Part shown: positions 1-64,000 of the stretch, piece after piece
Position numbering within the stretch: position 1 is the first letter of the stretch
How the letters are laid out: the number at the start of each line of letters is the position of its first letter
NCBI GenBank assembly: GCA_964106645.2
Contig: OZ067045.1
DNA: 64,000 nucleotides
Reading direction: 5' to 3' (one strand)
Source of the DNA: Podarcis pityusensis
Taxonomy: Eukaryota
Translations under genes and position numbers: made by a program
The notes under the pieces: generated by a model
Database searches by the model: none
Told to the model about the DNA's origin: nothing
The model's input: the letters and a program-made list of their open reading frames with translations, nothing else

Positions 1-90
1 GAGGTTTTCAACAGGAACAAATGGATTCAGGATTTAGGATTATCACTAAATAACACTTGTAGCACAGACTCATACAAAACAGGAGCTCAG

Positions 91-96
91 TTTATT
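91..96 (-). terminator. Candidate ZBTB40 polyadenylation signal AATAAA
   Basis: tttatt on + strand about 1 kb downstream of the stop codon, in AT-rich sequence. Confidence 0.55.
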
Positions 97-1135
97 CAGC
101 CAGTTTGTTAACATCATTGTTAATGTTTGCTACCTTAATATAAGTAATTTCAATACCAGTTTGTCCTCGCACAGTTGAGTACGTCAGAGCTACTGATGCA
201 TATTACAAGGTCTTGCTTGCAAGCTGTTTCTAGAAAGCTCAAAGCCATGTTTGCCAAAGGACTCCCTCATGAAGAATATATTGCAGTGCAAGGGCCAGTA
301 CTGCTGCCCGGGCCCATTTGTGACAACTGCCTTGGACCCCCCCAATCCGTTAAAAAAAAAAAAAAAAGTTCTGGTGCAAGCAGAGCAAGATGGCTGGGAC
401 AAGCTTCACACAATCCCAAGAGGGAAACAACAGGTGGGAGCCTGGAGGGAAATTTAAAGGGCACTTTGATCTAGCTTCTCAGTGGCACAGCTGCCACCAT
501 TGCCTGGTATGTCAACCAGGACCCACCAATGAATGGCCTACCAGAGGGAAGTTTATCCAGAGACCCTTCAAGCCTCGAGATGGTCCTGGATGGAGCTCAT
601 GGACTGCAGGATGGGCAGCCATGTTCTTAGGAGTAGGTTGGGTAGGGGTTCTTGTCCTCAACTACCTGCCCACATGGCAAGGCTGCCATGCTTTTGCCAT
701 CTGCTTTGCCACTCTCTATCTGGATCACCATGTTCCCCTACGCCTGCTTCCAGGAGCAGAAAAATAAACGTGGCACCCAGGCCCCTGGGCAGCCCTCACA
801 CAGCTCCCTTATTCATCTCATAAATGGCCTAGCGTACCCAAACAGAAGGGAAGGAAGCCTTTAAAAGGGCACAGCCAGGTGGAGAACAAAACCACGCAGC
901 CTCCTATGATGCCCAGAAGGGAGAGTCTGCCTTTCAATGGGTACATCTGATCCAAACCTTTCCATCATGGAATCCCTGTTTTTCTAGGATTGCTTTCATC
1001 CCTGCTGTGCCTTGCTCCATGGCAAATATTCAAGCAGGTTCCAGCCCAACAAAAACACAGGTTGGCACAGGCTATCCCTCTCCCCATCTCACATCGCCGT
1101 GACTTTTTCATCCAGGAAGTCTTCCGAATTCACCA

Positions 1136-1249
1136 TCACCAGCTGTGCTCCACTTTGGTACCTTGCACTTCTGGCAATGTCAGAAACACCTGAGCGTCAG
1201 CAAATTCCGGCTCTGCCACGGTGACCACAGGCCCAGGTGTCTGAAGCAC
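1136..1249 (-). CDS. ZBTB40: ZBTB40 terminal coding exon (VLQTPGP...QVFLTLPE...; apparent frameshift near 1154-1156)
   Basis: ttccttgtcAG|GTG CTT CAG ACA CCT. In-frame TGA at 1138-1136. The conserved tail continues in another frame to TGA at 1091-1089. Confidence 0.85.
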   Translation of the reverse strand: MLQTPGPVVTVAEPEFADAQVFLTLPEVQGTKVEHSW

Positions 1250-3245
1250 CTGACAAGGAAAGGACATGGATGTCACTGCTTCAGCTGGGCAGAAGAGTAT
1301 GCTGGACATTCACTTTGCGGGCAGGTAGCCACTCACGCTCAGCCTGGCTTTCCTCCTCACAGTATAATGGGGAGTGGGTGAAGTTGAGGCAACTCCAAGT
1401 TGGCATCAGAAGAAAAGGGGCGACACTGTTTACATCCAGACTGGGGAACTGGATCTGACCGGTTGGCAGTCAATTGGGCCCATGAACTGGAGGTTCCCCA
1501 CATCTGGCCTATATCGTAACACACCAGGAAAAACTTTGCGTGTGGGGGAAGCTGTGTTAAGAGGCTTTGTCCTTCCTGATGGGATGACACAGAACAGGGG
1601 CCCAGACGAAGGACTGGGAAGGGGTCAGCTTAACATCCCTAATGGGAAAGGTATCACTGACCTGCACTACCTGGGCCATTGGAACTTGTGAACTGGCAAC
1701 CACCATCTTTGGGTGCTCAGCACCACAGTGCTGCTCCAGCTGCTCTTGTCCAGGGAAGACCTCCTCGCAGAGTGTGCAGACCAAGGAAGGCTCCGATGGG
1801 CTGGTGTGTTTGGTGGCCAGGTGCTGCTGCAGTGCCCCCTGGAGGTGGAAAGAGGCTGAGCAGTGTGGGCAGTGGAGGGGCTGAGACCCTAAGGGAGAGA
1901 GAGAGAGAGAGACAGCGAAGTCATGAGTAGGCAGGGAAATGGGAACCTCCTGAGAGAGGGGCAACAAGGGGCAAATTAGTGGGACACTCACCTGAGTGCT
2001 GGCTTTTCTCGTGAGCCTGCAGCAAAGCGACCGAAGGGAAGAGTCTCTTGCACTTCTCACACTCATGGAATGTCACTTCTAAAGGAAAGCCATGAGACCC
2101 CCGGTAGGTAGTTTATCAAAAAGAGGGTTCAGCCACAGGCCAGATATCCACTGACCTTCATCCAGCCCCCTGCTTAGGAGAAGAGTTTGCAAAGCCTTTT
2201 TGGGTGGCTCCTCTAATGCATTCTCTTCCAACCAACACAGCCTCACAAAGAGCCACCCACCTCGGTAGAGTGGATCCCTCTTCCCCAAAACCTGGCTGTT
2301 GTGGGATCCGCCAGACTCCCTACACTTGTCCCCTCAATCCAAAACCACTGCCTAAAAATATGGGATTGGCGATATGGGATTGGGGGGGCAACTCCCATCT
2401 CTTGCGGGGGCGCAATTAGTGCCAGCACCGTCCGTTAAGAGTTTGGGTGTAATCTTCGACACCTCCCTTTCCATGGAGGTGCAGATTGCAGCTATAACAA
2501 AGGCGGCATTTTTCCATCTCCGCCAAGCTAAGCAGTTGGCTCCTTACCTCTCTCGCCCTGACCTAGCCACTATGATCCACGCGACGGTCACCTCCAGACT
2601 GGATTATTGTAACTCGCTCTACGTGGGGCTGCGCTTGAGACTGACCCAGAAACTCCAGCGGGTGCAGAATGCTGCAGCGAGACTCCTTACGAGGTCTTCG
2701 CTGCAAGATCACATTCACCCGGTGCTATACCAGCTGCACTGGGTCCCGGTGGAGTACAGGATCAGGTTTAAGATGCTGGTTTTAACCTTTAAAGCCCTAT
2801 ACGGCCTAGGACCCTCGTACCTACGGGACCGCCTCTCCTGGTATGCCCCACAGAGAAACTTACGGTCTTCAAATAAAAACATCTTGAAGGTCCCAGGCCA
2901 CAGAGAAGTTAGGCTGGCCTCAACTAGAGCCAGGGCTTTTTCGGCTGTGGCTCCGATCTGGTGGAACACTCTGTCACAAGAGACCAGGGCCCTGCAGGAC
3001 TTGACATCTTTCTGCAGGGTCTGCAAGACAGAGCTGTTCCACCAGGCCTTTGGCCAGGGCACAGCCTGACTCCCTCCCTCGGCAATCTTCGCGGAGCTCT
3101 GGCCCAATGGTTGCCAGTGGCTTGAATTCATTAATTTTATAATGAATGATTTTAGAGTGTTATTTATGCTGTACTTTTGTACTGTTTTATTGTTGTTAGC
3201 CGCCCTGAGCCCGGCTTCGGCTGGGGAGGGCGGGATATAAATAAA

Positions 3246-3281
<36 letters not shown>

Positions 3282-6200
3282 AAGTGAAGTGTGAAGACAG
3301 CATGCACCCAAACCCCACCAAACTATGGCAAGCAACGGAGGTTTTTTGGAGGTCCAACAGTTCCTAGGAAGAGTGTGGTGGATTCCATATACCTCCACAC
3401 CCCCAGAGGAAGTCTACCTCTGAACACAATGCCGGGGAGGGCAGGGACCACCCTGATTTTGACTTTGCCAGGAACAATGGCTGCCGAATGAACTGGACCT
3501 TGGTCTGATCCCACAAAGTTCACCTAACAGCCAGTGCTGAGCTGGAGGCCCCGTGCCAAATGTCAAGACCTGTCGGGCACCAAGAGCAGAAGGCACCAAG
3601 GTGGCACTTTTGCCCTCTGAGTCCTTTACCTGAATGCTCTTCCTTGGTGTGTCTCCTGTGGGCTGCAGTGCTGGGAAAGGTCTTATCGCAGGAGCTGCAC
3701 TGCAGCGAAGAGAACTTGGAGGACCGGTGGTTTTGAGCAGCAAAGATGTCCGGGTGATGAGTCCGATTGTGGTACCACAGCCCTGACAATTGCTGGAGGG
3801 AGCAAATCCATTCTGGTTATCACAACCCACAGAGGGGCTTGGGCTGCAGGTTCAAAGCCTCGACTCTGGGATTCACACTGACTATAGGGTTTCCACCCCC
3901 TCACTCCACCCCCAAGGTAGACAATGGCTTCTGTCTCCAAAGGAAACACTGCCACATCATTCCCTTGGCTGTTGCTACCCCACATGCCCCCAATTGCATT
4001 TTCTATCTATCCACAAAGGGAGGTGAATGGATGCACACAGCAGAGCCTGATCTTCAGTGGAGGCAAGTCTTTGGAAGAAGTCCAAGTAAGACTTCCCTGA
4101 TGCTCCTTCTCTGCCATCCCTGGGTGCAAAGGAGTGACCAAGTCAGAATCTGATTGCCTGTTGTAAACACAGTCTTTGGAACCAATGGGCTGGTTTTATT
4201 TGGTATTTTATTGTTACAAAGTCACCTTTGACTGATTTTTATTGTAAAACGCCTTGTGCAAAATATAGCTTTTTATCGTGTACAAAAAGACAAAATGCCC
4301 ATTTTAGAATTCAGCACTTTTGGATTCCCAGAGACTCGGGGGAAGCAATGCAAGTTGTGTCTGTGTGTGCGAGGGAGAGGTGAGACCTAAGAATGGAAAA
4401 GGGGAGGGACGGTTGTCCTGTTGGCCACTGCTTCTGCCAAAGCAGACCCACCTGATAAGCTTTGTTGCAGATCTGGCAGCTGAAAGGTTTCCCCCCGACG
4501 TGGGTGACCACGTGGCGCTCCAGCAGGGATGGTGCACTGAAAACCTTTCCACAGGTCGGGCATGGGTGGTACTCCCTAGAGTGGGCTGCATGAATGTGCT
4601 TCTGGTGCTCCTGCAGGGTGGGGAAGCTCATCTGGCACTTCTGGCAGTCATAGGGGTCGTCAACATCTGAGTCCCCATGTGGAGGGTAGGGTAGGAAGGT
4701 GGGGCCAGGATACAACGAGTTCACATGCAGAGGGTTCAGGAGGAGCAGAAGGACAAAACAAGAGCTGGTTACAATCACACAACTGTTTCCCCTCAGATTA
4801 TGACTGCCCTACCCTCAGGAGGGACTTTGCTCCCAACCAGGACCACATTCAGTCTTAGCTAGGCATCATGTCGGTGCTCCTCATGATTCCAGCCTTGCTG
4901 GCAGAGCCCAAGCCCTTGACTATACCCTGCTGTGTGGGACTTTTAGGCAGAGACACAGAAGAACAGCTGCCAGCAATAGCAGACCTCCAGCTCCTGGAAG
5001 GACAGTTGGGGTCACCCTACCTCAAGGGCTCAGCACTGCCTCCTTTTCCAAAGCAGCAACACATGCAAGAGTGTAAGCTTGAGAGCAAGAACTATCAGAT
5101 TACTCATCATTATAAAAAAAAATCTCTAAATACTAATAAACTCCTCTAGATCTCTGGCACTGGTCCAGGAAGGGGATGCCCTCACAATAAGAGGAAGAGC
5201 AGGGGGCATCCTGCAACTGCTTCCTTCCAGGGTGTGTCTGCAGCACTTTTAAGTGCATGAGCAGTAAATGGCAAAACTTACAAAGCTAGGGAGGGCGGGA
5301 AGCTGTTGCTGTCATTATTTGTTGTCATTTATTATTATGAAGCTCAAGGCACTCACTGTGAAAGGTGTGCAGGTGTATGGAGAGACCGTTGGCTTGGCGG
5401 AAGCCTTTCCCACATTCCCGGCAGACGTAGGGTTTGTCACCTGTGTGGGTGCGCACGTGGCGGGACAGCTCAATGGACTGCGCGAAGACGGCGGCACAGT
5501 ACTGGCAAGCGTACATCTTCCCTGCCAAGAGAGCCAATGCAGTGTGTTGGTATGAGGGCTAATATTATGACACTGAGCCTAAGCATGGAAGGACTGGCAT
5601 GCTAGAAGGACCATCATCAGCTTTCCAGAATACCCAAGCCGTGCCTGGTCTCACAGCAGTGTTAGAAAATCAGATATACAAGCTAGGTGCCAAATGGCTC
5701 CTTTAACCAAGGTTGCAGTTGCCAAAATGAAATGTCTAGTTGCCACTAACTGACTCTCAGTTAAACATCCAGCTAGTTCAGATGACAATCTTGAGCCAGG
5801 TTAAGAGCTTGGTGATCTTAAAGATGAAAAATCACTTGACCCAGAGACAGCCCACATATATATTGGCCTATTCTGACCTGTTTTTCTTAATGGTGACTGT
5901 TCCTGCTCAGGCTGTGCAGAAAAAGTACTTGGGTTCCTGAAATGCATTCCAATTGTGCTGATAAAATAATACCGACAGAATTCTACAGGATGGGGTATGA
6001 GTGTGTAAAAACAGTCCAGATCCAATGACCCCCAGGCATGCACCTCCAGATGGTGGTGTCAGACGCCATCCTGGCACCCAGGCATCTTCACTTGGTTGAA
6101 AGTGTTCAAAAGCCAGGTGCAAAATGTGCCTGGCTAATCTCAAACACTGTCTCAGAGTGACAGGGATCAGCTGGAAAAGACAGCAAGAGGAGCCAAAAAA

Positions 6201-8634
6201 GGTGGCTGAGGGACAGAGGGCAGCAACCCACTTTGGGGTCTTCAAAGCTGTGATGAGGTCAGTCTCTTCCCTGTGGCTGGGTAGCCCCACAAGGGAAGCA
6301 CTCATACGCCCCAACTTTCAGTACCCAGCAGCCTGTGAAGTTTGGCTCCTCCACACAGCGGGGCTCAGTGCTGCTTGCCAAGGTGCCTTTCCCTGACTCC
6401 CAGCCCTGCTGTGCAGCAGTACATCACGGCCCAACCCCTGCTCTATTGGGGAGCCTTGGCACATTTCGGCAGTGGGCTGCGTGAGATGCAGCCTCTGGGT
6501 GTGCAGGGGGAAATGACACGTGTCGGAAGGGCCCCCGGTTCTTTGCTAGCTTCCCTGACTCCTGTCAAATTGCTGCAGTCGGAGGCTGACCCGGAGGGAC
6601 GCCTGGCCTCACCTTTGGCGTGCTTCTTCTTGGTATGGTAGGCGAGAGCCGAAGCCTGGGCGAAGCTCATCAGGCAGTGCTTGCAGGCGAAGGGCTGGTC
6701 ACCCGTGTGCAGGCGCTGGTGGTTCTTGAGCGTGGAGTTGGCCGCAAACTTGGCGCCACACTCTTCGCAGGAAAAGGGCTTCTCGTCAAAGTGCTCCGTC
6801 AGTTTGTGGTACTGCATCCCTGAGGGGAGGCGGGGAGGGAGAAGGAAACAGCAGCAGGTGAGGCAGGAAGCCTTCAGCTCCCCAGCACACTATGTGCAGC
6901 CTTTTCAGATCAGCTTCTCGAGGGACACAGAGCTGCTCACCACTGCCTGCTCAAACTGGGCCCGGGCTGCAGCGGAGGGGATTCACGCTGGGAAAAGTCC
7001 CTGCTGTGGGAAGGGCCCTCTCTCAAGCTTTTCTTGGGCATGGTAAGGAAGTGGCATTCACTCGCACAGCCCTCGCAATGTGCCCAGAGAAAGTCATCTA
7101 GACTGGGCTAAGCAGAGTGGGAGGAGCAAGGCTTCTTCTCCAGCCTCAAGGCTTTGAACTGGGCTGCCAAGCCTGCTCCCTCTGCCTCAGCCAGGCTCAG
7201 CAGGCATCTGGATCTAGAGCAGGGTTTCTCAAACTTGGGTCGCCACCTGCTTTTGGATACAATTTCCATCATTCCTGGCCACTGGTCCAGATAGCTAGGG
7301 ATGATGGGAGTCCAAAAACAGCTGGAGACCCAAGTTTGAGAAACCCCAATCTAGAGGATGACTGGACCTCTGGGGTTTCACTTCTGAATGCAAAGGGGGC
7401 CTGACTGTAAATGAAGAGATAAAAGGGAAGCCTGCAACTCCCAGGAGCCCTGCGGCTGGCCATACCTGATGTGTGTGCAAACTCCCGCCCACAAATGTCG
7501 CAGGCCACGGGGAGGCGGGGCTTCTTGGGCTTCTTCTTCCGGAGGGAGGAGCCTAGCTTGCCGTGAGCCTCCGCCTGGTGCTTCTCCAGCTCTGCCTTGG
7601 AGGCCTTTGCCTCGCCACACTCTGGGCATTGCGCCGGTTTCTGGTGGGCCACCCGGCAGCGCTTCTCGTGTACCTTCAGGCGGCAGTAGAAGCGAAAGCT
7701 CTTCCCGCAGGCCTTGCAGGCAAAGCTCTTTGGGGAGGCAGCCCCCCTGGGGGCCTCTGGGCTTCGGCCCCCCTTTGGCTCCGCTTTGCCCACCGCTTCA
7801 ACCTGAGACATGCTGTTCACCTTCCATTTCCAGACACTGGCCTTCCCTCCGTCGACAGCTGTCAAGAGCCCTGTGGAAGAACAAAAGGAAACAGTCGTTC
7901 TGAGGCATGTGGACTGTGGCTTCAGGGCCATCAGCAGGAGCCAAAAATATCTGTAGAACAATATGCTGAGCACAGCTTCCAGAGAACCTTTGTAAGGGTC
8001 AAGTTTCTAGCTTCTAGCTTACTAGTTTCTAGTAAGTGCTTCCAAGCATCAGGACAGTTCCAGACCATTCCCAGGAGTGGTCAGCAGTAGCAACTGCTTC
8101 AGCTTCTTATCTACCCCCTTGCCAAGCAAAACTTACACCAACTGTGTAAAGCAATAGGAATTCTGAAGCGCACTTGAACGGGTGCAACATATGCAGGTCA
8201 CATGGCTTTAATCTTTGTAGCACCTGAAGTAAAAACCTTGTACCACTTCCCTAAAGCTACTTGGAAAGTGCAAGAGAGGCTGGGCAACGAGGATCAACTA
8301 CTCAAGGTCAGGCGGCTTGAAAGGAAGGAGAAGTCCTGCAAGGACATGCCTGCACCTGAGGGGGACACCACTCTTCCCATGCACTGAACAGCTCAGCAAC
8401 AGCACAAATGGGTTTCTGCTACAAGGGTCTATATTTTGCATTGTCTTACTTTTGTTTTCGGTGTATCTGTTGTTTTTTAAAAAACTTTTCTTGTTTTTCC
8501 TGTACATTGTCTTCAGATGATTGTGTAGAAATTGATTGATAATAATACTTAAAAACCTAAAAAATTATTCTACCTTTAATTAAGCAAGTTTCTAGGCCTT
8601 ACGTGTGCAAGGGGGGTGTCTGGTGGAATCTCTC

Positions 8635-8672
<38 letters not shown>

Positions 8673-11600
8673 TTATTATTTATACCCCACCCATCTGGCT
8701 GGGTTTCCCCAGCCACTCTGGGCGGCTCCCAACAGAATATTAAAAACACGATAAAACACCAGACATTAAAAACTTCCCTAAACAGGGCCGCCTTCAGGGG
8801 ACTGAGCAGGGTTTTCAGGGTTAGAGAATGCTTCCATGGACTGCATCACTCTCTTCTCCTCCCCACGGCAGTAGAAGAAAGTAGAAGAAACCAGGCAAAA
8901 TCAGCTGCCATGTGAAAGTGTCTTCCACACTTTCCTCTGGCTGCTCCCCCCTACTGGACCCTTCTACAACAACCAGGTTCCTCATGCAACAACCCAAGAC
9001 CGTAGGCCTTTGAGTGCTACCTCTACTCTGCAATGAAAGGCTTCTTCTGCTTCCGTTTGCTCCAGCATCTCAGCAGCCCCCTGAAAGAAGCTGGGAGTGA
9101 CTCTGGGCAGCATTCAGCCTCCTGGCTGTGGATTCCTGAACTGACGCACAGCGGGAGTCGCTTTGCAGTGAGCTGCTCCCCCCACTCTCCCTTTGCCTCA
9201 AGTTCTGCCAAATTGACCACAAAACAATGCACCTCTCAAGCATGCACACAGAGGTGTATGTTGCCAATTGCAGGCTGGGGCTGGGCGTGTCCCCCACCAC
9301 GTGCCTAGAGAGTGGCATATACAAGGCAGAAAGATTCTCACCAGCTTGCTGTAGTTCCTGCATCACTGTCTGCAGGCCTGGGAATGACTCCTGAATGCTG
9401 CAGAGGAGCTGGCAGATCTGGGTGGCAGGAAGTGGCTTGTTGTTCCAGGCACTGCTCAGAGCTGCCCTCCAGGAGGTCGCAGGGGCCACCTCCTGCAGGC
9501 AAGTGCTCACCAGCTGGGAAAAGCCACAGAAGAAACACACAATGAAGAGAGTCCCCCTACCCTGCTGCATAGCAGGATTATTTGACCTCTCCACTGGGTG
9601 CCTGAGCAGGTGCAGATGCTCCCCATGTGTGGCACGGGGGACTAGATCAACCCAGAAGGTCCAGTGAGTTCAGCCACATGCCTCTGGGAGCTGCCAAGCA
9701 GGGACAGAAAAGACAGCAGCCCTGCCCTGTCGAACTGCAGTCGTTTATTGACTCCTAAACATGCCCTGAGAGCCTATAGGGCAAGGGATGGTTTTCATGT
9801 GTAGATAATAAATAAATAACCAAAATGAAATGCAACATAGAAGCTCTGTTGAGCTACAGTGGTGGAGGGCTGTTGATGATCAACTTCCTCCCTGAATGCG
9901 TCCATTTGTATTTTGTGGCAATGAATCACATAAGCTAATAATGCATTTGATAAAGCAGCACCACCTCCTTCCCAGTCATCGGGGGTGATGTTGCGATGGG
10001 GTGACGACCAAGTGGTGAAGCACACATTCACCTGGCCATCCACCCAGCAGACATCCTGCTACAGACTTAGCACACCTGAGATATACACACCTGGCATCCA
10101 GGGACAGCATCCTGAACCTCCTTGGCTGGTTTGGCCAGATCTGCTTCTACTGGTGGCAACTCCTCTTCTAGATCAGCTCCCTGCTGGAGGGCCTCGGATA
10201 TCAGCTTGCGATGCCTCAGTAATATTTCTGTGGCAATGCTGTCACTAGAGCCAACTATGGAAACGGGCAGGGTGGGGTGTCAAATTACCAACTAGAGGGC
10301 TACTGCAGAGCCTCAGCTTCCCAACAGTCATGCCATTTCCCTGCCCCAATATGTGCTCCCCATTGTGAGAAATCTTCAAACTGTCTCTTGGAGCCTGGAT
10401 AACCCAGATGGGATGGTTTCAAGTCTAGACTAGAGGACATGTAGGAACAGGCCATCCTGAGCAAGCAAGGAGACCAGCCGTACGCAGAAAGAGTCTATGT
10501 TGTGGGTGAAGACTCTCCTGCATGTCACAAAGACCATCTGAGGCCTCGTTGGACAAGGTGGGGGGTGGGCACCCTCTGTTCCATGATCCTGAGCGAGAGC
10601 TCAGTTGGGGCCATAGCCTGCAAAGCCTTTTCTGAACACCCACCGCCGCCAAATTGTCACCCCAAGGATACCTGTGCTGTCAGAACCAACTGCTGCAGCC
10701 ACCCAACGGTCCAGTAGGAGACCCAGGCCAGGGAAAGGAGCTTTCAGGGCCCCGAGAAACTTTGACAGGGCCTCTGGGCTCAGGATCTTCTCCTCCTTGA
10801 ACAGATTCTCTGCAGCGTCCCTGGGTGAGCTGCCCTCAGAGCAGTCCATGGCAACCTGCAAGGACAATTACACAGCTAAGCAGGAGATGCTGAGAAACGT
10901 AGCAAACGCACATGCAATACTCCCCCGCCCCCAAACACACATTAATGCAGTTTGCAGTAGCTGAAATTTTGAGACACATACACTATTTCAAGTATGTTTC
11001 AGAAATCTAACCTGGCATGTTTGGCAGTGACAGGATCTGTGCATTCCAGGAAATATTTCAGTTGGGCATCAATTCTGTGCAAAGGCACCACAGATGCTTA
11101 ATAGCTATCAAGAGCAATGCAAACTGGGAAAACCTGGCCCTAACTTATCTGTTTAATTCATTTATATACCACCTATTAGGGTACAAACTCTTGCAAGGTA
11201 TCTTACAAAAGATATATAAATGTAATATATGATAAACATTAAAAAAAGACAAACTGATTTAAAATAACTGACGGAAGCAGCAGCTAATGCATGAATCCAG
11301 CTTAAGACCTTGAGATAATGTAGTCCCAACTCCCTTCCAATGCAGGAATATGCAGCTGTCCCAAACAGGGATCGAACCTGCAACCTTCGTGTTATCAGCA
11401 CCATGCTCTAACTAACTGAGCTATCCATCATGAAGTGAACTGGGCAACTCTGCCTACCTCCTTGACATAGAATTAAGTACTAGGCCAAATTTCTTGGCAG
11501 AAAGGAAGGAGGCATTAGTGGGAGAGGGAAGGGTGATGTGGGTAAGAAGGGAGTGGCAAAAAGACAGGGGCATGCCCCTGCCTTCCCCTTTTTCCAGTTT

Positions 11601-13290
11601 ACCTGCTTTTCTGCCCCAGAGAGGAAAGCATCATCCTCTGATGTGTCCAAGAGCCCTTGGATAGGCCTCAGCTGTGTCAAATCCTTTAGAAGCTCTTCCT
11701 TACTTTCCTGGGGCACAGCAGCTATAGGCTTCACCTCTTCTGAGCTTCCTATGAAAAGAGGAAGCCCAGAAAGTCAAAGGGAGAAAGGCCAGTGGAAGCC
11801 GGATGATAGCAGGGGGCTACTGTCTTCCTCTTCTGAGAATTATTCGCCAAGCAAGAGAACACTACATACTGTGCACACCAAGCATACATAATGGATATAT
11901 GTGCCCAACTGATCACTGCACTCTGCAGCAGATTTCACCTGGGAGTGCATTCCATGTTGGCATCTACTGAAGACCTCCTTTCAAAATGCCTTGTAAGTGC
12001 AGTTTTTTATCCCAGCCTTTATTCATCTGGAAATTGTATTCCTTTTTTCTTTGTTACTGTTGATGCCTTGTTGCTAAATTGCTTTGGGATGTTTCATGGG
12101 AAGTGAGTCACAAATGAAACCGGCACAAATGAGTGCAAGGAAGCATTCTGGTGGGAATGTTTATGCTAAAAAACCAAAACGTCTTAATTACCTAATAGGT
12201 GCTGCTGGAGGAGTTTCTTGGGAAGAGCTTTGCTTTTCCCACCTGGGGCGCCCGATTAAGATGGTGCATCTCCCTCCTCTTGCAGACAAGGGGGAAAGCA
12301 TGCATGGACACAGGCAGAAGCTCTTGGCGTTTGGCTTGCAACAGGAGCAGCAGCTCACAGCATCAAGTGATGACTTCCATGTGTGAAATAGCCATCACAG
12401 GGAAAGCACAACAAACAAGGATGTCTACACAGAGTCAAATGCAAACTTTTCAACTGAGGCAGTTCACTAATTGACCTCACAGTTGTCATACAAGGTACAT
12501 ACATGTATGAAACAGTCCACTGGGTAGAATTACAACAGGCAAAGTTACTCTATAGTTTATTAGGAGCAGGCAATGTCAAGGTGACGCTCTCACCTGTACC
12601 TCCAACCAGGTCTTTCTCCTCTGGCAGTTTGGTGCTTTCCCATTCCTCGCAAACGCTCTGGCCACCTGGACACAGAGGGAGGAGAACTTTGGGATCCTGG
12701 CAATGAGAATCAGGAAGCTGAGTTTCCTTGTCTGAAGCTTCCTGACATGTGCTCTTTCCTTGCACTCTGGTGGTGTCCACAGAGTCTGCAGAGCCGGAAG
12801 AAACCTGCTCAGGATGCAACATCACTTTGACACTGAGTTTTGCAGCATGAGAACTGTCCAAAGTGGCAACACCTTTACTAGATGCATCCCCTGCCTGAAC
12901 AGAAATGTCCCTCAGCACTTCTTCTTGACTTGGAAAGCTCAGAAGGTCCCCAAGAAGGGTTTTGCAACTGACAGCCACATCAAACATCTGCAGACTGTCT
13001 GCCACAGATATTATGTTGGTGAAATTGTGCTTCCCAGGAGGCAGCTTGCCTGTATATATCATTTCTAGCAGGAGAGCAAATTCATCTGGGGCCACCACAG
13101 AAGCATCAATGGAGACTGTGTCTGTGCCATCCAGCACAGACCTGAACAACACACTGGCTGCTGCCAGCACAAGCTTGTGCGCTCGGAAATGCATCGTCCC
13201 AACCAAGATGCTACAGTCGCAGAACTGCTGTTCCCTGCAGAGTGTATGGAGCTGTTGAAGTAGTTGCTGGCTGTAGTTTGGAAGATCCAT
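1136..13290 (-). CDS. ZBTB40: Zinc finger and BTB domain-containing protein 40 (13 coding exons, about 970 aa as read)
   Basis: Exons with GT-AG boundaries and compatible phases: 13290-12594, 11748-11603, 10855-10672, 10254-10118 (alt donor 10091), 9513-9342, 7870-7466, 6819-6613, 5521-5357, 4666-4452, 3792-3630, 2078-1992, 1888-1662 (alt donor 1671), 1249-1136. N-terminus MDLPNYSQQLLQQL..FCDC..FRAHKLVLAAAS is a BTB domain. Finger array (MQYHKLTEHFDEKPFSCEECGAKFAANSTLKNH, KMYACQYC..FAQSIELSRHVRTHTGDKPY, QLSGLWYHNRTHHPD) matches recalled human ZBTB40. Confidence 0.95.
1662..1888 (-). CDS. ZBTB40: ZBTB40 exon, last two zinc fingers
   Basis: (CT)n tract then cccttAG|; two in-frame donors CAG|GTAGTG (1671) and CAG|GTCAGT (1662). 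Confidence 0.9.
1992..2078 (-). CDS. ZBTB40: ZBTB40 zinc-finger exon (EVTFHECEKCKRLFPSVALLQAHEKSQHS), absent from ORF track
   Basis: ttcctttAG| ... CAG|GTGAGT; 87 nt, phase 1->1. Confidence 0.92.
2350..3281 (+). mobile_element. 5'-truncated L2-clade LINE (RT C-terminal region, 3'UTR, (ATT)n tail) in a ZBTB40 intron
   Basis: ORF 2374-3069 has SLGVIFD, SRLDYCNSL, LQRVQNAAARLL, LHWVPV..RIRFK and RAFS..AP..WN.L, all typical of L2 ORF2; ends in an ATT microsatellite. Confidence 0.92.
3630..3792 (-). CDS. ZBTB40: ZBTB40 zinc-finger exon
   Basis: cctccAG| ... CAG|GTAAAG; 163 nt. Confidence 0.94.
4452..4666 (-). CDS. ZBTB40: ZBTB40 zinc-finger exon
   Basis: actcAG| ... CAG|GTGGGT; 215 nt; NVDDPYDCQKC..CPTCGKVFSAPSLLERH. 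Confidence 0.94.
5357..5521 (-). CDS. ZBTB40: ZBTB40 zinc-finger exon
   Basis: ttggcAG| ... ACA|GTGAGT; 165 nt. Confidence 0.95.
6613..6819 (-). CDS. ZBTB40: ZBTB40 zinc-finger exon
   Basis: ccctcAG| ... AAG|GTGAGG; 207 nt. Confidence 0.95.
7220..7348. mobile_element. Palindromic hAT-type MITE
   Basis: TIRs gggtttctcaaacttgggtc / gacccaagtttgagaaaccc; 8-bp TSD ATCTAGAG at 7212-7219 and 7349-7356. Confidence 0.85.
7466..7870 (-). CDS. ZBTB40: ZBTB40 exon, first zinc fingers and basic NLS-like KKKPKKPR
   Basis: ttccacAG| ... CAG|GTATGG; 405 nt; CKACGKSFRFYCRLKVH. Confidence 0.93.
8635..8798 (-). mobile_element. LINE (L2-like) 3' end with (AAT)n microsatellite
   Basis: (AAT)n followed by tttataccccacccatctggctgggtttccccagccactctgggcggc; related copies at about 30830-30965 and 31125-31395. 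Confidence 0.7.
9342..9513 (-). CDS. ZBTB40: ZBTB40 exon (LVSTCL...ICQLLCSIQESFPGLQTVMQEL)
   Basis: ttttcccAG| ... CTG|GTGAGA; 172 nt, phase 0->1. Confidence 0.9.
10118..10254 (-). CDS. ZBTB40: ZBTB40 exon (VGSSDSIATEILLRHRKLISEALQQ...AKE), absent from ORF track
   Basis: tttccatAG|; donor GAG|GTTCAG at 10118 or in-frame CAG|GTGTGT at 10091; resembles human ETILRHNQLILEAIQQ..ETVKE. Confidence 0.82.
10672..10855 (-). CDS. ZBTB40: ZBTB40 exon (VAMDCSEG...FPGLGLLLD)
   Basis: ccttgcAG| ... CAG|GTATCC; 184 nt, phase 0->1; resembles human VILNCCEG..FPNLGLLLE. Confidence 0.85.
11603..11748 (-). CDS. ZBTB40: ZBTB40 exon (SSEEVKPI...TQLRPI...FLSGAEKQ)
   Basis: ttttcatAG| ... CAG|GTAAAC; 146 nt, phase 1->0; resembles human VTQLRPIMESL..FLTGTEKR. 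Confidence 0.88.
12594..13290 (-). CDS. ZBTB40: ZBTB40 first coding exon (BTB/POZ domain)
   Basis: ATG at 13290; acceptor tgcgtacAG| with exon start 13346; donor CAG|GTGAGA; 697 nt coding, phase 1. Confidence 0.95.
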
Positions 13291-13699
13291 AGCTCCCTGC
13301 AAGTCTCTGCTCCCTTCACGTTCTGTATAGTTTTGCTCCCAATCAGCTGTACGCAGATGAGAAGAGCAGCAAATTAGTTGCGTGGACTGTACTTGTTCCC
13401 TTCCCCATTATGATCAAACCTGTGGCGTTACCACGAACAAAGGTGAACAGCCTTGGGACACTACTGCTTTCCACCTGTAAAACCCAACTAGACTTTGAGT
13501 AAGAAAGTATTTCCTCCAAACAGGGTAATTCTATTTAGAGACCTCTGCTCTGCTCTCTAGTTCTGCCTGCTGTGTAACATTTGCCATCCTTCCTCAAAAT
13601 CGACATTTTCTGGCTCAACCTCCTGGTTCCCATTCCTTACTGCAAACCTCAACATGTAAGGAAGCCTAGGAGGGCCATCTTAAGTGGATACAAATTGTT

Positions 13700-13862
13700 G
13701 CACCAGAAGTAGTTTTAGTCATGCTGGCCACTGGGCCCGGAAAGCTGTCTGTGGACAAACGCCAGCTCCCTCGGCCCGAAAACAAGATGAGAGCCACAAC
13801 CCCATAGTCACCTTTGACTGGACTTAACCAGCAAGGGGTTCTTTACCTTTTAATTTTACCTA
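13700..13862 (+). mobile_element. Bov-B LINE / Sauria SINE 3' fragment
   Basis: ttagtcatgctggccac...gatgag..caacccca..gactggact..tttaccttt shared with the full Sauria SINE copies in this window. Confidence 0.75.
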
Positions 13863-14329
13863 CTGCTCTTTAAATATCTGAAAAGGTAGAGTTAATGAGA
13901 AGCATGGGCCTGTTGCGGACAGGGGCTTTCAAACAGCCCAGTGCTGTTCCGTGGACCTTTGGTTTCCCACTGAAAGGAAGCTCCTTGCGGAAGGCAAAGT
14001 CCCACAAATGATGCCAGGTTACACCATGCTGGTGCTGCCCACGGTTCACCCAAAAAAGCTTCAGTTTGGAGAACTGCAGGTCTTTTGAGAGGCGAACTAC
14101 AGCTCCCAGGATTCTTAAAGGGAAGTCATGCATTGGAAACATGTGATGGGCCTGAGTTTGTGGTGTGTGTCCCCCCCCCCCCCGTCGCTTTCGTGAGCTG
14201 TTTCTTATCCCAAGCCGCTCTGGGAGCCTTTTTGTAAGGGGGTGGGGACACAATGAAAGCGATGCTCCAGCCTCGAGGCATCTTTCCTCCCTCATTCCCT
14301 GCCATGTCTCACAGCCTAACAGAGCCCAA

Positions 14330-15330
14330 CTTGGGCCGAGTGCCCTTTCAAGGGAGATGCGTGGCCGGTGGCCAGCTGCGAGGGGCGGACGCAGAGGCCC
14401 TCCCGAGCAGCACCAGCCTCCCGAGGGGCTTGTCCCGGACGAGGCCTCCCACCCGGGCGCGCTCTCTCCCTCGCCCGTTCGAGCTAGGCGGCGGCCGCCC
14501 GAAGGGGCCCCAGGCCCACGCAGAAGCCAAACGCAGGGGCCTGCCCAGAGCCAGAGTCTTCTTCGTGGCCCCCACCCTCCCCGGTCGGGTGAAGGAGAGA
14601 CGAATTGGGATACGGCGAGGAGGGCCTAAATCGAGCGCCTAGGCCGGCTGCCGTTGCCATGGTTACCTTTATTGGGAGCCGCGCGGCGGCGGACACGGGC
14701 GAAGGTGGGCGCGAGGGAGGAGGAACAATAAAGCTTCAACAAGGACGGCGTTCCTCAGCCGCTTCTCGGCCCCGCCTCCTCCCGGGCACAGAGGCGGAAA
14801 CAAGAGAAGAGTCGCGCTTCACAGGCGGGTCCCGAGGCGGGACTTCCTCTCTCGTCGCTTGTCTGTCAACGGAGGTCCACCACCCGCCTCGCGTCAAATG
14901 GTTAACTTCTGAAGACCGGATTGGCCGCTGCGGGAGCAACGAGGTCACGTGAACAGCCACGGCCTGCTCTGGAAGAGCGCTCGGGGCTGGGAAGGGAGAG
15001 GCCGGTCGGCTACTGTTCAGGATTCCCCCAATGGCTTCGTTTGTTAGCACCACCCTCCCGCCTCAAAAGTAAAAAGTGGGAATAGGAGCCAGGACGTTAT
15101 GCGTCTAAAGATAGGAGTGATCAGTCTACCATTTTTTTCTAAGTCTATGGTTCAGGGGTTATTTGCATGAGCCGAGCGACCGGATGTTCGCGGTTCGCGT
15201 CGCTCTAGGCAGCGCCCTGAAATTCTATGGAAAACATCCTTTTTGGCCTCTTTGACGTCATCAGACGTCGACAGGAAGAAAATTTCCTTCCCGGAAGTAG
15301 GTCGGAGGAAGACACAAAATAGGGGTAGGA
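14330..15330. promoter_or_regulatory. CpG-island bidirectional promoter of ZBTB40 (-) and MUL1 (+)
   Basis: High GC and CpG density between divergent genes. Motifs: RFX X-box 14653-14666, E-box GTCACGTGA 14944-14952, octamer ATTTGCAT 15161-15168, full CRE TGACGTCA 15253-15260, ETS/GABP CCGGAAGT 15291-15298. Likely ZBTB40 non-coding exon-1 donor AAG|GTAACC at 14667; possible MUL1 exon-1 donor near 15324. Confidence 0.85.
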
Positions 15331-17389
15331 ATGCTGTCTGGAGAGCATCCCTTTTTCTGGAGCCGGATATGGTGGAAGCCTCCTGTGTTACCCTGGGGAT
15401 ACAGGGCGTAGGGGTGGAGTCTCTTTTAGGGGTGGCTTGCTTGCCCTGGGGAATCCTGAGATTGGTGTAGGCAGCTTGGGGGTGCGGTCGTTGTAGCTTT
15501 ACTGATATACAGTATTACAGGAAAGGGACACTCTGGCATGAACTGACTGGCAGAAGAGACTGGTCCTTCACATTATGTTGACTTGACTTGTGGAACTGCC
15601 TGCCACATGATTTGAGCATAGACTCTCACCTCAAGCAGCTTTAAAGGGAGATGAGCCAAATTTCATGAAGGAGAAGATAAACTGTGGAACCATCTGGGAG
15701 AGGGCTGTGGTGTACAGCCCCCGTTTGTGACCTCCCCATTGTGAAAAGCACAATGCTGGTCTAGATGGGCCTCTGGCCTGGTATGGTAGAGCTCTGCTTG
15801 TTGCATTATTAAATTTATATCCCTTTACTCCGTGTTGCTCAGAGAGTATGCAAAGGTTCTCTCCTGCCTCTATCCTATAATTTTGTCCTCCCATCAACCC
15901 TGTGAGGTAGGGTAAACTGAGAGATTGTGGCTGACCTGAAGTCACCAGCTGAGCTTGATGGCTGAGTAGGGGAGGGATTTGAACTTGATCTCCCAAAGTT
16001 TTGGGGATTAGTCTGATTAGCCTTGACTACTTTTATAAGTTGGTGACTGGAAGGTGGTTTGGAGAGCTGGATACTGGAGGTTTTTTTTCCTGAGGCAGCA
16101 GTTGTATTTGAGATGGCATTGTGTATTGTGCCACCTTGATGGGTTTAATTGAAGCATCTGCTTCCGTGGTCTACAACCCCTTCATCAAGTGTATAAAATG
16201 TTGTCCTTCATGAGTATCTAACTGACAAAACAGATTATAGGCTGCGAAAACTGGTGCCACAATAAATCTTCTAGTCTTTGAGGGTCTGCAATATTCCTTG
16301 CTTTAAGAATAGTGGATAACCAATGAAATTCCCGAGGTGGGTAATAAAAAGAAATAAACAGTAGTGTACATTCACCTCCTTGGTATTCCAGGTTAAAACT
16401 ACCATATTAACCAAACTTTTAATGGCAGATTTGTGACCTGCTGGGACTGCTAATTTTTGATGTTATGAAAGAGTGACTATTTCTTCCTGTTTTATGATTG
16501 TTGGGTGAATTGATTGATTTTAGGCTACATGGGGGTGTAATGAATCTATGTGAGCTGCTTTGTAGAATCTGGAGAGGAAAAGCTGCACATAAATACTTAT
16601 AATAAATGAGAAAAATCACATTGTTTCTGAATACGGTGTTGTATTTGAAGTTTGTGTATATATTTGAAAATCAATTAAAATATAATACAAAGAAAAAGAT
16701 AAACGCATTCAAATCAAGAATCCACATCTAGAGAATAGTAAATCTGGTAAATAAAAAAGGCAAATTTTCAGTTGAGCAGGAACCACAAATGAACAGGGCA
16801 CGTTCTAGAAACTAGCAGCCATCTATAATGTTTTAAATATTAGTGTTATAAAAGGTTGTCATAATGAATGAGGAGACAGCTTGCAGAGAGAATTCTCCAA
16901 GTCATAAGAATCATTTATAAGCACCTATTGGGGTGCTTTCACAGTTACTGTATCCAGGCTGGATAGTTGCATTCTTTTTTAAATTCAGCTTATGGTAGCC
17001 GAAAGCAACCTTGATACTAGCACAGGTAGGCTATTATGTGTTATTTGTTTCCAGAATTTTTACATATCTGAAGAAATCTCTCTTTCAAAATATCACTATG
17101 CCCAGAGAAATTTCCCTCAGTCTGCTCTTGCTGTGTGTGGACTCTTGAAGGTTGTTGCCAGATATACTCCAAATGAGTCTGAGGTGTATAATATGACTTG
17201 TGGGCAAGATAAGACACGTATAGACATAGGAGTAAAGTATTGAAATAGGATTGGGCAGTCTTTGGGGATATAGTGTTGCAGAGATGGGAGGCTAGGTTAT
17301 TTCTAACCCTTTGTGCTTTCTCACTAAAGAGCCCCAAACCATTTTATTTTTCTCTTTCTAGGCATATATACCAGAGTTAGATTATAGCA

Positions 17390-17509
17390 ATGGATGCTGC
17401 CGGACGTCCTTCGACGGGACAGGTGATCCTCCTGGCGACCAGTTCAGCTGTCACCGCAATTCTGTATGCCATTTACAGGCAAAAGTCAAAAATAGTTTAC
17501 AGCTTGAAG
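17390..17509 (+). CDS. MUL1: MUL1 coding exon 1 (MDAAGRPSTGQVILLATSS...SLK)
   Basis: Acceptor ctttctAG| at 17362 implies an upstream non-coding exon; Kozak gcaATGG; donor AAG|GTCAGT. Confidence 0.93.
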
Positions 17510-20177
17510 GTCAGTTGCTGCTTAGAACAGGGCCACAGATAACCATTATTTTTAATTTTACGTATTCAGTATTTTTTCAATGTCTGTTCTGCTTCTCAAC
17601 TGAAAAGTATCTGGAGCAGCTGCAACAGCCTTTAAATGTTGAATTTATAAAAGGTAAAGCCTGTTATGAACATTATAAACTAAAAGTATATTGGATCCAA
17701 AAACTACAAATGCCAAACGAAGGGAGGAAATCCCAAAAGGCGAGAAAGGAGTGGGGGGCACACAATTATTGTGTTATGAGTTGTAGTCAATTAATTCCTA
17801 CGCAAAGTAGACCTATGCAAAGATTTTGAGTGAAGAATGGGCTCTTACCAATGTTTAATTCCCTCCACCCAGGGAGCGAAAAAAGTCACCCTAGACCAGG
17901 ATTTGAAGACTATCCTTATGGAAGCGCCTGGGAAATGTGTTCCTTATGCAGTAATAGAAGGTAGGGTTTGTGAGTCTTGTGGGTTGCTGGTAATGGGGGT
18001 GGGAAGCATGTATGAGTGTTTGCCATTAGGTGTCTAGTTTGCTCCATCTGTCAGGGAGGATTATGGTATAACATGCACACTAAAATGCAACTCCCATCAG
18101 CCTCAACCAGTGATCATGGCTGTCCCTGCACTGCATAGTCCTTAGACCTGTGGGTAAATTAATAGGTTCCTATTGCTCTTGCTGTTCTGTTACACTGTGG
18201 TGAGTCTTCAGGTGTGCAATTAAGCTCTTTTCAGCTGTTTTTTCTTCCCTCTGCCATCCAATAGGTGTAGTGCGGTCTATTAAGGAAACCCTCAACAGTC
18301 AGTTTGTGGAAAACTGCAAGGGAGTGGTTCAGAGGCTAACACTGCAGGAGCACAAGATAGTGTGGAACCGAACCACGCACCTCTGGTAGGTACATTTCAC
18401 TCCCAGACTTGAAAATGGGGCAAGAGCGTTGTTGCTTCCACTGGTGTATTGGTGTGAGGCAAGAGCCTTTATTGGAGCATGTGGCTTAATCAGTAGCATA
18501 GGCCAGGTGCCATTCAGATTATTATAATCCACCTTTCAATCTCTATCAGGGTGGAGTCTGCATGCAGTCCTATATACTCCTCTGGCCCCCAGGGCTCTCC
18601 CCAGGCTGTATCCCCTCCCCAGGCTTGCTCTGTCCCCCCATGAGTGCTTTTGCCTGGCTGGAATGTGCGCCTGTGAGAATGCCTCTAGCTTGCCAAGATG
18701 GAGAGTTGTGTATAAAAAAAATCTGGCTTCTGTGCCAGAAAAGCAGCCCCCTTGCTAAAAAAAGATCCTGCAGGTTTTTTCAAAGTCTGCATCTAGCACA
18801 TAAGAAGTTTAATCAAAGTGTGTTGTGGCACCTTAAAGACTAATACATTTGTTATGGCATAAGGTTTTGTGGACAAAAGTCCATTTTGGTATTGCGTAAA
18901 GGATAATTCTCAATGGGCAGATACGGGGTAGGGAGAGAGAGATGTAAAGAGTGAGGCAAAGTGTCAATGAAAAGCAAACAAAAGAGGAAAACAAAACAGT
19001 TTGTGACAATTGCATTGCAGTTGGAAACAGGGGCAGGGAACCGTTTTGGACCAGTGGTGGGTAGAGCCAGAGGCAAAGGTGGCAATAAAGAAAATCAAGT
19101 TTTACCTTGTATAGCAGGCTAGATTTTACACACACTCGGTCCTCCATTGAGAGAAGGAAGAAACATTATCAGAGTTCAAGAATGCATTCCAACCAGGCAA
19201 GAACACTGAGGGAAGGGTGCAACTTTGGAAGATGTATGGCTTGATGAGAGGCCTGAGGGCCATAGACCTGCCCTGTCCCTGATCTGAATAGTCATGATAC
19301 GGAAGGGGAGGGAAGAGAAGTGCAAGCAAATTCCGGCAAACTCAAGCAAATTCTTCATTAAGTTTTTGTAGACTGAAATGTTAGGACCCATTCCCAGGCA
19401 AACCTTTATGTCCCCAGCTAAGTGGGCAATCCGTTCTGTGTTTCTGCTGCTGCTTTAAACCTTTGTGCTGGGTCCTCGTTCCCCAGGAGCGACTACGAGA
19501 AGATCATTCACCAGAGGACCAACACGACAGCCTTTGATATGGTGCCCCAGGAGGGAGGAGCCGATGTCGCCGTGAGGGTGTTGAAACCCCTGGACGCTGC
19601 CGAGCTTAGCTTGGAGACAGTGTACGAGAAGTTCCACCCGTCTGTCCAGTCCTTCACGGACGTGATTGGCCACTACATCAGCGGGGAGCGCCCCAAAGGC
19701 ATCAAGGAGACCGAAGAGATGCTGAAGGTGGGGGCGGCGCTTACCGGGGTGGGCGAGCTGGTCCTGGACAACAACACCATCAGACTGCAGCCCCCCAAGC
19801 AAGGGATGCGCTATTACCTAAGCAGCCTAGATTTCGAGGCCTTGCTCCAGAAGGAAGAATCGAGCGTCCGTCTCTGGAAGGTCCTGACTCTACTTTTTGG
19901 TTTTGCGACGTGCGCTGTGCTCTTCTTTGTCCTCCACAAGCAGTACCGCCATCACCGGGAGAAGCAGCGCTTGCGTCAGGTGCAGGAGATGATCGCAGCA
20001 GGCGGGGACACGCTGAATGCATGCGTCGTCTGCTTGAGCAATGCCCGCTCGTGTGTGTTCCTCGAGTGCGGGCACGTCTGCTCGTGCGACAAGTGCTACC
20101 AGGCGCTGCCGCAGCCTCCCCGTTGCCCCATTTGTAGGCAAGAGATCGCAAGAGTCGTGCCTTTGTACAACAGCTGA
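17390..20177 (+). CDS. MUL1: Mitochondrial E3 ubiquitin/SUMO ligase MUL1 (MULAN/MAPL/GIDE), 339 aa
   Basis: Exons 17390-17509, 17873-17960, 18265-18385, 19487-20177 (120+88+121+691=1020 nt), all GT-AG. N-terminal TM, GIDE domain (APGKCVPYAVIEG, ETLNSQFVENCKGV, IGHYISGERPKGI), second TM, C-terminal RING (CVVC..CVFLECGHVCSC..C..CPICR). Confidence 0.97.
17873..17960 (+). CDS. MUL1: MUL1 coding exon 2
   Basis: cacccAG| ... AAG|GTAGGG; 88 nt. Confidence 0.95.
18265..18385 (+). CDS. MUL1: MUL1 coding exon 3
   Basis: caatAG| ... CTG|GTAGGT; 121 nt. Confidence 0.95.
19487..20177 (+). CDS. MUL1: MUL1 coding exon 4 (GIDE C-part, TM2, RING)
   Basis: ttccccAG|; ends VVPLYNS-TGA. Candidate polyA AATAAA at 20750-20755. 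Confidence 0.97.
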
Positions 20178-21598
20178 ATTGGTGGCGCCGTCTCTTTTGG
20201 CGACCTCCCCGTCGGTCTTTCTCGTTGAGGAACGTTCTTCTGGCTTTCATTGCAGCATTAGAGGCGTGCGGGGTGTGGGTTTGGTGTGACCCTTTGCACA
20301 GACAGTTGGAGAAGCAAGCCATGTTGCATAGAGCTGCAAACAAAGATTCAGAGCTTTTAACGATTGCTGTGATTTGGGAAGTAGACTGTTCAGCACTGCT
20401 TGGGTGGATTTTCTTTGCCAAAATGAAGTTTCTCAACTGACAATTCACATGTAAACCATGGAGACTTTGGTTTTCTCCAACCTGGTGCCCTGCAGATATT
20501 TTTGACTACAGCTACCATCAGCCCTGGAGTTGTAGCCTAAACCACCTGGAGGGTACCAGGTTGGATAAGGCTGCTTGAACTAATCCCTGTATTTTCTTTC
20601 TCCTGTGTGAGAATTAACAGGATCATGTTTCTAAACTGGAATGCTTTTTTTGAGTTCTTTTTCACCAGTGCTGTGTGTGTGTGTGTTCTTCCTCCGAAAC
20701 ATTTACGAATCCCAATTCTCTTCTGAGAAGCTCCAAATTCAGTGCTCAGAATAAATTAAGTTTGCACTGCTTTGGTTTTAATTTTGCTTTCAGTATTTCA
20801 GAGCTCAAATCTTTTGATTCCCCCCCCCCCCTTTTTAGTAAGGAGGTGGTTAGAGAGAAAAGGGAAGACTCTTGAGCTTATGGCAAGGGGGCAGGCAGGG
20901 CAGCCGCCCTAGGGGGGAAATGGAAATCTGCACTGGCCACCGGAGTACAGCCTCTCCCCCACCCGGCACAGCTCTCTGGTAGTTGCTGACTGTTCATTAA
21001 ACAGAACCAGGCCACTTCACAGGGTGAATGATGATGAAAAGGGCAACCAAAGTGATCAAGAGGATGGAGCAACTCCCCTATGAGGAATGGTTGCAGCATG
21101 GCAATTAAAGGATTTAAAGTGGTTTGATTGTAATTATCCCTTCCTATAATTTTGAAGGAAAACATAAAGTGCTTTGTATGTCAGCACTTCACAATTTCCT
21201 TAATTTGGTGCAGGTGTTCATTTTAAGTATAAACAGGACTCCATTTTCATAGCTGATTGTATGCAGCAATGCCCTCTTTATGCACCAACGTGGTCTAAAC
21301 GTGCATATTGTCCTCTAGATCCAAGTTTTGGGCACCTGTATTCATGCAAACACAAATCTATACATATTCACTCACAGAACGAGTATTATAAACTGTTCAG
21401 TTATAGCAAAGGCTCTTGTTTCCGAAAAGGACAGGACGGTGTTTGGGTGACAGGGACTGATCTCTCAACCACTTTTAATTGTTCTCTGAAATGTGGAGGG
21501 GAGGAAAAAAGGGGAAAAAAGATGAATTATCTCTGCAAGCCCCTTCCCAAATTTGACCCACTTCAATGGATGGAAGGGAGAGGTCTTCATTTACAATA

Positions 21599-21813
21599 CA
21601 GTGGTACCTCTGGTTAAGAACTTAATTCATTCCAGAGGTCCGTTCTTAACCTGAAACTGTTCTTAATCTAAGGTACCACTTTAGCTAATGAGGCCTCCTG
21701 CTGCTGCCACGCAATTTCTGTTCTCATCCTGAAGCAAAGTTCTTAACCTGAGGTACTATTTCTGGGTTAGCAGAGTCTGTAACCTGAAGCGTCTGTAACC
21801 CGAGGTACCACTG
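21599..21813. mobile_element. Tc1/mariner (Tigger-like) non-autonomous DNA transposon, copy 1
   Basis: TIRs CAGTGGTACCTC...GAGGTACCACTG flanked by TA; near-identical copies at 34455 and 62568. Confidence 0.9.
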
Positions 21814-22912
21814 TACCAGTAAACAGTATGCGTATCCAATGTAAACGAGATGCTACAGCTCTGTATATAAAAGGCTAGACTATTGGGCTACAGGTTCGCA
21901 GAGGAGGAGGAGGCTGATGGGTTTGAACTTCCTTTCTATTGGTTCCAAAGGTGGAGAGCTTCGAAGCTGTTCTTGCACAGGGGTTTCCCAGCCCAGAAAC
22001 AGCTTTCAAGCTCTCAGACTTAGAGCTTAGAGGCTCTGGCGGGAACTCGGGCAACCTTGCGAAAGCTCGCGAGAGCCTCCAAGGGTTGGGTAAGCAAGTC
22101 TGAGCTTAAAAGCTTTCCGCTTGGGGGGGCAAGGCCTGCTCAGAGCCCAGTTCTGGAAAGGGTAAGGATGTTTGCGACAGTTCCAAGGCGGTGGTTTAAG
22201 TATGCGCATACCTGCATATATGTGACATCCCCAGAATGTGACTCACAAGGCACAATCACACTGTCCTCGCTGCTTTGGCACTTGCCTAAGAACGTGAGCT
22301 GAGCTGTACCGGATCAGGCCAGTGGCCCACCTAGTGCAGCATCCTGTCCTCACAGCAGCCTACTAGATGCCTGTGGGAAACAGCAAGCGGGACCCGAGAA
22401 TGAGAACTTTCTGTCGCGCTGCCCACACTCCACGGTTTCTAGCAACTCTTCCCAGATAGCCTTGCAATGATATTTTGACCCTTTTCTTTGTCCAGGGTAT
22501 GATTGGCCGACCTCAAGGTGAGAGAACAGGGAAGGTGCATTTACATCTCTGCATAAGTCCATGCGCAGAGCTGACTTCCTTCCAAGCGAGTGCGTACCCA
22601 GAACAATGACTCGCACAGAAATGTGGGCTACTCCTGATGGTGGCTGGTTCTGTTGGGGCTGAAACAGAACTGACAACGAATGCAGAGTTAGTAACTCTCT
22701 GTGATTGGTTAAAGGAGCTTCCTGTGGTCCAGATCTTCCCACTCTGCTGCTGCTATTTACTTAAGAATGCACCATGCAGTTGCATGATTCCTTGTTTTGA
22801 ATCCTGTTATCAGAATCCCGTGAAGCAGGTTAGGCTGAGTGACTGTCTGTGCACTTCATGCCTGAGTTAGGTCACCTGCATCCTATTTCAGCACTCTTAA
22901 TGCTCTACAGCA

Positions 22913-23265
22913 GGGACGTGGGTGGCGCTGTGGGTTAAACCACAGAGCCTAGGGCTTGCCAATCAGAAGGTCGGCGGTTCGAATCCCCGCGACAGGGGGA
23001 GCTCCCGTTGCTCGGTCCCGGCTCCTGCCAACCTAGCAGTTCAAAGCACGTCAAAGTGCAAGTAGATAAATAGGTACCGCTCCGGCAGGAAGGTAAACGG
23101 CGTTTCCGTGTGCTGCTCTGGTTCGCCAGAAGCGGCTTAGTCATGCTGGCCACATGACCCGGAAGCTGTACGCTGGCTCCCTTGGCCAATAAAGTGAGAT
23201 GAGCGCTGCAACCCCAGAGTCGACCACAACTGGACCTAATAGTTAGGGGTCCCTTTACCTTTACC
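22913..23265 (+). mobile_element. Sauria SINE, full length
   Basis: tRNA-like head with A/B boxes (gtggcgctgtggg; ggttcgaatcc), Bov-B-like tail (ACCTTT)n; 16-bp TSD TTAATGC[T/G]CTACAGCA at 22897-22912 and 23266-23281. Confidence 0.93.
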
Positions 23266-24717
23266 TTAATGCGCTACAGCACGCTGGCTCTCGATGTGAC
23301 AATTTGACAGGCATAACAATGGGAAGCAGGAATCCAGTTTGCTCTCTGGAGAAGACCGGCGCAATCACCTGAGATAGCTACTTCATTTCCTTATTTATTG
23401 CATTTGAATCTCACGTTTTCCTTCAAGGAGCTTGAGGTAGCATACATGATTCTTCCTCCTCCTCCATCTCCACAGCAACCCTGTGAGGTAGGTTAGGCCG
23501 AGAGGCCGTGACTGGCCCAGGGTTTAGTGAGCATCATGGCCAAGTGGGGATTTGAACCTTGGTCTCCCAGGTCCGGTTCTGGCACTCTAACCACTACACC
23601 ACATCAGGTGTGTGTACAACTGCCATGCCTTAACCAGTTGTAGAGCTTAAAACGATCTGCATGAATCCTGAACCCTGTATTGTTTGGGAACCTATGCCTT
23701 GTGGTTCCTGAGATGCTGTGTTGGGACTCTAGGTGGCGACGCATCACCGTGATGGTTGCGCTCAGGTGGCCAAGCTCAGCAACCTTCCGCTGCAAGCCCA
23801 CAACTCCATCTGCTGGCAGGCTTTCCCTCGCCAAGCGAAGATGCAGAGGTGTGATGGTAAACAGGGACAGCAAAGCAGAGAGAGCTGCCACTCTGGTCTA
23901 TTTCTGTTTCTGCCGCTCCGTTTCACTCCTACGGTGATGATACTATTGGACCTATGAATCTGTTTTCCAAGTAAGAGGGTGTCTTCGGCAGCCACCTGTT
24001 TCAGTCCCAGAGTGAAGCAACAACACAAAAAATATTTCGACAGTGTTAATAAGCACAATATCCCATGCAAATGGTCCATATTTGTGTGCATGTGTTATTT
24101 TCAGACGTCCATCTTTGCTGGATTTGGAGACTGGTGTGAAGGAAGGCAAGATGGGTGAGAATCCATCTTGCATGTGCAGTAGTCTGCACATGCCCAGGGA
24201 CAGTCTTTTCTTCTTGACATTGCAAGGCATTAGAGGGAGGACGGTGGCTCAGTTGCAGAGCATCTGCATTGAATGCAGAAGGTTCCAGGTTCAATCCTTG
24301 GCATTTTCGGGTGGGTTTGGGAATGTCCCCTGCCTTAAATCGTGCAAAGCTACAGCCAGTCAATGTGGACAATACTGAGCTAGAGGGATCAATGTTCTGA
24401 CTTCGTCTGTGCACAGTTTGCTCCTACAAGGTAAGATGGCCACCAGTTTTAAAAGGGATAAGACAAATTCATGGCGGTGGCGGGCAGTTTTTAGCATGCA
24501 CCAAAAACAGTACTGCAAAGACATCTGTCTAATACCAATGGGCAGGGAGTTTCAAAGTGTAGGTGCTGCCACAACAAAGGATTCCCTACAAGTGTGAAAT
24601 CAAAGTGATATGGCCTTGTAAAAGGGCTGATTCTGCAGATCGTTTAGGTGAATGTATACTGCAAGAAGCTTGTCATAGAAACCTAGAGTTGGAAGGGATC
24701 CTGGGGATCATCTAGTC

Positions 24718-24970
24718 CAGGCATCAGCAAACTTTTTCAGCAGGGGGCCGGTCCACTGTCCCTCAGACCTTGTGGGGGACTGGACTATATTTTTGGGGAA
24801 AAAATAATGAACGAATTCCTATGCCCCACAAATAACCCAGAGATGCATTTCAAATAAAAGCACACTTTCTACTCATGTAAAAGCACGCCGATTCCCAGAC
24901 CGTCTGTGGGCTGGATTTAGAAGGCAATTGGGCTGGATCCGGCCCCTGGGTCTTAGTTTGCCTACCCATG
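24718..24970. mobile_element. hAT-type MITE nested in a tRNA/CR1-tailed SINE (host about 24675-25080, - strand)
   Basis: 8-bp TSD ATCTAGTC at 24710-24717 and 24971-24978 interrupts the host tail tagagttggaaggga...atctagtcca.acccctgcaatgcagg. Confidence 0.8.
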
Positions 24971-26596
24971 ATCTAGTCCAAACCCCTGCAATGCAGGAAT
25001 TTGCAGCTGTCCCATACAGGGATCAAACCTCCAACCTTGACGTTACCAGCACCATGCTCTAACCCACTGAGCTATTCACTCTGTCCTGATCATCCCCATG
25101 TGGAATTAGGTCAGAAATGGGAACCTGTAGCTTTTCAGAGGTAGCTGGACACCACTGCCCATCACCCCCAACCTTTGGCCATGATACTGTATGCATTTTG
25201 CCCCACTCCTTTCAAAAGGCTAATGCACACCCTTCCTCCCTACCCTAACCAAAAAAACCTCTCTGCAGGCACTTTGTGGAAGGCAGACACAGTTGCCCCA
25301 ATAATTTCTTATTTGGAGTCTTGATGCTTCATGTACCTGTTGTGAAAAGTGGGATCCATCGAGCCAATAGCCTCATGCTTAAAAATGGCACAAGCTTCTC
25401 TGGAATGAGAGAGACAGAGCCTTTGCAATCTCGATGATGTTGCTCGCTCTTATTTAGCCATAATATATATGCGTGTATATATAATATTAAAGTGCTAGAT
25501 GAACCCAGGCCGATCCATCTGCTAGCTTAGGTGACGAGATGGAAAATATTTGTTTTACTCTCTTCCAAGTGAAGTTTGGGGGGGGGGGGGTGAGGTCTTT
25601 GTGTGTGTGGCAGTGAGGAGGCAGCTAAATGCACACAGTGCTTCAAGGCATGATAGAGCAGCAAATTAAATTAAGAAGTAAGCAGGCGGCTCTTCTTGCA
25701 CCTCCTGCCCACCCACGCTGGTTGTTTTTTAAGTAAGGGCAATAAATCCCTCTTAATGTTTGCACCTGAAATGTGGCGGTCAAGAAACAGACCTCGTGGT
25801 TCTCTATTCCGCCCTCCCACCGACTCCCCACTCATAGGTAGGGCTGGCAAATCCAACAGTCTTGGTTTCTTATTTTTCCCCCAAGGTGGCAAGTGATCTG
25901 GAGACTGTGACCTGCAGCTGAGGCAGAGAGAGGCAGGGAGAGAACAGAGCTATGTTTGGTAAACTGAAGGCTGCTTCCTGGCATTTCCAGGTAGGGCTGG
26001 GAAAACATCCTTGCCTGCGCAGAACCATTGCTTGTCAGTGTGGATGAGGGGTGGCGAAATCATCTATGCACAGTTTCTTATTCCCCTGCTCTTATTCTCC
26101 CATCCCGGCCAACAATTAGGCTTGGGAAAAGTCTTTTCACTTTTTTTCAAGCATAAGGGGAAGGCATGTGATCTTTGGAGAGTCTGACTGGGAAGGCAAG
26201 GGTTAATCATCCCTCCCCCAGCTGCAACCCCCAGGAAACTCACAACAACCCTGCAACAGTTAGGCTTGGAGGGAGTTACTCCCCAGGTCCCAATCATAAT
26301 CCCTCCAAATCCTGCTCCCTCGATGCAGTTGAAAACCTCTTCTGTTGTAGCATTCTAATTTTCAAATCTAATTTCAGTAAGGGATAGGAGAATGGGGTCC
26401 TGTGGGCGCCATCTAGTTGCGTGTAAGACCAGAAGTGCATATTGACAACCCATGTTTTAAGCTGCCTTGATGTCCCTTTTGTTGCTTTTACTGCAAGAGA
26501 CTGCTTCTTGTGAGTGAGCATCTTTTCATGAGCGCTAGTGACGTGCCCAGCTCAGGGATATTTTTTTAAAAAATGGAGTCACCCTCAAAAAGCATA

Positions 26597-26826
26597 CGGT
26601 CATATCTCGGGTTACAGACGCTTCAGGTTGCACATTTTCGGGTTGTGCACTGTGCCGAACCTGGAAGTACTGGAATGGGCTACTTCTGGGTTTTGGTGCT
26701 TGCGCATGTGCAGAAATACTAGATCATGTCACGCGCATGCGCAGACACAGCACTATGGGTTGCGAACGCTGTGGGTTGCGAACGTGCCTTCCGCACGGAT
26801 CACGTTCGCAACCCAATAGTCCACTG
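26597..26826. mobile_element. Tc1/mariner-type MITE family 2
   Basis: TA-flanked with an internal gcgcatgcgc palindrome; reverse-oriented relative at 52744-52997. Confidence 0.75.
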
Positions 26827-27632
26827 TACATCTTTCTCCAACTCCGAGATCATCTTTCCATTTAGACTTCATAAAAGTGTTCCTTTTCTAGCATTTTCTA
26901 ATCTACATCAAGTGCTTTTGGAAGCTGGGTTCCCTGAAACACATTTCTGTGTGTGTGAGACTTGAAATGGGGAAACTGGGACAGTCATTTTTATTCCTTA
27001 CTGGACCCTCAGCGGGAGACGCTGAGGGGAGCTGGCAGCCAGAACTTTCTCCTGAAACGCTTTAGAAAAACTGAGTCAGATTTCCCTGTGGGAAGCAGGG
27101 ATAGGATAGCTCCCAGGAAAATACCTTTAAGATGCTCTTGAGTTACATTTCACCCAGTTGTCCTACTTTCCAGAGTAAAGTACCCTACTTTATAGAGGAC
27201 AGTCCTCTATCTCAAGGGATCTCAAGAGAGAACAGCCCTTTATTTGGAGATGTCTTCTGGGACTTCCCAGTCCAAATCTGGTTTAAATATGTGGAGGATA
27301 TGCAGGAGAGGCCTCGAAAATGTCCATCAACATCTGGCTGGCAGATTGTGTCAGGCACACAGGTCACCGTCTTCCCCACCAGGATGAGATTTTATTTCTA
27401 TTAAAATGAGAAGAGCATAAAAGAGCCTGCTGGATGAGGCCAAAGGCCCTTCTAGTCCAGAGTCCCTGTTCTCAGAGTGGCCAACCAGACGCTTGTGGGA
27501 AATGCAAGCAGCAACACACATGCAAGAGCACTTTCCCCTCCTGTGGCTTCCAGCAACTAGTGTACAGAAGCATTTATTGCCTCTGGCGGTGGAGACAGAG
27601 CAATAGCCATCATGGCTTGTAGCCAGATCCAC

Positions 27633-28081
27633 CAGGGCCGAATTTAGGTCTGATGAGGCCCTAAGCTATTGAAGGTAATGGGGCCCTTTATGTCCAGCTG
27701 TCCTTTATCAACAACAAGTCATCACTGTTTTTTGTGTTGAATATATGTTATATGGTAATTTATGGACCTAATAGGTATCTAAAGCCATTTGCACATGTTG
27801 CCATGCACCCAGTCCATGCAGAATATAGGCACCCTATATTCTATAAAGGCAAACCAGTGATATTTTAGGGAGCAGGCTAGCAGGAAGGGGCCATTACTCA
27901 CACCATAGGAGCCTACACAAAACAAAACACTGTTGCTGTATGTAGGTTTTATTTTATTTGTTTTTTATCTTAAATTTTGGAAATGTACATCCAGGTTTTT
28001 TCCTTTGAATTTTTTTTGGACCCCCAAGAGAGCGGGGCCCTAAGCTATAGCTTGTTTAGCTTATACGTAAATCCAGCACTG
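27633..28081 (+). mobile_element. hAT-type non-autonomous transposon
   Basis: Imperfect TIR cagggccgaattt / aaatccagcactg; homologous in reverse to 63306-63607. Confidence 0.8.
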
Positions 28082-28094
28082 CTAACCACCCATG

Positions 28095-28510
28095 GTTTAA
28101 AAAATCCTCTTTTTAAAGCCATCTGATTTGTTGGCCATCACTGCCTCCTGGGGGTAGGAATTCCATAGTTTGTGAAACTGTGTGAAGAAGGACTTTATTT
28201 TACCTGTCTTGAATCTTACAACATTCAGCTTCATTGGCTGTTCGTGACTTCTAGTGTTATGGGGGGAAAATAAGTCTCTCTCTATTCTCTCCATGCCATA
28301 CATTATTTTATAAACTTCACCTCTTATTTGCTTTTGCTTTTTCTTTTTTTAAGAGTCCCAGTTGCTGCAGCATTTTTTCATAGGGGAGTCAATTCATCCC
28401 CTTGATCATTTTGATTGCACTTTTCTGAACTTTTCCCAACCATACACAGTATTCCAAATGCAGCCGCACCAAAGATTTGTATAATGGCATTGTGATACTG
28501 GCAGTTTTAT
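28095..28510 (-). mobile_element. Degenerate CR1 LINE 3' fragment
   Basis: - strand translation NTRSH..MKL...FKT..KSFFTQ...LWNS.PQEAVMA...GFKKR is typical of the CR1 ORF2 end. Confidence 0.75.
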
Positions 28511-28957
28511 TCTCAATTTGCTGCCTAATGATGGAATCTTTCCCTCGCATGGAGTCTGATAATTATCATTCCTGTGCATCCTACACACCCTCTGTTTTGA
28601 AGGCATGTCCCTTTTATTTATTTTATTCATTTCATAAAAGTGATACACCCCTTGATAGTTTACAAAGAGAATAAAGCAATAACATTATTGGTAAAAACTA
28701 AAAACAACAACAAAGAACACCTATTTAAAACATTTTTTTTTAAAATTAAAATCAGCCATAAACTAAAAAAAGAAGAAGCTTGAAATGTTCTACGTATCTG
28801 GGTAGGCTTGTCTACACAAAAATATTTTTAGCAGGTGCTGAAAAATGTACAGTGAAAGCGCTTTTCTGATGTCAATAGGCAGGGATTTCCCAAGTGTGGG
28901 TGCTGCCACAATCAAAGTTCACTTTAAACAGCAAGAACCTTACGAAGGGAGGCCTAT

Positions 28958-29103
28958 GCTGGGATAGTTCAGCCAGGAGAGCATGAGACTCTTAATCTCA
29001 GGGTCATGGGTTTGAGACCCACGTTGCGCAAAAATATTCCTGCATTGCAGGGGGTTGGACTAGATGACCCTCATGGTCCTTTCCAACTCTACGATTCTAA
29101 GAT
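28958..29103 (+). mobile_element. tRNA(Lys)-derived SINE with CR1-like tail
   Basis: Head gatagttcag..agagcatgagactcttaatctcagggtc resembles tRNA-Lys(CTT); tail ttggactagatgaccc..ttccaactct..attct. Another copy at about 55658-55798. Confidence 0.75.
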
Positions 29104-30454
29104 GCTCACCCACACCTGGACAGCAGACTAAACGGGCACACAGCTCACCTGGCCACTGCAAGGAGACGGGTTGTATGTCTATTTAATTTGTGGTCCTAGT
29201 TTCTAAATTTGAACCGACACATACTGTATAAATGCGAATTGTGTCATGAACGATGGGAGTGGAAGTTCAACGAAAACTAGAGGGCATCGTGTTGGCTACC
29301 TCTGTTGTAGCCTTTTCTCCTAGGCCTGAGAAATTGTTCTGCATCTTTTCCATCTCTAACTACGTCATTTATTGAGATGGGGTTGGGGTGGGAAAACACA
29401 AATCTGCGGGTGGTTTTCCTCCCCAGCCCGTTTCCCAATAACCTCTCGCATGAAGTTCTTGCTTTAATGTTCATTTAAATCACATGAATCTGTTGTGGTG
29501 ATGGGTTGATGCAACTTGCGAATTTTAGCGTTGGCCAAAGGTGCCAGACTTTGCGAGCTGATGTCTTTGCGGTGCCTGTGCAAAAATGAAAGGGCTGCAG
29601 AGGTGATAGCAGCCTGTAAATATGAGGTGTGCTGCTGCCAGTGTGCATTTAAAATACTTATCGACAGTCCTTGCAGTTGGGTGAGGGATCAGAGCCTGCA
29701 GTTACATATCCAGGGAAAAGGAATATCTCCAGGTTTGAAGGGATGTAAGGTGGGATCCTTGGGAGGGATCTGTGCCATGGAAATGAAAGCTGGTTCACCT
29801 AGCCTTTATTTGCTTGCTCCTCTTCCCAGATCTTGGCTGTACTTTGGCCCATCGGCAGCGGAAAATTGTTATGCCTTTGGAAAACGGCCAGCAGAGAACA
29901 GCTCTTTCCATTTGCCCAGAGTGAACTCATTGCCCCCAAGGTGGTCAAAGGCATATCAACTATTGCTTTATACAGCTTTAAACCTGCACTTTGAATTGTT
30001 TGTGGAAGAGAAGGAAGGAGGAAGCGCATTGATACAAGTATCTGACCCAGGGGTGGCTCGCCTTGTGTGTGCATATCAGTGGTGGGTGGGGTTGAAAGGG
30101 TGTGTGGCTGCCACTCCCCCCCACAAAAAAACACCAAGCAGCCCTCTCTTCTCAGTTGATATGTGCAGATCAGCTGATGGGGGTGGATATATTTTCCTCC
30201 CTACTGGTCAAATGAGTGACTTGATAACCAGAAAGGAAGGCAATTTTTATCTGGGCTCTTTTGCCATGCACCTCAGTGCCTTTTTTTGGTCTCCAATTAT
30301 GTCTCTGTGAGGCAGTTCGTGTGGTCAGCCATTAACCAAAAGGTTGGTAGTTTGAGCCCACCCAGCGAACATTTCTGTTTAATTCTTCTACTTGTTACAA
30401 TGAATAGTAGTAACATACCCTCCCACATTTCTCCGATTAAGATAGGAACATTCT

Positions 30455-30805
30455 AAAGGTAAAGGGACCCCTGACCATTAGGTCCAGTCGTGTCCAACTC
30501 TGGGGTTGCGGCACTCATCTCGCTTTATTGGCCGAGGGAGCTGGTGTACAACTTCCAGGTCATGTGGCCAGCATGACTAAGCCGCTTCTGGCGAACCAGA
30601 GCAGCGCACAGAAATGCCGTTTACCTTTCTGCCTATTTATTACCTATTTATCTACTTGCACTTTGATGTGCTTTCGAACTGCTAGGTTGGCAGGAGCAGG
30701 GACTGAGCAACGGGAGCTCACCCCGTCGCAGGGATTCGAATCGCCGACCTTCTGATCGGCAAGCCCTAGGCTCTGTGGTTTAACCCACAGTGCCACCCGC
30801 GTCCC
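30455..30805 (-). mobile_element. Sauria SINE nested in an older repeat
   Basis: Reverse complement of the 22913 element; TSD AGG[A/G]ACATTCTA on both sides. Confidence 0.92.
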
Positions 30806-31487
30806 TCAGGGACATTCTATTCCATAATAATAATGTTACTATTTATATAACTCTGACAGGGTTGCCCCAGCCACTCTGAGAAACTTCCAACATATATAAA
30901 AACATAATCAAACATTAAATATTTTTTAAAAAATCCTTCCCTATACAGGACTGCCTTCAGATGGCTCGGGGGTTGGATAACTCCATACCCTCCAGCATTT
31001 CACTGATGGAAATAGGGACATCCTAAGGGAAAGTGGGACATCATTGGATCACATCAGAAACTGGAACAGTTTCTGTAAATCCAGGACTATCCCTGGAAAA
31101 TAGGGACACTTGGAGGGTCTGTAATAATAATCCTTTTTATTACCGGTATTTATACCCCACCCATCTGACTGGGTTTCTTCAGCCACTCTGGGCGGCTTCC
31201 AGCTTATATAAAAACATAATAAAGCATCAAACATTAAAAAGTTCCCTGTTTAGGGCTGCCTTCAGATGTCTTCTAAAAGTTGTGTAGTTCTTTATTGCCT
31301 TGACATGTGATGGGAGGGTGTTCCACAGGGAGGTTGTCACTGCCAAGGAGGCTTTCTGCCTTGTTCCCTGTAACTGCAGTGAAGGAACCACCAGTCCAGT
31401 CCCTCGGAGCTGGGCCCAGAGGTTGGAGATGCTCCATCAGGCAAATTGGGGGTTGCTTAGGCAGGCAACCCCCAATTTGAGGGGGGT

Positions 31488-32105
31488 TGTATTCTGGTTG
31501 TTATAAGAATTTTAAGGTCATATATATATATATATATATATTCATAACTGTATATATAAACCACATGTCTGAAACCCCACAGATTAGGTCCTGAACAAAT
31601 TGACCTCAAATATTTCTCTGCAAGGTCCAAGAGGGAAACCTCCCCATTGTCTCTTTCCTCACAAATCCTGTCTTACGGGCACATTCAAGATATGAACAGG
31701 GTGTGAGCCTGTGACCTAGATTCAGGAATTAAGTAGTTATAATAACAAAAGAGTGGCCAAAACCCAGATAATGCAATCAGGTAACTCGCCAGACAGGAGA
31801 TAAACAATGCACTCAGATTTCTGTTGTAGACCGCCTTTTCTGTGATGTAGGTATGATGTATCTGGGGGGTGGTCTTGGGCTACACCCCTTCTGTGTTGTA
31901 TGTATGATGTTTCTGGGGGTGGACTCCAGGGCGGGCAATTTAAAATGTCTATATACGTCAGGGCGGGCACACCTTTGTTCTGGGTCTTCATCCTCTCTCC
32001 TGTGTGTGGAGGAGCACCCTATTGCAACAGTTAATAAAGATCAGACTTACTAGCTGCTTTGCTTCTCAATAGTCTCTGGTTCGTCTCTGTTATTTGGAGT
32101 GAGGG
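31488..32105 (+). mobile_element. LTR-like sequence preceded by a polypurine tract
   Basis: GAGGGGGG-T-TG start, internal direct repeat (tatgatgt.tctggggg), TATATA, AATAAA at 32033 then a U5-like segment. 3' end and TSD not identified. Confidence 0.45.
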
Positions 32106-32691
32106 CAGGAGAAAAAAAATTGCTTGAGGGATCAGCAGGTCTTTCCCTGCATCTGAATAAGGTGACATCTCTCACACATGGAGGCAGGGCAGGGCAACAC
32201 AGGCTGGGCCAAGAACAGAACTCCTGGCTTCCTTTGCCTTCTGGCTGTAGGAAACTGACAACTGAAACTGATGTCTCAGGTAGACATGGGGTTGCATCAC
32301 CTTGCTGTAACACAGTTAGCGATGCCTTTCAGTCACCTAGGAGGATTCCATCCTGAGACTGGATCTCTCAAGTTACACAGCCAACCAGGAGCCAAAGGAG
32401 AAACTGTATGTGGGTGTTTCAGTTCACTGCAGCAAGTAACAATGGATCAATGCATCAATTTTTGTCCCACCGCCTCTCTTTCAAATCTTAAATTCATTTC
32501 CGTAACCATTTCCAGATACCTCATGAAAACTCCTTGGCAAATTTCTCTTAATATGCAACTTTTTGTATGTAGCGTTGACCAATATAGATTTTTTTGGGGG
32601 GGGGGCAAGCTGTTTCCACTAGAACCATAGAATTGTACAGCTGGAAGGGATCCTAAGAGTAATCTTGTCCAACACCCTGCAATGCAGGAAT

Positions 32692-32953
32692 AGAGCCAGT
32701 GTGGTGTGGTGTGGTGGTTAAGAACAGTGGACTCGTAATCTGGTGAACCGGGTTCGATTCCCTGTTCCTCCACATGCAGCTGCTGGGTGACCTTGGGCCA
32801 GTCACACTTCTCTGAAGTCTCTCAGCCTCACTCTCCTCACAGAGTGTTTGTTGTGGGGGAGGAAGGGAAAGGAGAATGTTAGCCGCTTTGAGACTCCTTA
32901 GGGTAGTGATAAAGCGGGATAACAAATCCAAACTCTTCTTCTTCTTCTTCTTC
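32692..32953 (+). mobile_element. tRNA-derived CORE-like SINE (Squam3-type) with (CTT)n tail
   Basis: A box gtggttaag, B box ggttcgattcc, CORE-like gtgaccttgggccagtcac..ctcagcctc; near-identical copy at 51318. Confidence 0.85.
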
Positions 32954-33747
32954 TCAACCTAACATGATTCATTTCTGTATGTTCTTTTCATTCAGAACAT
33001 GCACACCCTGAAGATGATCTGGAGGCTGCAGCGAATGCAGAACATTTCTGGCATGTGGGGTAGCCCAGTGGGACTGTGCATCTTGAAAGCACCTACCTGG
33101 CTGCCAGAGAGCTACCAGGCCAAATCCAATGAGTTAAAACTAGCATACAAAGCCCTAAATGCTTAGGACCCAAGTACCTTCAAGAACTAATTCCCCAATA
33201 TCAATCATCTGAATACCCTATGATTGGCAGGTGAGGCCTTGTTGGTGGTGCAGGACCTTTTTGGTGGTTGTTCCCCATTTGAGGAATGCCCTCCCCAACG
33301 AAGTGCACCTTTCCCCCTCAATATTGACTTTCAGGAAGAATTTTAAAGTATTCCTATTTACCCCGGCATTTAATGGCTGAAAGACACTGTTCCCCAAGAT
33401 CACTGGTTGAAAATGCTTTAATATGTTTCAGTTTTTTTAGAATAGTTCCAAACGGTTTCCACTGTTGGTTAGTTTTTAAGTGTTTTATCATTGCCTTGTC
33501 TGCCCCCCCCCGGGCTCCTCCAAAAGGAAGAGTTGCGTATAAATGGAATAAATACTAATGATTTCTGCCATGGATATTCGAAGTCTGAACTTCTGACTTA
33601 AGAGCAGCCTTGCCAGCCAAATGTCCCCGTCAAAGTGCTATAAAAACAGGTTTCCTTTTCATTGTGCTTTTAGGGTGCTAGTTGTTCTGATTTGGCACAT
33701 ATGCTGTGTTTTGGGGCGCTTTCTTTTTGCTATGGATTGTGCTTTTA

Positions 33748-33781
<34 letters not shown>
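33748..33781. repeat. (TG)n microsatellite
   Basis: Direct reading. Other CA/TG tracts at 48414-48450, 48901-48943 and 51727-51776. Confidence 0.95.
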
Positions 33782-33782
<1 letters not shown>

Positions 33783-34454
33783 GTTTTAAATTTTATTTTC
33801 TTGAAACCACCTGGTGACTGAGAAGTGGCTTGTAAACCTACTAATAAATAAACAAACACGTGACTTTCTTTGCTCCTTTCAGGTGTGCTTAATAAATTGC
33901 CCCCTCCCCGGCCACAACATGCATGCAGCGGGGAAGGCAGCATGGGATGAGAGTCCAGCTCACATAACACTGCACTCTGCACATGCCCTGGAACAACCTC
34001 TTCTTTACGACATTATAAGGCATTAGAGGGAGAACTGTGGCTCAGTGACAGAGCACCTGCTTTGCATGCAGAAGGTCTCATGTTTGATCCTTGGCATCTC
34101 CAGGTAGGGCTGGGAAAGACTCCCTGAGAAGCTGCTGCCAGCCAGTGCAGAAAACACTGAGGTCAATGGAACAGTGGCCTACCTCTGGTCAGCGTCTTAA
34201 GGATGAACTTCCAGTTTAAATTTAGCCCTGCTGCGTGGGAAAGGCAAGCAGATTGGCCAATTCAGAGTACTGCAGAAATGCAAAGACGCTTTGGGAAATG
34301 ACATTATCCTGTTTTCCCCCTCTGAAATGCTGAGGATCATTTTCGTGTGTTTGTAGCTTGTAGCCAATGTTGGTACTTCTCAGAGTTACCCAACAGCAAT
34401 GGATGGACTTCGCTAACTTGGGTCCATAATTTCCATGTAGAACTGAGCTGGATA

Positions 34455-34680
34455 CAGTGGTACCTCGGGTTAAGTACTTAATTTGTTCCAGAGGTCCGTT
34501 CTTAACCTGAAACTGTTCTTAACCTGAAGCACCACTTTAGCTAATGGGGACTCCTGCTGCTGCCACGCTGCTGGAGCACGGTTTCTTTTCTCATCCTGAA
34601 GCAAAGTTCTTAACCTGAGGTACTATTTCGGGGGTAGCAGAGTCTGTAACCTTAAGCGTATGTAATCCGAGGTACCACTG
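34455..34680. mobile_element. Tc1/mariner MITE, copy 2
   Basis: TA|CAGTGGTACCTCGG...CCGAGGTACCACTG|TA. Confidence 0.9.
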
Positions 34681-35559
34681 TACAATCTATAGCTCTCTAC
34701 TCATCCACTTTACCCTTATAACAACCCTGTGAGGTAGGCTAGTCTGAACGAGGCAGAGCAAGAGTTGGGAGTTGACCCTGGCTGCTCGCTTCTCCAGCTG
34801 ACAGCAACTACTGCCATTGGGGATGCTGGTTCTGTGCAAGCTGTCACGTATTTGCTGTTTCCTGCTATTTAACTTTAATTGTTGTGATTGTTTTACACTT
34901 TGTGTACTGAGTTGCACTTAAATTTTTTTAAATGTTTGTTTCATGTCATATTACCTGCTATTTCCTTGGGAAAACAACAACAACCAGCTGCTAAAAGGAC
35001 AATATATACATTGGGCAAAGGAACGCAACACACACAGGGATGAGGAGAGCTATAATTTTTTTAAAATAATAATAATAGAATTTTATATTTAAATTCATTT
35101 ATTGCCGGCCACTCTGGGGTAGTGGAACTGAAGGGTGGCAATAGGAAGTTTTAATAGAAATAAATGCAATTATTTTCTTGCCAAACCAGCCATTGAAAAC
35201 ACCATAGATGCATTTGGCAAAATTATTCATGCAAGCATTCACGCAAACAGAAGAAGGAGTGCATAAATATGTGCGTGTGCGCGCGCTCACACGTACACAA
35301 GTTGTTGTACTCGTTTTTAAAATATCGATTACCATAATCTGCCCTGAGGATGCTGAGCTGACAGGGCAGCAAAGCAGATTGTAAAACAAATACCATTATT
35401 TTCTTGCCAGCTGGTGAAAATTTGGCCAACAAATACAACAAGGCAGGACAAGGGGTGTCCTGAATTGCTGCTGCTGCTGTTTCTTAAAGGGTAATCTACT
35501 GTTGTTTTATTTCTTTCCCCACCCCTCTCCTTTTGGGAAAAAAAAATGACGAAAAAGAG

Positions 35560-39883
<4,324 letters not shown>

Positions 39884-41375
39884 ATCTTTCCACAGAGACA
39901 CTGAGTGAAAAGGAGGGGGAAGAAAATGATTGACCTTTTATTATTGGGTAAACAAAAAACAAAAAAGGCAAGCAAACTAATAGCACTTTGAAGTTATTCC
40001 TTGCTATCCTGTGACCCATCTTGCGAAATCCTTAGGAGCAGGCTCGGAGGCAGACAGTGTGAGATGAGGAAAGCAGTTTTACTCATGTGTGAAAAGATTA
40101 AAAAATAAAAAATAAAAAATCCAATCCCAACTAGATTCCAGGAACTGTAAAATGCAAACCGTACAAATTGAAATGTACGAAGAAGAGCTCAGTTGTCTAA
40201 ATTAAGACCGGTGCTCCCCTTTTTTTCCCTCTGGATGATGAGTAATTGGGAATTTGGATTTTAAAAAGTCCCTTAAACATACAGAACAGAAAAAAGGCAG
40301 GGAATCTAGCAGTGTTTTCTTGGAAATCTTGGGAAGTGTCACTGTTTATACTTGTTCTGAACAAGCACTTGTTTACATGGTAAAATCTTGCAAAAACAAT
40401 TCCATACATTTCCATACAATATGCTCTCCATCTCCATTTTTTTAAAAGAAAATGTCTGTATTTATGAATGTGGGTGGGGAAAGGGAGGGGAAAATAATGA
40501 TATATAATTATAATTATAAATATATATCTATATATCTATATCTATATTTAATTCTAGCTACCTTTTAAAGTTTCAGTGGAATGTACGGAACCAAAACTTT
40601 TCTAAGGAAGGGATTCTACAGGGAAGAAATTCTCTCAGTATTATTATTTTCTGAAAACAGATTGCAAATCTGGTATTTCACTGTTGCAGGAGGCAATTGT
40701 TCTTAAGGAGATAGAGAAATTTAATTTTATATGTGAAATGGGGGCAGAAAAAACAAAAGATTGTGCATCGCTTTTTCTAATGACCACAAGCAAGCAACGT
40801 GGGCTAACTGCTTTCTTTCTTTCTTTTTTAAAAAAACTGTGACTTTATTCTCTGTCACACAAAAAACACCCCACCCTGCAAAAAAACAACAACAAAAAAA
40901 CCCCATCCCAAACCACAATACAGTGACAAGTGTGCCAAATATTTTGAAATGCCAAAAGGCATTATTCTTTTTCCCTTTTCCCATTTTTTGTGATTTTGAG
41001 TCCACGTAAAGATGCATTTTTGTACCTGAATAATCCTCTTCTTTATAAAGGCTCTTTACTGATCTCTTTACGTGAAACACACACATACTTATGGGAAGCT
41101 GACTTTCGGAGTCTCCTCCATTTTCTCCTTTTTTCCTTTCTGGTTCTCCTGATTGTACTTCAATTTTACTTACTTTTTGCATGACCTGCAAAACAAGAGG
41201 GGAAATGCCTCTTCAAGTGAGGAAATACTTTTTTGCCGTTCTCTTCGCATAAACTCTGGAATGACCTTTCAATGGGTAGTCTTGTTTCCTTTACTTATAA
41301 ATATCGTGTATGTTGCACTCCTTTGCACAGGGCTATTTCTGAAATGTATAATAAAAAAGGAAAGAAAAAAAAGAG
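39884..41375 (+). promoter_or_regulatory. CAMK2N1: CAMK2N1 long AU-rich 3'UTR
   Basis: About 1.5 kb transposon-free A/U-rich tract ending near AATAAA 41350-41355. Confidence 0.7.
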
Positions 41376-42857
41376 AAAGAAAAGAAAGTTCTTGTGTTCT
41401 CGTTTCATTTTATCCTTATAACAGCCCTGCAAGGTAAAACAAGCTGAAAGATAGTGGTTAGATCAGTCTAAGTAAGCAAATTTAATGGTTGGGCAAGGAT
41501 TTGAATTCGGTAGCCCAAATTTTCCCGTTTAAACACTGCATTAGGGCTGGTTGGTTCCTCCCCCCCTTTTACATTTTATGACTTCCATGACAAAAGTCCG
41601 TATTGATTGATCTGCCAAGAAACTGGATAACTCCTTTCTTGATTGAAAACCAATACCATCTAATCTTCTGCATGTGAAAACAGGAACATGCTTGTAAGAG
41701 TCCTGGCCTCATCCCAAAAATTACTACTTCTGCTATTACACATTACTTAAGGCAGGGATGGGCAGAAAGTAGAGTGGGGTCTACTGGAAGAAGATCAGCA
41801 AAGATATTTGACTCAGAACTGTTTTAAAAACATCAACATCAGAAAGACCCCCATGGCTAAAAAAATAATAATATTAGGCTGCTGAAAACAGGAGTAGATT
41901 TGCCTGTGAAACAATTTGTGTGGAAGTGCCAGTTATGTTACTGCAGACAAACTGAACTTGTTCTCAGAGGCCTCTTAGGGTCTCCCAGATGTCCTTTTTT
42001 ATTGCATATCCATGATAATTTACGCTCACAATGCTATCAGGCTGTTCATAACCTCCCTTTCAATACTAATTTGTGCCTGCAAAAGCTTTGGGGCAACCAC
42101 CTGGCTGAATTTCCATTCAGTGCATATGCTGTAATTTCCCACCCTACAAATATTCTGTTCCATTTTGTTTTGGTCCCGCCTTTGCTGCACTACAGCCCCT
42201 CTGGATAGCAATAATGTGGCATCGCTCGGGAAGCATCATAGAACATCGAACAAAGCACGATTTCTCCACTCACCAATGCACTATTACTGCATCAAGAAGG
42301 TGTTGCAGAAGACACCAACTTGGGAGGGGGCCACATTCTGTAATTCTACACCTGTGTTTTTGAGCCATTCTTTTGCACCAAGATCCCATGAGCTTAAAGT
42401 CAGTCCACTAGGAGCAGAGAACCTGTGGCCCTTCAGATATCATTGTGATGTCCAGCTCCCTTGAGGCTCAGGTTATCAAAGGGATGATGGAATTGTAGTC
42501 TATCAACATCTAGAGAGCAACAGATGTTTCCCATTCCTGACTCAAGGTCTACCCTGTCTGCTATATTCATGCAACAGGCTGCGCTCTGCTGATTTCAGAG
42601 CAAAGACTTGTTTATCTTTTTGGTTAAATGCATGCTTGGAGTGGGGAATTCCCCTGCCTTGCTATTGACCATTAGGCACCATTCAATATCCTTCCATCAA
42701 GTGTAATGTGAGATGTGGTGGCTTAGGGGACAACCCAAACCCAAGATCCGCCAGGCAAAGGGAGTTAGGATCTGATACATTCCCTGCTCACTCCACCAGT
42801 CCCAGCATTGGTGGGCTATGACAGCACAAGCCCCTCATCGCAACTCAGTTAGAGTTA

Positions 42858-43196
42858 AAGGTAAAGGTAAAGGGACCCCTGACCATTAGGTCCAGTCGTG
42901 GCTGACTCTGGGGTTGCGGCGCTCATCTCGCTTTATTGGCCGAGGGAGCCGGCGTACAGCTTCCGGGTCATGTGGCCAGCATGACTAAGCTGCTTCTGGC
43001 GAACCAGAGCAGCCGCACGGAAACACCGTTTACCTTCCTGCCGGAGCGGTACCTATTTATCTACTTGCACTTTGACGTGCTTTCGAACTGCTAGGTTGGC
43101 AGGAGCAGGGACTGAGCAATGGGAGCTCACCCCGTCACGGGGATTCAAACCGCCGACCTTCTGATCAGTAAGTCCTAGGCTCTGTGGTTTAACCCA
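42858..43196 (-). mobile_element. Sauria SINE, slightly 5'-truncated
   Basis: 12-bp TSD CAGTTAGAGTTA at 42846-42857 and 43197-43208. Confidence 0.93.
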
Positions 43197-45799
43197 CAGT
43201 TAGAGTTACACCAGCATAAATCCCTCACCCTGGCTTATGTGGCTGAGCTGGGACTGCTGAATCTTATACCAGTGTAAGCCCTGAAAAGTGGGCATTCTGG
43301 GGGAGGGACTGGGCAGAGGGGACTTACCTTGGATCCTAACTCTGTTCAGTTCAGTCATGTGACCTGGCAACCTGGCAGAACTAATGCCAGCAAAAAAGGA
43401 TGGTGTTAGTCAAACTCTATTTAAATGTTTGTTTTCCCCTCTGCCAGGCCCAGATGGGCTCAGGCCAAGTGGCAGAAGCTTGGAACAGGGGTAATTTATG
43501 CCAGTTTAATTTAAACCGGTGTGAATCCCTCTGGCTTCCTATATTTAGGATTGCTCTGCTTGTAGACAAGCATGGGCATTGAAATACATGTGCTCTAGAT
43601 GGCAGGAAACCGAACATCTAAGAAACCCCGAGGCAGTAAAGTTTAGCTGTTGAACCCTGAAGGATAACACAACAACTGTTCACACTTTAGCAAGACATCT
43701 TAAAGAGGAAAAAATAAACAGGAAACTGGGACTTGTCCTTGAGAGTCTGGGACTAGGGTCTTTCCACTTAGCCATTGCCAAGAACCGGGAAATGTATCAC
43801 CTGAAAAAGAGATCAGGAAATGCCACAGTTTTGCATAAAATGTGCCTATGCTGATTTATATGGGTAGATGCAAAATTAGAATGCCTTTAAATAGCAAGTC
43901 ATGTCAACATAGCGGAAAAGTTGGAGGCTTGGTTAGCTGTGTGCCAGCTCGGTCCAAGTGTTTAACTGTTGATGGGCAATGTCAAGCCCCACCCATCAGT
44001 CTCACCAGACCCTGCTTTGAACTCTCCATGGATTTTGCTAGGCTGGATTGTGTCCTTGGACACTGATAATGCCTCTTGCTTGTTCACATAGAGGATAGAG
44101 AGGCAGTTTGGAGAAACTAGCCACCTGTAAAATTTACATTCATTGCTCCACCCACTTTTGGCTCTGGCCCCGCCCACCCCTGGCATCTGGTCCTCCAGAG
44201 GTTGCGAAGAAGGGGATGTGGCCATCCACCTGAAAAAGGTTTCCCACCTTTGCCTCGATCAATTGCTAAAGGCAAATCAATTAAGATGCTGCTTCGCGTT
44301 TCCAAGAATTAAGATCCAGCCTTACTTAACTTGGTGGGTATAATTGGATCTAGCACTTCCCCAGTTGGCAACTTTGTGGATCTCTCTCCATCTACCTCCA
44401 TCCCTCGAAAATGTACCTCAGCTGCTGCGTGTCAACAGATTGTAGCCTAAAATGGGCCCGCTGTAAAGCAAGCAGAAGCAAGACTCAGGGTGACACCTTA
44501 CTCTACAAATATAGTAAGGAAAGAAAATCTAAGGGGCAAAACCCCTTTAAAACTTTCAAAGGTTGCTGAGTAGCCTCAAAAATGCTGACTGAAAACTGGA
44601 AATCAATAATGGGTAGGAATGGAAAAGGAAAACTGGAGATGGAATGGAGTATCCTGGCAGAGGGCATGAGGAAAGCTCCTGTTAGGAGGGAAGGATAGAC
44701 TGGAACATTTGGCTGCAGGTCCCACTTGTTCAGTTAGGGGCAAAACCACAAGCTGAGCCTCCCTCTATAGAGCTTGGCTCTTGGGTTCTGGAACTGCAGC
44801 CCTTGCCTTGAAAATCTCGGATTCTGCAGACAAGAGAGGGAGCACATGAGGAGAGAAAGCGTACGTGGGGCACACGGCATTTGAACAAGATCCCAGATGG
44901 ACACGTGATGTGCCCTGCTCAAAGGGAAGGCACATTAAGCATGAGCTCTGTGTTAATTGCAGGGATTAAAAAGCCACGGCGAGCCTCATCGGGCTTGCAG
45001 GGAGAGCGTAAAAAGAGGCAGTAACGAGCATGCCGTGTGATCCCCCTGGCTTCAGAGCGCCAGAGGAAGGAAAACTAGCAAGAGGCTGCTGTTAGAAAAT
45101 GCACAAAAGGAAAGCAGAGAGAGAGAGAGACCGAATTGCAGGGAGACAGTGTGGTCATCTAGTCTTGCCTCAAATGAATGCCATATTCACAACTCAGAAA
45201 CTGCTTTTGTGTCCAGTTGTATTCAGCTGCTTCTAGTTTATGCACAGGCCATGAAACCCTCCTCTCCTTCCCACTAGGTTTCTCTCAGCACCCAGCATTG
45301 AGAGGCCTCCTGTCTCTGAGCACAGAAACGTCTTTCGCCGTCACTGCTCTTGCATTTAACCACATGTGCACCAGGGACAAGGGATGCATAGTGGATATCT
45401 GGAGATATAGGGTAAAGAGGAAAGGAATCTCAAGGCTGTGCATGCGTACATCATACATTTAAAGCACGTGGCATCACCTCACCCCCAGAATCCTTGGAAC
45501 TGTAGAGCCAATGTGGTTTGGTGGTTAGAGTGTCAGACTAGGAGCTGGGAGACCAGGGTTCAAATCCCTACTTGTCCATGAAGCTCAGTTGTAGGGGTTG
45601 TTTTTGGCACTCAGTCACTGCCTCTCAGCCTCATCTCCCTCACAGGGTTGTTGTGAGCATAACATGGGGGGAAAGAGAGCCACAAGACTAGGGTTCAAAT
45701 CTCCACTTGGCCATGAAGCTCACAGTGATTTTGGGAGCTGCATTGTGCCTAACCGACCTCACAGGGTTGCTGTGAGGATTAAATGAGGAGGGGGAGAGA

Positions 45800-46230
45800 C
45801 TTTTCGCCTGGTGCCTAAAGGTGTTTAATGAAGGCGCCTGCTGAACATCCCTGGGGAGAGCATTCCACAAATGGGGAGCCACTGCAGAAAAGGCCTGTTC
45901 TTATGTTGCCACCCTCCGGACCTCTTGTGGAGAGGGCACACAAAGAACGGCCTCAGGTGATGATCTCAGGTAGGTTCATATGGAGAGAGGCGGTCCTTGA
46001 GGTACTGTGGACTGAGCTGTTTAAGGCTTTATAGCTCAGAACCAGCACTTTGAATTGGGCCCAGAAACTAATTGGCAGCCAGTGCAGTTCGGCCACGATT
46101 GGTGTAATATGCTCAAACCCTCTTTCCCCGGTGAGCAACCTGGTCCCTGAATTCTGCACTAGCTGAAGTTTCTGATCCATCTTGAGAGGCAGCCCTATGT
46201 ATAACACATTGCAGTAATCTAACCTAGCTT
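45800..46230 (-). mobile_element. Degenerate L2 LINE RT C-terminal fragment
   Basis: RLDYCNVLYIGLP..KLQLVQN..RLLTG..HITP..LHWLPI..FKVLVL.YKAL, then APHLWNALP in a shifted frame. Confidence 0.9.
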
Positions 46231-46746
46231 CCATTCATCTGCATGTGGTGAGGCAAGCCCCCAGTTTCCATGCAGACATCTATTGCCGAAAGCATGAAAT
46301 TAGGAGATGCAAGCAAAGCAACCTCCTCCTAAATACCTCCCCATGTACCAGCATCAGAGCAGAAAGAACTGAGAGGAGAACCGTTTGCTTTGGCATGACT
46401 CTAATGCTCTGCCAGAGCCAAAAATCTGACTCTTCCTCTGGCTGGCAAATGAGGGTTACATTGCACAGGGGTTGAGAGCCAGGTGGCCAGGCAGGGCAAA
46501 AGAATCATCATCTAATTTCTGCCAGGGGTGAGTGGATCTATCCATTTCATTTTCTTTCACTTTCTCATTTTTCCAATCCTACGTTCAGTTCTCAACTTTT
46601 CCTCATGTGTTTGAATGTTCCACATGAAAATTCATCGGCATTTCAGGGCCAGCCTCTCCCAAGATATACACAGTTGGCAAAGGAATTTTCCCCACCACAA
46701 TGTTTTGTGGGGGTTTTTGTATTTTGGTTTCACTAATACATGTATT

Positions 46747-47121
46747 GGGGGATGTGGGTGGCGTAGTAGTGGTCTAAACCACTGAGCTTCTTGGGGTTGC
46801 CGATCAGAAGGTTGTCGGTTTGAATCCTTGCGATGGGGTCAGCTCCCGTTGCTCGGTCCCAGCTCCTGCCGACCTAGCAGTTCGAAAGCACACCAGTGCA
46901 AGTAGATAAATAGGTACCGCTCGAGCGGGAAGGTAAACAGTGTTTCTGTGCACTGCTCTGGTTTTGGTGTTCCGTTGCACCATATGACCCGGAAACACTG
47001 TCTGCGGACAGACGCAAGCTCCCTCGGGCTGTAAAGCAAGATGAGCGCCGCAACTCCAGAGTCGCCTGTGACTTAACAGTCAGGGGTCCTTTACCTTTAC
47101 CTTTACCTTTACCTTTACCTT
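46747..47121 (+). mobile_element. Sauria SINE (different subfamily)
   Basis: (ACCTTT)n tail; 13-bp TSD TAATACATGTATT at 46734-46746 and 47122-47134. Confidence 0.92.
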
Positions 47122-48413
47122 TAATACATGTATTAATATGCACACTTTCCTCTACCATATGCATTTATGTAGACCTTACCTGGCTGGAGAAACTGCAGTG
47201 CAATTTAGAAAAGTGCAGATTCTGAAGAATGGCTGTGTCTTGGTTTTGTGTACTGTTTCAGAAACGGTGCATTTCACAGGTCCACCTTTAAATGCAAATG
47301 GAATCAAATTTCTTTTGGGATAAGCAGCAGCTTTTAATTAACACTCACTGTCTTTAGAAAAAGAAGCCACAAAAGGGTTAAGTGGCTTTTCTGAGCTAAT
47401 CTGAGCTTTTCTCTCCCATTTCCTCTTTCCTTCCTCTATAACCAGTAATGGCTGATGATTGTAAGTAAATATCCAGTTTACACTTTACAGCTGTGTCTGT
47501 GTTTCTTGGAATGAGATCAAAACCTGCTCTGCAACCATCCCCCCCCCCCCCGCATCCCTAATTACCACCTAAAAAACAAAAAATAAACCATTGCACAGAG
47601 ATGTAAGGTTAGGAGCTATTCTGAAATGCTACAAATCCAAATTTCTGCCTGGAGTTTTGGAGTTCAGAATGACTTGATTGTAAAATGGAACCAGTGGATT
47701 AGGAATTTGGCAGCAGAGTACAGTGGTGGCTGCTGTGGCTGCTCTGGTGGTGAGCAGTTTGCTCCTTGGATGCTGGATCTGCCGCCCGAGGCAGCTGCCT
47801 CACCTCACCTCATGGGCAGACTGTCCCTGGTCCCAGTTGTATGTCCCACCTTCATTGAAAGGTGCCTTTTCAGTTAAAGGGGCCCAGCCCATTCCAGCAG
47901 TCCTTTGCTCCAGGAGACTCTGGTTGTATTGGGGCTTCTGAGCCAGAGGAGGGTGATGCAATGTTCTCAAGCGGGATGGGCACTTGTGCCATGGGCTCAC
48001 ATGGCAGTGGTGTTTCTCCAGGACATTCAGAGTCCTCATCCTCATCCCCAGAAGAAGGCGGATCCAACCCCCGGGACCATGACAGTCACACGGGCTTGCA
48101 CAAGTTTAACGTGTCCACATTGCTGCCTAGGCAAAGGAGAGTGGGCCCGCCCCAATTCTAAGAATGGAAGCTGACTGGGCTGGCAACTGAATCTTCCTCC
48201 AATCATGGCAACAGCTGTACAGCACCGCAACCTCCATCACAGCTGAGGGCAACAAGATAGTTGGGTATGTGGGGTACACCCAGCTCTGCCCCTTAACAGA
48301 AGGGAATGGTTAGGGGGGCCAGGAGAACCAGCTCTGTGTGTGTGTGTTGTCCCTACTGTCTCTTGTGTCTGCCAGCTAAGACAGTTGCTGCATTCTGCCT
48401 AACAGTAGGGCCA

Positions 48414-48453
<40 letters not shown>

Positions 48454-48897
48454 CACACCTGGCGCCAATAATCCGCACAGAACACCTTGCACAGGAGGGG
48501 GGGCCTGAGAGTGAAAACAGTTCCTTGTCTCATTAAAAGCCTGCAAGGTAATTTTGCAAATAACATAAGAAGCCGTTCTGAAGAGATTTAGCATCTTATC
48601 CCAACTCATTTCAAGCCTCCGGAATGCGTTCCTTGAGCATCGTTCGAATATCATTAAGAGAAGTCAATCCGCAGGAAAGGCGGAGAAAGGAAAGGAAGGG
48701 GGGAGGGAATCTTGTTCTAGGGGTTGATTGGATTCTCTCCCTTTCCTTTCTGAATCTGTAAGGAGCCCTTCCGCAAAATGCACCTGTCTGCCTAATGATG
48801 GGTTTGGGTGGGGATAGAGGAGAAAGAGAACAGGGGAGGGGGCTGCCCGCAGCAGAGCAGAGAAATTAAATTTGGTTTGCCTTCAGTAAAAGGCCTT

Positions 48898-48945
<48 letters not shown>

Positions 48946-50043
48946 CACAATACACCATACTCCCCAATTCTCTTCCCACACATAGAAGTAATTTTGTCAA
49001 ATCTTTTGTCAACTTCACCAGGATGAGCCTATTACTTCGGTGTGCTATTTAGCTCATTCCGCTCTGAACGACCAGCCACAGACTATATTATATGCCTGGT
49101 ATTCAACTAAAAGCTGCTCAGAGTTGACCCACTGAAATGATCTAAGTTATATGCATTCGTTTTTATGGGTCTGCTCTGAACAGAACTAACACTGGATACA
49201 ATCCCATGCTTTTAAAAAGGAAACGAATGTTTCCCATCTCAAACTAAATGCATCCTGAAATAATATTTATTGGGTTCAATCTTCGAGGGAGGGGGGAAGA
49301 GCGTGTGCCAACAGGATAGCTCGCTCCATCACAAATGTTTGGCATGTGAGTGCATGTGTGTGTGTGTGTGAAATGAAATGAAATGTGGGGAGACAAACAC
49401 AAAATCTGGTGCAGATTCACAAATTCATTAATTGGGACCAATTAAGAAAGGGAAGGATTTTTAAAGATAGAAAATACCAAATGGCAGCAAGCGTATCTCT
49501 TGCTCCAAAATCAAAGAAATGGGAGGAGGGCAATGTCTTTGAAATGCCTCATACCAAGCCCAACTAATGGACCATCTAGCTTAGCTTCCACGGCCTGGTA
49601 GTCCCACCCACCCCAGATATTGTTGGATCCTAACTCCCATCTTCCCTGACCAGTGGCCATGCTGGCTGGTACTGATGGGAGATGGAGTCCAGCAACATCT
49701 GGAGAACGCCAGGGTGGCGAGGCCGTTGGACACTGAACAGCGGCAACTCACTTTTCACCCCAACCCGAAGATGTCAGGGGTAGACCTTTGGGTCCTTTGC
49801 ATCCAACATGAGCTACAGTCCTTCCCCTAACCCAGGAAGCTGCCACATCTGCCCTGAGGCATCACAAAATCCCATTGTCCCAAGGAAGTGGTGGCTTAGA
49901 TGAGATGGCAAGAGACAGGCTGTAAGGTGGAGCAGACTTGGAGTGGGATCACATCATCAGGACCCTGGACAAAACTGACAGTAGCTACACTTCAGCACCA
50001 TGGCTAGCGATCTTGGCAGTTAAGGCAAAGCCTAGGTCTAGGT

Positions 50044-50179
50044 GAGTGTTTCCCAAACTTGGGTCTCCAGCTGCTTTTGGACTACAACTCCCATCATCCC
50101 TGACCACTGGTCCTGCTAGAAAAGGATGATGAGAGTTGTAGTCCAGAAACAGCTGGAGACCCAAGTTTGGGAAACACTG
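50044..50179. mobile_element. Palindromic hAT-type MITE (same family as 7220)
   Basis: agtgtttcccaaacttgggtctccagctg ... cagctggagacccaagtttgggaaacact. Confidence 0.85.
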
Positions 50180-51317
50180 GGAAACAAGAAGCCTTTTCTC
50201 CCCTAGAACCAGATCATCCCTCCCAGACTTCGCTCCTCCCTTGAAGAGTGGAAAGCCTTGAAGGGGCAGCCAGATAAAAAACCACTTAAGGAGGGTGTGG
50301 CCTCTGGGAGAGGGTGTGGCCCATGGAGAGTCATGGGGGCCAAACAGAGAGCCCTGGAATGCCACATTTGGCCTCTAGACCTGAGGTCCCCACCCCCCAC
50401 TGTTGTAGAGCATGTGGCTCAATGGGAGCTGTCCCGGGTGCTGAAGCTGCCAACCTGATTGAGCCACAAAGTATTTTTGTCAAGGGCAGGGCAGGACCAC
50501 ATGCCACACAGCTGTTTTTATGAAGAGGGCATTGCCAGTTGACCCTCGGTATTACAGAGGAAGGCAAGGGAGGCCTTTTTGGGTTGGTGACCCCCAGGCT
50601 AGTCAGATGCCTGTGCAATTTCACAGGCAGAGTACAGTGGAGATAAGTCAGTAGCTGGTATTCAGAGGTACACTGCCTCTGACCATAGAGTTGCCATTGA
50701 GCTCTTTGTCACTAAGTTAGCTAAATCACTTTATCCTACTCCTCTGTTGAAAAGGGCACCCAGAGCAGGGAGCAATAAGCAGTAATGAGGCAGTCCCTGC
50801 CCTCAGGATTGCAATCTAAAAGACATGGCATAAAGATTCAGGAGGGATGGGAGATGGGGAAGCAAACCTAGGCATTAGTTTTTAATTACAAAGTTGTTGT
50901 ATGTGTTCCTTCTGGCAGGGGGTGGGGAAGCAAACTCCTTCCCACTGCTTCTTCTGTGGCCAATGGATGAGGCCTATTGGTCTCTCCTTGGTCCCAATGC
51001 TGGTCATAAAGGACCAGTCTCTCAGTAGTCTTTGGTCCCCTAGCCAATGGTAGACACCAGTGTGTGCTCTCCTTTGGATGCAATGGTGACAAATTCATGG
51101 GGGATGGGGCTATCAGTTGGCTGTATGCCATCTCTGATAACTGAGTTGGCATGCCTCCTGCCTATTGTTGAGAATCCTATTGTGGTCATGTCTTGTGTGT
51201 GTTTTCCCCAGAGACTGATCACTGTGAGAACAGGATGCTGGACTAGATGGGCCATTGTTGGACTAGAGAGCCAGTGTGGTGTAGTGGTTAAGAGCGGTTG
51301 GTTAGATGTTGGACTAG

Positions 51318-51574
51318 AGAGCTAATGTGGTGTAGTGGTTAAGAGCGGTAGACTTGTAATCTGGTGAACCAGGTTCGTGTCCCCGCTCCTCCACATGCAG
51401 CTGCTGGGTGACCTTGGGCTAGTCACACTTCTCTGAAGTCTCTCAGCCCCACTCTCCTCACAGAGTGTTTGTTGTGGGGCAGGAAGGGAAAGGAGAATGT
51501 TAGCCGCTTTGAGACTCCTTTGGGTAGTGATAAAGCGGGATATCAAATCCAAACTCTTCTTCTTCTTCTCTTCT
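51318..51574 (+). mobile_element. Squam3-type SINE with duplicated 5' head
   Basis: Homologous to 32692-32953; head plus flank duplicated at 51256-51298. Confidence 0.85.
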
Positions 51575-51728
51575 TGTATGTTCTGCTGTCTCATGAGTCT
51601 CTATTTCCAAAAGCTAATGGTCATTACCACATCCGGTGGCAGTGAGTTCCCCCGATACATGATGCCCCGTGGGAATAAAAGGGCTTTCTCCTCTCTCTTC
51701 TGTAGGTCTCCCCTCACCCCACTTTCAG

Positions 51729-51779
<51 letters not shown>

Positions 51780-52394
51780 TCCACACACCAGCACACACAC
51801 TAGCCTATCATTTTATATCCCCTTCTTATAACCCTCAGCAAAGCGCTTCCCTTCACATGCTGGAGTGCCCAGCTGTTTCATGCACCTGACGACACAGAAG
51901 AGTAGGCAGAAAGAGCCATTCGCTGGTCTTTTATGTGAGAAGTGCTATTTGCACAAAGCGGATCTCGGATTGCTTCAGAGCAACATGAATAATGGAAGGC
52001 CTCTGGTATTCTCAGTTCAGTTACTCAGATAAATAATACAGCCATCAAAGTGGATAACATATAATAACCAAGGAAATGAGCAATATGAAGAAGGGAGGAA
52101 GAAGGCAAATCATTTGGGAAGGGGGCAGCTGAAGGGTGGGGGAAGGTAGAGTGGGAAAAGAAACCAAGTGCTTCATGGTCTCTGCTCAGAGACTGAAATT
52201 TTCGAAAGGTACTTATTGTAATAATGGCTAAAGCCAACCCAGGGCGGGTTACATGAAATATTTAACCATCATCATCCAGAGGCAACCAGCACACCTCCTA
52301 TTCCGTAAACCAGACAGGCATCTGAAGCTGGATTCCTGCAGTGAACTCTGTGTGGGGCTTTCCTTGCACTTGCTCCAGAAACTGTGGCACAAAT

Positions 52395-52740
52395 CCTAGA
52401 ATCCTAGAGTTGCAAGGGACCCCAAGGGTCATCTAGTCCAACCCCCTGCGAGGCAGGAATCTCAGCTAAAGCATCCTTGGCAGATGGCATCCAACCTCTG
52501 CTTAGAAACCTCAAAGGAAGGAGAGTCCACCACTTCCCAAGAGAGCCTGTTCCACTGTAGAAGGACTCTTACTGTCAGAAAGCTTTATTCCGTATGTTTA
52601 GTCAAAATCTCCTTTCTTGTCACTTGAAGCCATGGGTTCGAGTCCTACCCTCCAGAGCAGGAGAAAACAATTTTGTTCCCTCTTCCATGTGACAGCCCTT
52701 AAGATATTTGAACCGACAGTTCTGAAACCCTCTCAATGTA
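52395..52740 (-). mobile_element. CR1 LINE 3' fragment
   Basis: tagaatcctagagttg..ggtcatctagtccaacccc..gcctgttccactg; a + strand relative lies at about 55560-56010. Confidence 0.75.
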
Positions 52741-52743
52741 TTA

Positions 52744-52997
52744 CAGTGGACGCTCGGGTTGCGAATGTGATCCGTGCGGGAGGCACGTTCGCAACCCACA
52801 GCATTTGCAACCCACAGCGCCGCATCTGTGCATGTGTGAGTCGGTCCTTCTGTGCATGCGCAAAGCGCAATTTAGTGCTTATGCGCATGCGCCAGAGCCG
52901 AAACTCCGAAGTAACCTGTTCTGGTACTTCCGGGTTTGGTGCTGTGCACAACCTGAAAACACGCAACATGAAGTGTCTGTAACACGAGGTACGACTG
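52744..52997. mobile_element. Tc1/mariner-type MITE family 2
   Basis: TA|CAGTGGACGCTCG...CGAGGTACGACTG|TA. Confidence 0.8.
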
Positions 52998-55900
52998 TAC
53001 AGTGTGTTGCTTGAAGATTTGTGTGGGATTCCCAGAGTTCCCTATGAAGAGGGATTGGCAGTTCTACCACTCTGGCAACTGTAGCTCTGAGAGGAGAATG
53101 AGGGTCTCCTAACAACTCTCCGCATCCTTAACAAACTACACCTCCCAAGAGCCTTTGGGGGAAGCCATGATTGCTTGTACTGATATCATAGCATTTTACA
53201 TATAGGGTGCCAATGTGGGCCAGGTCTCCTGCAACAGGTTGGGCCCCTTTCAGAGCAAAGTCTCCACTCATCCAGGACAGGGCTCCCTTCTCAAAGGAAG
53301 CTGCAGACCATTTTAAGGCTCAGTCTGGAGGTGTGTGCGTTGAGGATTAAAATCGAAGCACCTCATTGTTTGGTTTCAGCAAATACTGAACCCAAGATTC
53401 TGGGGAAGAATTGCATTTTCTCATAGCTTGGGTAGATGAGTGGGACGGGAATTTCCATGTGTGAGAGGGAGAGCCATGAACAGAAAAGGGAGTGCGCCAA
53501 ACCCTCTCCTTCCTCCGTCCTCACTAAGCTTCTGGCCTGATTCAGAGCTCCAGTGTTTGACAGCTGTGAACGACCCATTGGCAAAAGACACCTGAGAGGC
53601 TGGTCTGCTTCAAAGGGAAGGTAATCTGGACTACTTGTCAATGCATTCCATTGTCTCCCCAGTGACCTTCTTGCCTGGGAGGACAGGGCCTTGCTGTCCG
53701 GAGCATATGATATCAGCGATCTGGTTACACTGCACCGGAGAAGCCCAGTCACTGAAACCAGAGGAAAATACCCTCCTGGAGAGACTGCGATGGTCTCGGG
53801 GACTTGGCAGAAGCTGCTCTGGATTTCTGTCGCTATAGCAACCGCTTCCACAGGCCAGTGCTTGGCGCTTCTGCTGGGAACTTGGAACGCGATGCAGAGG
53901 AGCTTTGTTGATTTACTTGCACAAACCACTGAAGTCTTGTGGGAATGCCTGGGGTGTTACCTGTGGCAACTGGGGAGGGGAGGGAAAGATGCCCCAAAGA
54001 CAGGAAGGGTATTACTGGGGTGGGAGCCAATACTGTCTCACACTGACTGGCAGCGGCTCTCGAGGGTTTTGGATGGCAAGTGTTTCCCATTGCACCCTTG
54101 AGATTCTGGGGACTGAACCTGAGACTTTTTACATGTAACACATGTGCTTTATCACTAAACGATGTTTCTTCCCCAGACATTAAATTACGATTCTAGTCCT
54201 CATGGTTCAGAACAAAGAGTCGATTTAAATAAGAAGCTGCCTTATGCTGAGCCAGGTCATTGGTCCAGCAGAGATGCTGGAGACAAAATCTGAGACCTTC
54301 TACGTGCAAGGCATGTGCCCTACCATTGAGCACATGTGCTCTACCAGTGGGGTGTCAGCAAGGGCCATTGTGACATCCAAGCAGCCTGAGCCCTCCTTCC
54401 TTCACAACCCTGGCTCCAGCAGATGTCTGCAAACAGCAAGAGAGGGATTCCATTGGCTCTCTGTTGGGGAGAGCATTCTGCAGTTTGGTGTCATGAGACT
54501 GAGAAGGATGCCATACCCTCCAACATCTCTCTGGCAAAAATTGGGACATGTGTTAGCTGGCTCTCATGAGAGCGTGGCACCACTGCAAGTGTTGGCTCCC
54601 TGAGCTCAGTGGCAGCAATCCTGGAGGGGGGAAATGGGACACTCTGAGAACAAATCAGAAGCTGCGGTGGCTTCTGTAATTCTGGGATGTCCCAGGAAAA
54701 TTGGGACCCTTGAAGGGTATGGGATTCATCTCTTGTAGTTGCCTGTGCGATTCCACGGGGAATGGACAGGAGACTCTCTGACCTTGATCTTAAGGAAGAA
54801 GGGAGTAACAGAGAAGGTGGACCTGTAGTTGGGTGGGAGGGTGGGAGCTGTGGCTCTCCCAAAGCTGTTGGACTCCAACTCCCCTCACCCCTATCCGTTG
54901 CTGGATGCTGGGGTGAGGATGATGGGCACCAGAGTCTTACAGCATTTGGAGGGCTGCAGCCTACCCCACCCCTGGAACAGAGGAAAGTGTGCAAAGTTAT
55001 TTTCCTCAATTCTGTTTTCTCTCCTGAGTTCTCACGGCGCAGAGGGAGATGCTGCCGTTGCCACAGTAACCTGAAAGTGCATTTGAGCTAGAGAACTTAA
55101 CCCAAGTTATTTCTGTGCTGAGTTTTTTGGGAGATGTACAGAAAACTTTGGCTCTCTTCCTTAGGTCGTTAGGCAAGCGGAATCCAAAATCCATTCTGCC
55201 CATCTTGCTCGCCCACCCCACCGACTCCTCTATTGCGAGGGAGCACTGTCAGATCTGAATTAATAACACCCCTTCTCCCCCTTTGCGCCTCCCAATCCAT
55301 TTTGTATTTCTAATGCGGTAAGGCAATAAAAACATGAGAAGAGACCTGCTGGATCGGACAAAGGTTGCTTGGAGCCTGATCATCTGCCCCACAGGGACCA
55401 AACAGATGTCTTGTGAAGCCCATAAGCTGGACACAAGGACAAATGCCCCTCACCCCGTTGCTTGCCCCTAGCAACGAGTGTTCCTTTCCAATCTGCCTCA
55501 AAACATAACTCTCCTAACGGTGAACTCAAGTGCTCAGTGGCAACAGGATTGTAGCCAAAACAGGGCCACTGAGAACAAGATTTAGCATGTTTTTGGGTGG
55601 AGGAAACTCTGTTCCAGAGGGCAGAACCTGAACCAATGGATTCAAATTGCAAGAAAGGAGATAGCTCAGTCGGTAAGAGCATGAGACTCTTGATCTCAGG
55701 GTTCAGGTCCCACGCTGGGTGAAAGATTCCTGCATTGCAAGGGGTTGCAATAGATGACCCTCCTGGTCCCTCCCAACTCTGCAATTCTATGATTCTTTGA
55801 TTAGGGAGAACTTTCTAATGTAAGAGCTGTTCAACAGTGGAACAGTGGAACAGACTCCACCAGAAGGTGGTGGACTCTCCTTCACTGAAAGTTTTTAAAC

Positions 55901-56183
55901 AGAGGTTGGATGGCCATCCGTCAGAGATTCTTTAGCTTTGATCCCTATATTACAAGGGGGTTGGACTCGATAACCCTTGCGGTCCCAACTCTATAATTCT
56001 ATGGTTCTGTGATTTGCTCTATAGCGCCAACCAACTTAGTCGCCACATTGTGGTGCACTGAATGAATTTCTTCATAGGCAGCTATATATCTCCCCTGAAC
56101 AGGCAGGTTTCATCCCAGCAGGTACACTGGTGACTCCATCAGGTTCAAGTGGCTTGGGTAGTTGAGGAAGTCAAGATTACAGG

Positions 56184-56522
56184 CAGTGGCGGAGCAAGCC
56201 GATCAGGCGCCTGGGGTGGCACACATGCCCTGCACAGAGGGGCAGGGCCAGCTGGGGCAGGACGCTCCGCAGGGCCTCTGAGGAGTCTGCTTGCCTCCTT
56301 GCACTCAGCCTCCTTGCACTACAGCAGAAGGGATGGAAGCGGTCGGACCATTTGGGGCAACACGGAGCCTGCAGGCACCCAAGCCACTGCATCACTCCCA
56401 GGAGAGATGTGTGGCTTGGGCATGCTGCAGGCCCCGCTGTGAGTGCCGCCTGGCATTTTGTCACCCCCCTCAGTGGTGACACCCGGTGCGGACCGCCCCA
56501 CCGCCCCCTTCCGCCTCCCCTG
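56184..56522. mobile_element. GC-rich hAT-type non-autonomous element
   Basis: Ends cagtggcggag / ccgcctcccctg; 8-bp TSD [A/G]TTACAGG at 56176-56183 and 56523-56530. Confidence 0.7.
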
Positions 56523-59500
56523 GTTACAGGTAACTTACCAGCACTCCTCTCTCTTGATGCTTCAAAGTGTTTCATTGCATAGAATTGGGTTTTATTAACA
56601 AGGTGGCAGTGATTATCTTCTGTGGGCTCCCCCCCCCCAGCATACATATAGGCAGGGACACCAAGCACGACACCCCCCTTGCCTCTCCTGTTTGCATTTG
56701 TTGTTGAGGTTTTGGCCAATAAGTTCAGATCAAATTGTGCTAGGTAGTGTCAAAGGGTTTCCCATATTGTAATGTGGCCCTCGGACTGAAAAGGTCGTCC
56801 CCCCCCCCCCGAATGAAAGGGTTGAATTACATGGCCTTGGGTGTACCCCCTCAGTGCTGTAGTTCTTATTCTGGTGCTGCTGAAGCCATTTCTCCTGTTC
56901 CTCCCTCTCTCCAGATCGCTGAGATTGGCTCCAGCATAGAAACATTGGCATGCGTGCTACCCAGCGCCCAAGAGATGCCACTGAAAAATCCAGCAGCTTG
57001 AAATAACCCACATGGGGGGGGGGAAGAGGTCAGTGTGCTCTGTTGTAAGAGGGCGGAAGCCTCAGCTCTTCTGGGGGCCTTGCACATGTTCCCTCTAAGA
57101 ATTGAGGCAAAATAAAGTGAAATGTTCCGCCTGGAACAAAGATAAACAGGTTAATTATTCACAACTCCCCTTTCCAAGCTGTCTTCTCCCACAAATGTAG
57201 CATAATCTTGAAATATATAAATATTCATCATCATCATCTTTTTTCCCTTTTTTTTGCTCAAGTAGAGCTTGCTAAACTAGGTCAGCTTTTTACTGTGAAA
57301 TGGTTTATTTATGATACAGGGAAGGAGAGGGAGAGCAGCTTTGTTTGGAAAGAATTTTTCTAAAGGAAAGCAAACCACATTGTCTCCGTGTGTAGAATAG
57401 CATGGAGATTCTTAGGATTGCCCACTTGTATTTGACTGGTAGGTCAAATGCAACTTAGATTGCTTGTTCTTACCCAATTGCCATTGCATATTCAATCTTG
57501 GGGGGAAATAGTCCAGAGCTACAAACTGTTTTTCACATCTATTTCATGGTTGCCCAGACAGCACTTTTTCGGGTTGGGAACCAAAGTTTCGTTTTGTTTT
57601 TAGTTATTATTTCATTTCATAATGTATATAAAAACAGAGAAAATAATTCCACCAACTGACAAATAATTAGAGATGAAAAGCAAAATTATAAAATAGGCAT
57701 GCAGAATGAGTTAAAATAATAGCATCTAAGTTAAAGACGATCAGCTTTACCAGATCAACAAATACAGTTCCAGGCTTGCTTCATGTACATTCTCACACTT
57801 CACAACAACCTTGTAAGGTCGATTAGTGTTGTTTTATGCCTGTGTTGGAAAGCGAAAGCAGAGGGTGAGAATGTAAGATGATCTGATGGATCAGATCAGT
57901 GATGGCTTCCCCATCATCACAAGACTCCTCTAGTCCACGATTCAGCTTCCTAAAGCCCTAAAAACTGGACACTTTCTGAAAGCCCTTCTTGCTGTTTATC
58001 CCTAAGCTCACCCAGTGAGCTTCAGTGGCTGAGTGGGGATTTGAACCCTGGTCTCCCAGGTCTTATGCAGCCCCTTCCTCCCAAAAATCTCTATTGCCCT
58101 CCAGATGTTTTGCACTACAATTCCCGTGGAAATTGTAGTGCAAAACACCTGGAAGGCACCAGGTTGGAGAAGGCTGCTCTACGCTGACAGAATCTAAGAC
58201 AGGGATCTTTCCCAACCCCAGCAGAAGATGCTAGGAATATAGAACCTAGGACACTCTGACTGCAAAGAGCCTACTCTGACACTGAGCTATGGCCCTTCAT
58301 ATCCCACATTTAAGAAATTAGGTAGAAGTTGGGACATAAGCAAGCTCCTCCTCCCTGTTTGCACATAGGACAGGAAAGGGAAATTAATTTTTTGCCCCGG
58401 CCAGTAAAATGGCTTGACCTGGCCCTGTCTGCATTTCCTCCATTATTCTTTAGCATCCTTAACTCCCAGAATAGAACAGTGAAAAACTTTCCAGTTCCAG
58501 AAGCATTAGATGTAAGTCATGGGAATGTTACGCAAGGTTTGATGGTGCCTTGTAAACAGTCATTAAAGTGATTGAAAAGCCTGGGCGGATGTCTATGGAA
58601 AGTTAAAAAAAGATAACAGATGAATTCTAATAATGATGACAATAATTGCAGTGTGGAAGACCTTCCATAAATTTTAGAAGCATTGCAGTAGGGGAATGGC
58701 ATACCGCAGAACGATTGCGCGTTAAAAGGACCATCAAAGACATATGGAGGAATTAGGGGTGGCGAAGCGGTGACCTTTCAGATGTTGTTGGACTGTAGCT
58801 CACGCCAGCCCAAATAACATGGCCAAAAGTCCAGAAGCATATGGAGGGCTACAGATTAGTCACTCTTGTCTCAAAGACTTAGGAAAAGGCTGTACTGCAC
58901 ATAAATAATACAGGCTGCATGCAATAAAGTTGCCCCATTTGTGCACAGAGTTCTGTTTGTGCCATGGGACTTCCTCTCCCTCTCCTCTCCCTGTTTGTGC
59001 CCCCCACAGATCTGCTCTGGACGGCTGGCGAAAAAGCCCAGAACAGATTTGGGGGCATACAGGAGGAAGGGAAGTTCTGTTGCACCAGTGGAAGTCTATC
59101 ATTGGGCATGCTGCACTTGCTGCAGTTTCTGAATCAACTGCAAGGAAAGCCCCACGTAGAGTGACTTGCAGTAATCCAGCCTTGAAGTTACCAATGCCCT
59201 TCTTTTTAAAAAAAGAAGCTCATAATCAGGGGGTTTGGAGGCTATGACTGGCCTTCATCTTTCCATGTCTATCCTTTCACAACCAGGTTCCCCCCACCCC
59301 CCCACCCCAAATTCCAAATGATTGGTCTGAGAGCGATTAGTTCTGGGCCCTTCACCAATGCAGTCCTCCAAAGAAGATAAGGCAGTTGTCAAAAAGAGGA
59401 AGAAACAGCTTCTATTTATGCATAAATATCTTGATCAACGATGAGAGCAGCAGCAGAAATATGTGACTGTTAAGAGGATTTTGGGGAAAACATTCTGGAA

Positions 59501-61206
59501 CACGCCACATTGCACCAGCAAAGTGGCTATCCCTGGGCAGAAAAAGACCCCATGGAGAAGGAAAGACCTCCAGAAGGCATTGAAAATTGGGGAGAAGAAC
59601 AGGGATAGTTAGAGCAGGCAGGGTTCCCTTGTTATGAAGGCTGTCTTCCTGGAGACAGGCAGAGAAAACTGGCAGGGATCACAGAAATGAACTGAAAATT
59701 TCTCAAAGGGTGCTATACACAATGGCATTGTGTGGAGGGACTCGGGGGGTAGTTGCCCCGGGTACAAAACTGTTAATGCAAAATGTCAACACCCGGTGCT
59801 GCCAGAATACAGCCACACACTTCTTTTGCTGGACTTTGTTGAAAACGGCTTCTCCATGCAAACCAGGAAGCGGCCTCTCCAGACAATGGAACAACTCTTC
59901 TTTTCTTATATCTGCGGCTGCAATCCCCATGGCGATGCAGACACAATTAGACAGCTGAATGTGCGTGCATACCCCATCCATTGCCCTAGCTCCCACCCAC
60001 CTCCTCCGCGCAGCCCCGGGTGTTGGCAACCAATGGTACGCCACTGGTTATACACGGAAAAGAAAGGGTCATAACTTAGTAGGAAAGCACCTGTTTTGCA
60101 TGCCAAAGGTCTCCTGCTCAACCCCGGCATCTCCAAGATGGACTGAGAAAGGCTGCCAGTCAGTGCAGACCACACTAAAAGGATCATTGGTCTGGCTCAA
60201 TGTATGGCAGCTTCCAATGGTTCCTTTCAGAGAGAGTAATACCTCTGAATGCCAGCTGCTGGGAATTGCAGGAGGGGCGAGTGCTCTTGTGCTTGAGTCC
60301 TGCTTGAGGGTTTCCCACAGGCGTTTGGTTGGCCACTGTGAGAAGAGGATGATGGAGTAGATGAGCCAGTGTCCTGATCCAGCAGGGCTCTCCTTTTGCT
60401 CTTAGGTACTCCAGGAGGCTTGACAGAAGTGGCAAATCCTGCTGGCTTGGACATTTCCCCTTCTGGTCCCTGCATTCAGTGAACACATTTATGAAGAGTG
60501 TGAAACATTCCTCCTAATAACTTGGGAGTTCTCCAAAGGAATCAGCCTTATTTACACTCCTGTGGTCACACACGTTCCCTCGGTATCCATTTTCCTCAAA
60601 TCTCGCTCTGTGTGCAGCTGGGCGGCATTAATTTCCACTTTGTTTCAAATGTCGGCTGAATGACTCTCTCCATAATGACACCAATTCATTTTCTTTCCCT
60701 CAAGTGGCTCTGTAGGAAATTGTTTGTAGTTGATGTCAAGCGGCTGTGGGGTTTCCCTTGTGTTGAAAATCCAGGTCATTTCAGGAAATCTCCCAGGTTT
60801 CCTTTTCAAGTTGGGCACACAGGCATTAATAAGTTTTGCATTTTATACTGAAAGTGTAAAGACAAATTGGATGCGTGCATTCGTGCCCTGGGAGGAGAAT
60901 GTCACCTTTACTTTCTTTTCTCCATTTCCTTTCCAAACAATTTAATATTACAGCTGAGCTGAAAGTTCATAAGAATGACTTGCGGCTCAGTGTTTGATGG
61001 GCTGGGAGTGGGGTTGGGGAGAGCCGTGGAGGCTGATCTTTTAGGGCAAATGGGCCATTCTCCCACCTTACCAGTCCCAAAGGAGCTCCTAGCCACCACC
61101 ACAAATGGGACCTGAACACCTGAATGCCCAACATTTCCTGCTTTCATCAGTTTTGGTGGGTACCCTGATGACCAGCGGCTGGTGGAGGCTATTCCCACTT
61201 TCTCTC

Positions 61207-61541
61207 TGAAATGTAGGTGGGTTCCCACAATGCAAGACACAGTGATAACAGCAAGAACCTTTATTGAACTAACAGAACTGGATAACAGGGGCAAAGCAAC
61301 TGCTTATATAGTACATTTCTGAAGGCCTGGGCCACTCCCACTCCCAACATGATTGGCTGTCTAAACTTCCAAGCTGCGAATGACTTCAAGGGCCAATGGC
61401 TGAGTTCAAGGGCCAATGGCTGAGGCCCAAATCCTGAAATGTTCTGTGATTGGATATAATGTATCGAATCAGAACACAGGAGCGTAGAATCCTTAGTCCA
61501 GACTCAAGCTCATGCAAACACAGACCACTGAATACATAACA
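61207..61541 (-). mobile_element. Solo LTR (Gypsy-like), 335 bp
   Basis: TG...CA termini and 5-bp TSD CTCTC at 61202-61206 and 61542-61546. On the - strand: TGTTATGT start, CCAAT boxes, TATATAAG, then AATAAA. Confidence 0.85.
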
Positions 61542-62567
61542 CTCTCCATGCCCAAACCATTTCCCAACAAGTTGCATAGGGATGAAAGTATCCTTATCAG
61601 AAGGATTAGACAAATTCATGGAGGATAAAGCTATCAATGGCTACTAGTCATAATTGCTATGTTCCACCTCCACCGTTGGAGGCAACAAGATTCTGAACAG
61701 CAGTTGCTGGGAATCAAAAGTGAAGAGTGCTGTTACACTCAGGTCCTGCTTCCCATAGTCATCTGTTTGGCCACTGTGAGGATAGTGATGCTGGACTAGA
61801 TGGGCTCTTTGCCTGATCCAGCAGCCCACACTCTTCTCACATTCTTAAAGGCTGAAGAAGGCTTATCTCCCCACCACACATCTTGAGCCTGAGATACCTG
61901 AAGGCTTGCCAGTCATAATTTCCACTTGCCCACTCTTTTTGAACTGTAGAGAGCCATCCCTGAGTCTCCCCTACCATTGGAGGTGCTGTGGGTAACTACC
62001 AAGGAGAAGACCTTTTCGGTGATGGCTCCGTCGCTGAATGCTCTCCTTGCAATTGATGCATTATCAATATCCAACACATAGCCTTTCTAACAGAAACAAC
62101 AATGATCCAGGAAACTAGCTTTTTGAGAGCTGACTCAGGAAGGTGGGGAACTGGTATTCTGTGCAGGCTCCCAGAGCTCATACAAAATAAAGTTCTACCA
62201 TTATCTCAGCTCATAGTGAGTTTCTTCACAAACAGCAGAAGACAGAAGCTTATCTGGTGCTCAGGGCTGGGCAATGACTTGGAGAGAGTCAAGACCCAAA
62301 GGGCAACCAATATCTGAAGACAAATTAGAAGTCAGGCACAAGACAGAACATTAGTCTCTCTTCTGCTTGTGCCTGACTTCTAATTTCAGGCAAACTTTTT
62401 TGCTCAAGCAAAGCACTGCAGGAAGGCCCACTCCTTTTCACCCAGCAGGAGTCCATCACCCATTTGGGTGGAGTCAGTCTGGAAGGTTCTTCCATGTGAA
62501 GTTGTAATGCTACTGCTCCCAACAAGAGGCAGTGGTCAGTATTTCCTGGTAGACACTCATTCTGGTA

Positions 62568-62800
62568 CAGTGGTACCTCAGGTTAAGAACTTAATTCATT
62601 CTGGAGGTCTGTTCTTAACCTGAAACTGTTCTTAACCTGAAGCACCACTTTAGCTAATGGGGCCTCCTGCTGCCGCTGTGCTGCTGCTGCACGATTTCTG
62701 TTCTCATCCTGAAGCAAAGTTCTTAACCTGAGGTATTATTTCTGGGTCTGTAACCTGAAGCGTCTGTAACCTGAAGCATCTGCAACCCGAGGTACCACTG
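62568..62800. mobile_element. Tc1/mariner MITE, copy 3
   Basis: TA|CAGTGGTACCTC...GAGGTACCACTG|TA. Confidence 0.9.
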
Positions 62801-63305
62801 TATCTTCTTTCCTGTGGCATATTCTTTTAACCCGCTGCCCAAGTTATCAGCTTTTTAACTTCTAGTGATCCGTTTTAATTGGATGCCATTTTTGTGAAGT
62901 TGTTGTTGAAGCTTATTTTAGGGTGCTGCATGTGCTTTTAACATTTTAATATAAGCTGGCCTGGTAAGGGTGTTGTAGGAAGGGGGTATGCATGCAAATC
63001 ACAGATGACCAACAATCCATGCGCAATAATAAACCGAGATATTTGGTTTGGGTTTTGCTTGGTTTTTTAAAATGATATTCCTCCATCACTACCATTACAT
63101 GCTCTGCAGCGTTTGGCTTTCCAACAGGGTGAATTTAACTCAAGCAATAATAACTTGCCCTGTTGTCATGACAACTGTGAAAGTTAGGCTCCTGATCAGA
63201 GAGCGGCAGTGTGCATGTCTGTGTGTGAAAGTTTGCCATGTTGCTAATTGCAGATCTGGTGAATATGTTTGGAGGTGTCACAGGATAATAAGTCAGGAAT
63301 GTTAC

Positions 63306-63607
63306 CAGTGCGGGATTTATGTACAAGCTAAACAAGCTATAGCTTAGGGCCCCACTCTCTTGGGGCCCCCCAAAAAATTAAAGAAAAAAACCCCTGGATG
63401 TACATTCCCAAAATATAAGATAAAAAAAAACCTCTACATATAGCAACAGTTTTGTATAGGCTATGATGAGATCCATAAATTACCATAAAGCATATGTTCA
63501 ACACAAAAAACAGTGACAATTTGTTGCTGACAAAGGACAGCTGGACATATAAAGGGCCCCATTACCTTCAGTAGCTTAGGGCCTCATCAGACCTAAATCC
63601 AGCCCTG
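63306..63607 (-). mobile_element. hAT-type non-autonomous transposon, internally deleted relative to the 27633 copy
   Basis: 8-bp TSD AATGTTAC at 63298-63305 and 63608-63615. Confidence 0.85.
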
Positions 63608-64000
63608 AATGTTACTGATGACGATGATCAAGCTGACTGGAATGGGCAGAATGTTGAGTACATTCCCTTTGTACAATGCTTTACTAATAAATGTGTGCAG
63701 CAGACACCACACAGAAGAAACGTACAGTAAAATGAACAACTGCATCAAAATTGCTTTGTGGTTTCTTAGTGTTTTCATGCTGGTGGTGAGGAAAAAATAG
63801 GTATATGTATAAAAGATTCTGTGGATGCTAAGATGCAGGTTTGGGGCAAGTACTATTTGGTGAGAGAACCTCTGCAGAGACTCAAAATCACAAAATATGC
63901 AGCAAAATAAAAAATGGGAATGTAGGTTTTTAGTCCTTTAAAATATGCCCTTGTTCCAAAACAGTCTCCTCTTCTCCCAGTGTAGGAAAAGTTCACATGT

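Follow-up and report, generated by a model that had tools for sequence, protein, structure and literature searches.

The locus examined here raises the question of how a lizard ZBTB40 gene came to carry only two of the four internal repeat units found in its outgroups, and when the other two disappeared. The window, by which we mean the whole analysed stretch of 64,000 nucleotides from Podarcis pityusensis (contig OZ067045.1, assembly GCA_964106645.2), carries the gene on its minus strand. An original prediction, made from the letters alone, held that the first and third units had been lost by decay in a single lineage-specific event. We thus focus here on what the gene contains, what the units are likely to be, and how and when the missing ones were probably removed.

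A ZBTB40 gene with two exon pairs

The gene is ZBTB40: the best matches of its BTB exon all bear that name, the top-ranked being that of Podarcis muralis (98%), and the product combines an N-terminal BTB domain with a C-terminal C2H2 array. The BTB exon has a single match genome-wide at E <= 1e-20, and ZBTB40 is thus single copy. The 13-exon model (Table 1) has a frame that is open throughout, AG/GT ends at every exon and a product of 981 aa, within the 970-990 aa that had been expected, and 978/981 of its residues are identical to those of the P. lilfordi record. As predicted, only two exon pairs separate the BTB exon from the fingers, the exon model and spliced contigs agreeing on this, and each pair is frame-neutral: units 2 and 4 are both flanked by phase-1 introns and have an inner intron of phase 0. 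For units 1 and 3 we infer the same phase 1-1 flanks from skip positions in the models of other species.

Table 1. Features of ZBTB40 between the BTB exon and the C-terminus (positions in the window)
Feature	Position	Strand	Details
Coding exon 1, BTB domain and linker	12594..13290	-	697 nt, ends in phase 1; covered by spliced contigs
Intron, expected site of ancestral unit 1 (two exons)	11749..12593	-	845 nt; junction in 3/4 runs
Unit 2, exon a	11603..11748	-	146 nt, phase 1>0; 21 bits against unit-2a profile
Unit 2, exon b	10672..10855	-	184 nt, phase 0>1; 55 bits in profile search
Intron, expected site of ancestral unit 3	10255..10671	-	417 nt; junction in 4/4 runs
Unit 4, exon a	10091..10254	-	164 nt, phase 1>0; 27 nt beyond ancestral donor place 10118
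Unit 4, exon b	9342..9513	-	172 nt, phase 0>1; 55 bits; spliced contigs
First zinc-finger exon	7466..7870	-	405 nt, phase 1>1; spliced contigs
Seven more exons, C2H2 array and C-terminus	1136..6819	-	13-exon model: 6819-6613, 5521-5357, 4666-4452, 3792-3630, 2078-1992, 1888-1662, 1249-1136

For splicing we turn to contigs from four runs, which belong to 3 studies of a related organism and are presumed to be RNA; no run is recorded as RNA, and support for transcription lies in the canonical splice joints in the contigs. These contigs skip all five introns among six exons at canonical ends, four of the junctions in 4/4 runs, and one contig spans all six exons in order with nothing in between; some others keep introns, as expected of unspliced RNA or DNA. 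The junctions anticipated as 12594 to 11748 and 10672 to 10254 were both found, the first as 12593/11747 in 3/4 runs and the second in 4/4, and the exons on either side are joined directly, with no additional in-frame exon in those introns. Of the four exon sizes originally given, 146, 184 and 172 nt stand, and 137 nt does not. That shorter exon would end at the ancestral donor place, 10118 (GAG/GTTCAG), which is unused; it is ruled out, as 4/4 runs use the donor at 10091 (CAG/GTGTGT), 27 nt on, giving an exon of 164 nt that stays in frame and adds 9 residues to unit 4.

The two-unit structure is no assembly error, since it is borne out by the spliced contigs and since DNA contigs bridge the introns concerned. 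The 417-nt intron is bridged by single DNA contigs in 2/4 runs, from different organisms, one of them possibly the source of the window; a third DNA run bridges it in overlapping pieces, with small indels only. One DNA run only, possibly from the window's source, bridges the 845-nt intron in one piece.

Several other features lie in or next to the gene. High-copy repeats with very high contig depth occupy two ZBTB40 introns (~11338-11427 and 8606-8806); by eye, the first resembles a tRNA-derived SINE, and no tRNA gene was called in 7000-15500. Within a late ZBTB40 intron, a 237-aa open frame on the plus strand (2356-3069) is presumably the end of a LINE reverse transcriptase. A RING-finger gene on the plus strand (~14660-20177), which we take to be MUL1, stands head to head with ZBTB40 across the GC-rich 14000-16000.

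The four units, their ancestry and the timing of loss

The four units are homologous to one another, with hhalign probabilities of 94.8-98.5 in 6/6 pairs at 16-23% identity, against a probability under 0.4 in the control of units versus BTB. A model of the turtle array (pLDDT 76.8, pTM 0.35) has four helical bundles joined by low-confidence linkers; units 1-3 are each modelled as a six-helix bundle about 90 residues long (local pLDDT mostly 79-94), and unit 4 is modelled less well (51-81). In a structural search with this model, 20/22 of the best rows were CARD-bearing entries, covering units 2 and 3, and the best matches were Apaf-1 (Z 7.8, rmsd 2.7, 92 aligned) and SP100 (Z 7.7, rmsd 3.1, 92 aligned), all Z values being below 8, a range in which a match may mean only a common arrangement. 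For unit 4, no death fold appeared among the structural matches listed. Foldseek returned nothing at E <= 0.001 for the turtle model; its ten best rows were RIG-I/MDA5 tandem CARD entries (E 0.05-0.5), but their tandem arrangement does not superpose on that of ZBTB40 (rmsd about 14).

Sequence profiles gave scores below threshold for these families. No unit passed the cut-offs of Pfam CARD, CARD_2 or HSR in 19 scans, the best score being 24.4 bits for HSR with paddlefish unit 1 (cut-off 24.9), and CARD_2 gave 12-16 bits in four proteins (cut-off 28.2); the lacertid proteins had no match to the Pfam CARD families. A unit profile run against the sequences of solved structures gave nothing useful (2 matches, best E 0.03). 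The array profile, run against 1.84 billion representatives, had 138 matches, among which the sole full-length one outside ZBTB40 was a shark NLR (E 4.3e-6). Within residues 152-483, the Mustelus asterias NLR has three repeats in tandem, each about 120 aa long and weakly similar to ZBTB40 unit 3; the link is weak for each repeat (about 20 bits, and hhalign 78% with unit 3 only), no Pfam death-fold family matched them, and they are a possible clue to the origin of the ZBTB40 units. Taken together, we regard the units as CARD-like, a predicted death-fold domain for which unit 4 is the least supported.

This call has a precedent. Using DPAM, Wu et al. 2025 place human ZBTB40 death domains at 236-330, 346-450 and 456-570 (PMC11874512 Table S1), which correspond to units 1-3 of the array; the same table lists three each for human, mouse and zebrafish, and two for rat. 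In the available portions of that source there is no fourth human unit, exon structure or evolution of unit number, and ZBTB40 is unnamed in the main text.

How many units the ancestor had was addressed with two sets of profiles. Eight half-unit profiles, derived from 44 proteins at least 1200 aa long, were applied to 120 proteins among the matches listed, and 63/120 have all eight halves; whole-unit profiles were applied to 47 chosen proteins, some of them in the training set, so that their scores are inflated. By the half-unit profiles, four units are present in frogs, turtles, crocodile, birds and mammals. By the whole-unit profiles, they are present in newt, coelacanth, gars, paddlefish, eel, Denticeps, milkfish, four cyprinids and a loach, as well as in lungfish, where unit 1 is weak. 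On this sampling, four units is the ancestral state, and the change is thus a loss in lizards and not a gain in mammals, which the four-unit fishes and amphibians rule out. The original statement that human ZBTB40 has four segments agrees with the mammalian profiles, and the outgroups (fishes, amphibians, turtles, crocodile, birds and mammals) do not share the two-unit form. Against the six frames of 13400-7400, the unit profiles found units 2 and 4 only, and half-unit and whole-unit profiles concur with the earlier identification of the missing units as the first and third.

The same two units are found in the models of other lacertids (P. lilfordi CAI5782694.1, P. muralis XP_028596353.2, P. 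raffonei XP_053256451.1 and Lacerta agilis XP_033012404.1), whose records, 979-981 aa long, share 942-978/981 residues with the window product and leave the missing units and their nature unremarked. Among squamates, unit 1 is present in 0/11 species examined, whereas unit 3 is missing in 4/4 lacertid species and kept in Rhineura, Elgaria and five geckos. On the textbook squamate tree, this distribution points to two steps: squamates likely lost unit 1 at their base, and lacertids unit 3 once they had diverged from worm lizards. The claim of one lineage-specific event is not supported by this comparison, as Rhineura retains unit 3. The tuatara model retains the first half of unit 1 (79 bits). 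This automatic model combines the first half of unit 1 with the second half of unit 2, has unrelated sequence in place of unit 3 and keeps unit 4 intact; it is probably faulty, the alternative being a real hybrid unit. The protein matches listed in a weak search included fishes but no ZBTB40 from snakes, iguanians, skinks, teiids or varanids; ZBTB40 may have been lost in some squamate groups, which is only a lead.

Deletion, decay and the trimming of other lineages

If the exons of units 1 and 3 had been left in place, traces of them might be sought in the introns. Eleven probes found no remnants of either unit in the five introns: 2/55 tests reached p 0.04 and none was lower, which is the chance level, and both positive controls beat 100/100 shuffles. 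Open-frame stretches between AG and GT in the five introns were considered as hidden exons and rejected, none being similar to any unit, and the Rhineura unit 3 had no match in the whole genome (best E 6.9). The coding DNA of unit 3 is ~336 nt, and the 417-nt intron is, as originally argued, too short for two exons and three introns; only two of the gene's 12 introns are shorter, and 10/12 are 417 nt or longer. Because no exon remnants were found and this intron is too short, at least part of the unit 1 and unit 3 DNA must, judging from the sequence, have been deleted and not merely left to decay. The lack of remnants by itself fits either a clean deletion or skipping followed by erosion over tens of millions of years, and cannot tell the two apart. 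The original proposal, the lineage-specific loss of frame-neutral cassettes by decay, thus stands as to loss, the outgroups having four units, and is not supported as to decay, for which no remnant speaks.

We favour, with good though not complete confidence, a history in which the sole ZBTB40 gene, whose splicing now includes only units 2 and 4 out of four predicted CARD-like repeats, lost units 1 and 3 by two intron-to-intron deletions, one near the squamate base and one on the lacertid line. First of all, a deletion with both ends in introns would preserve the frame, the units starting and ending in phase 1. Second, the low pTM and floppy linkers suggest that each unit folds on its own, like a bead on a string, so that removing one would leave the rest folded; frame symmetry and independent folding would thus make them removable. 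Third, the shorter protein may already have been a minor splice form, as the turtle and bird models that skip unit 3 suggest, and because such a form may have come first, the deletion would be nearly neutral. Finally, the units would be partly redundant protein-interaction (self-association) modules, and selection would hold on to one or more of them without preserving all four. Self-association is our leading guess for their role because the CARDs of Aire and SP100 are reported to form filaments and foci and because ZBTB40 is reported at PML bodies. Unequal crossing-over between units is an unlikely route, since they are only 16-23% identical.

An improbable alternative is that the units decayed in place, their exons losing splice sites, being permanently skipped and eroding, with any deletion coming later. 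Models that skip unit 3 are indeed frequent in turtles and birds: exactly unit 3 is absent in 23/110 non-squamate protein clusters and exactly unit 1 in 2/110, counts that are no measure of abundance, as clustering at 90% inflates short forms. A splice site has, moreover, already changed once in ZBTB40 (the unused donor at 10118), and old remnants may fade beyond detection. Against this, no trace of units 1 and 3 was found in any of the five introns, and the 417-nt intron stands in place of three introns and two exons, so that DNA was removed regardless.

The deletions proposed for the lizard would have counterparts elsewhere, as judged from gecko and teleost unit counts taken from database gene models. 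Among geckos, Paroedura has units 2 and 3, and Euleptes and Sphaerodactylus have unit 3 only; among teleosts, Myxocyprinus has units 1 and 2, Astyanax units 1 and 4, pike, mudminnows and salmonids unit 1 only, and smelt and neoteleosts unit 2 only. The trimmed gecko and teleost models thus retain 1 to 3 units, every one of the four is lost in some lineage, and the sole survivor differs between lineages. A by-eye estimate across the trimmed lineages comes to about ten deletions. At least one unit is present in 45/46 ZBTB40 proteins, the exception being a 749-aa salmon model from a species whose other model has unit 1. The agreement of related species and a cloned grouper ZBTB40 ORF of 799 aa (PMC6979330) speak for most of these trimmed models being real, and the models suggest that other lizards and fishes dropped repeats independently; the number of ZBTB40 units likely varies freely in evolution.

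Such repeated trimming could also be read as adaptive tuning, in which the number or choice of CARD-like units sets self-assembly or partners and some lineages were selected for fewer, a reading to which we give little credence. It would account for the many independent trimmings and for the retention of at least one unit in 45/46 proteins, it draws on the SP100/Aire CARD, which is reported to polymerise, being among the nearest families, and it could accommodate the 6 silent and 5 replacement codons of the retained lizard units among the differences listed (40/98 rows). Redundancy and drift would fit as well, though: all four units have been lost somewhere and the survivors differ (unit 1 in pike and salmonids, unit 2 in smelt and neoteleosts, unit 3 in sphaerodactylid geckos), and the whole squamate protein, not the units in particular, is accelerated. 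Last and least, the readings that the two-unit form is an artefact of assembly or annotation, or that mammals gained two units, have next to no chance of being correct: one tuatara and two Podarcis automatic models are garbled in the unit region and remind us that models can mislead, but the spliced contigs agree with the model, two runs, from different organisms (one possibly the window's source), contain single DNA contigs that cross the 417-nt intron, four lacertid species have the same two-unit models (976-1046 aa), and fishes and amphibians have four units.

The remaining units and what the trimming would mean

Returning to the history of two deletions, we ask what has become of the units that remain. 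Lizard unit 2 lacks conserved hydrophobic residues in its first helix, where a proline has come in, and its second exon encodes 3 residues fewer than its turtle and gecko counterparts; in unit 4, the donor shift has inserted about 10 residues, with a similar insertion in Rhineura and none in Elgaria and geckos. The model of the lizard two-unit array is poor (pLDDT 51.8), and a structural search with lizard unit 2 gave Z 6.4 to a caspase-8 DED and to a CARD, tied; the lizard units may no longer fold well. Some constraint likely remains on them: the 33 differences listed against the RNA contigs (40/98 rows) include the 6 silent and 5 replacement codons in units 2 and 4, as compared with 5 silent and 3 replacement in the linker and 9 and 3 in the finger exon. 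In distance trees made without tuatara, squamates lie 1.2 to 5 times as far from the amniote ancestor as other amniotes do in every region (BTB 0.23-0.26 versus 0.07-0.13, finger core 0.13-0.15 versus 0.03-0.04, units 0.64-0.95 versus 0.21-0.54), and an acceleration specific to the units was not seen, the BTB and fingers being faster too. As squamate ZBTB40 is faster everywhere, the unit losses may reflect a general slackening and nothing specific to the units.

A C-terminal motif of ~20 residues, whose conservation extends from teleosts to mammals, tuatara and geckos, has slipped out of the reading frame in the lizard gene (1138-1085, minus strand). Translation ends at 1138-1136, and beyond this stop the motif can still be recognised in a different frame. 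The same shifted tail closes the Rhineura protein and one Elgaria model, so that the frameshift is likely older than both. The picture that these data draw is of a lizard protein under loosened constraint that is shedding modules.

Symmetric class 1-1 exon modules, as in exon shuffling, are a textbook concept. ZBTB40 units resemble them in lying between phase-1 introns, which allows in-frame gain or loss, but differ from simple ones in that a unit consists of two exons with an inner phase-0 intron, so that offset pairs are also frame-neutral; one such pair, the second half of unit 1 with the first half of unit 2, is skipped in 10/120 models. A second comparison is with the nuclear CARD (HSR) proteins SP100, SP110, SP140 and Aire, each of which has one N-terminal CARD. 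Like them, ZBTB40 would combine a CARD-type fold with binding to DNA or chromatin in the nucleus; unlike them, it has up to four internal CARD-like units behind a BTB domain. In the parts of the literature at hand, CARD polymerisation, filaments and nuclear foci are reported for Aire and SP100 and not for ZBTB40, which is itself reported at PML bodies in ALT cells (PMC10480536).

More speculatively, and at a low probability, ZBTB40 could be an unrecognised CARD-assembling transcription factor, a BTB dimer with up to four CARD-like domains that nucleates foci as Aire and SP100 do and whose valency has been tuned from four to one some ten times, never reaching zero while the gene lasts. If so, lizards and teleosts would offer a ready-made deletion series for relating CARD number to assembly, and squamates would be dismantling ZBTB40 stepwise, first unit 1, then unit 3, the C-terminal motif and perhaps the whole gene in snakes and iguanians.

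The kind of event, in-frame loss of symmetric exon modules, was already known, as were the short lizard protein in databases and the death-fold call in a supplementary table; our search, chiefly of open-access literature, found no paper on the exon-module nature or repeated trimming of the ZBTB40 array. Mammalian ZBTB40 has been linked, in the sources as available, to bone density, spermatogenesis and telomere control, and the accessible text of PMC10480536 gives the 440 residues in its middle no name beyond 'long mid domain'. Four CARD-like exon modules would suggest a function for this region that can be tested, and the naturally occurring forms with one, two or three units would show which of its parts are dispensable. 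The gene would thereby offer a clean case of recurrent, frame-neutral module loss within one gene.
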